Of a stretch of 64,000 bases of DNA, positions 1 to 64,000 are shown piece after piece (position 1 is the first letter of the stretch; every line of letters begins with the position of its first letter). The stretch comes from Alphaproteobacteria bacterium (lineage in GTDB: Bacteria > Pseudomonadota > Alphaproteobacteria > SP197), in NCBI GenBank assembly GCA_964291265.2, contig OZ219747.1:3104001-3168000 (forward strand), written 5' to 3'. A program made the translations under genes and the position numbers. Under the pieces are notes generated by a model. It saw only the letters and a list, made by a program, of their open reading frames with translations. It ran no database searches and was not told the origin of the DNA.

Positions 1-275
1 GGCCGGGCCTCATAGCTGCCCCTGGCATAGCCCGACCCGATCAGCGCCGGGTAGAGGAAGTCGCCGGCGCCGTCGCCCGTGAAGGGGCGCCCGGATGCGT
101 TGGCGCCCCTCAGACCCGGAGCGAGTCCCACCACCAGGAGGCGGGCATCCCGGGGTCCGAATGTGGGCACGGGGGCATTGAACCAGACCGGTTCCTTCTC
201 CCGCCAGGTATGGCGAAAGGCCATGAGACGCGGGCACAGGGGGCAGTCGGGCAGGGGCTCGCCAGCGGTCATCAT
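1..275 (-). CDS. Uracil-DNA glycosylase family protein (family 4/5-like), 5' part; runs off the window edge
   Basis: Not in the ORF track. Manual translation from the ATG at 275 gives MMTAGEPLPDCPLCPRL...LLVVGLAPGLRGANASGRPFTGDGAG, with a CxxC and the GLAPG...GRPFTGD UDG motif. Confidence 0.85.
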   Translation of the reverse strand, partial: MMTAGEPLPDCPLCPRLMAFRHTWREKEPVWFNAPVPTFGPRDARLLVVGLAPGLRGANASGRPFTGDGAGDFLYPALIGSGYARGSYEAR

Positions 276-355
276 GGCGCCTTGTCCTTGTCTGTGACGG
301 CACCTCGAACCCTTCGTCCGGAGCGAAGGCTTGCAGGTGCCCCATCGCTCTCTAT

Positions 356-916
356 ATGAAGTTTCCGCAGATGTCGGCAACCCTCTCCCGCCTCCAGGGC
401 GGCATATACATGGCGCTGGGCGCCAACCTCGCTTCGGTGATCGGGCCACCGCGGCGCACGCTCGAGGAGGCGCTGGCGCGGGTCCGCCGCGCCGGTGTGG
501 ACGTGCTCGGCGTATCGCCCTGGTACGAAACGCGGCCCATGGATGACCGAGACCAGCCCCGGTATGTCAACGGGGTTGCAGAGCTTGCCACGGAGCACGG
601 TCCGGAGGCCCTGCTCGAACTCCTTCACGACATCGAGGAGGGGCTCGGCCGCCAGCGTCGTCGGCGCTGGGAATCCCGCACGGTGGATCTCGACCTCATC
701 GACTACCGGGGCCTCGAGAGAGCGGACCGGCCTCCCCTTCTGCCGCATCCAGGCGCCGCCGAGAGGCTCTTCGTGCTGCTGCCGCTCCATGACGTGGCGC
801 CTCGGTGGAGACATCCGGTGACCGGGCAGCCGATCGATTGCCTCATCCGGGGGCTCCCCAGGCAGGCCGGCGACATCGAGCCTCTTGTCCCCGACTCTCG
901 GAAGGGCTTGTCATGA
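356..916 (+). CDS. folK: 2-amino-4-hydroxy-6-hydroxymethyldihydropteridine diphosphokinase
   Basis: IYMALGANL, YVNGV, RWESRTVDLDLI, LPHP and ERLFVL HPPK motifs; true start may be 371. Confidence 0.93.
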   Translation: MKFPQMSATLSRLQGGIYMALGANLASVIGPPRRTLEEALARVRRAGVDVLGVSPWYETRPMDDRDQPRYVNGVAELATEHGPEALLELLHDIEEGLGRQRRRRWESRTVDLDLIDYRGLERADRPPLLPHPGAAERLFVLLPLHDVAPRWRHPVTGQPIDCLIRGLPRQAGDIEPLVPDSRKGLS

Positions 917-936
917 GGGCGCGATGCTGGCATGTT
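908..936 (+). promoter_or_regulatory. Possible sigma70 promoter for rpoZ-spoT
   Basis: TTGTCA-N17-CATGTT upstream of rpoZ; weak -10 match. Confidence 0.3.
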
Positions 937-972
937 CGCAGCCCGCTCCCAGCTCCCACATCGAGGTGATGA

Positions 973-1338
973 ATGGCCCGATTGACCGTTGAAGACTGCA
1001 TCGAGCGCGTGAGCAACCGTTTCGAGCTGGTTCTCCTGGCCGCCCAGCGGGCCCGTGACCTGGGCAAGGGGGCGGAGCTGACTGTCGACAGGGACAACGA
1101 CAAGCATCCTGTCATCGCCCTGCGCGAGATCGCCGACGACACGATTTCGCTGGATTCGGTGCGCCGCAAGCTCGTCTACGGCAGCGAGACCGAAGAGGAC
1201 GAGAATGTCGAGAGCGCCGAGGAACTCGGCCTGGCGGCGGACAATCCACTGGACCGGGCCTTCGCCAATCTCGACCTTGACAGCGATCAGCACAACGAAG
1301 CCTGGGGCACCGGCATCGAAGACGGTTCCATCCGCTAG
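973..1338 (+). CDS. rpoZ: RNA polymerase omega subunit
   Basis: MARLTVEDC...[14 protein letters not shown]...[14 protein letters not shown]; lies upstream of spoT. Confidence 0.97.
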
Positions 1339-1357
1339 AGGAGTGTGAGTCCGGACG

Positions 1358-3472
1358 ATGCTCCGGCAGTTCGAACTGGTCGAGCGGGTCAGGAGCTACG
1401 ACGACGGGGTCGACGAGGCGGCCCTCAACAGCGCCTACGTGTTCGCCATGGTCAAGCATGGTTCCCAGACACGCGACTCAGGCGATCCCTATTTCTCACA
1501 CCCCGTCGAGGTCGCCGGCATCCTTGCCGACATGAAGCTCGACAGCCAGTCCATCATCACGGGCCTGTTGCACGATACGATCGAGGATACCAGCACCACG
1601 CTCGAGGAAATCACCGACAGGTTCGGACCGCAGGTTGCCCAACTGGTCGACGGTGTCACCAAGCTCTCGCGCCTCGAGAGCCATGCCGAGGAAGGTCGGC
1701 GCACCATGGGCAACTACTCCAAGCTGTTCCTGGCCATGTCGGAGGACCTCCGCGTCCTCCTGGTCAAGCTGGCCGACCGGCTCCACAACATGCGCACGCT
1801 GCACCACGTGCGGCGGGTGGACAAGCGACTGCGCATTGCCCGGGAGACCATGGAGATCTATGTCCCCATGGCCGACCGGATCGGCATGCAGTGGCTCAAG
1901 GAGGAACTCGAGGATCTTGCCTTCAGCCACATCAACGCGGACGCCCGCAACTCCATCCTGGAACGCCTGCGTTTTCTGCGGCCGACCTCCAACCTTGCGC
2001 GGATCGAGCGCCATCTCGTGCGCGTGCTCGGGAAAGGCGGTCTCCAAGCCAGGGTCGACGGTCGGGAGAAGAAACCGCATGCCATCTGGCGCAAGATGCA
2101 GCGCAAGAACGTTTCTTTCGATCAGCTCTCGGATATCGTCGCATTCCGGGTGGTGGTCGCGCGGGATCCCGACTGTTATGCGGCGCTCGGTGTCATTCAT
2201 GGTGTCTGGCCGATGATTCCCGATCGCTTCAAGGACTACATCTCGACGCCGAAGCCCAATGGATACCGTTCCATCCATACGACGGTGCAGGGGCCCGAGG
2301 GCAAGCGTCTCGAGATCCAGATACGGACCCGGGACATGGATGAAGTCGCCGAGTACGGAGTCGCCGCCCACTGGAGCTACGCCGCCGGCGAGGATCGCGC
2401 CTCGGCAAGCGAGGGCAGCCAGTACCAGTGGGTGCGCCAGCTTCTGGATTCCATCAAGAGCACCTCGGATCCCGAGGAATTCATCAAGAACACCAAGCTG
2501 CAACTCTTCCAGGACAGGGTGTACTGCTTCACGCCCAAGGGCGAACTCCATGAAATGCCCCGCCATGCGACGCCTGTCGACTTTGCCTACGCCATCCACA
2601 CGAGGATCGGGGATACCTGTGTCGGCGCCAAGATCAACGGTGTACCCAAGCGACTCGACACGGTCCTGCAGAATGGTGACCAGGTCGAGATCATGCGGTC
2701 GCGCTACGCTTCACCCAATCCACTGTGGGCGCGATTCGTCGTCACCGGGCGTGCCCATTCACGGATTCGGCGTCACATCCGCATCAAGGAGCGCGGTGAG
2801 TACATCCGGCTGGGTCGGGCCATCTTGCAGCAGACATGCGCCTCGTTGCGTCGCCTGGCCGACGACGACCTTCTCGGGAAGGTCTCGGAGGCGTTGGGCA
2901 AGCGCACGACGGATGATCTCCTCGAGGCCGTAGGCCGTGGCGAGGTCACCAGCGAGAGAATTCGTCGACTCCTGACGTCGAAACGCTCGCCATCGCGCAA
3001 ACGGTTCCAGTCGTCGGGCAAGCATGCCGTCTCGATCGACGGACTGACCCCCGGAATGGCTGTGCACCATGCCGAGTGCTGCCACCCGCTTCCCGGTGAC
3101 CGCATCGTCGGCATCGTCGAGACCGGCAAGGGGGTTGCCATCCACACCATCGACTGCGACACCCTGCAGAAACACGAGAACTCGATCGAGGAATGGCTCG
3201 ATGTCTCGTGGTCTCCCGACGGCGCCGCTCCCGAACACTACGTCGGGCGCATCGCCGTTGACGTCATCAACCAGCCTGGAGCCCTTGGCGAAATCACCAC
3301 CGCGATCGGCAATCAGGACGCCAACATCACCAACCTGAAGATCAATGCGCGCACGGCCGATTTTTTCGGCATGCTCATTGACCTCGAGGTCCATGACGTC
3401 CATCACCTGACATCCATCATCGCCGCCCTGCGGTCGATCGCGATCGTCACGGACATCTCCAGGGCTCCCTGA
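1358..3472 (+). CDS. spoT: Bifunctional (p)ppGpp synthetase/hydrolase (Rel/SpoT)
   Basis: HD domain (LLHDTIED), KLADRLHNMRT, FKDYISTPKPNGYRSIHT, TGS domain, CCHPLPGD, C-terminal ACT domain. Confidence 0.97.
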   Translation: MLRQFELVERVRSYDDGVDEAALNSAYVFAMVKHGSQTRDSGDPYFSHPVEVAGILADMKLDSQSIITGLLHDTIEDTSTTLEEITDRFGPQVAQLVDGVTKLSRLESHAEEGRRTMGNYSKLFLAMSEDLRVLLVKLADRLHNMRTLHHVRRVDKRLRIARETMEIYVPMADRIGMQWLKEELEDLAFSHINADARNSILERLRFLRPTSNLARIERHLVRVLGKGGLQARVDGREKKPHAIWRKMQRKNVSFDQLSDIVAFRVVVARDPDCYAALGVIHGVWPMIPDRFKDYISTPKPNGYRSIHTTVQGPEGKRLEIQIRTRDMDEVAEYGVAAHWSYAAGEDRASASEGSQYQWVRQLLDSIKSTSDPEEFIKNTKLQLFQDRVYCFTPKGELHEMPRHATPVDFAYAIHTRIGDTCVGAKINGVPKRLDTVLQNGDQVEIMRSRYASPNPLWARFVVTGRAHSRIRRHIRIKERGEYIRLGRAILQQTCASLRRLADDDLLGKVSEALGKRTTDDLLEAVGRGEVTSERIRRLLTSKRSPSRKRFQSSGKHAVSIDGLTPGMAVHHAECCHPLPGDRIVGIVETGKGVAIHTIDCDTLQKHENSIEEWLDVSWSPDGAAPEHYVGRIAVDVINQPGALGEITTAIGNQDANITNLKINARTADFFGMLIDLEVHDVHHLTSIIAALRSIAIVTDISRAP

Positions 3473-3557
3473 GCGAACCAAGGGTTGAAGGATCATTGCG
3501 ACAGTCATCACCACTGCGCGCAGCCGCGCCACGGACAACCATCGTCATCTCCCGAGG

Positions 3558-4496
3558 GTGCGACCGGTGAAGGCGGCGCTTCGGGCCGTCATGACCCGGC
3601 TGACAGGGGGCCGCCCCGGGGGAGGAGCCTCGTCGGTCCTGCGGATGGTCATGGCCGTGCCGCTGCTTCCGTTCAGCCTGATCGGCCTTCTGCTGAGGCC
3701 GCTGGAGTGGCTCCTCAAGGTGGTGTTCAGTCCTCTGGAACGCCTGCTTCCCGCCGGCCTGAGGGGTGACGAGGGGATGGTCGGCACCGTCAAGACCATG
3801 GTCTATGCGGTCATCATTGCCCTCGCCGTGCGCACGCTGGCCTACGAGCCCTTCAACATTCCCTCGGGTTCCATGAAACCCACCCTGCTGGTTGGGGATT
3901 ACCTGTTTGTCTCGAAGTTCTCCTACGGCTACAGCGACTATTCCCTGGGATTCGGCACCGACCTCGGACTGCTTGACGGACGCCTGTTCGAAGGCGAACC
4001 GCAACGCGGGGACGTCATCGTGTTCCGCCAGCCGACGGACACCTCGGTGGACTTCATCAAGCGGCTGGTGGGTCTCCCCGGCGACCGTATTCGCATGATC
4101 GACGGTGTCCTCCACGTCAACGGCATGGCAGTCATCCTGGAAGAGGATTCCGTCTTCGAGGACCGCTCGTGTTCGTCGTCAAGGCCCATCGAACGCCAGA
4201 CCGAGACCTTGCCGAACGGAGCGCGTCACAGTGTTCTCAACATCACGGACAGTGGACGGCTCGACAACACGCCCGAGTACGTGGTGCCGCAGGACCACTA
4301 CTTCATGATGGGAGACAACCGAGACAGTTCGAACGACAGCAGGGTCACGCATCTCGTCGGATTCGTGCCAAGGGAGAATCTCATTGGCCGCGCCGAGTTT
4401 CTCTTCTTCTCCACGGACGGCTGCGGCTCGCTCATCAATCCCCTGTCGTGGCCGACATCGATTCGCTGGGAACGCCTGTTCCGGTCGCTCTCATGA
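3558..4496 (+). CDS. lepB: Signal peptidase I; start codon uncertain, N-terminal extension
   Basis: PFNIPSGSMKPTLLVGD, FIKRLVGLPGD, MMGDNRDSSNDSR. Confidence 0.94.
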   Translation: MRPVKAALRAVMTRLTGGRPGGGASSVLRMVMAVPLLPFSLIGLLLRPLEWLLKVVFSPLERLLPAGLRGDEGMVGTVKTMVYAVIIALAVRTLAYEPFNIPSGSMKPTLLVGDYLFVSKFSYGYSDYSLGFGTDLGLLDGRLFEGEPQRGDVIVFRQPTDTSVDFIKRLVGLPGDRIRMIDGVLHVNGMAVILEEDSVFEDRSCSSSRPIERQTETLPNGARHSVLNITDSGRLDNTPEYVVPQDHYFMMGDNRDSSNDSRVTHLVGFVPRENLIGRAEFLFFSTDGCGSLINPLSWPTSIRWERLFRSLS

Positions 4497-5170
4497 GCGC
4501 GGGGTCCGGCGAACTCGAGACCATCCTCGGGCATGCCTTCACCGACGGGAGTCTCCTCGGACGGGCCGTGACCCACCGCAGTGCCGCGTGCGCGGCCGAC
4601 GGCCACGGCTATCAGCGCCTCGAGTTTCTGGGTGACCATATCCTGGGCGCCATCATCGCCACCATGGTTTTCCACGACCGCGCGGAAGCGTCCGAGGGGG
4701 AGCTGACGAGGCGCTACGCGAAACTGGTTGCCAACCAGACCCTCGGCGACATCGCACTGGAGCTGGGGATTGACCGCTTCGTCGTGATGGGCCCGCACGA
4801 GAGAAAGGGCGGCATGCGGCGCAACGCCTCGATTCTTGCGGACGTCATCGAGGCCTTGATCGGCGCCCTCTACCTCGATGCCGGCTATGCCGTCGCCGAG
4901 ACCTTCGTGCGCCGCTGCTGGCAGACACGCCTGCGTCTGGAAGGCGGCAGCGGTCGCGACGACAAGACCCGTCTCCAGGAATGGGCGCTGAAACAGGGTC
5001 TTGCGCTCCCCGAATACCGGGTGGTCGACAAGACCGGGCCGGACCACGCACCGCTCATCACCGTGGAAGTGCGCATCGAGGGTCTTGCCGGCGTCAAGGC
5101 GAGCGGGCGCACCAGGCGGGCTGCGGAACAGCTGGCTGCCGCTGCGGTTCTCGTGGACGCGGCGCAGTGA
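4493..5170 (+). CDS. rnc: Ribonuclease III
   Basis: QRLEFLGD signature, LADVIEALIGALYLD, C-terminal dsRBD (KTRLQEW...GPDH); ATGA overlap with the lepB stop. Confidence 0.95.
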   Translation: MSAGSGELETILGHAFTDGSLLGRAVTHRSAACAADGHGYQRLEFLGDHILGAIIATMVFHDRAEASEGELTRRYAKLVANQTLGDIALELGIDRFVVMGPHERKGGMRRNASILADVIEALIGALYLDAGYAVAETFVRRCWQTRLRLEGGSGRDDKTRLQEWALKQGLALPEYRVVDKTGPDHAPLITVEVRIEGLAGVKASGRTRRAAEQLAAAAVLVDAAQ

Positions 5171-6063
5171 CAGGGGAACGGTGCGGCCATGCGGTCATCC
5201 TCGGGGCACCGAACGCCGGAAAGTCGACCCTCGTCAACACGCTGGTGGGGGCCAAGGTCTCGATCGTCACCCACAAGGTGCAGACCACCCGAGGGCGCGT
5301 CACCGGCATCTGCAATGTCGGGCGGACGCAGATCGTGCTTGTCGACACGCCAGGCATCTTCCAGCCCGGGAAACGCCTGGAGCGCGCCCTGGTCAAGACG
5401 GCGTGGAGCGGCGCCGCGGATGCCGATGCCACACTGCTTGTGATCGATGCGCAGCGCGGCCTCGACGCCGCCGCGACATCCATTCTCTCCCGCCTGACCC
5501 GGCACAGGCGTGTGCTGTGCGCCATCAACAAGATCGACCTGGTGCCGCGCGACGCGCTCCTGCCTCTTGCCGGGCGCATCGCAAGGCATGAGGTGGTCGA
5601 GGAGATCTTCTATGTTTCGGCCCTCAGCGGTGACGGTGTCAACGACGTTGTCGATGCCCTTGCCGAAAGGCTGCCGGTCCAGCCGTGGCTGTTTCCAGAG
5701 GGCCATTCGAGCGACCAGCCGCCAGCCCGCCTTGCCGCCGAGATCACGCGCGAGAAGCTGTTTGTCAGGGTCCACCAGGAGCTTCCCTACGAACTCTCCG
5801 TGGAGACCGAGCTGTGGACCGACATTCCCGAGGAGGATGCCGTCAGGATCGACCAGGCGATCTACGTGGCGCGGCGCGGCCACAAGCCCATCATCCTGGG
5901 CCGCAACGGCCGCACCGTCCGCGAGGTCGGCAAGGCGGCGCGACGGGAACTCGAGACGCTGCTGGACTGCCGGGTGCATCTCTTTCTCCACGTCAAGGTG
6001 CGGACCGGCTGGCTCGACGATCCTGCGCGATACCGGGAGATCGGCCTCGAGTTCCCGGGTTGA
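5167..6063 (+). CDS. era: GTPase Era
   Basis: GAPNAGKST, QTTR, DTPG, NKID, C-terminal KH domain; GTG start overlaps the rnc stop. Confidence 0.96.
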   Translation: MTGERCGHAVILGAPNAGKSTLVNTLVGAKVSIVTHKVQTTRGRVTGICNVGRTQIVLVDTPGIFQPGKRLERALVKTAWSGAADADATLLVIDAQRGLDAAATSILSRLTRHRRVLCAINKIDLVPRDALLPLAGRIARHEVVEEIFYVSALSGDGVNDVVDALAERLPVQPWLFPEGHSSDQPPARLAAEITREKLFVRVHQELPYELSVETELWTDIPEEDAVRIDQAIYVARRGHKPIILGRNGRTVREVGKAARRELETLLDCRVHLFLHVKVRTGWLDDPARYREIGLEFPG

Positions 6064-6068
6064 CGGCG

Positions 6069-6821
6069 ATGGAATGGCACGACCGCGCCATCGTCCTCGG
6101 GGTGCGCCCGCACGGCGAGACCTCCGTGGTCGCCACATTGCTGACGGCCAGCCACGGGCGCCATGCAGGTTTCGTGAAGGGAGGTCGCGGCCGCCGTCAT
6201 GCCGGGGTGCTGCAGACCGGCAACATCGTTGCTGCGCGCTGGCGCGCCCGCCTGGTCGACCAACTCGGGACCCTTGTCATCGAGCCCGAGGAAGCCGTGG
6301 CGTCAACCCTGCTGGAAGATCCCTTGCGCCTTGCCTGCCTTGCCAGCGCCTGCGCGCTTGCCGAAAGGACACTCGCCGAACGCCTCCCCTGCGAGGCGCT
6401 GTTCACGGCCACGGAGGTGCTGGCGCGGCAATTGCGACGGAACGCCAGTCACTGGGACGCCGCCTATGTCAGGTGGGAGATCGGGCTGCTCGATGTCCTG
6501 GGGTACGGACTTGATCTCGAGAGCTGTGCGCTGACCGGGGCCACCGAGGAGCTCGTCTGGGTGTCGCCGCGCAGCGGTCGCGCGGTCTCGGCGGCAGCGG
6601 GAGAGCCGTGGAGGGACAAGCTGCTCGATCTTCCGGGATTTCTGGTCGGTGCGCCGGGATCCCGGCCGGTCGACATTCTCGCCGGCCTCAGATTGACCGG
6701 GCACTTCTTCGAGCGCCATGTCCTGGCCGGGGAAAGAACCGGCCTGCCTCCGGCACGACAACGTCTTGTGGAACTCCTCCCTGGACACTCCACCACATGT
6801 AGTGGCACCATGACGTCATGA
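6069..6821 (+). CDS. recO: DNA repair protein RecO
   Basis: [17 protein letters not shown]..., [24 protein letters not shown]; follows era. Confidence 0.93.
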
Positions 6822-9040
6822 CCGAGAGGGAACATGGTGGCGCCATCGAGGTCGTCGGTCTGGCCGATGCGCTCACGGAACGCTATCTCGCCTACGCCAT
6901 GTCGACCATCACGTCGCGCTCGCTGCCTGACGTCAGGGATGGCCTCAAACCCGTCCATCGGCGGATTCTCTATGCCATGCGTCAGCTCCGCCTCGACCCG
7001 GCCGAGGGATTCAAGAAGTCGGCGCGCGTGGTGGGCGATGTCATCGGCAAGTACCATCCCCACGGCGACCAGGCCATCTACGAGGCGCTCGTGCGCCTCG
7101 CCCAGGATTTCGCGGCGCGCTATCCGCTCATCGACGGTCAGGGCAACTTCGGCAATGTCGATGGCGACAATGCCGCCGCGATGCGCTACACCGAGGCACG
7201 CCTGACCGATGTGGCGGTGGCCCTGCTCGAAGGCCTCGACGACGATGTCGTCGACTTTCGCGAAACCTACGACGGTTCGGATTCGGAACCGGTGGTTCTG
7301 CCATCGCGTTTCCCCAATCTTCTGGCCAACGGCGCCAGCGGCATCGCCGTGGGCATGGCGACGAGCATTCCGCCCCACAACGTCGCCGAGCTGTGTGCGG
7401 CGCTGATCCACCTCGTCGAGACTCCCGAGGCCTCCGTTTCGGACCTCGTGACGATGGTGAAGGGACCGGACTTTCCCACCGGCGGCCAGATCGTGGACGA
7501 CCCCGACATGATCCGCGAGGCCTATGAAACGGGCCGGGGATCGTTTCGCATCAGGGCGCGCTGGTCGATCGAGAAGCAGGCCCGGGGCACCTGGCGAATC
7601 GTCGTGACCGAGATGCCGTTCCAGGTTCAGAAGTCGCGTCTGGTCGAACGCATCGCCGAACTCGTCGAGGCCCGCAAGCTGCCCTTGCTGGAGAGCGTGA
7701 GCGACGAATCGACCGAAGATGTCCGCCTCGTCCTGCAACCCAGGAACCGTTCCGTGGATCCTGTCATCCTGATGGAGTCCCTGTTCCGCGTCACGGACCT
7801 GGAGTCGCGCTTCGCGCTCAACATGAACGTGCTCGACGCCTCCGGCATCCCCGGGGTCATGGACCTCAAGCGCGTGCTGACCGCCTTCATCGCTCACCGG
7901 CGTACGGTTCTGGTGCGCCGGTCACGCAACCGTCTCGCCGCCATCGCGCGCCGTCTGGAGATCCTCGAGGGGCACCGCATCGTCTTTCTCAATCTCGACG
8001 ACGTGATTCGCATCATTCGCGACGAGGACGATCCGGCCGCCGCGCTGGCCCGGCGTTTCGCTCTCACCGAGGTCCAGACCGAGGCCATACTCAACATGCG
8101 CCTGCGCTCCCTGCGCCGTCTCGAGGAGATGAGAATCGCCAGGGAGAGAAAGGAACTGAAGGCGGAAGGGGACGATCTTCGACACCTGCTGGATTCGGAA
8201 GACAGGAAGAAGGAGGCGTTGAGGGCCGAGTTCACCGACATCGCCCGCCAGTTCGGGGAGGAGAGCGGGATGGGCAGGCGGCGCACCGACCTTGGCAGCC
8301 CGCCACCGGTCGAGGACATTCCGGTTGATGCCACGGTGCACCGGGAGGCCGTCACGGTGGTCCTCTCCGACAGGGGCTGGATCCGCGCTGCCAGGGGCCA
8401 TGGCGATCAGGTGGGCGATCTGCGCTTCAAGGAAGGCGACCGCGAGAGGCTGCGTCTCGAGGCATGGACGACGGACAGGCTTCTCATCCTTGCCACCGAC
8501 GGCAAGTTCTTCACCCTTGCCTGCGAGAGGTTGCCTGCAGCGAGGGGTTTCGGCGACCCGCTGCGACTCATGCTCGACATGGGCAACGATGTCGACGTGG
8601 CCGCCATGACGGTGTTTCGGGGTGGCCGCAGGTTCCTCGTGGCGTCTTCCGGCGGCAAGGGGTTCGTGGTCGGCGAGGATCTCGTGGAGTCCCGCAAGAA
8701 GGGAGGCAAGCAGGTGCTGTCGCCCGCCGTCGGCGACGAGGCGATGGTGCTGAAGGTCGTCGAGGGCGACCACGTGGCAGTCGTCGGCGAGAACGGCAGG
8801 TTGCTCGTGTTCCCGCTCCGCGACGTGCCGGAGCAGGCGAGGGGTGCGGGCGTCATCCTGCAGCGCTACCGGGCGGGGGGCCTCTCGGATGCGACGGTCT
8901 TCGCGCTCGAGGAAGGTCTGTCCTGGCAATCAGGCACCCGCACCCGCACGCAGCATGATCTTGCGCGATGGCTCGGCAAGCGCGGTCAGGCAGGCCAGCC
9001 CGCTCCCGCCGGCTTTTCGCGGACCAACCGGTTCAGTTGA
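6818..9040 (+). CDS. parC: DNA topoisomerase IV subunit A
   Basis: [16 protein letters not shown] and AAMRYTE (catalytic Tyr); 740 aa, no GyrA box seen; recO-parC order typical of Alphaproteobacteria. Confidence 0.92.
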
Positions 9041-9098
9041 CGCCGGGTGGCCGGGCCGGAATACTCGAAGGACGGAACCTCATCCCCGCTGAGAAGAA

Positions 9099-9686
9099 AT
9101 GCCACGGCGCCATCACCATCCCCCCTCCGCCATGGCCCTGCGCGTCGCCGCTCTCGAGCAGCTGCTGACGGACAAGGGTTACTGTGATCCCGACACGATC
9201 GATCGACTCGTGGAGCTCTACGAGACCAGGGTCGGGCCGCACCATGGCGCCAGGGTGGTGGCGCATGCGTGGAGTGACGCCGCCTTCCACGAACGCCTCC
9301 TCGCGAACGCCTCGCACGCCATGGCGGGGCTCGGCATATCGGGCATGCAGGGCGAGAACATGGTGGTCGTGGAAAACACGTCCCATGTCCACAACGTGGT
9401 CGTCTGTACCCTGTGTTCGTGCTATCCGTGGCCCGTCCTCGGCCTGCCGCCGCGCTGGTACAAGAGCGAGCCCTACCGGGCGCGCGTCGTGCGTGAGCCA
9501 CGGGCCGTGCTGACCGAGATGGGGTGTGACGTGGCGGACGACGTGGAGGTCCGCGTCTGGGACTCGAGTGCGGACCTGCGCTACATGGTCCTGCCGCAGC
9601 GTCCTCCAGGCAGCGACGATCTCACCCGCGAGGAGCTTGCCGGTCTCGTGACGCGCGATGGCATGATCGGCGTGGCCAGAGTATGA
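9099..9686 (+). CDS. nthA: Nitrile hydratase alpha subunit, Co-type
   Basis: [10 protein letters not shown] metal-binding motif (Thr/Tyr pattern of cobalt enzymes), [10 protein letters not shown]. Confidence 0.95.
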
Positions 9687-9696
9687 CGAGAGCGCC

Positions 9697-10380
9697 ATGG
9701 ACGGCATTCACGACATGGGCGGCATGATGGGTTTCGGCGTCGTCGCGCATCAGACGGACGAGCCACTGTTCCATGACGACTGGGAGAGGGTGGCCTTCGG
9801 ACTTCTCCTTCAGGCATCGGGGAGGGTCGGCTTCTCGGATGATCACCTGCGCGCCCACATCGAGCGCATACCGCCTCTGGCCTACCTCCAGGCAAGCTAC
9901 TACGAGCGCTGGATCCGCGCGCTGGAGTCCTTTCTGGAGGAACGCGGACTCCTGTCATCGGCCGCCGTCGAGGCCTGCATGGCCGGAATGGCCGGACCGA
10001 CACGCCCCGCCGGCGGCAGGGGCGCCACTCTCGACGACATCGAGGAGGCCGTGGCAGGAGGGGCATCGACGCGGCGCGATGGCGCCGGAACGCCGGCGCG
10101 ATTCCGTTCCGGTGACCGGGTGCGGGTCCTCAACGAGCACCCGTGCCATCATACCCGTGCTCCGCGCTACACGAGGGGACGCATCGGCGAGGTCGTCCGT
10201 GATCATGGTGTCTTCGTGTATCCCGACACCCATGCCCGTGACCTCGGCGAGTGTCCGGAACACTGTTACACGGTGACGTTCGGGGCTCACGAACTGTGGG
10301 GTGCGCACACACCCCTGTCGGATGTCGTCAACGTCGACCTCTACGAGTCCTATCTCGAGGCGGTCGACCCACCCGCCTGA
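9697..10380 (+). CDS. nthB: Nitrile hydratase beta subunit
   Basis: MDGIHDMGGM N-terminus, SYYERW, HTRAPRYTRG, VDLYESYLE. Confidence 0.95.
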   Translation: MDGIHDMGGMMGFGVVAHQTDEPLFHDDWERVAFGLLLQASGRVGFSDDHLRAHIERIPPLAYLQASYYERWIRALESFLEERGLLSSAAVEACMAGMAGPTRPAGGRGATLDDIEEAVAGGASTRRDGAGTPARFRSGDRVRVLNEHPCHHTRAPRYTRGRIGEVVRDHGVFVYPDTHARDLGECPEHCYTVTFGAHELWGAHTPLSDVVNVDLYESYLEAVDPPA

Positions 10381-10803
10381 GGGATGCACGCGGGGATGCG
10401 TCATGGTGCTCCGGGACAGCGACAACTCACCGACGAGGTTGCCGTGATCGTGTCATGCTGAATTCCGATCACTGCCCGCCCCTGCTGACCATGGATTGAT
10501 GGCCCGCGGCGCAGGGCGCCACGGAGCGGGGCCTCGCGTTGGCGGACCCGTACGTGACGGCGGAACCTGCCTGCCTGCTCGACGATGCGCCGGCCGGCAG
10601 GAGACGACGGGGGCGATCGACGCGGTGTGCGTTTCGGCCCGGCAACCGGCCCCGACCATCCTCGATCGCCCGGTCCCCGGCGCTGCCGGGCGCGGCACGT
10701 GTTGCGGCCAGCCCGCGGACGGGTTATGGATTGCATCGATGGGATCGTTGCGCTCTTGCGGGCGTGGCGGCCTGGACTGCGCGACGGCGGGAGGACGAGC
10801 ATC

Positions 10804-13382
10804 ATGACGCGAGCGCCTCACGCGCGCGAACCCCAGAATTTCGTACCCCCCCCCCCTCAAGAGTCCGGGCGCGGGGCTGAGCCGGTGGGCGCCCTCGGGA
10901 GAACCGTCCGCCGCCTGAGCGCGGAACTCGCTGCCCTCTTCCTCATCACGCTGGCCGCCGCCCTCGCGCCCCAGGACGCACAGGCGCAGGAGAAGCCGGC
11001 GCTCACGGCAACCGCGGGTGTCGGCAGTGTCACACTCACCTGGACTCGTACCGGCAACACTGGATTTGGATATTGGGTCTACCGACAGGGGGTCACCGGA
11101 GGAGGTTACGGCGACTGGATCGATATACCGGGCGGCGCCACCATCAGAGCCCACACGGTCACAGGGTTGACCGCCGGCACCTCCTATACCTTCCAGGTGG
11201 CAAGGGCAGAAGGTACCGGTCTCAACTTTTCCGTCTTCGCTAGTGGGGGAGGGTACTCGAACGGGGCGTCAGCTACGCCGACGGCGGCCACGACCACGAC
11301 GCCCGCCGCCCCGACGAACCTGACGGCGACGGGGGCCGGCACCACACAGGTGTTGCTGACGTGGACCAAGCCGGCCGGCACGATCACCGGCTACAAGCTG
11401 CGCTACGCCAAGACACCGGCAAAGGGCAGCGCCACCTGGGCCGCCATGGCGGGTTCGGGCGCGAACACCGTGAGGCATATGGTAACGGGGCTGGAAGACG
11501 ACGCCGAATACAGTTTCATGATCCGCGCCGTGAACGCCTCCGGCGACGGCGCCGCCACGGACTGGGTGACGGCGACGCCTGCGGACAGCTGCCCTTCCGT
11601 GCTCAGCCCGACGAACCTGAGTCTCGCGCCGCGTTCGGACGGGTTTGTCGTCACCTGGACGGCGCCGACCGATGTCTTCCGCAACGGCTGGACGTTGTCT
11701 TACGGCAAGACCGGGGAAAGTTCGACCTCTGTCACCATCTCGAATGCCGCCGCGACCAGCCGCACGCTGACCGGTCTGGACGCCAACACCGAATATGAGA
11801 TCAGTCTTACAGCGACCCATTCTACTTATAATCCTTCTGCGGTCTGTCCTCCAGGCTTCCGTGTAAAAGCCACCGGCACTACCGGCGCCACCGTCGCCAA
11901 ACCCGCGGCGCCGACGGGGTTGTCGGCGGAGGCGGGCAACGGTCAGGTGGAACTGACCTGGACCGACCCGGACGACGATTCGATCACGAGGTATCAGGTG
12001 CGCCAGAAGAAGGGCGGCGCCGCCTGGGGCAGTTGGACCGCGATTCCCGATTCGGACGCCGACACCACGACCCACACGGTGACGGGTCTGACGAACGACA
12101 GCGAGTACCGCTTCCGCATCCGGGCGCGGAACAGCGGCGGCAACGGCGCCGCGTCGGCGGTGGTGGAGGCGACGCCGTCGGCGTCGGCGGCGGTTCCCAA
12201 GCCGGTGCTGAGCGCCGAAGCGGGTTACGCCAGGGTCACCCTGAGCTGGAGCGCGCTGTCGGGTGTGACGGTAGCGAGCTGGGGCTATCAGTACAAGCCC
12301 GCGGGCGGCAGCTGGATCAGGACCCGGACGGTCACGGGCGCCAGCACGACGAGCACCACGGTGACGGGACTGACGATCGGCACGGAATACACGTTCCGGC
12401 TGTTTGCGGCAGTCAGTCCCGGGGTGCAGTCGGTGTGGTCGGACCAGGTGAAGGCGACGCCGACGAATACGGTTCCCAAGCCGGTTCTGACGGCGGCGGG
12501 GGGCGATGCCTCGGTCACCCTGAGCTGGAACGCCTTGACGGGCATTCCGATCACGAGCTGGGGCTATCAGTACAAGAGCACGGCCGGCTGGAACACGACC
12601 ACGACGCTCACGGGCGCAAGCAGGACGAGCGTCCGGGTGACGGGGCTGACGAAGGGCACGGACTACACGTTCCGCCTGTTCGCGGCGGTCAGTCCCGGTG
12701 TGCAGTCGGTGTGGTCGGATCAGGTGACGGCGAAGACCGATCCGGCGGCCCCGGTGCTGACGGCGGCGACTTCGACGACGAACGGGCGGATCGACCTGAC
12801 CTGGACCCATGCCGGCGGCTCGAACGAGTTGTCGGATGCGGACGACTATGTGAAAGACGCGGCCAAGTTCCATTGGTGGAGAGCGCAGACCCGGCTGAAG
12901 GGTGAGACCGTCTGGACGGATAGCGGTCTCAACCAGGCGAGTGCCAGACAGCAACCGGGTTCTCGCAACAATCGGCTTCTGCTGAACTATCCCGACGGGG
13001 CATCGGTCGAGGTCCGGGTTCGGGCAACGGGCTATCGCATGGCGGGTGTGGCCGGGGGAACGGGGAACCTTCAGGGTCCCTGGTCGAACGTCCGTACGGT
13101 GACCTTCAAGGACGACGACACGGCGGCTCTCACGCTGACCGGGACGCCGGTGACGGTGGCGCCCGGTTCCACGGCGACCTACACGGTGGCCTTGACGAAG
13201 GCCTATGCGGGGACGCTGCGGGTGACGAGCGACGACACGGCGGCGGCGCGGGTCAGTCCGGCGAGCCTGACCTTTACCACCAGCAACTACAGCACGGCGC
13301 GGACGGTGACGGTGACCGGGGTGGCGAACGGCACGGCGGTGATCAACCACGCCTTCCGGCTGACGGGAGCTTCTGCGGATGC
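10804..13382 (+). CDS. Exon 1 of a large fibronectin type III repeat autotransporter/adhesin, join(10804..13382,15159..17931), ~1783 aa after splicing
   Basis: GGAGG RBS before the ATG at 10804; hydrophobic signal segment ending AQA; several Fn3 modules (LTW...Y...VTGL...Y.F.VRA). The frame continues into exon 2 once the introns are removed. Confidence 0.85.
10846..10856 (+). repeat. Poly-C(11) homopolymer in the 5' coding region of the adhesin
   Basis: gtaCCCCCCCCCCCtcaa, read directly from the sequence. Confidence 0.9.
12193..12732 (+). repeat. Tandem duplication of an Fn3 module (~12193-12459 and ~12472-12732)
   Basis: Both copies read VPKPVL...VTLSW.AL.G....SWGYQYK...VTGLT.GT.YTFRLFAAVSPGVQSVWSDQV, with long identical DNA stretches. 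Confidence 0.9.
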
Positions 13383-15158
13383 GTGCAGCGAGTCTAGCTG
13401 CTGTACTTGCGGGTGAAAGTCCCGCCGGCGCAATTGTCAGTTTGGCGCCGTAGCATATCCCACTGGTTTAGGGGCGACCTTGGACCAGCGAGCTGGGACG
13501 TAGAAAGCCGTTGTGGGCTGGCTGGGACACAGTGCCCAGCCGGTTCGGTCAGCCAGGGCGGCGAGCAAACCGGAGGGCCGTAGCGAAAGCGAACGATTGG
13601 ATGAAGCCACGAAATGATGCTCCCACACGAAGCTGATTTGTGGGGTGGTCGGGAATGCCAAGGGCGTGGATCCGGCCCGATGGCCAGAGTCGATGCGGAA
13701 GAACTGATGAGCACGCATCGGGTTCCCCGGGGTACAGACGGCGGCAATCCGGGACAGTACAGCAGTGAAAGGCCGGAAGGTGAGGAGGACAGACAGGATG
13801 AAGTGACCCTTGAATGTCAAGGACCGCGTCTATAACCAGGATTGGGAAAGGACGCGGAGTCCTCCTGACTGGCGGATGAGGTCGAGTAAGCGTTGACGGG
13901 CGGGACAACACAACCCGTCCCGAGCGAGGACCTCAGGGCTCAGGTGGCCTATGCGGCAGGTCAAGTCGGTACTCAGAGACCGGCACCGACCGACAGACTG
14001 CAAGGTCGAAGGACGGAGCAAACGCTCGGAGATGCCGTGGGTATGGTTGGGTCAGCCTTGACCATGGCGTGTGCGGCGGAAGGCTCCGCACCGAACTCCA
14101 AGTGGGTGCCTGATGCTTGAAGCCGTACCCGGGAAAACCGGACGTACGGAATTTTAGGGGGGCGTGCAGCGAGTCTAGCTGCTGTACTTGCGGGTGAAAG
14201 TCCCGCCGGCGCAATTCCCAGTTTGGCGCCGTAGCATATCCCACTGGTACAGGGGTGACCCTGGGCCAGCGAGCTGGGATGTAGAAGCCGCTGTGGGCTG
14301 GCTGGAACGCAGTGTCCAGTTGGTCTGGTCAGCCAGGGCGGCGAGCGAACCGGAGGGCCGTAGCGAAAGCGAACGATTGTACGAAGCCTCGAAAATGAAA
14401 TTTCCCACATGAAGCTGACTTGTGGGGTGTTGGGAACGCCAAGGGCCTGCCCCCAGCTTGGTGGCCAGAGTCGATGCGGAAGAACTGGGGAGCACGCATC
14501 GGGTTCCCCGTGGTAGAGACGACGGCAATCCGGGACAGTACAGCAGTGAAAGGCCGGAAGGTGAGGAGGACAGACAGGATGAAGTGACCCTTGAATGTCA
14601 AGGACCGCGTCTATAACCAGGACTGGGAAAGGACGCGGAGTCCTCCTGACTGGCGGATGAGGTCGAGTAAGCGTTGACGGGCGGGACAACACAACCCGTC
14701 CTGAGCGAGGACCTCAGGGCTCAGGTGGCTTATGCGGCAGGTCAAGTCGGTACTCAGAGACCGGCACCGACCGACAGACTGCAAGGTCGAAGGACGGAGC
14801 AAACGCTCGGAGATGCCGTGGGTATGGTCGGGTCAGCCTTGACCATGGCGTGTTCGGCGGAAGGCTCCGCACCGAACTCCAAGTGGGTGCCTGATGCTTG
14901 AAGCCGTACCCGGGAAAACCGGACGTACGGAATTTTAGGGAGGCTGCTGGAAACGTGGTCTATGGTAGTTCTGCGACCCCGCCCGCAATCGAAAGAGCGG
15001 TGCCGGACAAAGCCTCTGCCTACGGATGCGCGCGCCAGCGGCCTACCCGACTGCTGGAAACGTGGTCTATGGGAGAACTGCGACCCCGCCCGCAATCGAA
15101 AGAGCGGTGACGGACAAAGCCTCTGCCTACGGATGCGCGCGCCAGTGGCCTACCCGAC
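13383..15158 (+). mobile_element. Outer ORF-less group II intron (13383-14163 + 15052-15158, 888 nt), interrupted by a nested copy
   Basis: 5' end GTGCAG (variant of GUGYG). Domain V-like GAAGCCGTACCCGGGAAAACCGGACGTACGGAATTT at 14119-14154, with AGC triad and AC bulge. Domain VI has a bulged A and ends CCTACCCGAC. Excision joins GC|G ATT CCC in frame. No RT ORF. Confidence 0.9.
14164..15051 (+). mobile_element. Inner ORF-less group II intron (888 nt) inserted in domain VI of the outer intron
   Basis: Same GTGCAG start, domain V at 14900-14935, intact domain VI GGGAGGCTGCTGG...CCAGCGGCCT-A-CCCGAC. Its removal rebuilds the outer domain VI (GGGGGGC|TGCTGG). Confidence 0.9.
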
Positions 15159-17931
15159 GATTCCCGACGCGGGCACGGTGGACGTGACGGTGGCCGATAC
15201 GCCGGGGGTGACGGTGTCGACGGCGGCGCTGACGGTGGCGGAAGGCGGCAGCAGGACGTACACGATGCGGCTGAACACGCCGCCGTCATCGGATGTGACG
15301 ATCACGGTGGCGGGCGCGTCGGGGGACGTGACGGTGACGGGCGCGTCGCTGACCTTCACCCGGACCAACTGGAACCAGCCGCAGACGGTGACGGTGAACG
15401 CAGGCACGGACACGGACACGGCGGTGGACCCCGCCGTGACGCTGACCCACAGCGCCTCTGGCGGCGGCTACGGCTCGGTGACCATCGCCTCTGTGGTGGT
15501 GAGCGTGGCGGAGAAGGATGTGGCGCCCGGGAAACCGACAGGCCTTGCCGGCGCGGCGGGCAACGGTTCGGTGACGCTGAGCTGGACCGCCCCGGACAAT
15601 CCGACCATCACCAAGTGGCAGGTGCGGCGGAAGGCCGGCAGCGACGACTGGGGCGCGTGGGAGGACATTCCCGGCTCCGCTGCGGGCACCACCAGCTACG
15701 AGGTGAGCGGTCTGACGAACGGCACTGCCTACCAGTTCGAGGTGCGCGCGGTGAACGGGGCCGGCAACGGCGCCGGTCCGGATGCGCCGGTGACGGCGAC
15801 GCCGGCGGCGCCGGTGGCGCCCGGCGGAGGCGGCGGTGGCGGTGGCGGTGGCGGAGGCGGCACGACGCCCACCGCAGACGCAAGCGTGACGGTGACACCG
15901 ACCGCGCTGACGGTGGCGGAGGGGAGCAGTGCCGTCTACACGGTGGTGCTGGACACGGAACCCTCGGGCGAGGTCACGGTGACGGTGGGCGGCGCTTCGG
16001 GCGAGGTGACGGTGGAACCGGCGAGCCTGACCTTCACCACGGCCAACTGGGACACGGCGCAACGGGTGACGGTGCGCGCGGCCCGTGACGAGGACACGAC
16101 CGACGACACGGCGACGCTGACCCATGGTGCGAGCGGCGGGGGCTACGCTTCGGTGACCATCGATTCGGTGGCGGTGACGGTGACGGACACAACGCTCCTG
16201 CCGGTGCTGACCCTGGCGCAGGATCCGGCGGCGGTGACCGAGGGCGAGGCCATCCGCCTCGTGGTGAGCGCCGACCGGGCGCTGACGGGCAGCCTGAGGG
16301 TGAGCCTGACCCTGGCGTCCCGGGACGGCGGCGGCTTCGATGCCGGGGACGTTCCAGGCGGCCTGGGTCCGCGTTCGTTCGATGCGGTGTTCGGCGCCGC
16401 GGGGCGGCGAACGGGCGTGGTGACGATCCCGACGGCGGCCGATGCGGATGCGGAAGGCGCGGAAGCCTACCGCATCACGCTGAACGATGCGGCGGACTAC
16501 GTGGTGGGGAACGACGCCACGGCGCTTGGCGTTCTGCGCGACCGGGCGGCGGGGGCCATGGCAAGGTCGAACCGGGTGAATGCGGCGGTGCTGCCGCACG
16601 TGGCGGCGGCGGCGATGTCGCAGACCCTGGGGGCGGTGACGGGTCGCATCGAGGCGGTGGCCTCCGGCGAGGGGGGCGGCACGGTGCAGTTCGGCGCCCT
16701 GCCGTCACCGGTGGAGGACGCGTGGGCGTCGCCGCACCCGGAGGAGCCCGGCCCGAGCATGGCGGAGGTGCTGGACGGCGCCTCCTTCACCCTGGCGGCG
16801 GGCGCCGAGGGCGAGGCCTCCGCGCCGCCGCTGGCCGTGTGGGGCCGGGGCGAGTGGCTGTCGCTGTCGGGTTCGCAAGGCGGCGTGTCGTGGGACGGCG
16901 GCCTGTGGTCGGCGCAGCTGGGGGCGGACGTGCGCCTGCGCCCCGACCTTCTGGCCGGGGCGGCGCTCTCCCATGTGCGGGGCGAGCTGGACACGCAGAC
17001 GGACCAGGTGAAGGGCGTCCACGAGACCACGATCACGTCGGTGCATCCCTATGCGGCGTGGTTGCTGGCGGACGGCTCGACCCTGTGGGCGAGCCTCGGC
17101 TACGGGACCGGCGAGGTGCGGATTGCCGAGGAGGGGGCGCCGGTGATGAGCACGGACCTGGCGCAGTGGAGCGCGGCGGCGGGCGCCCGCAGCGTCCTCA
17201 TCGAGCATGCGGACCTCATCGAGGGCGGCATGACGCGCCTTGCGGTCAAGGGCGAGGGCGCGCTGGCGCGCCTGCGCACGGGGTCCGATGACGGCCTGGC
17301 GGGGCTGACGGCGAGGACGACCCGCCTGCGGCTGCTGCTGGAGGGGTCGCACGAGCACGCGCTGGCAAGCGGTGCGACGCTGACCCCGGCCCTGGAGGCG
17401 GGGGTGCGCCATGACGCGGGCGACGCCGCCGAGGGGGCGGGCCTCGAGGCCGGGGCGAGCGTGACATGGCGGGACCCGGCGGAGGGTCTGACGGCGGAGC
17501 TGCGCACGCGGCTCCTGGCGGCCCACGAGGCGGACCGTGACGAGTGGGGTGTGAGCGCCCTGGTGCGCCTCGACCCCGGGGCCGACGGGCTTGGAACCTT
17601 CCTTGCCTTCGGTCCCGCGCACGGGCGCACCGAGAGTGATCTGGGAGAACTGTTCGACCACGGCCTGCCCGCGGCGGCATCGGGTACGACATCGGCAGAG
17701 GGCCGCCTGGAGGCCGAGGTGGGCCACGGCTTCGGCCTTGCCGGTCCGGGGCCTCTCGCGGTGCTCACCCCCTGGGCGGGCTTGAGCCTGGCGGAGACCG
17801 GCGGGCGCACCCTGCGGCTCGGCACCCGCTACCGCCTCGGCGCGGGGCTCTCCCTCGGCCTCGAGGGCGCGCACCGGCCGGGGCCGGTCAGCGAAGACAG
17901 CCTCATGCTGCGCGGCGCCCTCAACTGGTAG
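15159..17931 (+). CDS. Exon 2 of the Fn3 autotransporter: Thr/Val-rich Ig-like repeats, Fn3, Gly13 linker, Calx-beta-like domain, C-terminal autotransporter beta-barrel
   Basis: ASLTFT..NW...QTVTV repeats, PGKPTGL Fn3 module, IPTAADADAEGAEAYRITL, amphipathic beta-strands ending LMLRGALNW (terminal aromatic residue). Confidence 0.88.
15823..15861 (+). repeat. GGN microsatellite encoding a 13-Gly linker
   Basis: ggcggaggcggcggtggcggtggcggtggcggaggcggc. Confidence 0.9.
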
Positions 17932-18267
17932 GAGAGGCGGAGCCGAGCACCTTCCCGGCGGCACGGCGCCCGTCGGATACCGCCGCGTCACGGCATCCGA
18001 GCCCCGTCTGGCGCGCATCGAGGCGTTCAGCACGTCAGGGGACGGCAGTGTGATCGCCACAAGGATTCTGGAGAGTTGCGACCCGTATCTCGCGGTACGC
18101 AGGCGCCGACCGCCCGGCTCCAGCCAACCGGAACATGCGCACGCACATCCGGTTCCCGGAAGCGGGCGAGAGAAGACGCTTGACCCGAACGCCTTCCGGA
18201 CAGAGGATCAATGATCAGCAGGAGTGAGCAGTTGCGAACTCTGTAAAGTATCGGGAGAAGGAGTACC

Positions 18268-19362
18268 ATGAACAGACGCAAGTTTCTGGCTGGCACCGGT
18301 ATCGCCGCGGCAGGCGCTGCGGGCACGGTGGCCACGGCCTTTCCGACACCGGCGATTTCACAGGGGCGCAAGACCCTGACCATGGTGACGTCGTGGGGAC
18401 GCGGCCTCGCCGGCGTCCACGACGTCGCGCAGCGCTGTGCGGACAACATCACCTCGATGTCCGACGGCATGATCGACATCGATTTCAAGGCAGCAGGCGA
18501 GCTCGTCGGCGCTTTCGAGAGCTTCGATGCGGTGTCGTCCGGGCAGGCTGACATCTACCATGCCGCCGACTACTACTTCGTCGGTCAACATCCGGCCTTC
18601 GCCTTCTTCACGTCGGTTCCCTTCGGCATGACGGCCGAGGAACTGAACACCTGGTATTACCACATGGGTGGCCGGGAACTGCAGGACGAGCTCACGTCGA
18701 TCTTCAACCTGAAGACATTCCTTGCCGGCAACACAGGGGCTCAGGCCGGCGGCTGGTTTCACAAGGAAATCAACGGGCCCGATGACTTCGAGGGCCTGCG
18801 GCTCCGCATGCCCGGCCTTGGCGGCAAGGTGCTCGGTGAACTCGGCGCCTCCGTTCAGAACATCCCCGGGGCCGAGGTCTACAATGCGCTCTCCAAGGGC
18901 GAAATCGACGGCACCGAGTGGATCGGTCCATGGGCCGACGAGAAGGCGGGGTTCTTCGAGATCACGAAGATCTACTATACCTCCGGCTTCCATGAGCCGG
19001 GCGCGGGCCTGTCGCTTGCCGTCAACCGGGAGACCTTCGACGGGCTTTCGGTTTCCGAGCAGAAGATCATCGAATGTGCGGCGGGCGAGGCCAACGTCTG
19101 GAATCTCTCGCAGTACCTCGCCAACAACTCGGCCGCTCTCCAGAGGCTGGTCGCTTCCGGTGTCCAGACCTTTGCTTTCCCCGACAGTGTCTGGGAAGCC
19201 TTCGGTGCGGCCTCCGACAAGGTCTACGCGGAGAACATGGGAGATCCGCTGTTCAAGACGATCTACGAGTCCTATCGCGATTCACTCGTCAAGTCGGCCC
19301 ACTGGATTGCGCTGTCGTCCGGCACCTACACGGAGCAGCGCAACCGCGTCATGGGTATCTGA
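18268..19362 (+). CDS. dctP: TRAP transporter substrate-binding protein (TakP/SmoM-like), Tat signal
   Basis: MNRRKFL Tat motif, GNTGAQAGGWF, LRLRMPGLGG, EWIGPWAD, YYTSGFHEPG. Confidence 0.92.
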   Translation: MNRRKFLAGTGIAAAGAAGTVATAFPTPAISQGRKTLTMVTSWGRGLAGVHDVAQRCADNITSMSDGMIDIDFKAAGELVGAFESFDAVSSGQADIYHAADYYFVGQHPAFAFFTSVPFGMTAEELNTWYYHMGGRELQDELTSIFNLKTFLAGNTGAQAGGWFHKEINGPDDFEGLRLRMPGLGGKVLGELGASVQNIPGAEVYNALSKGEIDGTEWIGPWADEKAGFFEITKIYYTSGFHEPGAGLSLAVNRETFDGLSVSEQKIIECAAGEANVWNLSQYLANNSAALQRLVASGVQTFAFPDSVWEAFGAASDKVYAENMGDPLFKTIYESYRDSLVKSAHWIALSSGTYTEQRNRVMGI

Positions 19363-19368
19363 ACTCTG

Positions 19369-19401
19369 CGGCGCCCGCATCGTGACGCGATGCGGGCGCC
19401 G
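19369..19401. other. Perfect 14-bp hairpin between dctP and dctQ (probable mRNA stability or attenuation element)
   Basis: CGGCGCCCGCATCG-tgacg-CGATGCGGGCGCCG, with no U-tract. Confidence 0.7.
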
Positions 19402-19418
19402 GTCCCTGTGCGCGACAC

Positions 19419-20318
19419 ATGCCGGATGTCATCCTCTGGCCCCTGCGACAACTTCTCGACGGGCTCGCGAATCTCCTTGATCTGCTGATCGAACCCGGGG
19501 TGTGGCCCGATCCTTCCGACAGCGAGGGCCTGGTCAGGATCGTCTACTTCGGCGCCTCGCTCGAGTTCCTCTTCGTCATCATCGATCTTGCTCTCGTCAT
19601 TCTCGTGATCGGTGTCCTCAAACCGGGTTTCCTGTGGCTCGTGGTGCGCGGCATCGAGGGTCTTTCCAATCTCGTCGGCCGCATGGCCGCGTGGGCGGTT
19701 CTCGTCATGGTCATCCAGCAGATCATGATCGTCGCCCTGCAGCGCGTCTTTCTCGTTTCGGACATCACCGTGGGTCCCTTCGGTATCGTGTTCACCAGGG
19801 ATCTCAGCTGGTTCAGCGAGGAACTCAAGCTCTACAACGCCGCGATCGTGACCCTGTGCGCGGCCTACACGTTCGTCCAGGGCGGTCATGTGCGGGTCGA
19901 TCTTGTCTATGCGTCGGTGTCCTTCCGCACGAAACGGCTGCTGGACATGTTTGGTTCGGTCTTCTTCGTGATGCCGTTCTGTGGTGTGGTGTGGCTGTTC
20001 GGCTGGTTCTTCCTGTGGCGTCACCTCGTCACGCCGAAGGTGTCGGCGCTCGATACCCTCGAACTCCTGGAACGCAAGGCGCAACTGCTCCGCTGGAATG
20101 TCGAGACCATCGGGTTCTCGCCGAACGGCTTCGACGCCTACTTCCTCTTCAAGGTTCTGCTGGTTTCCTTTGCCGGACTGATGTTCCTCCAGGGACTGGG
20201 GCACTTCTACCGCAGCCTGCTGGAGTTGAGGGAAGGTGAGGCGTCGGCCAACCGCTACAAGGATCTGGACAAGCTGCCTGACCTCGCGCCGGCCGAAAGC
20301 ACGGGTGCAGGTGCGTGA
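19419..20318 (+). CDS. dctQ: TRAP transporter small permease with N-terminal extension
   Basis: AYTFVQGGHVRVDL motif, several TM helices, operon position. Confidence 0.88.
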   Translation: MPDVILWPLRQLLDGLANLLDLLIEPGVWPDPSDSEGLVRIVYFGASLEFLFVIIDLALVILVIGVLKPGFLWLVVRGIEGLSNLVGRMAAWAVLVMVIQQIMIVALQRVFLVSDITVGPFGIVFTRDLSWFSEELKLYNAAIVTLCAAYTFVQGGHVRVDLVYASVSFRTKRLLDMFGSVFFVMPFCGVVWLFGWFFLWRHLVTPKVSALDTLELLERKAQLLRWNVETIGFSPNGFDAYFLFKVLLVSFAGLMFLQGLGHFYRSLLELREGEASANRYKDLDKLPDLAPAESTGAGA

Positions 20319-22672
20319 TGTTCGGAGTTGACGGCGTCGAAATCGGACTCATCATCACCCTGGCATGCCTGTTTGCCGGGATCCTCTCGGGATATCCCGT
20401 GGCTTTCGCCATCGGCGGATCCGCGCTTGTCGCCTTTGCCATCATTGCCGGTCTGAGCGAGTCCGGTCTGCTGATGAAGGACATCATCGACAGCCGCAGT
20501 GACGCCTACGCGGCGCTGATCGGTGCGGGCGTGAAGGAACACGCGATCACCCTCTTCCGCTATCCCGACCTGCCGACGCTGACCGTTCCCGTCTTCGAGA
20601 ACGGCGTCGATGGCGCCTTCTTCCGCATCCTGACGTTCATCGTCAACCGGATGAACGAACGCGTTCTTGCCGGCCCGTCCATCGAGTTGCTCCTGGCCGT
20701 TGCCATGTTCATTCTCATGGGCATCTCCCTGGAGCGTTCGAGGATCGCCCAGGACCTGCTCACGTCCATGGCCCGTGTCTTCGGCGCCCTGCCGGGAGGC
20801 CTGGCTGTCTCGGTGGTGGTGGTGGGCGCCTTTCTCGCCGCCTCGACCGGCATTGTCGGCGCCACCGTCGTCACCATGGGGCTACTGTCCCTGCCCACCA
20901 TGCTGCGCAACCGGTATTCGCCCGAACTGGCGACAGGCGTGATTTCGGCCTCCGGTACCCTGGGGCAGATCATCCCGCCATCGATCGTGATCGTTCTCCT
21001 CGGAACCCTCGCCGGCGATCTCTACTCGACAGCCCAGGAAGAACGCGCGTTGACGGCAGGGTGCCGCGACGCCCTTACCTATCTCGGCGAGGCGGCCGTG
21101 GTCTCCGTGGGCACGCTGTTCAAGGCGGCGATCGTTCCGGGCCTGCTCCTGGCCTTCATCTACGCGGCCTATGTGTTCTGCTATGCCCTCGTGCGCCCTT
21201 CCAAGGCGCCTCCCGTGCGCGTTGCCGCCGCGGGCCTGATGGATGAGGGTTCCACCCTCAACCATCGCCTCTTCTGGTTCCTCGCGGTCCCGGGTCTGAT
21301 GATGGCCCTGGCCGGGGGAATGGTGGCAGCCGGCATCGCCGGTCCGCAGACCGTCGACCGGCTGGCCCTCGTGGAGCGGCCCGAGTTACCGGAACTGCGC
21401 ACCAATGTCCCCGACGACTGCAGGGATTCCATGATCGAGCTCCACGGGCAGGAGAAGTGGGATCGGTCGGTGGCCATGGCGGAAGTCGGGGCCGCGGCAG
21501 GCTTCATCGCGCCAACGGACACAGAGCTCGATGTTCTCGAGGCCGAAGCGATCGCCTTCCTGCCGCCGGTTTCCGAGACACTGCTGATCGGTCTCGTCCT
21601 GCTGGGGCTGGTCATGTCGATCGCCTGGGGCGTCGCGCCGTCGGTCTCGCGCCGCCCCCTTCTCGTCGGCGCCGGCGGGATCGTCGCCACGCTGGCGGCC
21701 GACGCCTGGCTCGTGACACCCGTGATGAGCAGCGGAACCGCCTGGCTCATCCTCGCGCTGCCGGTGGTTGCCGCGCTCCACGGTGTGCGCCATGCCCTGC
21801 CGCGCCTCGCCGAGGTCGAGGTCCTGCGTGTCGTGTTCCCGCCTCTCGTTCTCATCGTTGCCGTGCTCGGTTCCATCCTCGGCGGCGTGACGAGCCCGAC
21901 CGCCGCAGCCGGTCTCGGCGCGTCGGGCGCACTGATGCTGTCGGCCTACCGCCGCCTCTCCGAGCGCAAGGACCGCCGCAAGGGCAGGTTCATTGTCATG
22001 TCGGCGTGGGCCGTCGTGGTGTTCCTGCTCGTGGGCACCAGTTTCGATATCAGAACCTCGATCGAAGTGGTCGGATTCGAGAACTGGCTGGCCTTCATCG
22101 TGTCCGTCGTCGCTTACCACGTCGCCTTCGCCGGGCTCATCTATTCCTGCGTCATTCTCTACCGCGAGGGGCTTCTGCGGTCAGTCGTGCGCGACACGGC
22201 GAAGGTGACGGCCATGGTGTTCGCCATCCTGATCGGCTCCCAGATGCTCAACCTCGTGGTGATCTCCTATGGCGGCGAAGAACACATCCAGGAGTTCCTG
22301 CGCTCCTTCGATGACGAGATGGTGGTGTTCCTCGTGGTCATGGCGGTGCTCTTCATCCTGGGATTCGTCCTTGACTTCCTCGAGATCATCTACATCGTCA
22401 TTCCCATCGTCGGGCCGGTGATCTATGGCGGCACGCTCGATCCCAAGTGGGTGACGATCATGATCGCCGTCAACCTGCAGACCTCGTTCCTGACGCCGCC
22501 CTTCGGATTTGCCCTCTTCTACCTGCGCGGCGTGGCGCCTCCGGGCATCACGACAGGGCAGATCTACAGGGGCGTGGTGCCCTTCGTCATCATCCAGCTG
22601 GTCGGACTCACGCTGATGTGGCTCATCCCCGACATCACCACCTTCCTCCCGGAACTCCTGCCGGAGCACTGA
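20315..22672 (+). CDS. dctM: TRAP transporter large permease (long form)
   Basis: GYPVAFAIGG, AASTGIVGATVVTMG, SGTLGQIIPPS, NLQTSFLTPPFGFALFYLRG. Confidence 0.92.
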   Translation: MMFGVDGVEIGLIITLACLFAGILSGYPVAFAIGGSALVAFAIIAGLSESGLLMKDIIDSRSDAYAALIGAGVKEHAITLFRYPDLPTLTVPVFENGVDGAFFRILTFIVNRMNERVLAGPSIELLLAVAMFILMGISLERSRIAQDLLTSMARVFGALPGGLAVSVVVVGAFLAASTGIVGATVVTMGLLSLPTMLRNRYSPELATGVISASGTLGQIIPPSIVIVLLGTLAGDLYSTAQEERALTAGCRDALTYLGEAAVVSVGTLFKAAIVPGLLLAFIYAAYVFCYALVRPSKAPPVRVAAAGLMDEGSTLNHRLFWFLAVPGLMMALAGGMVAAGIAGPQTVDRLALVERPELPELRTNVPDDCRDSMIELHGQEKWDRSVAMAEVGAAAGFIAPTDTELDVLEAEAIAFLPPVSETLLIGLVLLGLVMSIAWGVAPSVSRRPLLVGAGGIVATLAADAWLVTPVMSSGTAWLILALPVVAALHGVRHALPRLAEVEVLRVVFPPLVLIVAVLGSILGGVTSPTAAAGLGASGALMLSAYRRLSERKDRRKGRFIVMSAWAVVVFLLVGTSFDIRTSIEVVGFENWLAFIVSVVAYHVAFAGLIYSCVILYREGLLRSVVRDTAKVTAMVFAILIGSQMLNLVVISYGGEEHIQEFLRSFDDEMVVFLVVMAVLFILGFVLDFLEIIYIVIPIVGPVIYGGTLDPKWVTIMIAVNLQTSFLTPPFGFALFYLRGVAPPGITTGQIYRGVVPFVIIQLVGLTLMWLIPDITTFLPELLPEH

Positions 22673-22778
22673 TCGTCCGCTATCCGGGCACCGGTCTCCC
22701 GCTCTCCGCTTGTCCGACCGTCATCAGCGAGGTGCAATTCGAGAGACGCGAGGACCTCGCTCGCCTTCCGGTCCGCGC

Positions 22779-23519
22779 TCAGGCGGACCTCGGCGGGAGG
22801 TCGGTCCAGCCTTCGCTCGTGAGGGCCTGCAGCGGGCGGAAGTTTCCCTTGTAGGACATCGTTTCACTGCCAGCGATCCAGTAACCCAGGTAGACATGGG
22901 CGCGGCCTGTCTTGAGTGCGTGCTCGATGTGCCAGAGAACGAGCCAGGTACCGAGGCTGCGGCGCGCCATGTTCGGATCGAAGAACTTGTAGACGCCCGA
23001 AAGCCCGTTCTCCATCCAGTCGCTGAGTGAGACGGCGACGAGGACTCCATCGGCGTTTCGAGCCTCGACGAGGCGGGTATCGACAGGCGTGTCACAGACC
23101 ATCTCCCTGAAGTCGTCGTAGTCCATCATCGACATGCCGCCTCCCTGGTGGCGCGCCTCGATGTAGCGGCGAAAGAGCGCATGGTGTTCCGGCGTGGCCC
23201 GAGGGGCGGTGAGGCTGACCTCGAGGTCACGGTTGCGGCGCAGGATGCGGCGGTGACTGCGCGATGCCTGGTAGTCCGCCACCGGAATCCTCACGGCGAC
23301 GCAGGCATCGCAACCGGTACACGCCGGCCTGTAGGCCACCTGGTGGGAGCGTCGGAATCCAGCCTGACTCAGCACGTCGTGGAGTCGTTCCGGCTCGTCC
23401 GCGGCCTGGAGGTCGGTCATGACCATCTGCTCCTCCCGATCCGGCAGGTAGGAACAGGTACGTTCCCGCGAGGCAGAAAACAGGACAGGCGGCCGTCCCA
23501 TGTTCCTTCGCTCCTTCAT
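22779..23519 (-). CDS. Arginyl-tRNA-protein transferase family protein (bacterial Bpt/Ate, Asp/Glu leucyltransferase)
   Basis: CSYLP, GFRRS, YRPACTGCDAC, LSGVYKFFDP, RSLG, VYLGYWI, MSYK. Confidence 0.9.
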   Translation of the reverse strand: MKERRNMGRPPVLFSASRERTCSYLPDREEQMVMTDLQAADEPERLHDVLSQAGFRRSHQVAYRPACTGCDACVAVRIPVADYQASRSHRRILRRNRDLEVSLTAPRATPEHHALFRRYIEARHQGGGMSMMDYDDFREMVCDTPVDTRLVEARNADGVLVAVSLSDWMENGLSGVYKFFDPNMARRSLGTWLVLWHIEHALKTGRAHVYLGYWIAGSETMSYKGNFRPLQALTSEGWTDLPPRSA

Positions 23520-23629
23520 ATGATGCGACCACTCCCATTTTCCGGTTGGTCCCGGGCATGGCGTGGCGGCGCGACCCGGAATTGAACCGTGCAGTATAGC
23601 AGACCCCCTTCGGCGGACGGTCCCATGCC

Positions 23630-23641
23630 GGTGATCGACTC
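23630..23641 (+). repeat. 12-bp direct repeat GGTGATCGACTC, left copy (partner at 25808-25819)
   Basis: Exact 12-mer abutting the outer end of the long repeat. Confidence 0.7.
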
Positions 23642-23824
23642 AAGACTATTCTTTTGTCCAGGTTCGCCCGACGAGGGGGCGGCGTAGGCAGATCTGGAGG
23701 TTCATTCGGGACCGGATTTCGTTGTCGATATGCCGGTTCCGACCTCGAGAAGGAACACCACTCACTTCAAGAACGGCCACTGACGCGGTTGTCCACCGCC
23801 GATCGCGACAACAGAATGGTCCTG
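23641..23824 (+). repeat. Long imperfect direct repeat, copy 1 (partner at 25627-25808)
   Basis: Colinear similarity over ~180 bp, with an identical 29-bp core TCGATATGCCGGTTCCGACCTCGAGAAGG at 23725-23753 and 25710-25738. Confidence 0.9.
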
Positions 23825-23979
23825 TCTGGTCGTATCCGTCCCTTGCTCATGGACCGTCGGGCGGATAGCGTGGCCGTTGTGTTCAGGCGCGACCGCACCG
23901 GGACATTCGGAGCCTTTACAGGAGAAGTGCCGAGCTCCCGCCTCAGCTGCAGGTTCCACCGCCGCGAAGGGAGAGACCG

Positions 23980-25545
23980 ATGAGCCGTCGCCGTCTTCCG
24001 ATCGGGATCCAGGACTTTCCGACGATCCGCAGCGAGGACTTCTACTACGTCGACAAGACCTCGCTCGTCCGGCGTCTGGTGGACGAGGGGCGCCACTACT
24101 TCCTGTCGCGTCCGCGCCGTTTCGGCAAGAGCCTGCTGCTTGACACCCTGCGATCGCTGTTCGCCTGTGACGAACCCCTGTTCCGGGGACTGGACATCCA
24201 CCCCCACTGGGACTGGTCGGCGCCGCATCCGGTGGTGCGGCTGAGCTTCGGCGGGAAGTACAACGAACCGGGCGAGATCGAAGGGGACATCATCGAGCAA
24301 CTGGAGGGCGTGGAGCGCGGGTACGATCTCCCGCCAGCCCGGACATCCGATACCGGTCCGAGGCGCCTGCGGAACCTTCTCGACCGCCTTCACGGCGCCA
24401 CCGGCCGGCAGGTGGTGGTGCTGGTGGACGAGTACGACAAGCCGATCCTCGACGTGCTCCACGATCCCGGGCTTGCGAGGGCCAACCGGGACTACCTGCG
24501 CGGCTTCTACGGCATCGTCAAGGACAGCGCCAGGCATGTCCGCTTCGTCTTCGTCACCGGTGTCAGCATGTTCTCGAAGGTCAGCCTGTTCTCGGGTCTC
24601 AACAATCTCGAGGACATCAGCCTTGATTCGCGCTTTGCCACGATCTGCGGCTACCGCGAGGAGGATCTCGACCGTGTGTTCGGGCCTGAGCTTGTCGGAC
24701 TGGACCGCGAGGAGATCCGCACCTGGTACAACGGCTACCACTGGCGGGGCGGGGAACGGGTCTACAACCCCTACGATGTGCTCCTGTTCCTGCGGAGCCG
24801 CGAGTTCCGTCCCTACTGGTTCGAGACCGGGTCGCCTGACTTCCTGTTCCGCATGCTGATGGAGAAGTCGGTGAGCCCGATGGAACTGGAGGGGCGGCTG
24901 GCGGGCACGTCCCTGGTCTCGAAGTTCGATGTCGACGACATCGCCATCGAGGCACTGCTCTTCCAGACCGGCTACCTGACCATTGCGGGGGAGGAGAAGC
25001 AGGGCCACAGGACCCTCTACCGGCTGGACTATCCCAACCTCGAGGTCCGGCTCAGCCTCAACGACGAGCTGCTTGCCTGGCTGGGCAGGAAGGGGATCGA
25101 GCCGCTGGAGCGGGGCCGCGAGTTCTGCGCCCTGCTGGAGGCGAACGACTTCGCCGGCTTCGGCGAGAAGCTCCGCGCCTGGCTTGCGAGCATTCCCTAC
25201 CAGTGGCATGCGAAGGGCGACCTGGCGCGCTACGAGGCCTGGTATGCGAGCCTTCTCTATATGTGCCTGCGTTCGGTCGGGGTGAATTTGAGCGTGGAGG
25301 AGGCCTCGCACCGCGGCCGTGCGGACATGGTGGTGCGCCTCGGCGGTCAGGTCTTCGTGCTGGAGTTCAAGATGGCCGAGGGCGAGGGGGACGGCGCTGC
25401 GGCGCTGGATGCGGCGCTGGCGCAGATGCGCGAGCGGGGCTATGCCGAGACCTACCGCGACCACGCCGGCCCGGTCCACCTCGTCGGCGTGGCCTGCGGG
25501 CGCGAGGCGCGGAACCTCCTCGACATCCGCGCCGAATCTGCATGA
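23980..25545 (+). CDS. AAA-ATPase-like protein with C-terminal PD-(D/E)XK nuclease domain (DUF1703-type)
   Basis: LPIGIQDF, YYVDKT, SRPRRFGKSL (Walker A), LVDEYDKP (Walker B), WYNGY, GRADMV...VLEFK, ALAQMRERGY. Confidence 0.92.
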   Translation: MSRRRLPIGIQDFPTIRSEDFYYVDKTSLVRRLVDEGRHYFLSRPRRFGKSLLLDTLRSLFACDEPLFRGLDIHPHWDWSAPHPVVRLSFGGKYNEPGEIEGDIIEQLEGVERGYDLPPARTSDTGPRRLRNLLDRLHGATGRQVVVLVDEYDKPILDVLHDPGLARANRDYLRGFYGIVKDSARHVRFVFVTGVSMFSKVSLFSGLNNLEDISLDSRFATICGYREEDLDRVFGPELVGLDREEIRTWYNGYHWRGGERVYNPYDVLLFLRSREFRPYWFETGSPDFLFRMLMEKSVSPMELEGRLAGTSLVSKFDVDDIAIEALLFQTGYLTIAGEEKQGHRTLYRLDYPNLEVRLSLNDELLAWLGRKGIEPLERGREFCALLEANDFAGFGEKLRAWLASIPYQWHAKGDLARYEAWYASLLYMCLRSVGVNLSVEEASHRGRADMVVRLGGQVFVLEFKMAEGEGDGAAALDAALAQMRERGYAETYRDHAGPVHLVGVACGREARNLLDIRAESA

Positions 25546-25626
25546 TCAAGGGTTACCATGCTCGCGATACCGTCCACATCGACCGCACCCGAACAGGAGT
25601 TTCACCGGTTCGTCAAGTCAGGGCAG

Positions 25627-25808
25627 CAAGGGCTATTTTTGTCCGGTTTCGTCCGACGAGGAGGCGTTGCAGGCAGATCGGGAGGTCCATTCGGGAGCGG
25701 ATTTCGTTATCGATATGCCGGTTCCGACCTCGAGAAGGTGCCACCAACTTCAAGAACGGCCACTCTGACGCAGTTGTCCACCGCCGATTGCGACAAAGAA
25801 TGGTCCTG
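25627..25808 (+). repeat. Long imperfect direct repeat, copy 2
   Basis: See copy 1; ends at GAATGGTCCTG, running directly into the right 12-bp repeat. Confidence 0.9.
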
Positions 25809-25819
25809 GTGATCGACTC
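25808..25819 (+). repeat. 12-bp direct repeat GGTGATCGACTC, right copy
   Basis: Exact match to 23630-23641. Confidence 0.7.
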
Positions 25820-26318
25820 GGGCCCCTTTTCGAACAGGCGATGGGACGGACCGATCACGGTCGGGCATGAGAGTTCGCCAATGACCTGACGGCGAAGAAT
25901 TTCTTTTCCTTCCAGATTTTTGCGGGCATGACCTGTATCGTGCAAGCAATTGGATGCACATGACCGGCCTGACGCGGCACACCGTCTTCTGCATGGCGGC
26001 GAGGGGAGTCCGCGGGGAAAGGCTTGGGCTGGTTGTTGGATCTGGGAGGACTCCTATTGCGAGAGGACAACGAGGTGACAGCCGTGCTGTTGCGAGAACC
26101 TCAGGTGTTGCCCGCCAAGCCCTGCAGCCGCTATGTCGCCGGGCGTGAAGCGCCGGCACGGCATATGAATGCCATGGTGTGGAAGGACTGCATGGCGGTC
26201 CGCGCTGCCTGACGGTCAGCCTCCACTTGTGCACAGGGGATCACGGTGCATCCCTCGTCCCATCCTCGCGTGTTGGTTATCGTGGCTGTTGTGCTCTGTG
26301 CGAATGGAAGTCTCTCGA

Positions 26319-28175
26319 ATGACCCTCATCGATGATTACCGGAATCCCTCTGCGTCTATGCTGCTCGGCTTGCTGAACATCGAGCATCTGGATGTGATGG
26401 TGCGATGGCTGTCGCCGCCACAACCATGGCCGTCACGCAAGGCCGAACTGATCGACACTGTCGAAGCCGCGCTCCACGGCGAGTCGCTTCGCCGTATCTG
26501 GCGGGAGCTCGACGAATTCGAGAGGCTCGCTGTGAGCGAGGCGCTTCACGGAGAAAGGGGCTACGACCCCGTGCGGTTTGCCGCCACGTACGGAACACTG
26601 CCCAGGGGTCATCTCCCGGTCTTCAAGTGGGCCTCGATGCCCTTCCGGTTGATCTTCCATTCGAGAGAACGTCGGGGCAGCACCAGCGACCTCTTCATAC
26701 CCCGAGACCTGGCAGATCGCCTGCGGCCCTTCGTTGACGAACCGCCGGAGACGTCCCTTGACAGTCACGATGAGGTGCCGCGAACCGTCTGGCAGCGGCC
26801 TCCCTTCCACTTCATGGATGATGACGAGGAGGAGCCGGCAATCGAGAGCGAGGTCCTGTGCCGGGGCATGGAACAGACGGCACAACGCGATCTCGTCACC
26901 GTGTTGCGCCTGATCGATCTTGGCCGGATTGGCGCCAGCGCGAAGAGCCGGCGGGCGACGGCAGCCGCCATGCATCACATCGAGGAGGGGCTCGCCGGGG
27001 GAGACTTCTATGCGGCATCCGGGCAGGAACGCGAGGCCTGGGAGCAGGAAATCGGGCCCATCAGGGCCCATGCCTGGCCCTGGCTCGTCCAGGCCGGAAA
27101 GCTCGCAGAGGTGCGAGGCGCGAAGCTGGCCCTGACCAAGGCTGGCTACAAGGCCCTGGGTGCGGCGCCGGCCGAGACCTTGCGCCTGGTGTGGCGGCGG
27201 TGGGTCGCGACCTCGCTGCTCGACGAGTTCAGCCGGATCGATGACATCAAGGGCCAGAGCAGCACCAAGGGCAAGCGCGCGAGGACGGCCGTGGCGAAGC
27301 GACGTCCCGTCATTGCCGAGGCCCTGGCGGAATGTCCCGTTGGCCGATGGGTGCTCCTCGACGATTTCTCCGATTACATGCGGGCCGAAGCCTTCGACTT
27401 CGAGATCACGCGCGATCCAGGGACTCTCTACATCGCCGACTCGTACTATGGTTCCCTGGGATACGGCAACCGTCACGAGTGGCACCTTCTCGAAGGCCGC
27501 TACCTTCTGTGCCTGCTGTTCGAGTATGCCGCCACACTGGGCCTGATCGATGTCGCCTACACGCCTCCGGTCAACGCTCGGCCGGACTTCGTGCATATGT
27601 GGGGAACCGAAAGCCTGAAATGGCTCAGCCGTTACGACGGTCTGCTCTACTTCCGACTGAACCCGCTCGGCGCGTACTGCCTGGGGCTGGTCGACACATA
27701 CGAGCCTGGCGTCCCGGAGGCGCGGACTTCGCTGAGTGTCTTTGCCGACCGCCGTGTCACGATCCGGGAATCCCTGACGCCGGAAGAAGGGCTGATCCTC
27801 GAGACGATTGCGGAATCCGAGGGGGACGGCGTCTGGCGCCTGTCCGACGAGAAGACAATGAACGCGCTCGAGAACGGGCGGGATGTCAAGGAGTTCTTGA
27901 ACTTTCTTGCGGCGCGGGATGATCAGCCCCTGCCGGAGGCGGTCGAGGGGTTCTTCAGGAATGCGGAGCGCAGGGCCCGCGCGCTCACGGTGCAGGGTTC
28001 CGCACTCCTCATCGAGTGCGCCGACGAGGAGACGGCCGCCAGGGTGGCCGGCGACCGGAACTCGGCGAAACTCTGCGTGCGCGCCGGGAAGACACTTCTC
28101 GTTGTCCGGACGCCCCAGGAGGATGCGTTCCGCAAGGCCGTGCGCAACCTCGGTTATGGAATGCCGCCCACCTGA
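26319..28175 (+). CDS. Conserved hypothetical protein with a probable XPB/Ssl2 helicase-associated (Helicase_C_3-like) C-terminal domain
   Basis: Long ORF with LFEYAATLGLIDVAY and LSRYDGL.YFRLNPLGAY, and a C-terminal region VWRLS...ALENG...FLAAR..QPLP. Start uncertain (ORF open from 26169). Confidence 0.6.
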   Translation: MTLIDDYRNPSASMLLGLLNIEHLDVMVRWLSPPQPWPSRKAELIDTVEAALHGESLRRIWRELDEFERLAVSEALHGERGYDPVRFAATYGTLPRGHLPVFKWASMPFRLIFHSRERRGSTSDLFIPRDLADRLRPFVDEPPETSLDSHDEVPRTVWQRPPFHFMDDDEEEPAIESEVLCRGMEQTAQRDLVTVLRLIDLGRIGASAKSRRATAAAMHHIEEGLAGGDFYAASGQEREAWEQEIGPIRAHAWPWLVQAGKLAEVRGAKLALTKAGYKALGAAPAETLRLVWRRWVATSLLDEFSRIDDIKGQSSTKGKRARTAVAKRRPVIAEALAECPVGRWVLLDDFSDYMRAEAFDFEITRDPGTLYIADSYYGSLGYGNRHEWHLLEGRYLLCLLFEYAATLGLIDVAYTPPVNARPDFVHMWGTESLKWLSRYDGLLYFRLNPLGAYCLGLVDTYEPGVPEARTSLSVFADRRVTIRESLTPEEGLILETIAESEGDGVWRLSDEKTMNALENGRDVKEFLNFLAARDDQPLPEAVEGFFRNAERRARALTVQGSALLIECADEETAARVAGDRNSAKLCVRAGKTLLVVRTPQEDAFRKAVRNLGYGMPPT

Positions 28176-28215
28176 GAAGAAGGCGACCTGGTCGCAGGAG
28201 CGAAGGAGAAGCGCC

Positions 28216-29145
28216 ATGTCGGGGCGGGTCTGTCTTGTCGGGCTGGGGACCATGGGTCGGCCGATGGTTCAGCGTCTTGCTGCAGCAGGGCTGAGCGTGG
28301 TCGGTTGGGACATCGATGCCGAAGCGAGAAGGGGTCTCGGCACTCCATCCCTCCAAGAGACGGCGCACGATGCCGAGACCGTGATCACCGTGCTTCCCGA
28401 TGGGGAGAGTGTCGCCGGCGTTGTCGAAGCCCTTCTCCGCCAGAGAGGAGGGCGCATGTTCCTCGACTGTTCTTCCATCGATGTTGCCACCACGCACCGC
28501 CTTGCCAGGGCGGCGGATGGTGCGGGTTGCGGTTTCGTCGATGCGCCGATGTCAGGCGGCCCTGAAGGTGCGCGCGACGGAAGCCTGAGCTTCATGGTCG
28601 GCGGAGCCTGCGACCACGTGGCTCGTGCCGGTCCCCTGCTCGACATCCTGGGACAGCGGATCACGCATTTCGGCGGACCCGGTTCGGGCCAGGCCGCCAA
28701 GGCCTGCCACAACATGATCTGCGGCATCACCATGCTCGGGGTCTGCGAGGCCTTTGCCCTGGCGCAGTCCCTCGATCTCGATGCCGGGAAGTTCCTCGAT
28801 CTGTGCCGCGGCGCCGCGGCGCAGAGCTGGATCCTGGACAACCGCTGTCCGGTGCCTGGACTTGCGCCCGATGTACCGGCGTCCCATGGCTATGCCCCGG
28901 GGTTTGCCGCACGGTTGATGGCCAAGGATCTGGCTCTCGCCCAGGAGGCGGCGGCGACCTGCGGTCAGATGACCCCCCTCGGCGCCGAAGCCGCCCGGCG
29001 TTTCGCCCGCTTTGCCGCGTCCGGCGACGGCGACCTCGACATCTCCGCCATCTATCGGGCCATCCGTCCCCTTGTCGATGACGGGGTGATGTCAGACTCT
29101 GAGACGGGCGTTGCCGGGGTCGTAGAAGGGCAGGGGAGACGGTGA
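28216..29145 (+). CDS. mmsB: 3-hydroxyisobutyrate dehydrogenase family protein
   Basis: GLGTMG Rossmann motif, DAPMSGG, GSGQAAKACHNM, CPVPG, GFAARLMAKDL; AGGAG RBS. Confidence 0.85.
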   Translation: MSGRVCLVGLGTMGRPMVQRLAAAGLSVVGWDIDAEARRGLGTPSLQETAHDAETVITVLPDGESVAGVVEALLRQRGGRMFLDCSSIDVATTHRLARAADGAGCGFVDAPMSGGPEGARDGSLSFMVGGACDHVARAGPLLDILGQRITHFGGPGSGQAAKACHNMICGITMLGVCEAFALAQSLDLDAGKFLDLCRGAAAQSWILDNRCPVPGLAPDVPASHGYAPGFAARLMAKDLALAQEAAATCGQMTPLGAEAARRFARFAASGDGDLDISAIYRAIRPLVDDGVMSDSETGVAGVVEGQGRR

Positions 29146-31500
29146 CGCGGGGCAGTCCTTGCCGAGGATCCTGACGGACCAGTCTCCCTGCGGCGCGTCG
29201 GCCCTGACGTAGCCCAGGGCCAGGCGCTTCATCATGCGAAATCCGGTGCCGGCTGATGTCACATGACCGACCGGCGCCGAATCGACGAGGATCGGATCGC
29301 CGGGCAGTGCGTCCGCGTCGCTGTCGGCAATGACGAATCCGGCGAATCGCCAGGCGGATCCGGCCTTGCTCTGGCGCACGACGGCATCGCGGCCGATGAA
29401 GTCCTCCCTGTCGAAGGCAATGAAGCGATCCAGCCCGGCATCGAACGGGGTGTACTCGGTACCGATGTCGAGTCCCCAGGCGTGATAACCCTTTTCGAGA
29501 CGCAGCGAATCAAGGGCCCATGAGCCGAAGTCGACGAGACCGCAGCGCCGTCCGGAATGGCGCAGGGCATCATGGACCGTCCGGAGATCGCTGGAGGCGA
29601 GATGCAGTTCCCAGCCCAGTTCGCCGGCATAGGAGACGCGCAGCGCCGTCGCCCTGCATCCGGCGACGGTGACGCAGGCGGCGGAGAGCCAGGGCATCGC
29701 CTGGTTCCCGAGATCGGCATCGGTCACGGTCGCCAGAAGGTCGCGCGACAGGGGGCCGGCCAGCAAGAGAGTGGCGTCCCTTGCGCATCCGCGCCGCAGT
29801 TCGACACGCCATCCTCCAGGCAGGGCGTCCCGCAGCCAGTCGTGATCGCGCTGTTCAGCCAGGGTCGGGCCACACAGGAGGTAGCGATTCGTGCCCAGGC
29901 GGGTCACGGTGGCCTCGCTCCAGATCCTCCCTGATGGAGTGAGCATGTAGGCCAGACGCGTGCGTGACTCTTCCGGAATCCTGCCGCAGAACACCCGCTC
30001 CAGGTAGCGTGTTGCATCCGGCCCCTCGACTTCGAACTTGGCGAATCCGCCGTGGTCCATGATGCCGACGCCGTCGCGGACTCCCTCGCACTCCAGACGC
30101 ACTGCGTCGCGCCATGGTTCCCGGTCCCGGAAACTCAACGCTGCATCATCACGCCGGCCCTCGATGTCGAACCAGAAGGCGCGTTCCCAGCCGCCGATTT
30201 CCCCGAAGACCGCTCCTCTGGAAGCCAGGGAACGATAGAGGGGAGTTGTCCTCATGGGCCGCGACGAGGAGAGAAGGCGCCGGGGATAGGGAATGGCGTA
30301 CTGCAGGCCGTAAACCTCGACAGCCCGATCGACAGCCATCTGTCCCGTAGCCCAGTCGCCGAAGCGCCGGGGGTCCCAGGCCGCCATGTCCCACTCGGTT
30401 TCGCCTTCGCTGATCCACTCCGCCATGGCCTTGCCGACGGCGGCAGAGTGGGTGATGCCGATCTGGATGCCGCAGGCATGGAAGAAGTTCCTCAGACCAT
30501 GGGCCGGGCCGCACAGCGGCAGGCCATCCGGGGCGTAGGCGATGGGGCCGTTGACGAAACGCCGGATTCCGGCCTCCCGAAGCAGCGGAAAATGATCAAG
30601 CGCCTTGCCGAAGGCCTCCGCGATGTCATCGTGCGACTCGCTGAAGAGCTGGTGGGCAAAGTCCTGCGGCAATGCGTCAGCAAAGACCGGCCGTCCGGGG
30701 TGATCATAGGAACCGAGCAGCATTCCGGCACCCTCGCGCCTCAGGTAGAACCCGAGATCTGGATCCCGCACCAGCGGGAAGGGGGCATGCGAGTCCTTGA
30801 GGGCAGGGAGGGGTTCGGTGACCAAGTACTGGTGCCTGAGCGTTGCTACCGGAATGGACTGACCAGCAAGGCGCGCCACGGCGCCGCCATAGAAACCTGC
30901 GGCATTGACGATCGTCTGCGCCGTCACGTCCCCCTTGTCGGTCGTCACACGCCATTCACCGCTGCGTGTGGCTGAAAGACCCGTGACTCTTGTGAACCGC
31001 TCGATCGCGGCGCCGGCCTCACGGGCCTGTCTGGCGAGCGCTTGCGTGAGTTGGGAAGGGTCGATGTCCCCCTCACCGGGATCGAGGATTCCACCGACGA
31101 CATCCCGTCCGGCCGAGTAGTGGGGATGCAGCGCCTCCATCTCGCCAGGCGCGATCATCACGAGTTCCATGCCTGCGGATGTGGCCAGACCCGTGACGTG
31201 CCGGAAGAGATCCATGCGATCCTCGCCGTGTGCCGGCCAGAAGGCTCCGGTATGGTGATAGGTGATGTCCTCGCCAAGAGCGCCATAGAGCCGCCGCGCA
31301 TAGGCACCGGCCCGCAGGCCAAGCCAGCCGGTCGCATAGATCGGGATGTTTCCCGCTGCATGCCAGGTGGAACCGGACGCGAGTTCGTCCTTCTCGATCA
31401 GCATGCAGTCGGTGATGCCGACCCGGACCAGGTGCCACAGGCACGAAACACCGACGGCACCGCCACCGATGACAACGACCCTGGCCGAGTTCTGCATCAT
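29092..31500 (-). CDS. GcvT-family FAD oxidoreductase (dimethylglycine/sarcosine dehydrogenase-like)
   Basis: VIGGGAVG, SGSTWHAAG, GWERAFWF, SYAGELGWELH, DSLRLEKGY, FYDPGN. Confidence 0.9.
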   Translation of the reverse strand: MMQNSARVVVIGGGAVGVSCLWHLVRVGITDCMLIEKDELASGSTWHAAGNIPIYATGWLGLRAGAYARRLYGALGEDITYHHTGAFWPAHGEDRMDLFRHVTGLATSAGMELVMIAPGEMEALHPHYSAGRDVVGGILDPGEGDIDPSQLTQALARQAREAGAAIERFTRVTGLSATRSGEWRVTTDKGDVTAQTIVNAAGFYGGAVARLAGQSIPVATLRHQYLVTEPLPALKDSHAPFPLVRDPDLGFYLRREGAGMLLGSYDHPGRPVFADALPQDFAHQLFSESHDDIAEAFGKALDHFPLLREAGIRRFVNGPIAYAPDGLPLCGPAHGLRNFFHACGIQIGITHSAAVGKAMAEWISEGETEWDMAAWDPRRFGDWATGQMAVDRAVEVYGLQYAIPYPRRLLSSSRPMRTTPLYRSLASRGAVFGEIGGWERAFWFDIEGRRDDAALSFRDREPWRDAVRLECEGVRDGVGIMDHGGFAKFEVEGPDATRYLERVFCGRIPEESRTRLAYMLTPSGRIWSEATVTRLGTNRYLLCGPTLAEQRDHDWLRDALPGGWRVELRRGCARDATLLLAGPLSRDLLATVTDADLGNQAMPWLSAACVTVAGCRATALRVSYAGELGWELHLASSDLRTVHDALRHSGRRCGLVDFGSWALDSLRLEKGYHAWGLDIGTEYTPFDAGLDRFIAFDREDFIGRDAVVRQSKAGSAWRFAGFVIADSDADALPGDPILVDSAPVGHVTSAGTGFRMMKRLALGYVRADAPQGDWSVRILGKDCPASPSPLPFYDPGNARLRV

Positions 31501-32204
31501 TAGTGTTCTGCCAGGAGATGGCCGAAGCCATCGATCGAGTCCGAGATTCCGAGATGCCTCAGGGTCTGCCAGTAGAGCGCCGCGTTGCAGGCGACCACCG
31601 GTTTGCCGGTGAGTGCCTCCAGGGATGCGAGGAGGCCGCAGACCGGAAGCGCCGTTCCCACCTGGAGGATGGCATCACAGTCGCTGGCGGCAACCTCCAG
31701 GAATGCCGCCTCGATCTGCTCAAGGGGGGTCTCGCATATCTCCGGCAGCGATGGCGCGTTCGTACCGGCCACTGCCGCCACGGTGAACCCGGCATCCATG
31801 GCATTGCCGGCGACCACGCGGTTCGTCTCGACGTCGAAGGGGGTGACGATGGCGATCCTTCTGGCACCGAGGCGCCGCAGGGCTTCATGGCAGGCAGTCG
31901 AGGCATTGAAGACCGGAACACCCAGTAAGGAACCAAGACCACGACAGCGTTCCTGGAGTTTCTTCACGCCACCCGGCCCGGCGTCGGTGGTCAGGCCTAT
32001 CGCCAGGGCAACCGGATGGCAGTCCATCAGCCTGGCGGCCTCGCTGTCGAGATCGTCCGAAATCCTCTCGCCGCCCAGTCGGAATCTCTGCATCTGGTTC
32101 GTCACGCCGGGTGGGCGCAGGGATTCGAGCTCCGGCTGGACGACGGTGTTCATCGCTGGCGTCATGACACCGATGATGGAGCGGTAGCCCAGAATATCGG
32201 TCAT
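31500..32204 (-). CDS. Maleate isomerase / arylmalonate decarboxylase / Asp-Glu racemase family protein
   Basis: IGVMTPAMNTVVQPE, RIAIVTPF, AILQVGTAL, KPVVACN...W, GFGHLL. Confidence 0.82.
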   Translation of the reverse strand: MTDILGYRSIIGVMTPAMNTVVQPELESLRPPGVTNQMQRFRLGGERISDDLDSEAARLMDCHPVALAIGLTTDAGPGGVKKLQERCRGLGSLLGVPVFNASTACHEALRRLGARRIAIVTPFDVETNRVVAGNAMDAGFTVAAVAGTNAPSLPEICETPLEQIEAAFLEVAASDCDAILQVGTALPVCGLLASLEALTGKPVVACNAALYWQTLRHLGISDSIDGFGHLLAEH

Positions 32205-32642
32205 TCAGCTGTTGTCCCTGAGCCAGGCGGCAAGTCCCTTCATGCCATCGCGGTAGATGAGATCGCCGACGATCGACTCCAGTTTCGCTTCATCTTCCCT
32301 GGCACAATCGAAAGTTCCCTCCCAGATGCCCAGCGTCCAGTTGCCTTCCGTGATCGCCACGAAGCGGTGGGTGGAGACATAGCTGGTGCAGGGCAAGGGG
32401 CCCTCGATGATGTCGTAGGTGTAGAAGTGGTCGACATCGGAGTGCGCCAGGAGCGTTTCGCGAAAGATGGTGCCATCGGCGATGTCGAGATGCCGCACCG
32501 ACCCGACCGCCGTTGACGTTCCGCTCTCCATGCGGGCGGCCGTGACCTCCGGGTTCCACGCGCCCACACTGTCGAATTCCCTGACGGCGGCCCACGTTCT
32601 GTCGATGGGAGCCTCGATGATGATACTGCGGTACACGTTCAT
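32205..32642 (-). CDS. SRPBCC / polyketide cyclase-like (START fold) protein
   Basis: IIEAPIDRTWAAVREF...WNP, VGSVRHL, ETLLAHSD...YTY. Confidence 0.85.
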   Translation of the reverse strand: MNVYRSIIIEAPIDRTWAAVREFDSVGAWNPEVTAARMESGTSTAVGSVRHLDIADGTIFRETLLAHSDVDHFYTYDIIEGPLPCTSYVSTHRFVAITEGNWTLGIWEGTFDCAREDEAKLESIVGDLIYRDGMKGLAAWLRDNS

Positions 32643-34172
32643 TCACGCGTCTCCGGTTCCTGGAAGTCTGATGGGAAAGCGCGAGCGGATGGCCTGCTCC
32701 GCCGTTGTCTCGAGGTGTGTCGGCGCCGGGGCGTCAGCGATGCGCGTCACTCTGGCTCTCGCCCTCTCCCAGAGCGATACAGTACCGGACTCGACCCACT
32801 CTTGGACGCTGCGCCTGTCGCCCAGGCAGGGGTAGACGTACTCGCTTTTCATGAGCTCCAACGTCTGTGGCTCGCCGAGGTAATGGCCGTCGCCGCGAAC
32901 AACACGGTCCATGGCGTCGAGATCGATGGCGTCCGTCGTGACATCGACACCGCGAACCGAGCGCAGGATGGCGCCCAGCATCTCGTCATCGATGACAAGG
33001 GCTTCCGGGGAAGCCACGGTGATGGAACCCAGCATGCCGACGGAAAGATTGATCATGTCCGCTCCCGCGTGAGCCGCCAGGGCAATGGTATAGGCCTTCT
33101 CGTATCCTGCCTGGATGTCCGCTTCCTTGGAGTCGGTCATGCCTGCGGCAACGGTGGAAGGCAGTTGAAGGTGACGCAGAAGCTGTGCCGCGGCGGCATT
33201 CGCAATGGCCGACTCGCCGCCGCCGCCACTCATGGCGCCCGTTCTGAGATCGGATATGAATGGCATGAATGCATGGATGGTGGGATGACCGGGCTTGAGG
33301 AGGTCAACCACCATGAGCCCGGCGAGAGTCTCCGCGAGACCCTGGGCAAGGGCGCCGGCGAGCGTGACGGGACTGGTGGCGCCGGCCTGACCCGCCGAAC
33401 ACGTCTGCAGCGGCATGCCCTTGTCCATGGCGGTACGCATGATGTCGACGCCATCGGCTGCATAGCGAAGAGGCGAGACGGCATGCACCACAACCGCCAT
33501 GCAGAAGGGTCGCCGGCGAAAGCTGTCATCGGCCCCGAGTGCGCAGTCGAACATGGCCACGACCGGTGCGACGTGTCCGGCATGGGCGAACGACGTGCCG
33601 ATGGGCTTGCTCGTTCCGGCAAGGCAGGCGTAGGCGGTGTTGACGTCGAGTTCGAAGGTGTCGGCCATGTCCCGTGCCACCAGGGGGCGGATGCCGTAAT
33701 GCACGTTGGGGCACGCATCGACCACACGCATGATGGCATGAAGGTCACGAAGTGTGGAGGGGCGGTAGCGTCCGGTTGCGCTGTCGAGCACATCGATGGC
33801 GGCGCCACCGGTGCCGGTGTGAACGAGGCCGTTGCCGGCATCGATACCCCTGTCCTCGACAAAGCCCGGTACGGTGACGCTCTTCGCTGCCCGCTCCAGT
33901 GCCTTTTCGACCCGGATTCGCGGGAAGAGAACGCGGCCGTCCCCGCGCCGCCTGGCGCCATCCCCGGTTGCCATCCGGACGAACCAGTCGGGAGCCGAGG
34001 CCATGCCGATGTGCTCGAGAATGGAAAAGGCGCTGTCGATGATGGTGTCGCGGGCGGCGTCATCGAGGGGCGAGAAGCGGCCGCCCCATTCCCTGCGGGG
34101 AGCGATTGCCGGGAGATTGGTCGATCTTCGGGATTTCGACCGCGCCACCCGCTGGTTGACAGTCGGGCTCAT
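32643..34172 (-). CDS. Trimethylamine methyltransferase (MttB) family protein, non-pyrrolysine type
   Basis: GTGGAA, VSPLRY, GQAGATSPVTLAGAL, SDLRTGAMSGG, GMTDSK..D.QAGYEK; no in-frame amber codon; start approximate. Confidence 0.88.
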   Translation of the reverse strand: MSPTVNQRVARSKSRRSTNLPAIAPRREWGGRFSPLDDAARDTIIDSAFSILEHIGMASAPDWFVRMATGDGARRRGDGRVLFPRIRVEKALERAAKSVTVPGFVEDRGIDAGNGLVHTGTGGAAIDVLDSATGRYRPSTLRDLHAIMRVVDACPNVHYGIRPLVARDMADTFELDVNTAYACLAGTSKPIGTSFAHAGHVAPVVAMFDCALGADDSFRRRPFCMAVVVHAVSPLRYAADGVDIMRTAMDKGMPLQTCSAGQAGATSPVTLAGALAQGLAETLAGLMVVDLLKPGHPTIHAFMPFISDLRTGAMSGGGGESAIANAAAAQLLRHLQLPSTVAAGMTDSKEADIQAGYEKAYTIALAAHAGADMINLSVGMLGSITVASPEALVIDDEMLGAILRSVRGVDVTTDAIDLDAMDRVVRGDGHYLGEPQTLELMKSEYVYPCLGDRRSVQEWVESGTVSLWERARARVTRIADAPAPTHLETTAEQAIRSRFPIRLPGTGDA

Positions 34173-34512
34173 GGACGTTTGGTGCCACGCTCCGGGTGCA
34201 GGTTCAATTCCGAAAATGGGCAGGCCTCTCCTGTACTCCTCCTCCGATATCCGATCGGTCCACATGGCGTCGCATCGCGGACTTGGGAAGAGGCGAGGGG
34301 CGCACGTCGGACTTGTTGCATGGCGCCTCCAGCGAGAACCTGATGACCGGTTTCTTCGACGTGCGGCAGGCGAGGCACCGGAAGGTCGGGGCCCGCGGTC
34401 ACCGCGCCCTGTTGCTGACCGAGGTTCCCGGGATAGAGTGATCCGTACCGCCCACGGGATGAGAGCTCGGCTGTCTTCCTGGCGATGGAACGACAATGAA
34501 GAGTGCATCACC

Positions 34513-35403
34513 ATGGGGCGACGGTTGTGGCTGACAGGCTGCCTTCTTTTCATTGGCATCACATGGGGCGTGGTGCCGAGTCTGGCCCGTCTGGCCACGA
34601 GCGAAGGGGCGGATTTCCTCCATGCAACGTTCCTGCAGTCCCTGGCCGGTGGTCTTGCACTCCTCGCCCTGACCCTCGTGCGCGGAAGGAGGTTTCACCT
34701 GTCATGGCGTCACATGTGGTTCTACACGCTGTGCGGTTTTACCGGAACCACGATACCGACGGCCATCATCTTCGCAGCCTCGTCCGAGATCGGGGCCGGC
34801 ATGATCGCCATCGTGATTGCCCTTGCACCCGTTCTCACATACTTCGGCGCTCTCGTTCTCGGTTTCGAACCGCACAGCTTCTGGCGTCTTGTCGGCATCG
34901 CCCTGGGTTTTGCCGCCGTGCTTCTCATCGTTCTCCCGGATCTCGAGATCGGGATGGAGTCCCTGACCGCGTGGCTCCTCGCAGCCTTGTTCATTCCCGC
35001 TTGCTATGCCATTGAAAGCCTGATCATTGCTCTCAGGCGGCCGCCGGAAGGCGATGCCATGATGCTGGTGGCGGGCATGCTGCTGTCCAGCGCGTTGGTG
35101 CTGCTGCCTGTGGTGCTTCTCGGCGGGTCGGCGGACGGGCTCCTGCCCGGGTGGACCACGGCGTCCGCGGCCGTGGGCAGCATTGCCATCATCAACGTCA
35201 CCGCCTACGTGATCTTCCTCTACCTGATTTCGGCGGCAGGCGCGGTCTTCGCAACCTTTGCCGGTTACCTCAACATGATGTCCGGCGTCTTCTGGGGCAT
35301 CGTCCTGTGGGAGGAAAGCCATTCGCCATGGGTCTGGGGGGCGGTCGTCCTGCTGGCCGTGGCAATGTATCTCGTCACGGAACGCAGGACCGCGGAACCG
35401 TGA
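34513..35403 (+). CDS. DMT/EamA family transporter
   Basis: About 10 hydrophobic helices in two EamA repeats (ITWG..., AGAVFATFAGYL...WGIVLWEE). Confidence 0.88.
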   Translation: MGRRLWLTGCLLFIGITWGVVPSLARLATSEGADFLHATFLQSLAGGLALLALTLVRGRRFHLSWRHMWFYTLCGFTGTTIPTAIIFAASSEIGAGMIAIVIALAPVLTYFGALVLGFEPHSFWRLVGIALGFAAVLLIVLPDLEIGMESLTAWLLAALFIPACYAIESLIIALRRPPEGDAMMLVAGMLLSSALVLLPVVLLGGSADGLLPGWTTASAAVGSIAIINVTAYVIFLYLISAAGAVFATFAGYLNMMSGVFWGIVLWEESHSPWVWGAVVLLAVAMYLVTERRTAEP

Positions 35404-35530
35404 CCGTCATCCGCCGGGCACGTGTTCCGAGTGCGTAGCCGGCCACCCTCGACGTTTCGCGAAGTGAAGGTCCTTGTGGCGGCCGGAAGCCGTAACTGAT
35501 ACAAGGCCGACAGGGAGCATGGGTGATGGC

Positions 35531-36046
35531 ATGAGTCGCAAGCGGACCTTCACCAAGCGCCAGCTGCGTGACGCGCTGGGCATGTTTGCGACCGGCGTCA
35601 CGATCATCACGTCCTCGACACGCGATGGTGAACTCCTCGGAATCACGGCCAATTCCTTCAACGCCGTCTCGCTTGACCCACCCATGGTGCTGTTCAGCCT
35701 GTCCCGCGAAGCCCACAGTCTCAACAAGTTCGAGCAGTCGGACTTCTTCGCCGTCAACATCCTGTCGACGCGTCAGCGCGCCCTTTCCGACCGTTTCGCG
35801 AGGGCATCGGTCGACAAGTGGAAGGATGTCTCCTTCGAGACCAGCGTGACCGGGTGTCCGATGTTCCCGGGATCACTGGCCCGCTTCGAGTGCTACACGC
35901 GGTTTCATTACGACGGCGGTGATCACGTCATCTTTGTCGGTGAAGCCTTTTCGATGATGCTCGGTGATCCCGCCGATCCTCTCCTCTACTTCCAGGGGCA
36001 CTATCGTTCGCTGACACCCGACGTCTCGGACCTTGACTGGTCCTGA
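35531..36046 (+). CDS. Flavin reductase family protein (HpaC/RutF-like)
   Basis: LRDALGMFATGVTII, TANSFNAVSLDPP, GGDHVIFVGE, PLLYFQG. Confidence 0.92.
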   Translation: MSRKRTFTKRQLRDALGMFATGVTIITSSTRDGELLGITANSFNAVSLDPPMVLFSLSREAHSLNKFEQSDFFAVNILSTRQRALSDRFARASVDKWKDVSFETSVTGCPMFPGSLARFECYTRFHYDGGDHVIFVGEAFSMMLGDPADPLLYFQGHYRSLTPDVSDLDWS

Positions 36047-36858
36047 GGAGGCTCGCGGGAGTTTGTGTTGTCTGTGATCCAGTCAAGGGCGGCGGTCACG
36101 GATCTCGTGATGAGGTCACTGACCGACCGCGCCGACTCGTCACGCCAGCGCAGGGGCAGGTCCTCTTCCATGTAGATGGCCTGGGAGAGCTCCAGCTGGA
36201 TGGCGTGAACGCCGCGTGACGGCCTGCCGTAGTGACGGGTGATGTAGCCCCCCTTGAAGCGGCCATTGATGGCAACGCTGAAGGTGTCCTGCCCGGTCAT
36301 CGCAGCCACGACTCTCTCGACAAGCCCCGGATGGGCCGCTGTACCGTCTGCCGTCCCGACATTGAAGTCGGAAAGCCGGCCATGGAAGAGCCGCGGCACC
36401 TGCGAGCGGATGGAGTGGCCGTCCAGCAGGGCAATCTGCCCGTGGCATTCCAGAAGCCTCGCGATCTCACGAGAGAGCGTGTCGTGCCAGGGCATCCAAT
36501 AGAGGGCGACCCGCTCCTCGACGGTCCGGGCATCGGGCCGCTGTCCGGGGAGATAGATCTCCTCGTGGTCAAAGGTCGTGAGGGGGACGAGTTCGGAAGT
36601 GTCCTGACCCGGGTAGAGAACACGATCGTCCGCGGCCCGATTGAGATCGACGACATATCGGGAATGGGTGGCGGTCACGACCGTTGCGTCGAGATCTTCG
36701 GCACAGGTGTAGAGCCTGTCGACATGCCAGTCAGTGTCGGGAAGGTGTCGGGCGATCGGTGTCATCCGGTCGGCGATGGTCGCGGGAAGCCGGGTGCCGA
36801 CATGGGGGAAGCTGATGACGAGGGGGGCTTGACCCCGTTTCACGATGGCTGTCTGCAC
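36001..36858 (-). CDS. hutG: N-formylglutamate deformylase/amidohydrolase
   Basis: ISFPHVG, DTDWHVDRLY, SRYVVDLNR, DGHSIRS, NGRFKGGYITR, HAIQLEL. Confidence 0.9.
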   Translation of the reverse strand: MQTAIVKRGQAPLVISFPHVGTRLPATIADRMTPIARHLPDTDWHVDRLYTCAEDLDATVVTATHSRYVVDLNRAADDRVLYPGQDTSELVPLTTFDHEEIYLPGQRPDARTVEERVALYWMPWHDTLSREIARLLECHGQIALLDGHSIRSQVPRLFHGRLSDFNVGTADGTAAHPGLVERVVAAMTGQDTFSVAINGRFKGGYITRHYGRPSRGVHAIQLELSQAIYMEEDLPLRWRDESARSVSDLITRSVTAALDWITDNTNSREPPQDQSRSETSGVSER

Positions 36859-36870
36859 GGGAGAGGTCCT

Positions 36871-39261
36871 CTACGGCGTTGTCAGGCTGGCGGATGCGAG
36901 GATGAGGTGGTGGGTTGCATCGGTGATCCTGCTGCCCGGAACGACGGCCACCGGCTGGTTGGCCTGCCATCGGCCCACCAGGTTGTCATAGTAGGGCGAA
37001 AGGGGATTCCCTGACTGGCCGGGCATGGTGACGAAGTATCCCGTCACGGGATCGTCGAGGTCGATCACGGCGCGCAGGCCGGGACCGTGGAAGGTGTTGA
37101 AATGATCGTGTCCGGACGCGAGACGATAGCTCGTCGCGGAGACGCTGTAGCCGTCACCGCCCAACGGGATGCTGACACCGGTCAGGGCGTCGAGAATGGG
37201 GACGAAGCCGAAGAGCGGATGGCTGAGGTGCATGGCGTGCACATCGCCCCAGATCCAGCCGGACGGATCGCTTCCATGCGATCTGACAAGGTTCTCCGCC
37301 GCCTCGTCGAGAGCACGGCCGGAGACCTCGGTACACGTGAGGGTTTCGCCGGTCAGGGTATCGTTGCACCAGCCGTGGAGGTCATCGCCGAGAGTTGCAA
37401 GAACGAACAGCGGGCGGTCTCTCCATGCCCGTTCGAAAAGGTCCCCCAACTCGTCCGCATAGATCGCCCGCGTGAGAGCGCGGTACCAGGCATGAAAGAC
37501 CGTGGGCGCTACAAGGCCGGCGTCCATGGAGTGGTCCCAGTCCTCCAGGCGAATCTGCAACAGTCGTCCGGCGGTGGTCCGCGGTGTGCCGGCGAGGGCA
37601 TGGGGAACCAGGGCCGAGGCCAGTCCCGACCAGGTGTCGAGCTGGAGACGGGAGAAACTGGCCGGATCGTGAGGTGTGCCGGTGTTCAGGACATGGTGAA
37701 TGCGCTGCGCCCGCCATCCGGGTTCCCAGCGATGACCGAGGACATGGGGATAGTCCCTGCCGACGGGGCGGTTGTTGGCGGCCGCGATGATGCCGGACGG
37801 GGGATCGATGACGCGGGGCAGCTCGTCGAAGGGTATGCGTCCGCTCCAGTCCGCTTCACCTGAACTTCCGTCGGCGGGAAGGCGGCCGTCGCCGGAGCGG
37901 CGCACGGGCACGAACCCCGGAGACAGCATTCCGATGGATCCGTTCCTGTCGGCATAGACGATGTTCTGCATCGGACCGGCGAAGCTGCGCCCGGCGTCGT
38001 TGAAGTCCTGCCAGTTCCTGGCCGTGTGAAGGAGGAGCGCCGCATTCAAGCTCTGATCGTCGTCATGCAGCATGGTCCAGGCAAGAGCCAGAACCTCGTC
38101 TTCATCGGTGTCGCCCTCGAGGGAACTCACCATTCCCGTCAGGACAGGGCCGTGGCGGGTTTCGAGCATCGTGACGTGCTCGTTTCGGGAGAACCTGACC
38201 GCAATGGTCTCGTCTCGCACCGCAAACGGCACCGGACCGGCGGGCGTCATGTAGCGGTCCGGGTTGTCAGGGTCACGGCGCTCGACGAAGAGGTCCTGGG
38301 TGTCGGGTCCGGTGTTGGAGAGAGTCCAGGCGATGGCGCCGTTCGTGCCGACGAGAACGAGTGGCATGCCAGGCAGGGTGGCGCCGGCGACGTTCAGTCC
38401 CGGCGCCGCCATGTGGGCGAGATACCAGACCGAGGGAATGGTGAATCCGAGATGGGGATCGTTGGCGGCGAGCGGGGACCCCGAAGCGGTATGGCTGCCG
38501 CTCACTGCCCAGTTGTTGGAGCCGTTGTTGGTGCCGGGAAGGAGGCGGGCGAAGAGCGAGGCGAACTCCGCGAAATCAACCCCTTCCACGGTATCGATGA
38601 TGGTGGTGTCACTGTCGGGGGACGGGGGGAGGAAGCTCGCGGCCTTCTCCGGTCCCAGTCGTTGCACCAGCGCTGCATGCAGTGCCTCTTCGCGCCAGTT
38701 TCCCGAGAGCATGAGGCCCATGACCTTGAGCCAGGAAAGGGAATCGGCGGGATGCCAGGGCTCCGGCTCGGCGGCCAGAAGCAGTGCCAGTTCCGGCGCC
38801 GGGGGTCCGGTGTGTGTGGCGAGCCAGGCATTCACGCCGGCCGCGTAGGCATCGAGGGCGGCACGCGTCTCCGGAGGCAGGCTGGCGAGGGATGAGCGCG
38901 CCGCCCGGTAAAGATCGAGCAGGCGCAGGAATCGGTCGTTGTCGACAGCCAGCGAACCAACGAGTTCCGCGATCCGTCCCTGAGCGCCGCGGCGTTGCAT
39001 CTCCATCTGGAAAAAGCGGTCCTGTGCATGGGCAAAACCGAGCCCGAAGTAGGCATCCTCGGGCGATCCGGCATGGATGTGGGGAATGCCCCATTCATCG
39101 CGCAGGATGTCGACGGATCCGGAGATGCCTTCGACAGCGATCGTTCCGTCAATGTCGGGAAGGGTTGTCCTGAACCAGACATAGAGACCGGCGCCGGCGG
39201 CGGGAACCACCAGCATGAGGGTGAGGATGACACCGGTCACACGGCGCAGGAGTTTCGCCAT
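36871..39261 (-). CDS. Penicillin acylase family Ntn-hydrolase with N-terminal membrane anchor
   Basis: RDEWGIPHI, GFAHAQDRFFQM, GSNNWAVSG (Ser nucleophile), ANDPHL, GQSGNPLSPYY. Confidence 0.92.
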   Translation of the reverse strand: MAKLLRRVTGVILTLMLVVPAAGAGLYVWFRTTLPDIDGTIAVEGISGSVDILRDEWGIPHIHAGSPEDAYFGLGFAHAQDRFFQMEMQRRGAQGRIAELVGSLAVDNDRFLRLLDLYRAARSSLASLPPETRAALDAYAAGVNAWLATHTGPPAPELALLLAAEPEPWHPADSLSWLKVMGLMLSGNWREEALHAALVQRLGPEKAASFLPPSPDSDTTIIDTVEGVDFAEFASLFARLLPGTNNGSNNWAVSGSHTASGSPLAANDPHLGFTIPSVWYLAHMAAPGLNVAGATLPGMPLVLVGTNGAIAWTLSNTGPDTQDLFVERRDPDNPDRYMTPAGPVPFAVRDETIAVRFSRNEHVTMLETRHGPVLTGMVSSLEGDTDEDEVLALAWTMLHDDDQSLNAALLLHTARNWQDFNDAGRSFAGPMQNIVYADRNGSIGMLSPGFVPVRRSGDGRLPADGSSGEADWSGRIPFDELPRVIDPPSGIIAAANNRPVGRDYPHVLGHRWEPGWRAQRIHHVLNTGTPHDPASFSRLQLDTWSGLASALVPHALAGTPRTTAGRLLQIRLEDWDHSMDAGLVAPTVFHAWYRALTRAIYADELGDLFERAWRDRPLFVLATLGDDLHGWCNDTLTGETLTCTEVSGRALDEAAENLVRSHGSDPSGWIWGDVHAMHLSHPLFGFVPILDALTGVSIPLGGDGYSVSATSYRLASGHDHFNTFHGPGLRAVIDLDDPVTGYFVTMPGQSGNPLSPYYDNLVGRWQANQPVAVVPGSRITDATHHLILASASLTTP

Positions 39262-40421
39262 CAAGCGTGGTCTCGGGAACGAAGCTCCCGGAGAATGGCT
39301 TCGCGATGCTCGTCGAGGTCCGGGACCCTGCCACGCCGTGCGGGATCCTCGAACGCGGACAGCTTGATGGGATTGCCTGACATCCTGATGGAACCCGCGC
39401 GGGCATCCTCGGCCATGACGATCATGTTGCGCGCGGCAACGTGCGGATCAGCCATGACATCCGCGATTGTGTTGATGGAACCGCAGGGAACCCCGGCTTC
39501 CTGCAGCACGGCGAGCCAATGATCACCCGGTCTGGTGGTCAGCACCGCTTCGAGCTCCTCCCGGAGGGTGTCGGCATGCGTTGCCCGCCTGGCATTGGTG
39601 GAGAAGCGGTTGTCCGCGGCAAGGCCGGAAAGTCCGAGCACGTCACAGAGCTTGACGAAGAGATCGTCATTGCCGGCTGCGATGACGATATGGCCGTCCC
39701 CGGTTCTGAATGCATCAAAGGGCACGATCGACGGGTGGCGGGTGCCAAGCGGACCCGGGATCTCCCCGGTGGTGGCGTGGCGGACGATTGCGTTTTCCAG
39801 CATGGCGATCTGGCAATCGAGCATCGCCACGTCGATCATGATGCCCTCGCCGGTCCGGCTTCTGTGGTGGAGAGCTGACGTGATGCCGATTGTCGCGAAA
39901 AGGGCTGCCGCGATGTCACCGATCGAGGTGCCGACACGCGTCGGTTCGCCTCCTGGATGTCCGGTGAGACTCATGACGCCACCCATGGCCTGGACAATCA
40001 GATCGTATGCCGGCCGGCTGCTGTAGGGGCCGTTCTGGCCAAAACCGGACACCGCCGCATAGACGAGACCTGGATGCCGTTCCTGCAGAACTGACCATGG
40101 ATAGCCGAGGCGCTCCATCACGCCAGGGCGGAAATTCTCGATGAGCACGTCGGCCGAACCGAGCAGGGCCTCGAACACCTCACGATCGCCATCAATCCTG
40201 AGATCGAGCGCTATGCTCTCCTTGCCGCGGTTGATCGAGGCGAAATAGCCCGAGAGGGGACCGAGGAAAGGCCCGATTTCCCTGGCATCATCGCCAGTGT
40301 CCGGTTGCTCGACCTTGATGATCCGCGCCCCGAGGTCGTGCAGCATCATGGTGCAGTAGGGTCCGGCGAGGACCCTTGTCAGGTCGATGACCGTGATGTC
40401 ATTGAGCGGCCCGTCGGGCAT
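39261..40421 (-). CDS. CaiB/BaiF family III CoA-transferase
   Basis: DLTRVLAGP, NRGKESI, ENFRPG, SGFGQNGP, YDLIVQAMGG. Confidence 0.92.
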   Translation of the reverse strand: MPDGPLNDITVIDLTRVLAGPYCTMMLHDLGARIIKVEQPDTGDDAREIGPFLGPLSGYFASINRGKESIALDLRIDGDREVFEALLGSADVLIENFRPGVMERLGYPWSVLQERHPGLVYAAVSGFGQNGPYSSRPAYDLIVQAMGGVMSLTGHPGGEPTRVGTSIGDIAAALFATIGITSALHHRSRTGEGIMIDVAMLDCQIAMLENAIVRHATTGEIPGPLGTRHPSIVPFDAFRTGDGHIVIAAGNDDLFVKLCDVLGLSGLAADNRFSTNARRATHADTLREELEAVLTTRPGDHWLAVLQEAGVPCGSINTIADVMADPHVAARNMIVMAEDARAGSIRMSGNPIKLSAFEDPARRGRVPDLDEHREAILRELRSRDHA

Positions 40422-40480
40422 GAACCACAACCCTCCTGGAATGGGCCTTGACCATCACACGAAGCAGGGCCCTTCGTCCA

Positions 40481-41794
<1,314 letters not shown>

Positions 41795-41856
41795 TCATTC
41801 CCCTGTGTCCCGTCATCTTTCGGATCTCGGTTGCCAGAGTGCTCCAATCGGCAATG

Positions 41857-43047
41857 TCAGCCGGTGAAGGCCTGGATGCCGGTCTGTGCGCGGCCGAGAA
41901 TGAGGGCGTGGATGTCGTGGGTGCCTTCGTAGGTGTTGACGGCTTCGAGGTTCAGCATGTGGCGAATGACACCGTACTGGTCGCTGACGCCATTGCCGCC
42001 ATGCATGTCGCGCGACGCGCGGGCAATGTCGAGTGCCTTGCCGCATGAATTGCGCTTGATGAGAGAGACCATCTCCGGTGTTGCCCGGCCTTCGTCCTTG
42101 AGGCGACCCACCCTCAGACAGGCCTGAAGTCCGATGGCAATCTCCGTCTGCATGTCCGCCAGCTTTTTCTGAATGAGCTGGTTCGCGGCGAGTGGCCGGC
42201 CGAACTGGGTGCGTTCCAGGGTGTAGGAGCGAGCCGCCTGCCAGCAGCAGGTCGCCGCTCCGAGCGCTCCCCAGGCGATACCGTAGCGGGCATTGTTGAG
42301 ACAGCCGAAGGGTCCCTTCAGACCGCGAATCTCCGGGAAGGCGTTCTCCTCGGGGCAGAAGACGTTCTCCATGACGATCTCGCCGGTCGGACTGGCACGC
42401 AGGCTGAACTTTCCCTCGATTCCCGGAGTTGACAGGCCTGCCATGCCGCGCTCGACAAGGAATCCCCTGATGGCGCCCTCGTCATCCTTCGCCCAGACCA
42501 CCATCACATCGGCGATCGGCGCATTCGAGATCCACATCTTGGCGCCGCTCAGCCGGTATCCGCCGGCCACCGCGCGGGCCCGGGTTGTCATGGAGCCGGG
42601 ATCCGAGCCGTGATCGGGTTCCGTGAGACCGAATGCCCCCACCATGGCGCCGCTGGCCAGTGACGGAAGGTATCTCTGGCGCTGTTCCTCGGTTCCATAA
42701 GCGTGGATGGGGTGCATCACGAGACTCGACTGCACCGATGCCGACGAACGGTAGGCGCTGTCGATCCGCTCGATCTCGAAGGCGATGAGACCGTAGGCGA
42801 CCTGGCTGACGCCGGCGCAGCCATAGCCGTCGATGGTCGCTCCGAGCAACCCCATCTCGCCCATGCGGCGGATGATCTCGCGATCCCCCGTCTCCTCGCG
42901 AAAGTCCTTGGTCACCCGCTGCGCTAGGTAGTCTTCGCAGAACTGCCGTGCCGAATTGCGGATCATGCGTTCATCCTCGTCGAGCTGTTCGTCCAGCATG
43001 AAGGGATCGTCCCACCTGAAGGAGGTGCGGGAAGGGATCGTGTTCAC
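41857..43047 (-). CDS. gcdH: Glutaryl-CoA dehydrogenase
   Basis: [61 protein letters not shown]. Confidence 0.93.
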
Positions 43048-43168
43048 GGTCGTTGTCTTTCTGAAGTGACGGATCGCCGGAACCCTAATCCGAACCGCTT
43101 CACGCGATCAATTGCGTGACTGCCATCGGCTGCTCGCACAGGATCTCTCCAGACCGGGTTCCACGATG

Positions 43169-43645
43169 TCAGACCGCTTGAACCGGCGCTCCGGATGCGC
43201 TGCGGTGATGGATTGTCATGCCATCCGCAAACGCGATCAGACCCTGCACGAGACACCGGAGTCCGACAGGCACGTCGATACCAGGACAGGATTCTTGACA
43301 GATCGCATGATCCTGTCCGAGTGGTGACCGAAAGTCGTCGCAGCGGACGACAAGGCCCGGCTTCGGACGGGATGCGCTAGCGTTGCGATGTGACTTGAGC
43401 AGATCGTCGAGCGGCTCGTGCCCTACCTCCATCTCGGCGCGCTCCACCGCGTCGATCACCAAGTCGGTCGAGGCATCCGCGCGATGGCTGCGCTGTGCCG
43501 AAGCCCTCGGCCAGTCATGGTGCTCCGCAGACATGGGCAAGGACTCGCGGCGTCCATGTCGCGTTGTCTCCACCGGTTCTCGTCGCGCTTCGTTCTGAAA
43601 GCGGCCGGACTTGCGCTGGAACTCAAGGGCGCTCACCGTGGGCAT
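43169..43645 (-). pseudogene. Degenerate Phd/YefM antitoxin reading through into a probable toxin remnant
   Basis: N-terminus MPTVSALEFQRKSGRFQNEARREPVETTRHGRR resembles Phd/YefM. After ~85 aa the ORF runs into PKPGLVVR.D, resembling the start of partner toxins, then loses recognisable similarity. Confidence 0.6.
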
Positions 43646-44255
43646 GGCAACCTCTCCAGACAGCGGGTTTCTGGCTCATGTACGTACAGTGGAAACGAAG
43701 AGGGCGGTCAGGGAGAGTTTCGCGCGATCGATGCGCCAGGACCGGAAATCGTTCCAAGCAGTCATGAGCGTCGGCGTGTCTGCTCACCCCGCGCCATGAA
43801 ACGTGAGCCCGTCGTGGCCGTTGGACGAGTGCGTTGATCCGGCGTGTTGGTGCACGAGCCTCCGGGGCTTCGCGGCCCTGCCATCCGCTGGTTTCCGCCT
43901 CCACCTGTCCCATAACCGGGGGAAGCCTGGTGCAGAGTGTTGATGCCCTCAAGGTGAACCAACGGGAGCGCGGCTTGACAGGGGAACACGGCCATCCCTG
44001 ACGCCTGAACGAACCGGACCCTTGATGGCCATGGACGCGGGGTAGCCGGAAAGGTCCAAGGTTCGTCAACCGGCGTCAGCCAGCACCGCCACACGGCAGT
44101 CAGGCATGCGCCTGACCGACAGGTCTTCGCTCTGTTCAACAAGAGGCGTCGCAGGGATCAGAGATGTTTCACAGCAAATCGTGCGGGCTGGGGATGGAGT
44201 GCGCTTCGAGATCCTGTAGGATCCGAAGGAACAGGATTGCGGGGAGGGGGATGAG

Positions 44256-45149
44256 ATGAGTGCGCCCATCATCACGACGGTCGATCCCGATACGTCCAGC
44301 GAAACGATCGGCGCCATTCTCGAGCGCGATGGCTGCATCATCGTCAGGGACGCCATCGAACACGCGACGATCGATGTCCTTCTGGAGGATCTCGATCCCT
44401 ACCTTCGGCGCAAGCCCTGTGGCAACGGCAACTTCGTCGGCTATCACACGAAGCGCCTCCATTCGCTCTTCGGAAAGTCGCGGCGGGTCCAGGACTTTGT
44501 TCTCCACGAGCGCGTGCTCGACATCATGGACCTGACGCTGTTGCCGTGGTGCGAGAACTACCAGCTCAACTCGAACTCGATCACGGCGATAGGACCGGAC
44601 GAGACACCGCAGCCGCTGCATCGCGACGATCTGCTTTATCCCCTTTCCCACCCCAGTGAACGCAACGCGACATCCACGGTCTTCTGGGCCCTCTCGGATT
44701 TCCGGGAAGAGTGCGGCGCCACGCGAATCATCCCCGGGAGCCACAGGTGGGACGATGAAAGGGTGCCGCGTGACCACGAGACCTGTGCCGCGATCATGAG
44801 CAAGGGGTCGTTCTGTGTCTTTGTCGGAGGCGTCTATCACGGTGGAGGACGCAATCTCACGCCCGATGTCTGGCGTATCGGCATGTTCACGGGCTTCTGC
44901 CTCGGCTGGTTGCGCCAGGAGCAGAACTGGTATCTCTCCGTGACGCCGGATGAGGTGAGGGAGATGCCCGAGCGGTTGGCGCGTCTGCTCGGCTTCAACA
45001 TCCATCGGCCATTCCTCGGCTGGGTCCAGGATTTCCAGGATCCCTACGACATTGTCATGGGCTATGAGGAACTGTCGTCAGGTGGCAGTGATCTCTACGC
45101 TGAAGGCGCCATAAGACCGGTGCCAGGCTCTGGCGTCATGGTTGCGTGA
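44256..45149 (+). CDS. Phytanoyl-CoA dioxygenase (PhyH) family Fe(II)/2OG dioxygenase
   Basis: QPLHRDD (HxD), GATRIIPGSH, YHGGG.N, GWLRQE.N. Confidence 0.9.
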   Translation: MSAPIITTVDPDTSSETIGAILERDGCIIVRDAIEHATIDVLLEDLDPYLRRKPCGNGNFVGYHTKRLHSLFGKSRRVQDFVLHERVLDIMDLTLLPWCENYQLNSNSITAIGPDETPQPLHRDDLLYPLSHPSERNATSTVFWALSDFREECGATRIIPGSHRWDDERVPRDHETCAAIMSKGSFCVFVGGVYHGGGRNLTPDVWRIGMFTGFCLGWLRQEQNWYLSVTPDEVREMPERLARLLGFNIHRPFLGWVQDFQDPYDIVMGYEELSSGGSDLYAEGAIRPVPGSGVMVA

Positions 45150-45168
45150 CGCGGACAGGATTTTCCCG

Positions 45169-45585
45169 ATGTTCGATGACAACAAACTCAGGGCGAAACT
45201 CGCCAAGGTGGAGGCCCTGTTCCGGCGCGCCGGCAGTCCTGCGGAGCGCGCTGCTGCCCGGGAGGCCATGAATCGGCTGCAGGGAAGGCTCGGCGGTTCG
45301 GCACGCGACCCTGACCCGGAAGTCGAACTGAAGTTCTCCCTGCCCGATACGTGGTCGGTCAGGCTCTTCGTCGCTGTCTGCCGCGCACACGGGGTCCGGA
45401 CCTACCGGTACAAGCGACAGCGGCAGACAACGATCATGGTGCGGACGCGCGAACGTGCCTTCGACAGGCTGGTGTGGCCGGAATACATCCGCCTGCAGAC
45501 CGAATTGCAGGTCTGTTTCGAGGATGTCACCGACTACCTCGTTGGCCACGTCATGGGTTCCGACGGCGACGACAGCTCACTGTAA
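45169..45585 (+). CDS. Conserved hypothetical protein (DUF2786-like N-terminal helix)
   Basis: KLAKVEALFRRAGSPAERAAAREA, DTWSVRLFVAVCR..G, YRYKRQR.TTIMVR. Confidence 0.6.
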   Translation: MFDDNKLRAKLAKVEALFRRAGSPAERAAAREAMNRLQGRLGGSARDPDPEVELKFSLPDTWSVRLFVAVCRAHGVRTYRYKRQRQTTIMVRTRERAFDRLVWPEYIRLQTELQVCFEDVTDYLVGHVMGSDGDDSSL

Positions 45586-45650
45586 CGGACGAGACAGGGC
45601 CTGGCCGCACGCCGAAGCGTGTCCCAGCTCGGCAAGGAGTCCGGGTGTCT

Positions 45651-46511
45651 TCAACTGAGATCGGGGAAGCTGTCGCGCACGAAGATCGTGTAGCCCTCGT
45701 CGTCGGGGTTTCCGAGATCGATGAGCGGGGTCGAGGAGAAGACACCGTCGTAGGCGCCCCTTTCAAGTGAATGATCAGGTGCCGTCTCGAGAGGCTTGAA
45801 TGCATGGTGTTCCTGGTTCGGAAATACCGGAACGTTGCTCATCGCGTTGTAGGAAAACTCCAGGAGAACGCGATTCCAGGACGCCCGGTTGTCGCCCGAG
45901 GCGTGCACGGTATTGCAGTGAAAGAAGAGGCCGTCACCGGGTTCGAGTTCGATGGCCACGTCCTCGTAACGTTCCAGCATGGCCTTGGCGCGAAGCGGGT
46001 GGATGTTGGAGTAGGCGTGACCGTCTCGGATGCGATCGACCCTTCCCATGTGGTGTGAACCTCTCAGCATGTGGAGGCATCCGCTCTCTTCCGTCGCCCT
46101 GGTCAATGCCACGATGCAGGTCAGCATGTCCGGCTTGAGGCACCCGTCCTGGTACCAGCCGCCGAAGTCCTGGTGCCAGACAACCCGGCCGCTGCGTCCG
46201 GCGGGTTTCTGGACGATCTTCGAATGGTAGTGATAGACGGCCTCGCCGATCAGGGCTTCGGCGCCGTCCACGATGCGGGCGAGACGTGTTGCCGTGCCGA
46301 GCCAGTCATCTCCGTGGCGCACCCAGCCCAGGTAGTCGTGCTGAGTCCTCTCGCTGCCATCGTGAATGGTTGCAAGGCGCCCGCCGACACCGGGGTCGTC
46401 ATCCATCGCCTGGCGAAGCGGGGCCAGTTCTGCATCCGAGAAGAACCCCGGCACCAGGAGATGGCCATCCCGGTGGTAGCGGGCAATGTCGTCAGGGGAG
46501 AGTGTCATCAC
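45651..46511 (-). CDS. PhyH family Fe(II)/2OG dioxygenase (ectoine/proline hydroxylase-like)
   Basis: VYHYHSK, WHQD, GCL...GSH, FFHCNTVHASG.N. Confidence 0.9.
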   Translation of the reverse strand: MMTLSPDDIARYHRDGHLLVPGFFSDAELAPLRQAMDDDPGVGGRLATIHDGSERTQHDYLGWVRHGDDWLGTATRLARIVDGAEALIGEAVYHYHSKIVQKPAGRSGRVVWHQDFGGWYQDGCLKPDMLTCIVALTRATEESGCLHMLRGSHHMGRVDRIRDGHAYSNIHPLRAKAMLERYEDVAIELEPGDGLFFHCNTVHASGDNRASWNRVLLEFSYNAMSNVPVFPNQEHHAFKPLETAPDHSLERGAYDGVFSSTPLIDLGNPDDEGYTIFVRDSFPDLS

Positions 46512-46603
46512 TGAGCTGCAAGATTCTGGTTGGTGACGGCCGGAGCGCCGCCACTACACGGTGCAGTGGGCATCATGCACCGTTGGTACCGAGCCGGCCA
46601 GTC

Positions 46604-48214
46604 TCATCGCTTCAGAATGACGCCTTCCTTCTCGCGGTCGAAGGTCAGTGGCGTGACGCCGGTCTGGCGCAGGCCCACCTTCCTGATCTTTCCGGTGGGA
46701 GTCTTGGGCAGGGTCTTCACGATATCGATATAGCGCGGCACCATGAAACCGGCCATCCTCGGTTCGAGGAAACGGATGAGGGCTTCCGGGTCGAGGGTGT
46801 GTCCGGGCTGGAGGACCACCGTTGCCATGACCTCATCCTCGGTATGTTCACTCGGCACGGGAAAGACGGCGCATTCAAGGACATCCGGGTGAAGGTTGAT
46901 CTCGTTCTCCACTTCGAGGGAGGAGATGTTCTCGCCGCGCCGGCGGATGGAATCACTCATGCGATCGACAAAGTAGTAGCGGCCGTCCGGTTTTCTCATC
47001 ATGGCGTCGCCCGAGTGGAGCCACAGGTTGGACCAGGCCTTCTCCGTCCACTCCGGGTGCCGCCAGTAGCCCGACATGAGCAACCAAGGCTCCCTGCCGC
47101 GAATGACGAACTCGCCGACGGTGCCGTCCTGCACCTCCTCGTCGTCGGCATCGACAATCCGCGCCTCGAAGAGTTCGTCAGCCAGCCTGCCGCAGGTCTG
47201 CCAGTCGGGATCGTTCCAGTCCATGCGGAGTGGCGCGGACACCTCGGTTGACCCGTAGGTGGTCTTGATCTTCATGCCGAACCGCCGCGCAAAATCCCCC
47301 GCATCCGGAAACATCGGAACAACGAGTGCGCGTTCGATGGAAACGTCACTGTCATCGGGCTGCCGGGGCTGGCGCGCGAGGAAGTTCGCCATGGCCCCGA
47401 GAAAGAACGTGACCGTGGCTCCGAACCTCCTGGCGTCGGTCCAGAAGCGTTCGACGCTGAACCGTTCCGTCACCACGGCCGCCGAGCCGGCGATCATCGA
47501 CGAGTAGCACATGGCCCACTGGCCGGCGATATGGAAGAGCGGCAGTGGTGCGTAATGGACATCGCCCGGCACGAGCTCCATGAGTTCGAGGTTCCCGTGG
47601 GCGTAGCCGTAGGCCTGGCGATGGGAAATCATGACGCCCTTGGAGGCCCCCGTGGTGCCCGATGTGTACATCACCGCCTTGAGGTCGTGATGGCGCGGAA
47701 GGTCGCCGGGCGGTGCAGCATCCGCTTCGAGAAGTCGAGGGAAATCGATCCTGTCGAGGTGAGACAGCGCGAGCGGCAGCGTGGCCTGCTCATTTGCGGG
47801 ATCGAAGACGATGAGGCGTTCGAGGAACCGGAGATCGCCGGCTACCTCACCAAGGCGGTCGAGGAAACCGGCCGCCATGATCATCGTGCGGGCGGCCGAA
47901 TCATTGATGACGTGAGTGAGAAGAGTGCCACGCAAGGCGGTGTTGACGGGGACCTGAACGGCTCCGGTCTTGCCCAGGCCAAGCCACACCAGGATGAACT
48001 CGACGACGTTCGGCATCGCCACCAGGACGGCCTCTCCGGCCTCGATGCCAAGCGCCGTCGTTCCGGCGGCAAGCCTGTTGGAGTCACGGTCGGCCTCACC
48101 ATAGGTGAGGGTCCGCTGGTCCGACAGAATGAAGGGCGCATCCGGCGTCGCGCCGGCCCGATGGGAGAGAATGCGCCCCACGCTCTGCCGGTCCGGAGGG
48201 TCCTTCTGCGGCAT
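46604..48214 (-). CDS. Acyl-CoA synthetase, crotonobetaine/carnitine-CoA ligase (CaiC)-like
   Basis: MYTSGTTGASKG, PLPLFH, YGSTE, WLHSGD, IRRRGENISS, LPKTPTGK. Confidence 0.88.
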   Translation of the reverse strand: MPQKDPPDRQSVGRILSHRAGATPDAPFILSDQRTLTYGEADRDSNRLAAGTTALGIEAGEAVLVAMPNVVEFILVWLGLGKTGAVQVPVNTALRGTLLTHVINDSAARTMIMAAGFLDRLGEVAGDLRFLERLIVFDPANEQATLPLALSHLDRIDFPRLLEADAAPPGDLPRHHDLKAVMYTSGTTGASKGVMISHRQAYGYAHGNLELMELVPGDVHYAPLPLFHIAGQWAMCYSSMIAGSAAVVTERFSVERFWTDARRFGATVTFFLGAMANFLARQPRQPDDSDVSIERALVVPMFPDAGDFARRFGMKIKTTYGSTEVSAPLRMDWNDPDWQTCGRLADELFEARIVDADDEEVQDGTVGEFVIRGREPWLLMSGYWRHPEWTEKAWSNLWLHSGDAMMRKPDGRYYFVDRMSDSIRRRGENISSLEVENEINLHPDVLECAVFPVPSEHTEDEVMATVVLQPGHTLDPEALIRFLEPRMAGFMVPRYIDIVKTLPKTPTGKIRKVGLRQTGVTPLTFDREKEGVILKR

Positions 48215-48227
48215 CGTTCACAGCGCA

Positions 48228-48261
48228 TGCGTCAGCGGGCTTGGCAAGGCCCGCTGATGCA
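48228..48261. other. Strong hairpin downstream of the substrate-binding protein gene
   Basis: TGCGTCAGCGGGCTT...AGGCCCGCTGATGCA inverted repeat. Confidence 0.6.
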
Positions 48262-48273
48262 TCACGGTCAGGA

Positions 48274-49437
48274 TCAGAAACCGGCCTTGATTTCGTCGAA
48301 GAGCGCGATGTACTTCTCGCGGACTTCCGGCCGGATCTCGTCGAAGAAGCGGCTGTCCTTCATGAAGGCCACCGGATCGGAGAGTCCGAGATCGTCGAGT
48401 GTGGTCTGGTCCACCAGATCGAAGGATTTCTGGTTGCAGTGGCCGTACCCGTGATTGTTGATGATGTATGCACCGGCTTCGGGCGAAGACATGGCGTTGA
48501 GAAAATCGTAGGCCTTGTCGTCGGACCCCTGGCCCGTGGCGATGTGCACATTGCCGCACACCCAGGTGTAGATGCCCTCCTTGGGGTTCATGTACTCGAT
48601 CTCGACACCCTGCTTCTTGAGTTCGACGACAGAACTGTTCCAGGCATAGGAGGCGACGAGTTCGCCCGTTGCGAGGCCCTGTTCGACAGCCGTGATGTCG
48701 GTCCAGTACCAGCGCAGGACTTCGCGCTGCCTGCGCATCCACTCGGCCGCCTCCTCGAGTTCCTCGTCGGTCATGTCGAAGGGATTCTCCGCGCCGATGA
48801 CGGCGCCGACCACGCCGAAGACACCGTCGACGGAATCGTAGATTCCCAGGCGCCCGGCATACTTCTCGTCGAACAGGATCTTCCAGGAATGGTTCTCCGG
48901 TCCGGCGTACTCCGGCGCCAGGTCCGGACGGAACAGGACCGAACTGTTGCCCCAGTCGACGGGGAGAAACACCAGGCTTTCCTCGATGACCGCACCGGTC
49001 ACGGTCTGCAGGGCTGGAAACACGTTGTCCCAGTGTTCGAGACGGGAGGTGTCCAGGGGCTTGAGCAGTCCGGCATCCCACCAGCGCTGCAGGCTGTAGG
49101 TGCAGGGCGCTGCGATGTCAGGCTGAAAGCCGGCGCGCATCTTCTGGAACCCTTCCTCTTCCTCGCCCCACAGCGTGAAGGTCGGGGCCATGCCATGCTT
49201 GTCGGTGTAGCTCGCATGAAGTTCCGGAACATCGTAGCCAGCCCAGGTGAAGACGGTCAGTTCATCGTCGATGTCGAGGGTCTCGGCTTGCTCTTCTTCC
49301 TGGGCGTGACTTGCGACGAGTGGCATGGCAACGGTGGCCACACCGGCCGATGCGAGAAGCCGGTTGATGTCGCGGCGCGAGATATCGTGGTTGGCCAGGC
49401 GTGAACGGAACTCGTCAACATCCATGAGTGGGGTCAT
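48274..49437 (-). CDS. PotD/PotF-like ABC substrate-binding protein with Tat-like leader
   Basis: SRRDINRLL leader, FTWAGY, PVDWG, YMNPKEG, AYDFLNA; AGGGAG RBS. Confidence 0.88.
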   Translation of the reverse strand: MTPLMDVDEFRSRLANHDISRRDINRLLASAGVATVAMPLVASHAQEEEQAETLDIDDELTVFTWAGYDVPELHASYTDKHGMAPTFTLWGEEEEGFQKMRAGFQPDIAAPCTYSLQRWWDAGLLKPLDTSRLEHWDNVFPALQTVTGAVIEESLVFLPVDWGNSSVLFRPDLAPEYAGPENHSWKILFDEKYAGRLGIYDSVDGVFGVVGAVIGAENPFDMTDEELEEAAEWMRRQREVLRWYWTDITAVEQGLATGELVASYAWNSSVVELKKQGVEIEYMNPKEGIYTWVCGNVHIATGQGSDDKAYDFLNAMSSPEAGAYIINNHGYGHCNQKSFDLVDQTTLDDLGLSDPVAFMKDSRFFDEIRPEVREKYIALFDEIKAGF

Positions 49438-49595
49438 TGTACTTCTCCCTTGAGCGGCGGTCGGCCGCTTGTTGAGCGGCCTCGTGCTCGACATGGGACC
49501 GCATGGAACGGCACTCTATCGTGAATCGGCGCCATGGTGAAAGAACCGTCATGACGGGTTGACGCCGGGCGCTGGTTCGCCACCTTTGCCGTGTC

Positions 49596-50624
49596 ATGCG
49601 ATTCAGCTTCTATCTTCCGTGCTACTGGCCCGATCTTTCCTACCCGGCGCACCGTCTCTATGAGGACGCCGTCGAGGAAGGCATGCTCGCCGAGGCGCTT
49701 GGTTTCGATACCCTGTGCATTCCCGAGCACCACTTCATCAACTATCTCACCCATCCCCAGCCGCTGTTGACGGCCGTCAAGGTCGCCAGCCGGACGCGCG
49801 CGATCCGCATCATCACGTCCGTCCTCGTCCTCCCTGTCCACGACATGCGCCGGCTTGCCGGGGAGATCTGCCAGGCCGACTGCCTGATGGAGGGCAGGCT
49901 GGAGCTCGGTGTCGGCCGCGGCGCCTTTGCCTACGAGTTCGACAGGTTCAACGTGCCGCCGGAAGAGAGCAGGGAACGTTTCGACGATGCCCTGGCCCTC
50001 CTAGAGGCACTGCTGTCGGGCCGGGAAATCGGCTGGAAAAGCCGGTGGTACGACTTCGAGCCCCTCGCCATCACGCCTCATCCGGTCCAGAAACCCATTC
50101 CAATGTGGATCGCCGCACTGGGTTACGAGGCGATCTACCACTCGGTCCGCCGCGGTTATCACGTGCAGACGACACCGCTGAGGGGTGGTCAGGAGACGGT
50201 GCGGATGCAGGCCGGCGCCTTCAGCGATGCCCGCCGTGACGGTGGTGCGGCCTGCAGAGATGCGCGGTTTTCCATGCTGCGCATGGTCTACGTTGCCGCC
50301 AACGAGGCTGACAGGCGGGAGAAGATCGCCATGGCCTACGACAACCACCGCAGGTTCTGCAACGTCTTCAGCACTCCCGGCACGGTGTCGAACGGGAGGA
50401 TCGTGCCGCTGGATATCGCCGAGACGATGGATGACATGGCCGATGCGCTGCCGATCGGAACGGTTGCGGAAGTCGTCGACAAGCTGGGCGACTACGGCGA
50501 CCTCGACATCATGGATCTCCTCTGCAACATGTCCTTCGGCGCCAGTCACGGGGATGTCATGTCTTCCATGGAGAGATTCGCCCGAGACGTCATGCCCCAC
50601 TTCGTGAAACAGGAAGCGCCATGA
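49596..50624 (+). CDS. LLM class (luciferase-like) flavin-dependent oxidoreductase
   Basis: AEALGFD....EHHF, RLAGE...D, GRLELGVGRG, PHPVQKP, MERFARDVMP. Confidence 0.92.
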   Translation: MRFSFYLPCYWPDLSYPAHRLYEDAVEEGMLAEALGFDTLCIPEHHFINYLTHPQPLLTAVKVASRTRAIRIITSVLVLPVHDMRRLAGEICQADCLMEGRLELGVGRGAFAYEFDRFNVPPEESRERFDDALALLEALLSGREIGWKSRWYDFEPLAITPHPVQKPIPMWIAALGYEAIYHSVRRGYHVQTTPLRGGQETVRMQAGAFSDARRDGGAACRDARFSMLRMVYVAANEADRREKIAMAYDNHRRFCNVFSTPGTVSNGRIVPLDIAETMDDMADALPIGTVAEVVDKLGDYGDLDIMDLLCNMSFGASHGDVMSSMERFARDVMPHFVKQEAP

Positions 50625-51625
50625 CGACCCTCCACGAACGTTCCCTCATCATCGATGGTCTCAACTTCCACGGCGACGGCGATCCGGGTGTGCTGCGCCG
50701 CGCCGGGGTGACGGCGGTCAACATGACGGTGGGCCATTTCGAGGCTGATTTCGAGGAGGCCATGGACGGCATGGCGCGCTGGCTTGCCGTACTCGCGAAA
50801 CCCGATTCGGGCTGGCGCCTGGTGAAGAGGGCAGCGGACATCGAGGCCTGCCACGCGGACGACACCACCGGCCTCATCATGGGCTGGCAGAATCTCCGTC
50901 CCGTCGGCGGCAGGCTCGAGCGCCTGGTGATGCTCCACGAACTAGGTCTGCGCGTGGCCCAGCTCACCTACAATCGCCGCACTCTCCTGGGTGACGGGTG
51001 TCTCGAACCGGAGGATCGGGGTCTGACGACCAAGGGCCGCGATGTCATCGCGACGATGAACTCCCTTGGCATGGCGATCGATCTTTCCCATGTCGGCCAG
51101 AAGACGTCCGTCGAGGCGGCCACGGCGTCGACAAGGCCTGTCCTCGCCACTCACGCAAACGCCCGCTCGGTCACGCCGGCCCTGCGGAACAAGTCCGACG
51201 ACGCCATTCGGGCGATCGCGGAATCGGGTGGTGTCATCGGCATCAGCATCTATGGACCGATGTGCTGGGACGGCGACAACCGGCGTCACCCGTCGCTGGA
51301 TGACTTCCTGCGCCATCTCGATCATGTCGTGGCCCTCGTCGGGATCGACCACGTCGGCATCGGGACCGACCTGCCGGCAGTGGCCGACAGCAATGCGGTG
51401 AACCACATCACCGCCTTCACCCTGGAGAACTATCCGGCTGCCATCAGGGCCTATGCCGAGGCCTTCAGCAACCGTATCGAGGACCGCTACCTTGCCGACT
51501 GCCGCAGCCACGGTGACCTGCAGCGAATCACCGACCGCCTTCTCCGATGTGGCTGGGACGAGACCGACATCGCCGGGCTCCTCGGCGGCAACTTCCTCAG
51601 GGCCTTTCGCGCCAACTGGGGATGA
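50621..51625 (+). CDS. Membrane dipeptidase (peptidase M19) family protein
   Basis: QLTYN, GDGC.E, IDLSH, THAN, RNKSD, HVGIGTD, LGGNFLR. Confidence 0.9.
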   Translation: MTTLHERSLIIDGLNFHGDGDPGVLRRAGVTAVNMTVGHFEADFEEAMDGMARWLAVLAKPDSGWRLVKRAADIEACHADDTTGLIMGWQNLRPVGGRLERLVMLHELGLRVAQLTYNRRTLLGDGCLEPEDRGLTTKGRDVIATMNSLGMAIDLSHVGQKTSVEAATASTRPVLATHANARSVTPALRNKSDDAIRAIAESGGVIGISIYGPMCWDGDNRRHPSLDDFLRHLDHVVALVGIDHVGIGTDLPAVADSNAVNHITAFTLENYPAAIRAYAEAFSNRIEDRYLADCRSHGDLQRITDRLLRCGWDETDIAGLLGGNFLRAFRANWG

Positions 51626-51647
51626 GCCGGGGGTTCTTCGCCCCGGC
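51626..51647. terminator. GC-rich hairpin between convergent genes
   Basis: GCCGGGG-gttcttcg-CCCCGGC immediately after the dipeptidase stop; no clear U-tract. Confidence 0.45.
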
Positions 51648-51661
51648 ATGGGCATTTCGGG

Positions 51662-52342
51662 TCAGGGGTCGTCCCGGTGGCTGTCGAGGGTCGCGATCAG
51701 GTTGTCCAGCAAGGGCCCGCTGATCGGGCGGGCGTGAACCAGGTCGAAGAGGCGTCGCGTCGCCGGCATGGTGTCGAGGATGTCGAGGGTCCTGTCGAAG
51801 CCGTAACAGGCCCAGACGCCGAGATGGAGATCCAGCAGACTGAGCCGGTCGCCGAGATGGTAGGGTCCATGCGCTTCCAGCCAGTCCTCGAGGACCTGCC
51901 AGCGTTCCGCCGCCATCGCCTGTGAGTGCTCGCGAAAGGCCTGGGCGTCCTCGTCCCTCAGCGCCCAGCGACGGGGATAGTAGCAATGCTTGAGTGCCGG
52001 CTGGATATCGTTGGTGAAATAGAAGAGCTTGGAAAGGAAGAGGCCGCGCAACGGGTCTGTCGGCAGGGGCGCCATTTCCTCGATTGCGTGCCTGTCCGCC
52101 AGCCACAGGCAGATGGCGGCGGCTTCGTGCAACACGGTTCCCTCCGGAGTGATCAGGGCTGGCACGTAACCGGCAGGATTGATGGCGCGAAACGCTTCGC
52201 TGCGGTGTTCCCGGGCCGCGATGTCGACATTGCGCAGTTCATAGGCGAGCGAGGATTCTTCCAGCACCATCTGAACCGCCAGCGCCCGGGTCAGGTTGCC
52301 GCCATAGAGAGTGTACAAGGTTCCTACTCCCTTGGTGTCCAC
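51662..52342 (-). CDS. Glutathione S-transferase family protein
   Basis: FRAINPAGYVPAL, EAAAICLWLADRH, PYHLGDRLSLLDL. Confidence 0.9.
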   Translation of the reverse strand: MDTKGVGTLYTLYGGNLTRALAVQMVLEESSLAYELRNVDIAAREHRSEAFRAINPAGYVPALITPEGTVLHEAAAICLWLADRHAIEEMAPLPTDPLRGLFLSKLFYFTNDIQPALKHCYYPRRWALRDEDAQAFREHSQAMAAERWQVLEDWLEAHGPYHLGDRLSLLDLHLGVWACYGFDRTLDILDTMPATRRLFDLVHARPISGPLLDNLIATLDSHRDDP

Positions 52343-53127
52343 GCACCGAGCAGTTTCGGAAGATCGCCGAATCGGGCGACGAGGCTGAAGACGACGACGG
52401 CGAACAGGATGAACATCACGGAAACGGCAGCGATGATCGGCGAGTAGCCGGACCTCAGGCTGGCAAGAAGCTGCACCGGCAGGGTGATGGTGGCGTGTTG
52501 TCCGAGGAAGAACGAGATGATGTACTCGTTCATCGACAGCACGACGACGAAGGCGTATCCCGCCACCATGTAGGGCAGCACCATGGGAAGGATGATGGTT
52601 GTGAAGACGCGTCGCGAATCCGCTCCCATCGTGCGCGCCGCCTCGAGTATCTCGTCATCGATGGATTCCAGGCCAAGGGAGATCATCACCAGAGGCAGGG
52701 TCACCAGGAAGACGCCGTGGCCGATCATGATGTTCCAGATCTGCCCGACATGCCCCACCTCTACCCAGAAGATCAGCATGCCAAGCGCCGTGATCACGGG
52801 CGGCAGAGCGAAGGGAACGATCCCCGCGAGGAAAAGGGCCTTAGCGTAGAGCACCCTGTGGCGCCACAGGAAATAGGCGATCGGCAAGGCGATCGAAATG
52901 GCGATGACGCCCGCGGAAACGGCGATGATCACGCTTGTGGTCAGGGCCTCCAGCCACTTGTTGGTTTCGAATATCGCCGGGTACCACTGCAGGGAGAGCC
53001 CCTTGGGCGGAAAGAACATGAGCTTCTTGGAGTTGAGCGATACCCCGGCAACGATGAGCAGGGGAGCGGCAAGCATGCCGAACATGACAATGATGAAGGC
53101 CGCCTTGCTCAAGCGCACCAGGCTCAT
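52324..53127 (-). CDS. ABC transporter permease (PotC-like)
   Basis: FPPKGLSLQWY, EAARTMGA (EAA loop), TLPV. Confidence 0.9.
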   Translation of the reverse strand: MSLVRLSKAAFIIVMFGMLAAPLLIVAGVSLNSKKLMFFPPKGLSLQWYPAIFETNKWLEALTTSVIIAVSAGVIAISIALPIAYFLWRHRVLYAKALFLAGIVPFALPPVITALGMLIFWVEVGHVGQIWNIMIGHGVFLVTLPLVMISLGLESIDDEILEAARTMGADSRRVFTTIILPMVLPYMVAGYAFVVVLSMNEYIISFFLGQHATITLPVQLLASLRSGYSPIIAAVSVMFILFAVVVFSLVARFGDLPKLLGAWTPRE

Positions 53128-54008
53128 GTCCGTATCACCCGGTCACCACGGCGCAGTCTGACCGTGATCAGGCTGAGAATGATCGTCACGACCATGAAGA
53201 ACATGGAGAGCGCCGCTGCGAACGGAATGTTCCCGCGATTGAGCGCCTGATTGGCGATCAGCTGGGCCATCATCGTGTCCTCGGGGCGGCCGAGCCAGGA
53301 CGGGGTGACAAAGGCCCCCATGGTGAACACGAAAAGCAGCACGAGGGCTGCCATGATCGTCCGCTCGAGGAGAGGCAGCACGATCGTCGTGAAACTCCTG
53401 AACGGCGATGCTCCCATGGTCTGCGCCGCTTCGGTCAGTTCCCGGTCGAGCCTGGTGCAGGAGGGAAACAGGATGAGAACGGCAAAGGGAATGTTGAAGA
53501 AACTCAGACCGAAGAGATTGGCCAGATATCCGGGATACCAGGAGCGCGCCCTGTCGATGATGCCGAACCACTCCACAAGACTCGGCAGACCGCTCGACCG
53601 GCTCATCACGACCGACAGGGCGTAGGCGACGATGACCTCGGAGAGCGTCAGGACGCACAGCAGGAAGACCAGCGCAACGACCTGAGGGCGCCTCCGGAAG
53701 CGACTGATGAAGTAGGTGAAGGGGACTGCTGCCGCGACCGAGAGAATGCTGGCGAGAACGGAGAACTGCACCGAGACGAGAAGGTGCGTGGTGAAGAGCG
53801 GTGAAAAGAAGCGGGCATAGTGCGTGAACTCGAAGCCCGGCTCGTAGGTCGATTCCGTCCGTGCATAGAAACTCACCACGAGCATGATGATGAAGGGAAC
53901 GAGGAAGAAGACGCCCATCATGAACGTCGGGTAGAGACCGATTGGAAAGCGTTTCAGCGGCAGCAGGAACTGCTCCCTCCAGGCAGGTCCGACAGCGGCA
54001 TCACTCAT
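53124..54008 (-). CDS. ABC transporter permease (PotB-like)
   Basis: EAAQTMGA, GAFVTPSWLG, N.PFAAAL. Confidence 0.9.
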   Translation of the reverse strand: MSDAAVGPAWREQFLLPLKRFPIGLYPTFMMGVFFLVPFIIMLVVSFYARTESTYEPGFEFTHYARFFSPLFTTHLLVSVQFSVLASILSVAAAVPFTYFISRFRRRPQVVALVFLLCVLTLSEVIVAYALSVVMSRSSGLPSLVEWFGIIDRARSWYPGYLANLFGLSFFNIPFAVLILFPSCTRLDRELTEAAQTMGASPFRSFTTIVLPLLERTIMAALVLLFVFTMGAFVTPSWLGRPEDTMMAQLIANQALNRGNIPFAAALSMFFMVVTIILSLITVRLRRGDRVIRT

Positions 54009-55060
54009 GCCTTGAGGACCACGCAACTTTCAGCCGGCAACTCGACCTTGACCCTTTGGCCCTTGTGAACGTCCGGTCTTTCCTTCGGCGTCGCCATGGC
54101 GATGATCTGCAGGCCGTCGCATTCGACGAAGGTTTCGACGCTGGCGCCCACGTCACGCACGAAGGTGACCACACCCTCGAGCTGATTGGCGCCGTCACGG
54201 CTTTCCGGATACACGTGAACGTCCTCCGGACGGACCGAGACAATGACGCTGGATCCCGCACCAAGCTGGTCCGGGACACCGCTGGTCTGGCATGGGCGCC
54301 CGGCGATGACACAGGTCGAGCCGCTGTCCAGGCGTGCCTTGATGAGATTGCTGGTGCCGATGAACTCGGCAACGAAGGCGGAAGCCGGGTTGCGGTAGAT
54401 CTGCAGAGGCGGTCCCATCTGCTGAATGCGCGCCGTCGACATGACCACCACTTCGTCCGACATGGTCATGGCTTCACGCTGGTCATGGGTCACCACGATG
54501 GTCGTGATCGCCAGGCGTTCCTGCAGCATGCGCAATTCGACCTGCATGTCCTCGCGCAGCTTGGCATCAAGCGCCGACAACGGTTCATCAAGGAGGAAGA
54601 GTTTCGGCTCCAGGTTGAGGGCCCGGGCAATGGCCACGCGTTGTCTCTGGCCACCGGAGAGCTGCGCGATGTTGCGTTCGGCGACTCCCGGCAGACGCAC
54701 CAGTTCGAGGAGTTCTTCGGCGCGCCGCTTTCGCGTCGCCTTGTCGATGCCTCTGATTCTCTGCGAGTAGGTGATGTTCTCGCCCACGGAAAGATGAGGG
54801 AACAGCGCCAGGGACTGGAACACCATGCCGATGTTCCTGTTGTGGGTTGGCCGGTCGGTCAGATCCTCGTTGTCGAGCATGATGCGTCCCGTCGTCGCCG
54901 TTTCGAGACCGGCGATCAGGCGCAGCAGGGTTGTCTTGCCGCAGCCGGAGGGACCGAGGAAGGAGACGAACCGGCCATCCGGTATCTCGAGATTGATGTC
55001 GGTGACGGCTGTGACGGACCCGAATTTCTTGGATATGTCGTTGAGCAACAGGCCACTCAT
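54005..55060 (-). CDS. ABC transporter ATP-binding protein (PotA-like)
   Basis: GPSGCGKT, LSGGQRQR, LLDEP, VTHDQ, C-terminal TOBE domain. Confidence 0.93.
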   Translation of the reverse strand: MSGLLLNDISKKFGSVTAVTDINLEIPDGRFVSFLGPSGCGKTTLLRLIAGLETATTGRIMLDNEDLTDRPTHNRNIGMVFQSLALFPHLSVGENITYSQRIRGIDKATRKRRAEELLELVRLPGVAERNIAQLSGGQRQRVAIARALNLEPKLFLLDEPLSALDAKLREDMQVELRMLQERLAITTIVVTHDQREAMTMSDEVVVMSTARIQQMGPPLQIYRNPASAFVAEFIGTSNLIKARLDSGSTCVIAGRPCQTSGVPDQLGAGSSVIVSVRPEDVHVYPESRDGANQLEGVVTFVRDVGASVETFVECDGLQIIAMATPKERPDVHKGQRVKVELPAESCVVLKA

Positions 55061-55090
55061 CAGGATCGATCCCCGGCTGGCGTTCCCTGT

Positions 55091-56443
55091 TCAAGCCTGA
55101 CCGGATTCACCGGACTTGTAAACGCCCGGCGCCGGGGGCCGCGTCTGCAGGTCGGCAAGGGCTGCATCGGCAGCATCGAGGGTCATCGCGATGTCGTCAT
55201 CGCTCAACACGGCCGGAACGAACCAGGTTCCGCGAAGCGTCACGCGCACCCCTCGGTCCTGAAGCCTCTGGATGAAGGACTCGCGCATGGGCGTGTCGGT
55301 CGCCTTGTAGTCGCGATAGTCGGCCAGGGGCGGGGTGTCGCTGAAGACGGTCGAGAAGATGGAACCAAGTCCCTGAACGTGAAGCGGAACACCTCGTCTT
55401 TGGCCGCATTCGGCAAGCCCGGCCATGAGCCGTTGGCCGTCCCGTTCCACCTTGTCGTAGATCGCGGCTCCATCGGCGGCAAGCATGTCGAGGGTGGCAA
55501 TGCCGGCGGCGATGCTTGAGGTGACGCCGTTGTAGGTGCCGCCGTGAACCGCGCCCCTGGTCACTCCTTCCATGATGGCGCCGTGTCCGGCTACTGCGGC
55601 AAGGGGGAAGCCGCTGGCCATGGCCTTGGCAAAGACGGCGACATCGGGGGTCACTCCGTACCGCTGCTGGGCGCCTCCCAGGGCGACCCGGAAACCGGTG
55701 ATGACCTCGTCAAAGATGAGCACGATCCCATGCCGGTCGCACAGGCGCCGCAGTGCCTCGAGATAGCCGGGTGCGGGTTCGATGACACCGCAGTTGCAGG
55801 CCACTGGCTCCACCACGATGGCGGCAGTTTCCGTGCCGTGGCGTGACAGGGTGTCCTCGAGTACGGCGATGTCGTTGAAGGGTTGAACGATGAGATTGTC
55901 ACGGATGTTGTCGGGCTGGCCGCTGCTCTGGGCGAGCACCTGCGGATGCTCGCGGGGTCCGGCACGGTTGAGCTCGGGAGCCACGCTGGCAAGGATGTTG
56001 TCCGCCCATCCGTGGTAGTGGCCCTCGAACTTCACCACCCTGGTACGGCCGGTGTGGTGGCGGGCAAGGCGCATGGCAATCTGGATCACCTGTGTTCCGG
56101 AGGTGTCGAATCGCACCAGTTCGGCACAGGGAACGATCCTCCTGATGCGCTGCGCCAGGGCAATCTCGTCGCCATGGACAGTGGTGAAGGCCTGTCCGGT
56201 CTCCAGGGAGGCGCGCACCGCGTCAAGCACCGGTCCGGGACTGTGGCCGAGAAATGCCGGACCGTTGCCGCTGACAAAGTCGATGTAGTGGTTGCCGTCG
56301 GCATCCCACAGATGGGGTCCTTCGCCGCGTTCGATGGCGAGTGGAACGGGGATGGGGTGATAGCGGAAGTTGCTCGACACACCTCCGGCCAGCACCGCGC
56401 ATGCCTCCCGGTATCGCGCGATCGAGGTATCGTATCGGCCCAT
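55091..56443 (-). CDS. Class III PLP aminotransferase (glutamate-1-semialdehyde aminomutase-like)
   Basis: GGVSS, KFEGHYHG, LIFDEVITGFR, FAKAMASG (PLP Lys), HGGTYNG. Confidence 0.9.
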   Translation of the reverse strand: MGRYDTSIARYREACAVLAGGVSSNFRYHPIPVPLAIERGEGPHLWDADGNHYIDFVSGNGPAFLGHSPGPVLDAVRASLETGQAFTTVHGDEIALAQRIRRIVPCAELVRFDTSGTQVIQIAMRLARHHTGRTRVVKFEGHYHGWADNILASVAPELNRAGPREHPQVLAQSSGQPDNIRDNLIVQPFNDIAVLEDTLSRHGTETAAIVVEPVACNCGVIEPAPGYLEALRRLCDRHGIVLIFDEVITGFRVALGGAQQRYGVTPDVAVFAKAMASGFPLAAVAGHGAIMEGVTRGAVHGGTYNGVTSSIAAGIATLDMLAADGAAIYDKVERDGQRLMAGLAECGQRRGVPLHVQGLGSIFSTVFSDTPPLADYRDYKATDTPMRESFIQRLQDRGVRVTLRGTWFVPAVLSDDDIAMTLDAADAALADLQTRPPAPGVYKSGESGQA

Positions 56444-56725
56444 GTCGGTCTCCTGACGATGTACCGTGCGTTCCAGGCCGGGCGGCGGCGGACCGGAAGC
56501 GCGCTCGCCTCTCTCGCCCCACCCGGGACAGTGTGTTTGTAGCCCAGGTCATGCGTCAAGCGTGGCATGGACGGAGCGCAATGGATGCCGGTTGCTCCGA
56601 GGATGCCACGCCTGGACCGGAACGTTTCGAACTTCGGACATGGCGCGAGTACACCGAGGGAATAGTCGCGGAATGTGAATGTCAGGCTCGTGCTGCAGAC
56701 CATTCGAAGAACCGGGAGGGCGGAG

Positions 56726-56900
56726 ATGCGAGCGATGCCGAACGTCAACGGCCGCGTTGTCGAAGTCGATGTCGCGGACCGCATGCCACCGCTTTTGGGT
56801 TCTTGGCGGCGAACTTGAGATGACGGTACCAGGTGTGGCACCGGCCGGCCCGGCACGCGCTCATGCCCTCGCCGACGACGGACCACGCGTCATCATGCTG
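56726..56900 (+). pseudogene. Frameshifted remnant of a [2Fe-2S] small subunit (IorA/CoxS family)
   Basis: After a GGAG RBS, segments in shifting frames read MRAMPNVNGRVVEVDVADRMPPL / WVLGGELEMT / GTRCGTG, matching the family pattern VNG..VEVD....PLLWVLR..L.LTGTK.GCG; 3' end approximate. Confidence 0.6.
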
Positions 56901-56963
56901 TCCAGGGCCCGGCATGGAGTTGTTTCTCCAGGTCGATGGCGGAAGCGCCCGTGTTCCGCGGTT

Positions 56964-57407
56964 TCATGGAAGCAGGCGCTTGATCACGCCGCTCGACGTG
57001 AGGCAGGGCCTGTCGCCGACGACGACCTCGCAGACCACGAAGCTGAATTGCCGGGTGCGCCGCACCACCCTGGTGCGTGTCTCGAGGAAGTCGCCGGCCT
57101 TGGCCCCCGCCACGAAGTTGCTGGTGGCGCTCACCGTGATGGCACCTTCAGCCGGATCGTGCCAGCGCGAGTTCATGCACAGCGCAGCATCGGCCATGGT
57201 CATCATGACTCCTCCGTGAACCCAACCGTACTCGTTGGCATGGCGTTCGTCGGCCAGGACACCGACCTCGATGCGGCCGTCGCCCATGTCGTTGTACCAG
57301 CACACTCCGATGACGCCCTCGAAGGGATCATCCGGTTCCACCGCGACAAATCCATCGGGAATCCCTGTCGGTGTGTCCATTGTCTGCTCACGTGCCGTCA
57401 TGCGCAT
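56964..57407 (-). CDS. PaaI family thioesterase
   Basis: HANEYGWVHGGVMMTMAD hotdog-fold motif. Confidence 0.88.
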   Translation of the reverse strand: MRMTAREQTMDTPTGIPDGFVAVEPDDPFEGVIGVCWYNDMGDGRIEVGVLADERHANEYGWVHGGVMMTMADAALCMNSRWHDPAEGAITVSATSNFVAGAKAGDFLETRTRVVRRTRQFSFVVCEVVVGDRPCLTSSGVIKRLLP

Positions 57408-57511
57408 TCCTTGCCGGAATCACGCCGCCGTGGTCAAGGATTCGCCGCGTTCGGGATTGGCGAATGTTCGATCACGAGGGTAGGCTCGTGGCGTCTCCCA
57501 GGGGGTCCGAC

Positions 57512-58693
57512 ATGGCGCTCGGCCAGCAAACTCTCGACCAACTCCTCGACACCCTGTCACGGTTTGTCCACGAACGCCTGATTCCGGCGGAAGCCATGGT
57601 GGATGCCGAAGACCGTATTCCGGACGACATCGTGACCGGCATGAGGGATCTCGGCCTCTTCGGCCTGACAATCCCCGAACGATACGAAGGGATGGGTCTG
57701 ACGACTGCGGAAGAGGTCGAGGTGGCGTGGACCGTCACCCACGCGGCGCCGGCCTTCCGTTCCGTTTTCGGCACCAACGTGACCATAGGCTCCCAGGGCC
57801 TCGTCATCGGCGGAACCGAACAGCAGAAGATGACCTGGTTGCCACGCATGGCGCGAGGCGAGGTTGTCGCGTCCTTCGCACTCACCGAACCCGAAGCTGG
57901 CTCCGATGCCGCATCACTGAAGACCCGGGCCGAGCGACAGGAGAATGGCTACGTGCTCAACGGTGTCAAGCGGTTCATCACCAACGCGCCGGTGGCCGAT
58001 GTCTTCACCGTGATGGCCCGCACCGGTCCGCGGAAGACCGGTACTGACGGGATCTCCGCCTTCATTGTCGATGCCTCCGGTGACGGTATCCGTCTCGGTC
58101 TTCCCTACGACAAGATGGGCCAGAAGGGAGCGCACGTGTGCGACGTCATCTTCGAAGACTGCCACGTTCCCGCCGAGGCGCTGATCGGAGGCGTCGAGGG
58201 CAGGGGTTTCATGATCGCCATGCAGGTTCTCGACCGCGGTCGCCTCCACCTCGCTGCAACCTGTTGCGGACTGGCCGACAGGATCATTGACGAGGCCCTT
58301 GATCACGCACTGGACCGCCGCCAGTTCGGCAGGCCCATCGGCGACTACCAGCTGGTTCAGGCGATGCTGGCAGACAGCCGAACCGAACACGATTCCGCCT
58401 GGGCCTTCGTGCGCGATGTGGCGCGCCGGGCAACGGCCGGCGAGCCCATCACAAGGCTCGCCTCCCAGGCGAAGTACCTCGCCAGCGAGATGGTGGGACG
58501 GGTGGCGGACCGGGCCGTGCAGATTCATGGCGGCGCCGGCTACGTCAACGAGACGGCGGTGGCCCGGCTCTACCGGGATGTTCGCCTCTACAGGCTGTAC
58601 GAGGGGACATCCGAGATACAGAAACTCGTGATTGCCCGTCACATGATGCGTGAAAGGCGGGAACTCGGGAGTTTCCCGGGTGCGGACGGATGA
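57512..58693 (+). CDS. Acyl-CoA dehydrogenase
   Basis: FALTEPEAGSDA, NGVKRFITNA, KMGQKG, RRQFG, QIHGGAGY, RLYEGTSEIQ. Confidence 0.93.
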   Translation: MALGQQTLDQLLDTLSRFVHERLIPAEAMVDAEDRIPDDIVTGMRDLGLFGLTIPERYEGMGLTTAEEVEVAWTVTHAAPAFRSVFGTNVTIGSQGLVIGGTEQQKMTWLPRMARGEVVASFALTEPEAGSDAASLKTRAERQENGYVLNGVKRFITNAPVADVFTVMARTGPRKTGTDGISAFIVDASGDGIRLGLPYDKMGQKGAHVCDVIFEDCHVPAEALIGGVEGRGFMIAMQVLDRGRLHLAATCCGLADRIIDEALDHALDRRQFGRPIGDYQLVQAMLADSRTEHDSAWAFVRDVARRATAGEPITRLASQAKYLASEMVGRVADRAVQIHGGAGYVNETAVARLYRDVRLYRLYEGTSEIQKLVIARHMMRERRELGSFPGADG

Positions 58694-58786
58694 CGGTGCG
58701 GAAGACAGCCGTACCCGGTTTCCGGCCCCGTCCGGTTCACGGTTGGCAGAGGTTGTCGTCAAGTGTCCACCAGGAAGGGCCGAGCC

Positions 58787-60766
58787 ATGCATGAACCATG
58801 TACGCAAGGAAGGCGGCTCTTCACCTTTGCGGTCATCGCCGATTCCCATGTCACCGAGGATGAGGCCGAGGCCATCGGCGGATACGATGCCGACACGGTC
58901 CTGCTCAATGTCGAGCGCTGCCGCCATGTGGTCGGGGAGATCAATCGCCGGGCTCCTGATTTCGTGGTTCACCTGGGGGACATCACGCACCCTGGACCCG
59001 GCACGCCGGCCTACCAGGAATCGGCCGACAGGTTCCATCGGGTCTTCGAGACACTCGAATGTCCGCTGCATCTCGTTCCCGGCAACCATGACATCGGCGA
59101 AAAGGCCTTTCCCGCGGACCTCCTGGCAGACCAGGATGCACGACTGACGGTCAACGATGACATGATTGCCGAGTACGAACGGCACTTTCAGTCCCAGTAC
59201 CATGCCTTCGAACACGAGGACTGCCTGTTCGTGATGATGAACGGGATGATCGTGAACTCGGGCCTTGCGGCGGAGCATCGGCAGAGGAGGTGGCTCGAAT
59301 CGCTGCTGGCCGACAGCAGCGGCCGGCGCATCTTCGTCTTCTCCCACTATCCGCCTTTCCTCTCCCATGCCGGCGAAACCGACCACTACGACGCTACCGA
59401 CGAACCGGGGCGATCATGGTTGCTCGGCCTGTTCGCACGTCATGGGGTGGAGGCGCAGTTTGCCGGTCACGTGCACAACTTCTTCTTCAACCGCCATGAC
59501 GGGACAAGCATGTATGTCCTGCCGTCAACGAGCTTTCTGCGCCACGACTACCACGAGCTCTTTCGCGTGGCGCCCGCTGACAAGCAGGGCCGTCATGACA
59601 CCGCGAAGCTTGGTTACGGCGTCGTCGACGTGCACGAAACCGGTCATCTCCTGCACGTCATCCGCACCTTCGGCCGAACGCGCGAAGCGGGCGGTGCACC
59701 TGCAGCGACTCCCGTCCATGGCCTTGGTCCGGGTCAGCGGGGCATTGGCCTCGACCTGCGCCATCCATGGTGCGAGAGCTCTCACATCCCCACGCCCTGG
59801 GGGCTCGACAGTTTCAGGCGCAAGCCCGCCCGCAACGATTATCCCCTCCTCGCCCTGTGGGAGATGGGAGTGGGTCAGTTGCGGGTGCCTCTCGACGATC
59901 TTGCCGATCCCGACAGCGGTCTGCGCCTGGCGGAACTCGCTGCGCTCGGCCACCGCTTCACCGCCTTCTCGTTTGGCCTGCCCGTCGCGGGCACGCGCGA
60001 GGCGCTTGTGGAACACGGCCACCATCTCGCCGGCTGGGAGGTCATTGCTCCGCTCCTTGCCCTGCCCGAACTGCTTCCCGGAATCGCCGCGATCAGCGGC
60101 GATGTGCCCGTTCTCTTCAACGCCTTTCGCGCGGAAAGCGGAATGTTCAGCTCCAGCCACGGCATCGGGGCCGACGAACGGGGTGTCGTGGAGAGTCTCC
60201 TCGGCCTCGATGGCGCCCGTCACATACTCGACGGCGTGGTGTTCGGCATTGACAGGACTGACTCACCGGCGAAGGCCATCGAAGCCGCGCGAGCAAGCGT
60301 CGCGGGTCTGGGTGTCAGGGCCGTCGCCCATGTCCGGTTCATCCGACGCACGCCGCAGGTGCGCGAGGAAGACTCCGGAATTGATGCGAATCGCGTGGCC
60401 GAGTCCGTCACGGCGGCCATGTGCTTCGACGATGTCGCGGTGGTGCTCGACAACTTCACCGGCATCGATCGCGGGTACCATTTCTGCGACGGACTGGTTG
60501 ATCGTCTCTACAATCCGCAAGCAGGCGCGCACATCGTGCGCAACCTCCACCGCATGCTGGGGATCGGGTGCCGGGTGAATTCGCTCACCGAGAGACCGTC
60601 GATCACGATCATGAACCTCGACGGCCCGGCCCGGGCGCTGCTGCTTCCGTCTTCCGGCATGCGCGATGTCCCGGTGCCGGAGGTCCAGGGAATCGTGCGT
60701 GATCTCGTCACGGGCGATGCCGTAGCGGAACGATTGTCGGGGCCGGCCCTGGTCCTCGACTCGTGA
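58787..60766 (+). CDS. Calcineurin-like metallophosphoesterase with a long uncharacterised C-terminal region
   Basis: ADSH, HLGD, PGNHD, FSHYP and AGHVH motifs in the first ~290 aa. Confidence 0.85.
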   Translation: MHEPCTQGRRLFTFAVIADSHVTEDEAEAIGGYDADTVLLNVERCRHVVGEINRRAPDFVVHLGDITHPGPGTPAYQESADRFHRVFETLECPLHLVPGNHDIGEKAFPADLLADQDARLTVNDDMIAEYERHFQSQYHAFEHEDCLFVMMNGMIVNSGLAAEHRQRRWLESLLADSSGRRIFVFSHYPPFLSHAGETDHYDATDEPGRSWLLGLFARHGVEAQFAGHVHNFFFNRHDGTSMYVLPSTSFLRHDYHELFRVAPADKQGRHDTAKLGYGVVDVHETGHLLHVIRTFGRTREAGGAPAATPVHGLGPGQRGIGLDLRHPWCESSHIPTPWGLDSFRRKPARNDYPLLALWEMGVGQLRVPLDDLADPDSGLRLAELAALGHRFTAFSFGLPVAGTREALVEHGHHLAGWEVIAPLLALPELLPGIAAISGDVPVLFNAFRAESGMFSSSHGIGADERGVVESLLGLDGARHILDGVVFGIDRTDSPAKAIEAARASVAGLGVRAVAHVRFIRRTPQVREEDSGIDANRVAESVTAAMCFDDVAVVLDNFTGIDRGYHFCDGLVDRLYNPQAGAHIVRNLHRMLGIGCRVNSLTERPSITIMNLDGPARALLLPSSGMRDVPVPEVQGIVRDLVTGDAVAERLSGPALVLDS

Positions 60767-61557
60767 CGGCGACAACGATCGATCTGGCGCAAGCCGCCGC
60801 CGTCGCGCGCCGCGCGGCCGAGGCGCCATCGTCGCGTCTTCTCGGGATTGCACGGTCAGGTTCCTTCAGAACGTCGTTCAAGAACGACGGCAGTCCGCAG
60901 ACGTCGGCCGATACCATGGCTGAACGCCTGGTGCGCCAGGCACTTCAGGCAGACGCCTATCCGGCCGGAGCAGCCGTTCTCGGGGAGGAGGAGGGCGAGA
61001 CGGGGGAGGGCTCCATGTGGCGCTGGATCGTCGATCCCATTGACGGCACCATGGCCTTCTCCCGCGACATTCCCGTCTGGGGCACTCTGGTGGCGCTGCA
61101 GCATGTCGAGACCGAACGTGTGATGGCGGGCGCCATCAGGCTCCCGGGCACGGATGAGACCTTCTGGGCCTGGCAGGGGGGTGGCGCCTGGCGGAACGGT
61201 GAGCGCATCCATGTTTCCGCCACCACGGAACTCTCCCGGTCAACGGTGGCCGCGGGCCTCCTCGGGCAGTTCCGGACGAGTGGCGTCGAGCACCTTGTCG
61301 GGGCCCTTGCGGATGCGGTTGGCGACCTGCGCATCTTCGGTGACGTCTTTGCCCATGTCGCGGCGGCACGCGGCGCCGTCGATGCCGTCGTCGATCCCGA
61401 TCTTTCCTTGTGGGACTTCGCCGCATCCCGCATCCTCATCGAGGAGGCTGGCGGCACCGTTCTCGTGCGCCACACGGGTCGTGGGCGGGGACACGACGTT
61501 CTGCTTGGCGCGCCGGCGGTCGTTGACCGACTTGCGTTATTGCTTGAGTTCCAATGA
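60763..61557 (+). CDS. Inositol monophosphatase / HisN-like phosphatase
   Basis: KNDGSPQT.AD, LGEE, WIVDPIDGT, WDFAA...IEEAGG. Confidence 0.9.
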   Translation: MTATTIDLAQAAAVARRAAEAPSSRLLGIARSGSFRTSFKNDGSPQTSADTMAERLVRQALQADAYPAGAAVLGEEEGETGEGSMWRWIVDPIDGTMAFSRDIPVWGTLVALQHVETERVMAGAIRLPGTDETFWAWQGGGAWRNGERIHVSATTELSRSTVAAGLLGQFRTSGVEHLVGALADAVGDLRIFGDVFAHVAAARGAVDAVVDPDLSLWDFAASRILIEEAGGTVLVRHTGRGRGHDVLLGAPAVVDRLALLLEFQ

Positions 61558-62270
61558 GGACGGGTTCATTGAAGAGCGACGAAAGAAGCAAACGGATCGG
61601 CGAAGCCGTCAACAGGGCCTTCTCGCAGGAGCGACGCGGCCGACCCTCGGCGAGGACTCTCCTCCTTGTCGTCGGGGTGCTTGTCGTAGCCTTTGCCCTG
61701 CGTGAAACCGGACTCATCGGGGACACGCACAAGGTCAACACCACGGTGACCGGCGACGTGGTCGCCATGGTGGAGGGTCTGCCGCAGGTCAATCGGCTCG
61801 GCGACCCCGATGGCGCGACCGTTCTCTTCGTTTTTTCCGACTATCTCTGCAGCCACTGCCGTCGCCTGGCTCCGGCCATCGACGATTTCCTGGAGGCCAA
61901 CCCGCGGACCCGGGTGGCCGTCATCGATCTTCCCGGCGAAGCCGGGCAGTCGGTGAGGGCGGCGCGCCATGCCCTTGCCGCCGGACTTCAGGGAGCGTGG
62001 CCTTCCTACCACCGGGCCCTCATGTATGCCGCGGTTCCGCTGGATGACGCCGGTCTTGCCGGACTCGGCGAGGCTCTTGGACTCGATTCCGGCCGACTGT
62101 CCGCCGACGCCGGTTCTCAGACCATCGCCGACGCTCTTGCCGCCAACCGCGAACTCGCATTGGAACTGGGCATAGAGGACGTGCCGACCATTGTCATCGG
62201 GGACCAGATGATTGTCGGCTTCGTCGATTCATCTAGTCTCAAGGATCTTGTCGCCATGCATGCGCGGTGA
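61554..62270 (+). CDS. DsbA/ScsC-like thioredoxin-fold protein with N-terminal TM helix
   Basis: FSDYLCSHC (CxxC), LGIEDVPT. Confidence 0.82.
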   Translation: MRTGSLKSDERSKRIGEAVNRAFSQERRGRPSARTLLLVVGVLVVAFALRETGLIGDTHKVNTTVTGDVVAMVEGLPQVNRLGDPDGATVLFVFSDYLCSHCRRLAPAIDDFLEANPRTRVAVIDLPGEAGQSVRAARHALAAGLQGAWPSYHRALMYAAVPLDDAGLAGLGEALGLDSGRLSADAGSQTIADALAANRELALELGIEDVPTIVIGDQMIVGFVDSSSLKDLVAMHAR

Positions 62271-62314
62271 TGACGGCTCGACCGACACCGTGCAGGAAGG
62301 AACGTGACGTCGCC

Positions 62315-63028
62315 ATGCAGAACATTGTTGTTGCAGCTGCTCTCCTGTTCACGTTGACGCCCGTGATGGCGGAAGATCAGTCGATGACCAGGACCGAGAT
62401 CGAGGCGATCATCGATGACTACCTCGTCCGCAATCCGGAGGTCGTCATCCGGGCCCTGGAAGCGTGGGAGAGTCTGCGCGAGGAACGCGAAGCGGATGCG
62501 GCGAGGCAGGCCATCGCCCGCTTTGACGACGACATTCATCGCGACCCCGAGACACCCTGGGGAGGTGATCCGGAGGGTGAGATCGTGATCGTCGAGTTCT
62601 TCGACTACCAGTGCGGCTATTGCCGTATGAGTGCACCTGGTCTCTTCGCTGTCAGGGACACGGTTCCGGGCGTCAAGGTGATCTACAAGGAGTTTCCGAT
62701 TCTGGGAGAAGGTTCCGTTCGTGCCGCCAAGGCGGCCCTGGCGGCCCGTGAGCAGGGCCTCTACGAGGCCTACCATGAGGCCCTCATGGAGGAGGAGGTG
62801 GACCACAGCGACGCCGGTCTCATGGCGTTGGCGCAATCGGTGGGCCTCGACATCGAACGCCTGAGCACCGACATGAACGACCCTGCCATCGAAGACTATC
62901 TCGAACGGACCCATCAGCTCGCCAGAGCCATTGGCATCAACGGAACACCGGCGTTCATCATCAACGGCGATCTCTACCCCGGCGCCATCAGGCCCGGGGA
63001 CTTCGGGACCATTCTCGGCATCGAATAG
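62315..63028 (+). CDS. DsbA/ScsC-like periplasmic disulfide oxidoreductase
   Basis: Signal peptide, YLVRNPEV, EFFDYQCGYC, KEFPILG, GINGTPAF. Confidence 0.9.
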   Translation: MQNIVVAAALLFTLTPVMAEDQSMTRTEIEAIIDDYLVRNPEVVIRALEAWESLREEREADAARQAIARFDDDIHRDPETPWGGDPEGEIVIVEFFDYQCGYCRMSAPGLFAVRDTVPGVKVIYKEFPILGEGSVRAAKAALAAREQGLYEAYHEALMEEEVDHSDAGLMALAQSVGLDIERLSTDMNDPAIEDYLERTHQLARAIGINGTPAFIINGDLYPGAIRPGDFGTILGIE

Positions 63029-63078
63029 GTTCTGCCCGTGGTGCTCGCCGCATGAAGGGGCTGCATGATCTCCAGGTG

Positions 63079-64000
63079 ATGGCACCCGGCTCAGAACCAG
63101 GCGGGTTGCCTTCGACATCCTTGCCGGGAGCCATCGACCGGTGGTTCATGGCCCGCGGCTGGCAACCTCGCCGTCATCAACTGGACACCCTTGACGCGGT
63201 GACACGGGGTCACTCATGCCTCGTCATCGCGCCAACCGGCGGCGGCAAGACCATCGCAGGATTCCTGTATTCCCTGGTCGAACTTGCTTCCTGCGAGGGT
63301 CACGGACTTCACACGCTCTACGTGGCGCCGCTCAAGGCACTTTGTGTCGACATGGCACGCAACCTCGACGCCTTCATCGACGAAACCGGCATCGCCGCGA
63401 GAATCGAGACCCGTACCGGCGATACACCGCAGGCACGCCGCCGCCGCCAGCGCATCGATCCGCCCGACATCCTGCTCACTACACCCGAATCCGTTGCCCT
63501 GCTGGCTTCCTGGCCGGAAGCGGGCAGCATTTTCGGTCATCTCCGGGTCGTCATTGTTGATGAAATCCACGAGCTGGCCGGAACAAAGCGGGGCGACCAG
63601 CTGGCGCTCGCCTTGACGCGTCTTTCAGCGCTCTCTCCGGGCCATCGCCGTATCGGTCTTTCCGCCACCGTGGCCGAACCGGCGAGGCTCGGGAACTATC
63701 TCGATGAAGGCGCCGGTGTCTCGGTCATCAGGGCCGATGGTGGGGCGCCGCCGGACATCGCCATCGTGATGACCGGGAACCGCACCCCGCTTGCCGGCCA
63801 TACCGCACGGCATGCCGTTCCGGACGTCTATCGTGCGATCCGTGACGTCGGAACCGCGCTTGTCTTCGTCAACACGCGCAGTCAGGCCGAACGGATGTTC
63901 CAGGATCTCTGGGAAATCAATGACGACAACCTGGGCATCGCCTTGCACCACGGCTCCCTCGCCCGCGAGCAAAGGCTGAGAGTCGAGTCGGCGATGGCCG
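63079..64000 (+). CDS. Lhr-like / ligase-associated DNA damage response DEXH helicase, 5' part; runs off the window edge
   Basis: Not in the ORF track. Manual translation gives WFMARGWQPRRHQL, APTGGGKT, YVAPLKAL, RTGDT, LTTPES, IVDEIH, GLSAT, FVNTRSQAE, HHGSL. Confidence 0.9.
   Translation, partial: MAPGSEPGGLPSTSLPGAIDRWFMARGWQPRRHQLDTLDAVTRGHSCLVIAPTGGGKTIAGFLYSLVELASCEGHGLHTLYVAPLKALCVDMARNLDAFIDETGIAARIETRTGDTPQARRRRQRIDPPDILLTTPESVALLASWPEAGSIFGHLRVVIVDEIHELAGTKRGDQLALALTRLSALSPGHRRIGLSATVAEPARLGNYLDEGAGVSVIRADGGAPPDIAIVMTGNRTPLAGHTARHAVPDVYRAIRDVGTALVFVNTRSQAERMFQDLWEINDDNLGIALHHGSLAREQRLRVESAMA

What the first reader, a model, noticed from the sequence alone, without database searches (positions are those of the whole stretch)
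13383..15158. Twintron of two ORF-less group II introns, the inner one inserted in domain VI of its sibling, splitting a giant adhesin gene
Seen: the insertion has an A-A'-B'-B layout. The outer 5' part (13383-14163, 781 nt) is followed by a complete inner copy (14164-15051, 888 nt) and then the outer 3' part (15052-15158, 107 nt); 781+107=888. Both copies start GTGCAG, carry a domain V-like hairpin and end CCTACCCGAC. Removing all 1,776 nt joins ...GAT GC|G ATT CCC (GASADA-IPDAGTVDV) into a ~1,783-aa ORF running from signal peptide to beta-barrel; unspliced RNA stops at TGA 13414-13416. Established: group II twintrons are known (Euglena plastids, Methanosarcina, cyanobacteria), and prokaryotic cases I know mostly nest in the dispensable ORF domain. 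Inference: nesting in the branch-point helix suggests ordered inner-then-outer splicing is needed to make the surface protein.
Basis: partly seen in the sequence, partly recalled or inferred. Interest (0 to 1): 0.93.

Follow-up and report, generated by a model that had tools for sequence, protein, structure and literature searches.

The report
Intron targeting its sibling's branch helix
A gene-less group II intron sits inside the branch-point helix of a 94%-identical sibling six times in this genome, likely because it retargeted itself to that sibling while one base change would spare its own copies; here the pair splits one of six near-identical surface-protein genes, which would need two ordered splicing steps to be made.

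Summary
The layout is real and exact: outer intron 13383-14163 + 15052-15158, inner 14164-15051, both 888 nt, ORF-less, 93.8% identical. The genome holds six such twintrons. All six inner copies are identical while the outers differ, which favours recent, independent homing of the inner intron. Its EBS1/EBS2/EBS3 pair with the sibling's DV-DVI junction, four base pairs above the branch A. Its own equivalent site carries G-to-A, which keeps DVI paired but breaks EBS1 pairing. Filled sites all lie on the lagging-strand template; both empty ones do not. No intact reverse transcriptase of this ribozyme type was found in the genome, only an unrelated family. Removing the twintron restores a 1,782-aa Fn3 autotransporter, but five intron-free paralogs exist, so splicing is not needed for the cell to make this protein family. 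Splicing is untested, and the Rfam domain V model gave 0 of 2 predicted hits. This is a new variant of a known kind, closest to Thermosynechococcus F3-in-F1 twintrons. The scan earlier noted this ORF-less lineage, and domain VI nesting by another intron type, on other DNA, but not a sibling nested in DVI.

The parts
10807..13382 (+). Exon 1 of the host gene: likely start ATG 10807 (alternative ATG 10585), signal-peptide-like stretch ending ...AQA, Fn3 repeats; ends in the outer intron's IBS2 (approx. 13368-13373) and IBS1 GGATGC (13377-13382)
   Evidence: (PF00041, six stretches); signal peptide judged by eye
13383..14163 (+). Outer ORF-less group II intron, 5' part: DI-DV and first seven bases of DVI (GGGGGGC 14157-14163). 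EBS2 13616-13621, EBS1 GGATCC 13668-13673, EBS3 C 13735, alpha 13437-13443 / alpha-prime 13630-13636, DV from about 14117
   Evidence: element positions assigned by covariation with flanks and by analogy to IIB introns
14150..14163 (+). Target of the inner intron inside the outer one: IBS2 AATTTT (DV 3' strand) and IBS1 GGGGGC (5' strand of the DVI branch helix); insertion after the 4th pair above the branch A
14164..15051 (+). Inner ORF-less group II intron, complete. EBS2 GAAATT 14397-14402, EBS1 GCCCCC 14449-14454, EBS3 G 14516, DV from about 14898, DVI 14938-15048 with G-to-A at 14941, branch A 15045; identical in all six genomic copies
15052..15158 (+). Outer intron, 3' part: rest of the long DVI, branch A 15152, 3' end ...CCCGAC
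15159..17931 (+). Exon 2 of the host gene: repeats, one Fn3 domain, C-terminal autotransporter beta-barrel ending ...LNW; 97.4-98.2% identical to five intron-free paralogs
   Evidence: (PF03797 E 4.5e-9)

Best explanation
This is a twintron in which an ORF-less group II intron sits in domain VI of a 94%-identical ORF-less sibling; the inner intron has likely homed independently into each outer copy as a parasite of its own family, likely helped by a reverse transcriptase made elsewhere, and the RNA would have to lose the inner intron first before the outer one can branch. Shown in sequence: the inner's EBS1, EBS2 and EBS3 are complementary to the sibling's DV-DVI junction, and its own equivalent site has one G-to-A change that turns a G-U pair of DVI into A-U and puts a C-A mismatch in EBS1-IBS1. 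Inferred cycle: the inner intron splices out of a transcribed twintron and reverse-splices into any outer copy on the lagging-strand template at the replication fork. An outer copy that moves after ordered splicing would land inner-free and supply a fresh target. In this window the outer copy landed at an imperfect site in one paralog of a six-copy Fn3-autotransporter family; that paralog makes full-length protein only if both steps occur, otherwise a secreted-type fragment without the barrel.
For: Six twintrons at five loci. Inner: 1 distinct sequence among 6. The five close outers have 13 segregating sites (P = 0.5^13 = 1.2e-4 if they moved as one unit), and a sixth outer of another subfamily (36-40 differences, different EBS1) holds the same inner. 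EBS1 tracks IBS1 through five different sequences in this genome and relatives (inner GCCCCC/GGGGGC, outer GGATCC/GGATCC, T2 CGTGAC/GTCACG, G002, L039/L044, L040). The inner's target pattern occurs 8 times in 4.83 Mb, all within family members: 6 filled, 2 empty. No inner copy is invaded (0 of 6) against 6 of 7 full-length outers (Fisher p 0.005, copies not independent). 7 of 7 relatives in alignment A2 have G where the inner has A, and the pair is kept (GU 7, AU 1); the pair at the insertion point covaries (CG 5, AU 2, UG 1). Duplex energies: IBS1-EBS1 -13.9, same bases in DVI -10.4, inner's own site -10.2 kcal/mol; in the predicted precursor the outer DVI does not form. Strand bias: 6 of 6 filled targets on the G-rich strand, 2 of 2 empty on the other, 8 of 8 empty outer-family targets on the other, RT introns 15 of 16 co-oriented (dnaA at 648 kb near the skew minimum at 720 kb), as described for the En-minus intron RmInt1 (PMC8914252 abstract). 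The same identical-inner/diverged-outer pattern was read as independent insertion in T. elongatus (PMC2882425 passages).
Against: No splicing or mobility was observed. No intact RT of this ribozyme type is in the genome: of 18 RVT_1 matches, 16 full and 1 partial belong to one short-DVI RF02005 family whose RNA shows no similarity to this intron (z <= 1.3), and 1 is a truncated RT of a third family, so the helper is unidentified. RF00029 does not recognise DV-DVI. The outer's IBS1 in this window has a G-G mismatch at -2 (-7.9 kcal/mol) and IBS2 is offset, so outer splicing may be poor. The empty outer S6 also carries an IS1634 20 nt past the target, so strand is not the only explanation for it. 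One relative (G002) has an EBS3 mismatch and L039/L044 are ambiguous there. The G-to-A change could be drift, and inner copies are younger targets.
Confidence: 0.78

Rival explanations
1. The twintron is real but, at this locus, effectively a knock-out: the outer intron landed at an imperfect site, splices little or not at all, and the intron-free paralogs cover the loss. Compatible with the best explanation on origin; it differs on whether this gene is expressed.
For: Five intron-free paralogs, four unbroken; IBS1 mismatch at -2; no cognate RT; other copies sit in IS elements or between genes.
Against: Both exons are free of stops and frameshifts. Private changes in this paralog are 21 synonymous to 14 non-synonymous (others pooled 13 to 7), though these may predate the insertion. 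Identical inner copies imply recent excision from some transcribed twintron.
Confidence: 0.4
2. The 1,776-nt twintron splices and moves as one unit ('zombie' twintron): the outer's seven DVI bases pair directly with its 3' strand, with the inner looped out.
For: The 7-bp branch stem can still be drawn (-10.4 kcal/mol); every intact outer carries the inner; one-piece splicing is reported for plant mitochondrial twintrons (PMC7049729 passages; PMC8393795 passages).
Against: Outers differ at 13 sites while inners differ at none; an outer of a second subfamily holds the same inner; the inner has intact, fully matched EBS1-3.
Confidence: 0.1
3. The twintron is a domesticated two-step switch that regulates or phase-varies this surface protein.
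For: It is in sense orientation and in frame in a surface-protein gene; C. tetani has an alternatively splicing intron in a surface-layer locus (PMC4424553 passages).
Against: Only 1 of 6 twintrons is in a host gene in sense. The nested junction was found in 0 of 32 other genomes of the family and not in the metagenome scan. Cross-pairing of the two DVI ends would leave 107 or 781 nt, both frameshifts.
Confidence: 0.06
4. The A-A'-B'-B layout is a misassembly or a simple duplication of one intron.
For: The two copies are 94% alike and repeats can confuse assembly.
Against: Six copies with different flanks; inner and outer differ in exactly the EBS loops that match their junctions; an inner-free outer exists (S6); a contig of another run spans the junction.
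Confidence: 0.01

Closest known systems
Thermosynechococcus elongatus twintrons: ORF-less F3 (TeI3) introns inside F1 (TeI4) introns (Mohr, Ghanem & Lambowitz 2010, PMC2882425; passages read)
   Same: ORF-less sibling family retargeted by EBS changes to a conserved site in related introns; several twintrons per genome; inner copies identical while outers diverge; read as independent insertions.
   Different: There the site is in DIV between two start codons of the outer's ORF, and cognate IEPs are present and shown to mobilise the inner. Here the site is in the DVI branch helix with IBS2 on the DV 3' strand, both partners are ORF-less, no cognate RT was found, the inner carries a structure-neutral change at its own site, and one copy splits a host gene.
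Trichodesmium erythraeum Tr.e.I7/I8 twintron (Pfreundt & Hess 2015, PMC4649490; abstract, passages and Discussion read)
   Same: Bacterial group II twintron in a protein-coding gene with the inner in a structural ribozyme domain; sequential splicing (shown there).
   Different: Inner lies in domain I; the two introns are of different subgroups (IIB2, IIB1) and both have IEP ORFs; conserved across populations; described in 2015 as the only bacterial case in a protein-coding gene.
Methanosarcina acetivorans nested introns (as summarised in Zimmerly & Semper 2015, PMC4424553 passages; the primary paper was not held)
   Same: Related introns homing into each other give a perpetual target.
   Different: Up to five-deep nested arrays with no coding exons; here nesting stops at one level, with 0 of 6 inner copies invaded.
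Euglena and plant-organelle twintrons (psbF, inner in domain V: PMC8393795 passages; self-invading cox1i1149g2: PMC7049729 passages)
   Same: Inner intron in a catalytic-core domain, or a copy of the same intron inside itself. That some Euglena inner introns lie in domain VI is recalled, not confirmed in a paper read here.
   Different: Organellar, degenerate and host-factor dependent; in the lycophyte case the inner is dead and the unit splices whole.
Class E/F (IIE/IIF) bacterial ribozymes (Nagy et al. 2013, PMC3753933 passages)
   Same: alpha-prime in a terminal stem-loop, 5-nt DV loop, and the long structured D6 said to be typical of IIF.
   Different: Those carry IEP ORFs; all 7 full-length relatives found outside this genome are ORF-less. 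Class is defined by the IEP and cannot be assigned.

Membership tests
Group II intron (IIB-type) | 5' GUGYG-like and 3' AY boundaries | tested here: met
   GTGCAG...CCCGAC in both copies; fifth base is A rather than G
Group II intron (IIB-type) | Domain I covariance-model match | tested here: met
   RF02003 67.9 and 68.0 bits, cut-off 49
Group II intron (IIB-type) | Domain V with AGC triad recognised by RF00029 | tested here: inconclusive
   A conserved 34-36-nt hairpin with AGC is present and folds, but RF00029 gave 0 of 2 hits at E<=1; the strand opposite the triad reads CGGAAU and DVI is far longer than the 77-position model
Group II intron (IIB-type) | Domain VI with bulged A seven bases from the 3' end | tested here: met
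   A15045 and A15152 bulged in single and consensus folds, with compensatory change in the stem
Group II intron (IIB-type) | EBS1/EBS2/EBS3 complementary to flanking exons | tested here: met
   EBS1 covaries with IBS1 over five sequences; the window's outer has 5 of 6 pairs; EBS3 fits all G000 copies and 3 of 4 scorable relatives
Group II intron (IIB-type) | Splices (self-splicing or maturase-assisted) | not testable with these tools
   needs RNA data or an assay
Twintron (strict sense) | A complete intron nested in another intron whose removal restores it | tested here: met
   Removal restores an 888-nt intron 99.4% like the inner-free copy S6 with a normal DV-DVI fold
Twintron (strict sense) | Inner must splice before outer | tested here: inconclusive
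   Folding predicts mutually exclusive pairing of 14158-14163; secondary-structure prediction only
T. elongatus F3-in-F1 type | Identical inner copies in diverged outer copies | tested here: met
   1 distinct inner among 6; 13 segregating sites among five close outers
T. elongatus F3-in-F1 type | Insertion in DIV of an ORF-bearing outer, cognate IEP in the genome | tested here: not met
   Insertion is in DVI, outer is ORF-less (longest + strand frame 77 aa), no cognate RT
Class E/F (IIE/IIF) lineage | RNA traits: alpha-prime in terminal loop, 5-nt DV loop, long DVI | tested here: met
   DV-DVI aligns with ORF-bearing long-DVI introns of G010 and G012 (z 10.7, 8.6)
Class E/F (IIE/IIF) lineage | IEP falls in class E or F by phylogeny | not testable with these tools
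   No ORF; no class-labelled reference set was available (one search found no motifs in the two supplements held)
Autotransporter (type Va) surface protein, host gene | N-terminal signal peptide, passenger repeats, C-terminal beta-barrel | tested here: met
   PF03797 36.9 bits over cut-off 26, PF00041 repeats; signal peptide by eye only
Autotransporter (type Va) surface protein, host gene | Adhesin activity | not testable with these tools
   inferred from domain content

The most novel reading that the evidence does not exclude
A long-lived lineage of ORF-less group II introns (75-83% identical across genomes and metagenomes, always without a gene, freely retargeting its EBS loops) is mobilised in trans by the reverse transcriptase of an unrelated intron class, the only intact RT in this genome. 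Within it, one sibling has become a self-immune hyperparasite of its own family's branch-point helix, so that every outer intron, and one surface-protein gene, now depends on the parasite's excision.
Probability: 0.3. Interest if true: 0.8.

Novelty: new variant of a known kind. Interest (0 to 1): 0.58.

Why it matters
It is a clean natural case of an intron making itself indispensable by landing in an essential element of its host intron, an idea stated in PMC4649490. The switch is easy to test: the same six bases serve either as the inner intron's IBS1 or as the outer's branch helix. The single structure-neutral base change offers a direct test of self versus non-self discrimination in a retroelement. 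The missing cognate RT makes cross-class mobilisation of ORF-less introns testable with one donor plasmid and one RT. The family escapes the RF00029 model, which one survey pipeline uses to find domains V-VI (PMC8919778 passages), so such introns may be under-counted. It would be a further bacterial twintron in a protein-coding gene, though here intron-free paralogs remove most of the cost.

Tried and rejected
RNA evidence: no RNA holder listed; this says nothing about expression. The join 13381-to-15158 seen in contigs of 2 of 4 runs (X1, X2) is not evidence of splicing, because intron-free paralogs give the same join as DNA; the runs are of one study and their kind is not on record. A second laying (runs X1, X2, X3, X5) showed no 14163/15052 join; contigs were too short to decide, and a loose end at 14965 in X2 is ambiguous. 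Misassembly: rejected. RF00029: no hit on this family, and in the own-genome search it scored only an ORF-less relative of the RT intron, below cut-off, with 150 of 255 candidates scored. Plasmid collection: no match. GTDB pattern scan gave one 5' fragment only (L038). Nested-junction pattern: 0 hits in metagenome contigs, 0 of 32 other family genomes. An ORF-bearing close relative was not found. DIV similarity to the resident RT intron: none. Common RT class among 5 relatives carrying the family: mixed RT families, not decisive. I first called the resident RT 'class D'; this was dropped, since no call supports a class (by recall its C-terminus looks class E). Synonymous/non-synonymous test of the host paralog: not discriminating. 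Literature: searches returned no bacterial twintron in DVI among the papers and passages I opened, but four key papers were not held (Simon 2008, Dai & Zimmerly 2003, Hafez & Hausner 2015, Drager & Hallick 1993), and supplements of the twintron papers were not read, so prior description is not excluded.

Full report
Observation. The outer intron is 13383-14163 plus 15052-15158, the inner is 14164-15051, each 888 nt, identical at 836 of 891 aligned columns. Both match Rfam RF02003 above its gathering score. The predicted RF00029 (DV-DVI) hits were not obtained, 0 of 2 even at E<=1. A DV hairpin with an AGC triad and a DVI with a bulged A fold clearly, but DVI is about 114 nt and the strand opposite the triad is non-canonical, which likely explains the miss. 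Removing the 1,776 nt restores a frame of 1,782 aa from ATG 10807 (1,856 aa from ATG 10585) with Fn3 repeats and an autotransporter barrel. Unspliced RNA stops at 13414.

It is a family, not a one-off. The 4.83-Mb, 2-contig genome holds six twintrons at five loci, two of them head to tail at one site, plus one full-length outer without the inner (S6, with an IS1634 in its DVI) and several fragments. All six inner copies are one sequence. The five close outers have 13 segregating sites; if inner and outer were inherited together, the chance that all fall in the outer is 1.2e-4. A sixth outer differs at 36-40 positions, has a different EBS1 and still holds the identical inner. This is the pattern that Mohr et al. 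read as independent recent insertion in T. elongatus (PMC2882425, passages).

Target recognition. EBS1 follows IBS1 through five different sequences across this genome and relatives. The inner's EBS1 GCCCCC, EBS2 GAAATT and EBS3 G match GGGGGC, AATTTT and T at the sibling's DV-DVI junction. That pattern occurs 8 times in the genome, always in a family member: 6 filled, 2 empty. The insertion follows the fourth base pair above the branch A, in a stem supported by a compensatory change at that very pair (CG 5, AU 2, UG 1 among 8 sequences). The inner's own site reads GGGAGGC. All 7 relatives in that alignment and all 7 outers have G there; the A keeps the DVI pair (A-U for G-U) and weakens pairing to EBS1 from -13.9 to -10.2 kcal/mol. 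No inner copy is invaded (0 of 6, against 6 of 7 outers; Fisher p 0.005, copies not independent). I read this as self-immunity (inference); drift and the younger age of inner targets are alternatives.

How it moves. GC skew places the replication switches near 0.72 and 3.29 Mb, with dnaA at 0.65 Mb. All 6 filled inner targets lie on the G-rich strand, which is the lagging-strand template; both empty ones, and all 8 empty perfect targets of the outer family, lie on the other; 15 of 16 RT-bearing introns show the same bias. This matches fork-dependent homing by endonuclease-less introns such as RmInt1 (PMC8914252, abstract) and the bias reported for ORF-less introns (PMC8919778, passages). Two of five empty adhesin-paralog sites are on the favoured strand, both close to a switch point. 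The helper is unknown. Of 18 RVT_1 matches, 16 full and 1 partial belong to a 1.9-kb short-DVI intron family (RF02005; 528-aa RT/maturase with no endonuclease family detected), and 1 is a truncated RT of a third family. The resident ribozyme has no detectable similarity to this one, whereas ORF-bearing long-DVI introns of relatives G010 and G012 do (z 10.7 and 8.6). Either the resident RT works across classes or a cognate RT was lost or only passed through.

Relatives. 8 of 60 related genomes, all of the same genus (8 of 22), hold matches; one is full length (G002, 892 nt, 81-82%). A domain V pattern found 10 metagenome loci, 6 with the whole intron (887 or 905 nt, two distinct types) and 4 cut by contig ends. 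All 7 full-length relatives are ORF-less and none has an insert in DVI. Two relatives sit in or just before RT-bearing introns (L044, L028). The nested junction was found in 0 of 32 other family genomes and not in the metagenome scan. RNA traits (alpha-prime in a terminal loop, 5-nt DV loop, long DVI) fit the IIE/IIF description in PMC3753933 (passages); class cannot be assigned without an IEP.

Splicing and the host gene. Bases 14158-14163 can pair with the inner's EBS1 or with a DVI 3' strand, not both. In the predicted precursor the inner's DVI forms (pair probabilities 0.97-0.99) and the outer's does not; after inner removal the outer DV-DVI folds normally at -65.0 kcal/mol. Different EBS3 bases (C, G) would disfavour cross-use of the two 3' ends, which would leave 107 or 781 nt and shift the frame. 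Ordered splicing is therefore likely but untested. This is the only one of the six twintrons in a long, high-GC3 frame in sense orientation; the others are antisense in a transposase gene, in an IS repeat or between genes. The outer's site here is imperfect (5 of 6 IBS1 pairs). The exons show no decay, which fits either recent insertion or continued splicing. A contig of run X4 spans the inner 5' junction, one study only.

Comparison and verdict. It works like the T. elongatus F3-in-F1 system but fails that type's site and helper features. It shares gene-splitting with the Trichodesmium twintron, whose inner lies in domain I (PMC4649490). Inner introns in DV are known from Euglena psbF (PMC8393795, passages); DVI cases in Euglena are recalled only. 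My searches showed no bacterial DVI twintron, but four key papers were not held and supplements were not read. Earlier AI notes of this scan describe the same ORF-less lineage nested in other introns, self-nesting in DIII or DIV, and an RT-bearing intron in DVI of an ORF-less one; I did not verify them. Verdict: real, a new variant of a known kind, interest 0.58.

Noticed in passing
G000:C2:1375420-1376264; fragments at C2:1339360-1340572 (L037), 2243028, 2248008, 1430693: A second twintron type: an 845-nt intron of a third family inserted in the resident RT-intron family, apparently in its domain III. Its only RT is a 204-aa fragment.
   Followed up: partly
G000:C2, 16 sites such as 376771-376843: An ORF-less derivative of the resident RT intron in about 16 copies, 14 of 16 on the G-rich strand; the genome holds well over 40 group II intron copies.
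   Followed up: partly
L003:6211-9762 (G000:C2:3769211-3772762): Two complete twintrons head to tail at one target, antisense in a DDE transposase gene; the first base of the earlier intron (G) serves as IBS3 for the second.
   Followed up: partly
L005 (C2:3659399-3661347) and L007 (C2:1767668): The same IS1634-family end sequence interrupts DVI in both inner-free copies, at different positions.
   Followed up: partly
L008:4652-4719: A 68-nt 3' fragment of the outer intron sits precisely at a T2-type target site, like a 5'-truncated insertion.
   Followed up: no
window 14962-17931: An ATG inside the inner intron's DVI opens a 989-aa frame that reads through both 3' intron ends into exon 2; no signal peptide, probably chance.
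   Followed up: no
G000:C2:746275, 2409313, 3326697, 3491215, 3928513: The host gene belongs to a six-copy family with near-identical 3' halves and mosaic 5' Fn3 regions, suggestive of recombinational variation; one paralog is broken by a 2.4-kb insertion.
   Followed up: partly
window 33041-33140 (-): Rfam PYLIS_3 (mttB) match above gathering score inside a long ORF; no check for an amber codon or pyl genes.
   Followed up: no
window 23652-23811 and 25637-25796: A 102-nt direct repeat (89%) plus a 32-nt one, 1,985 nt apart, flanking a 521-aa ORF.
   Followed up: no
L082 (G120:C544): A more distant ORF-less relative with the same 5' end and DV type but a shorter DVI.
   Followed up: no
window 9099-10380: Nitrile hydratase alpha and beta genes lie just upstream of the host gene on the same strand.
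   Followed up: no
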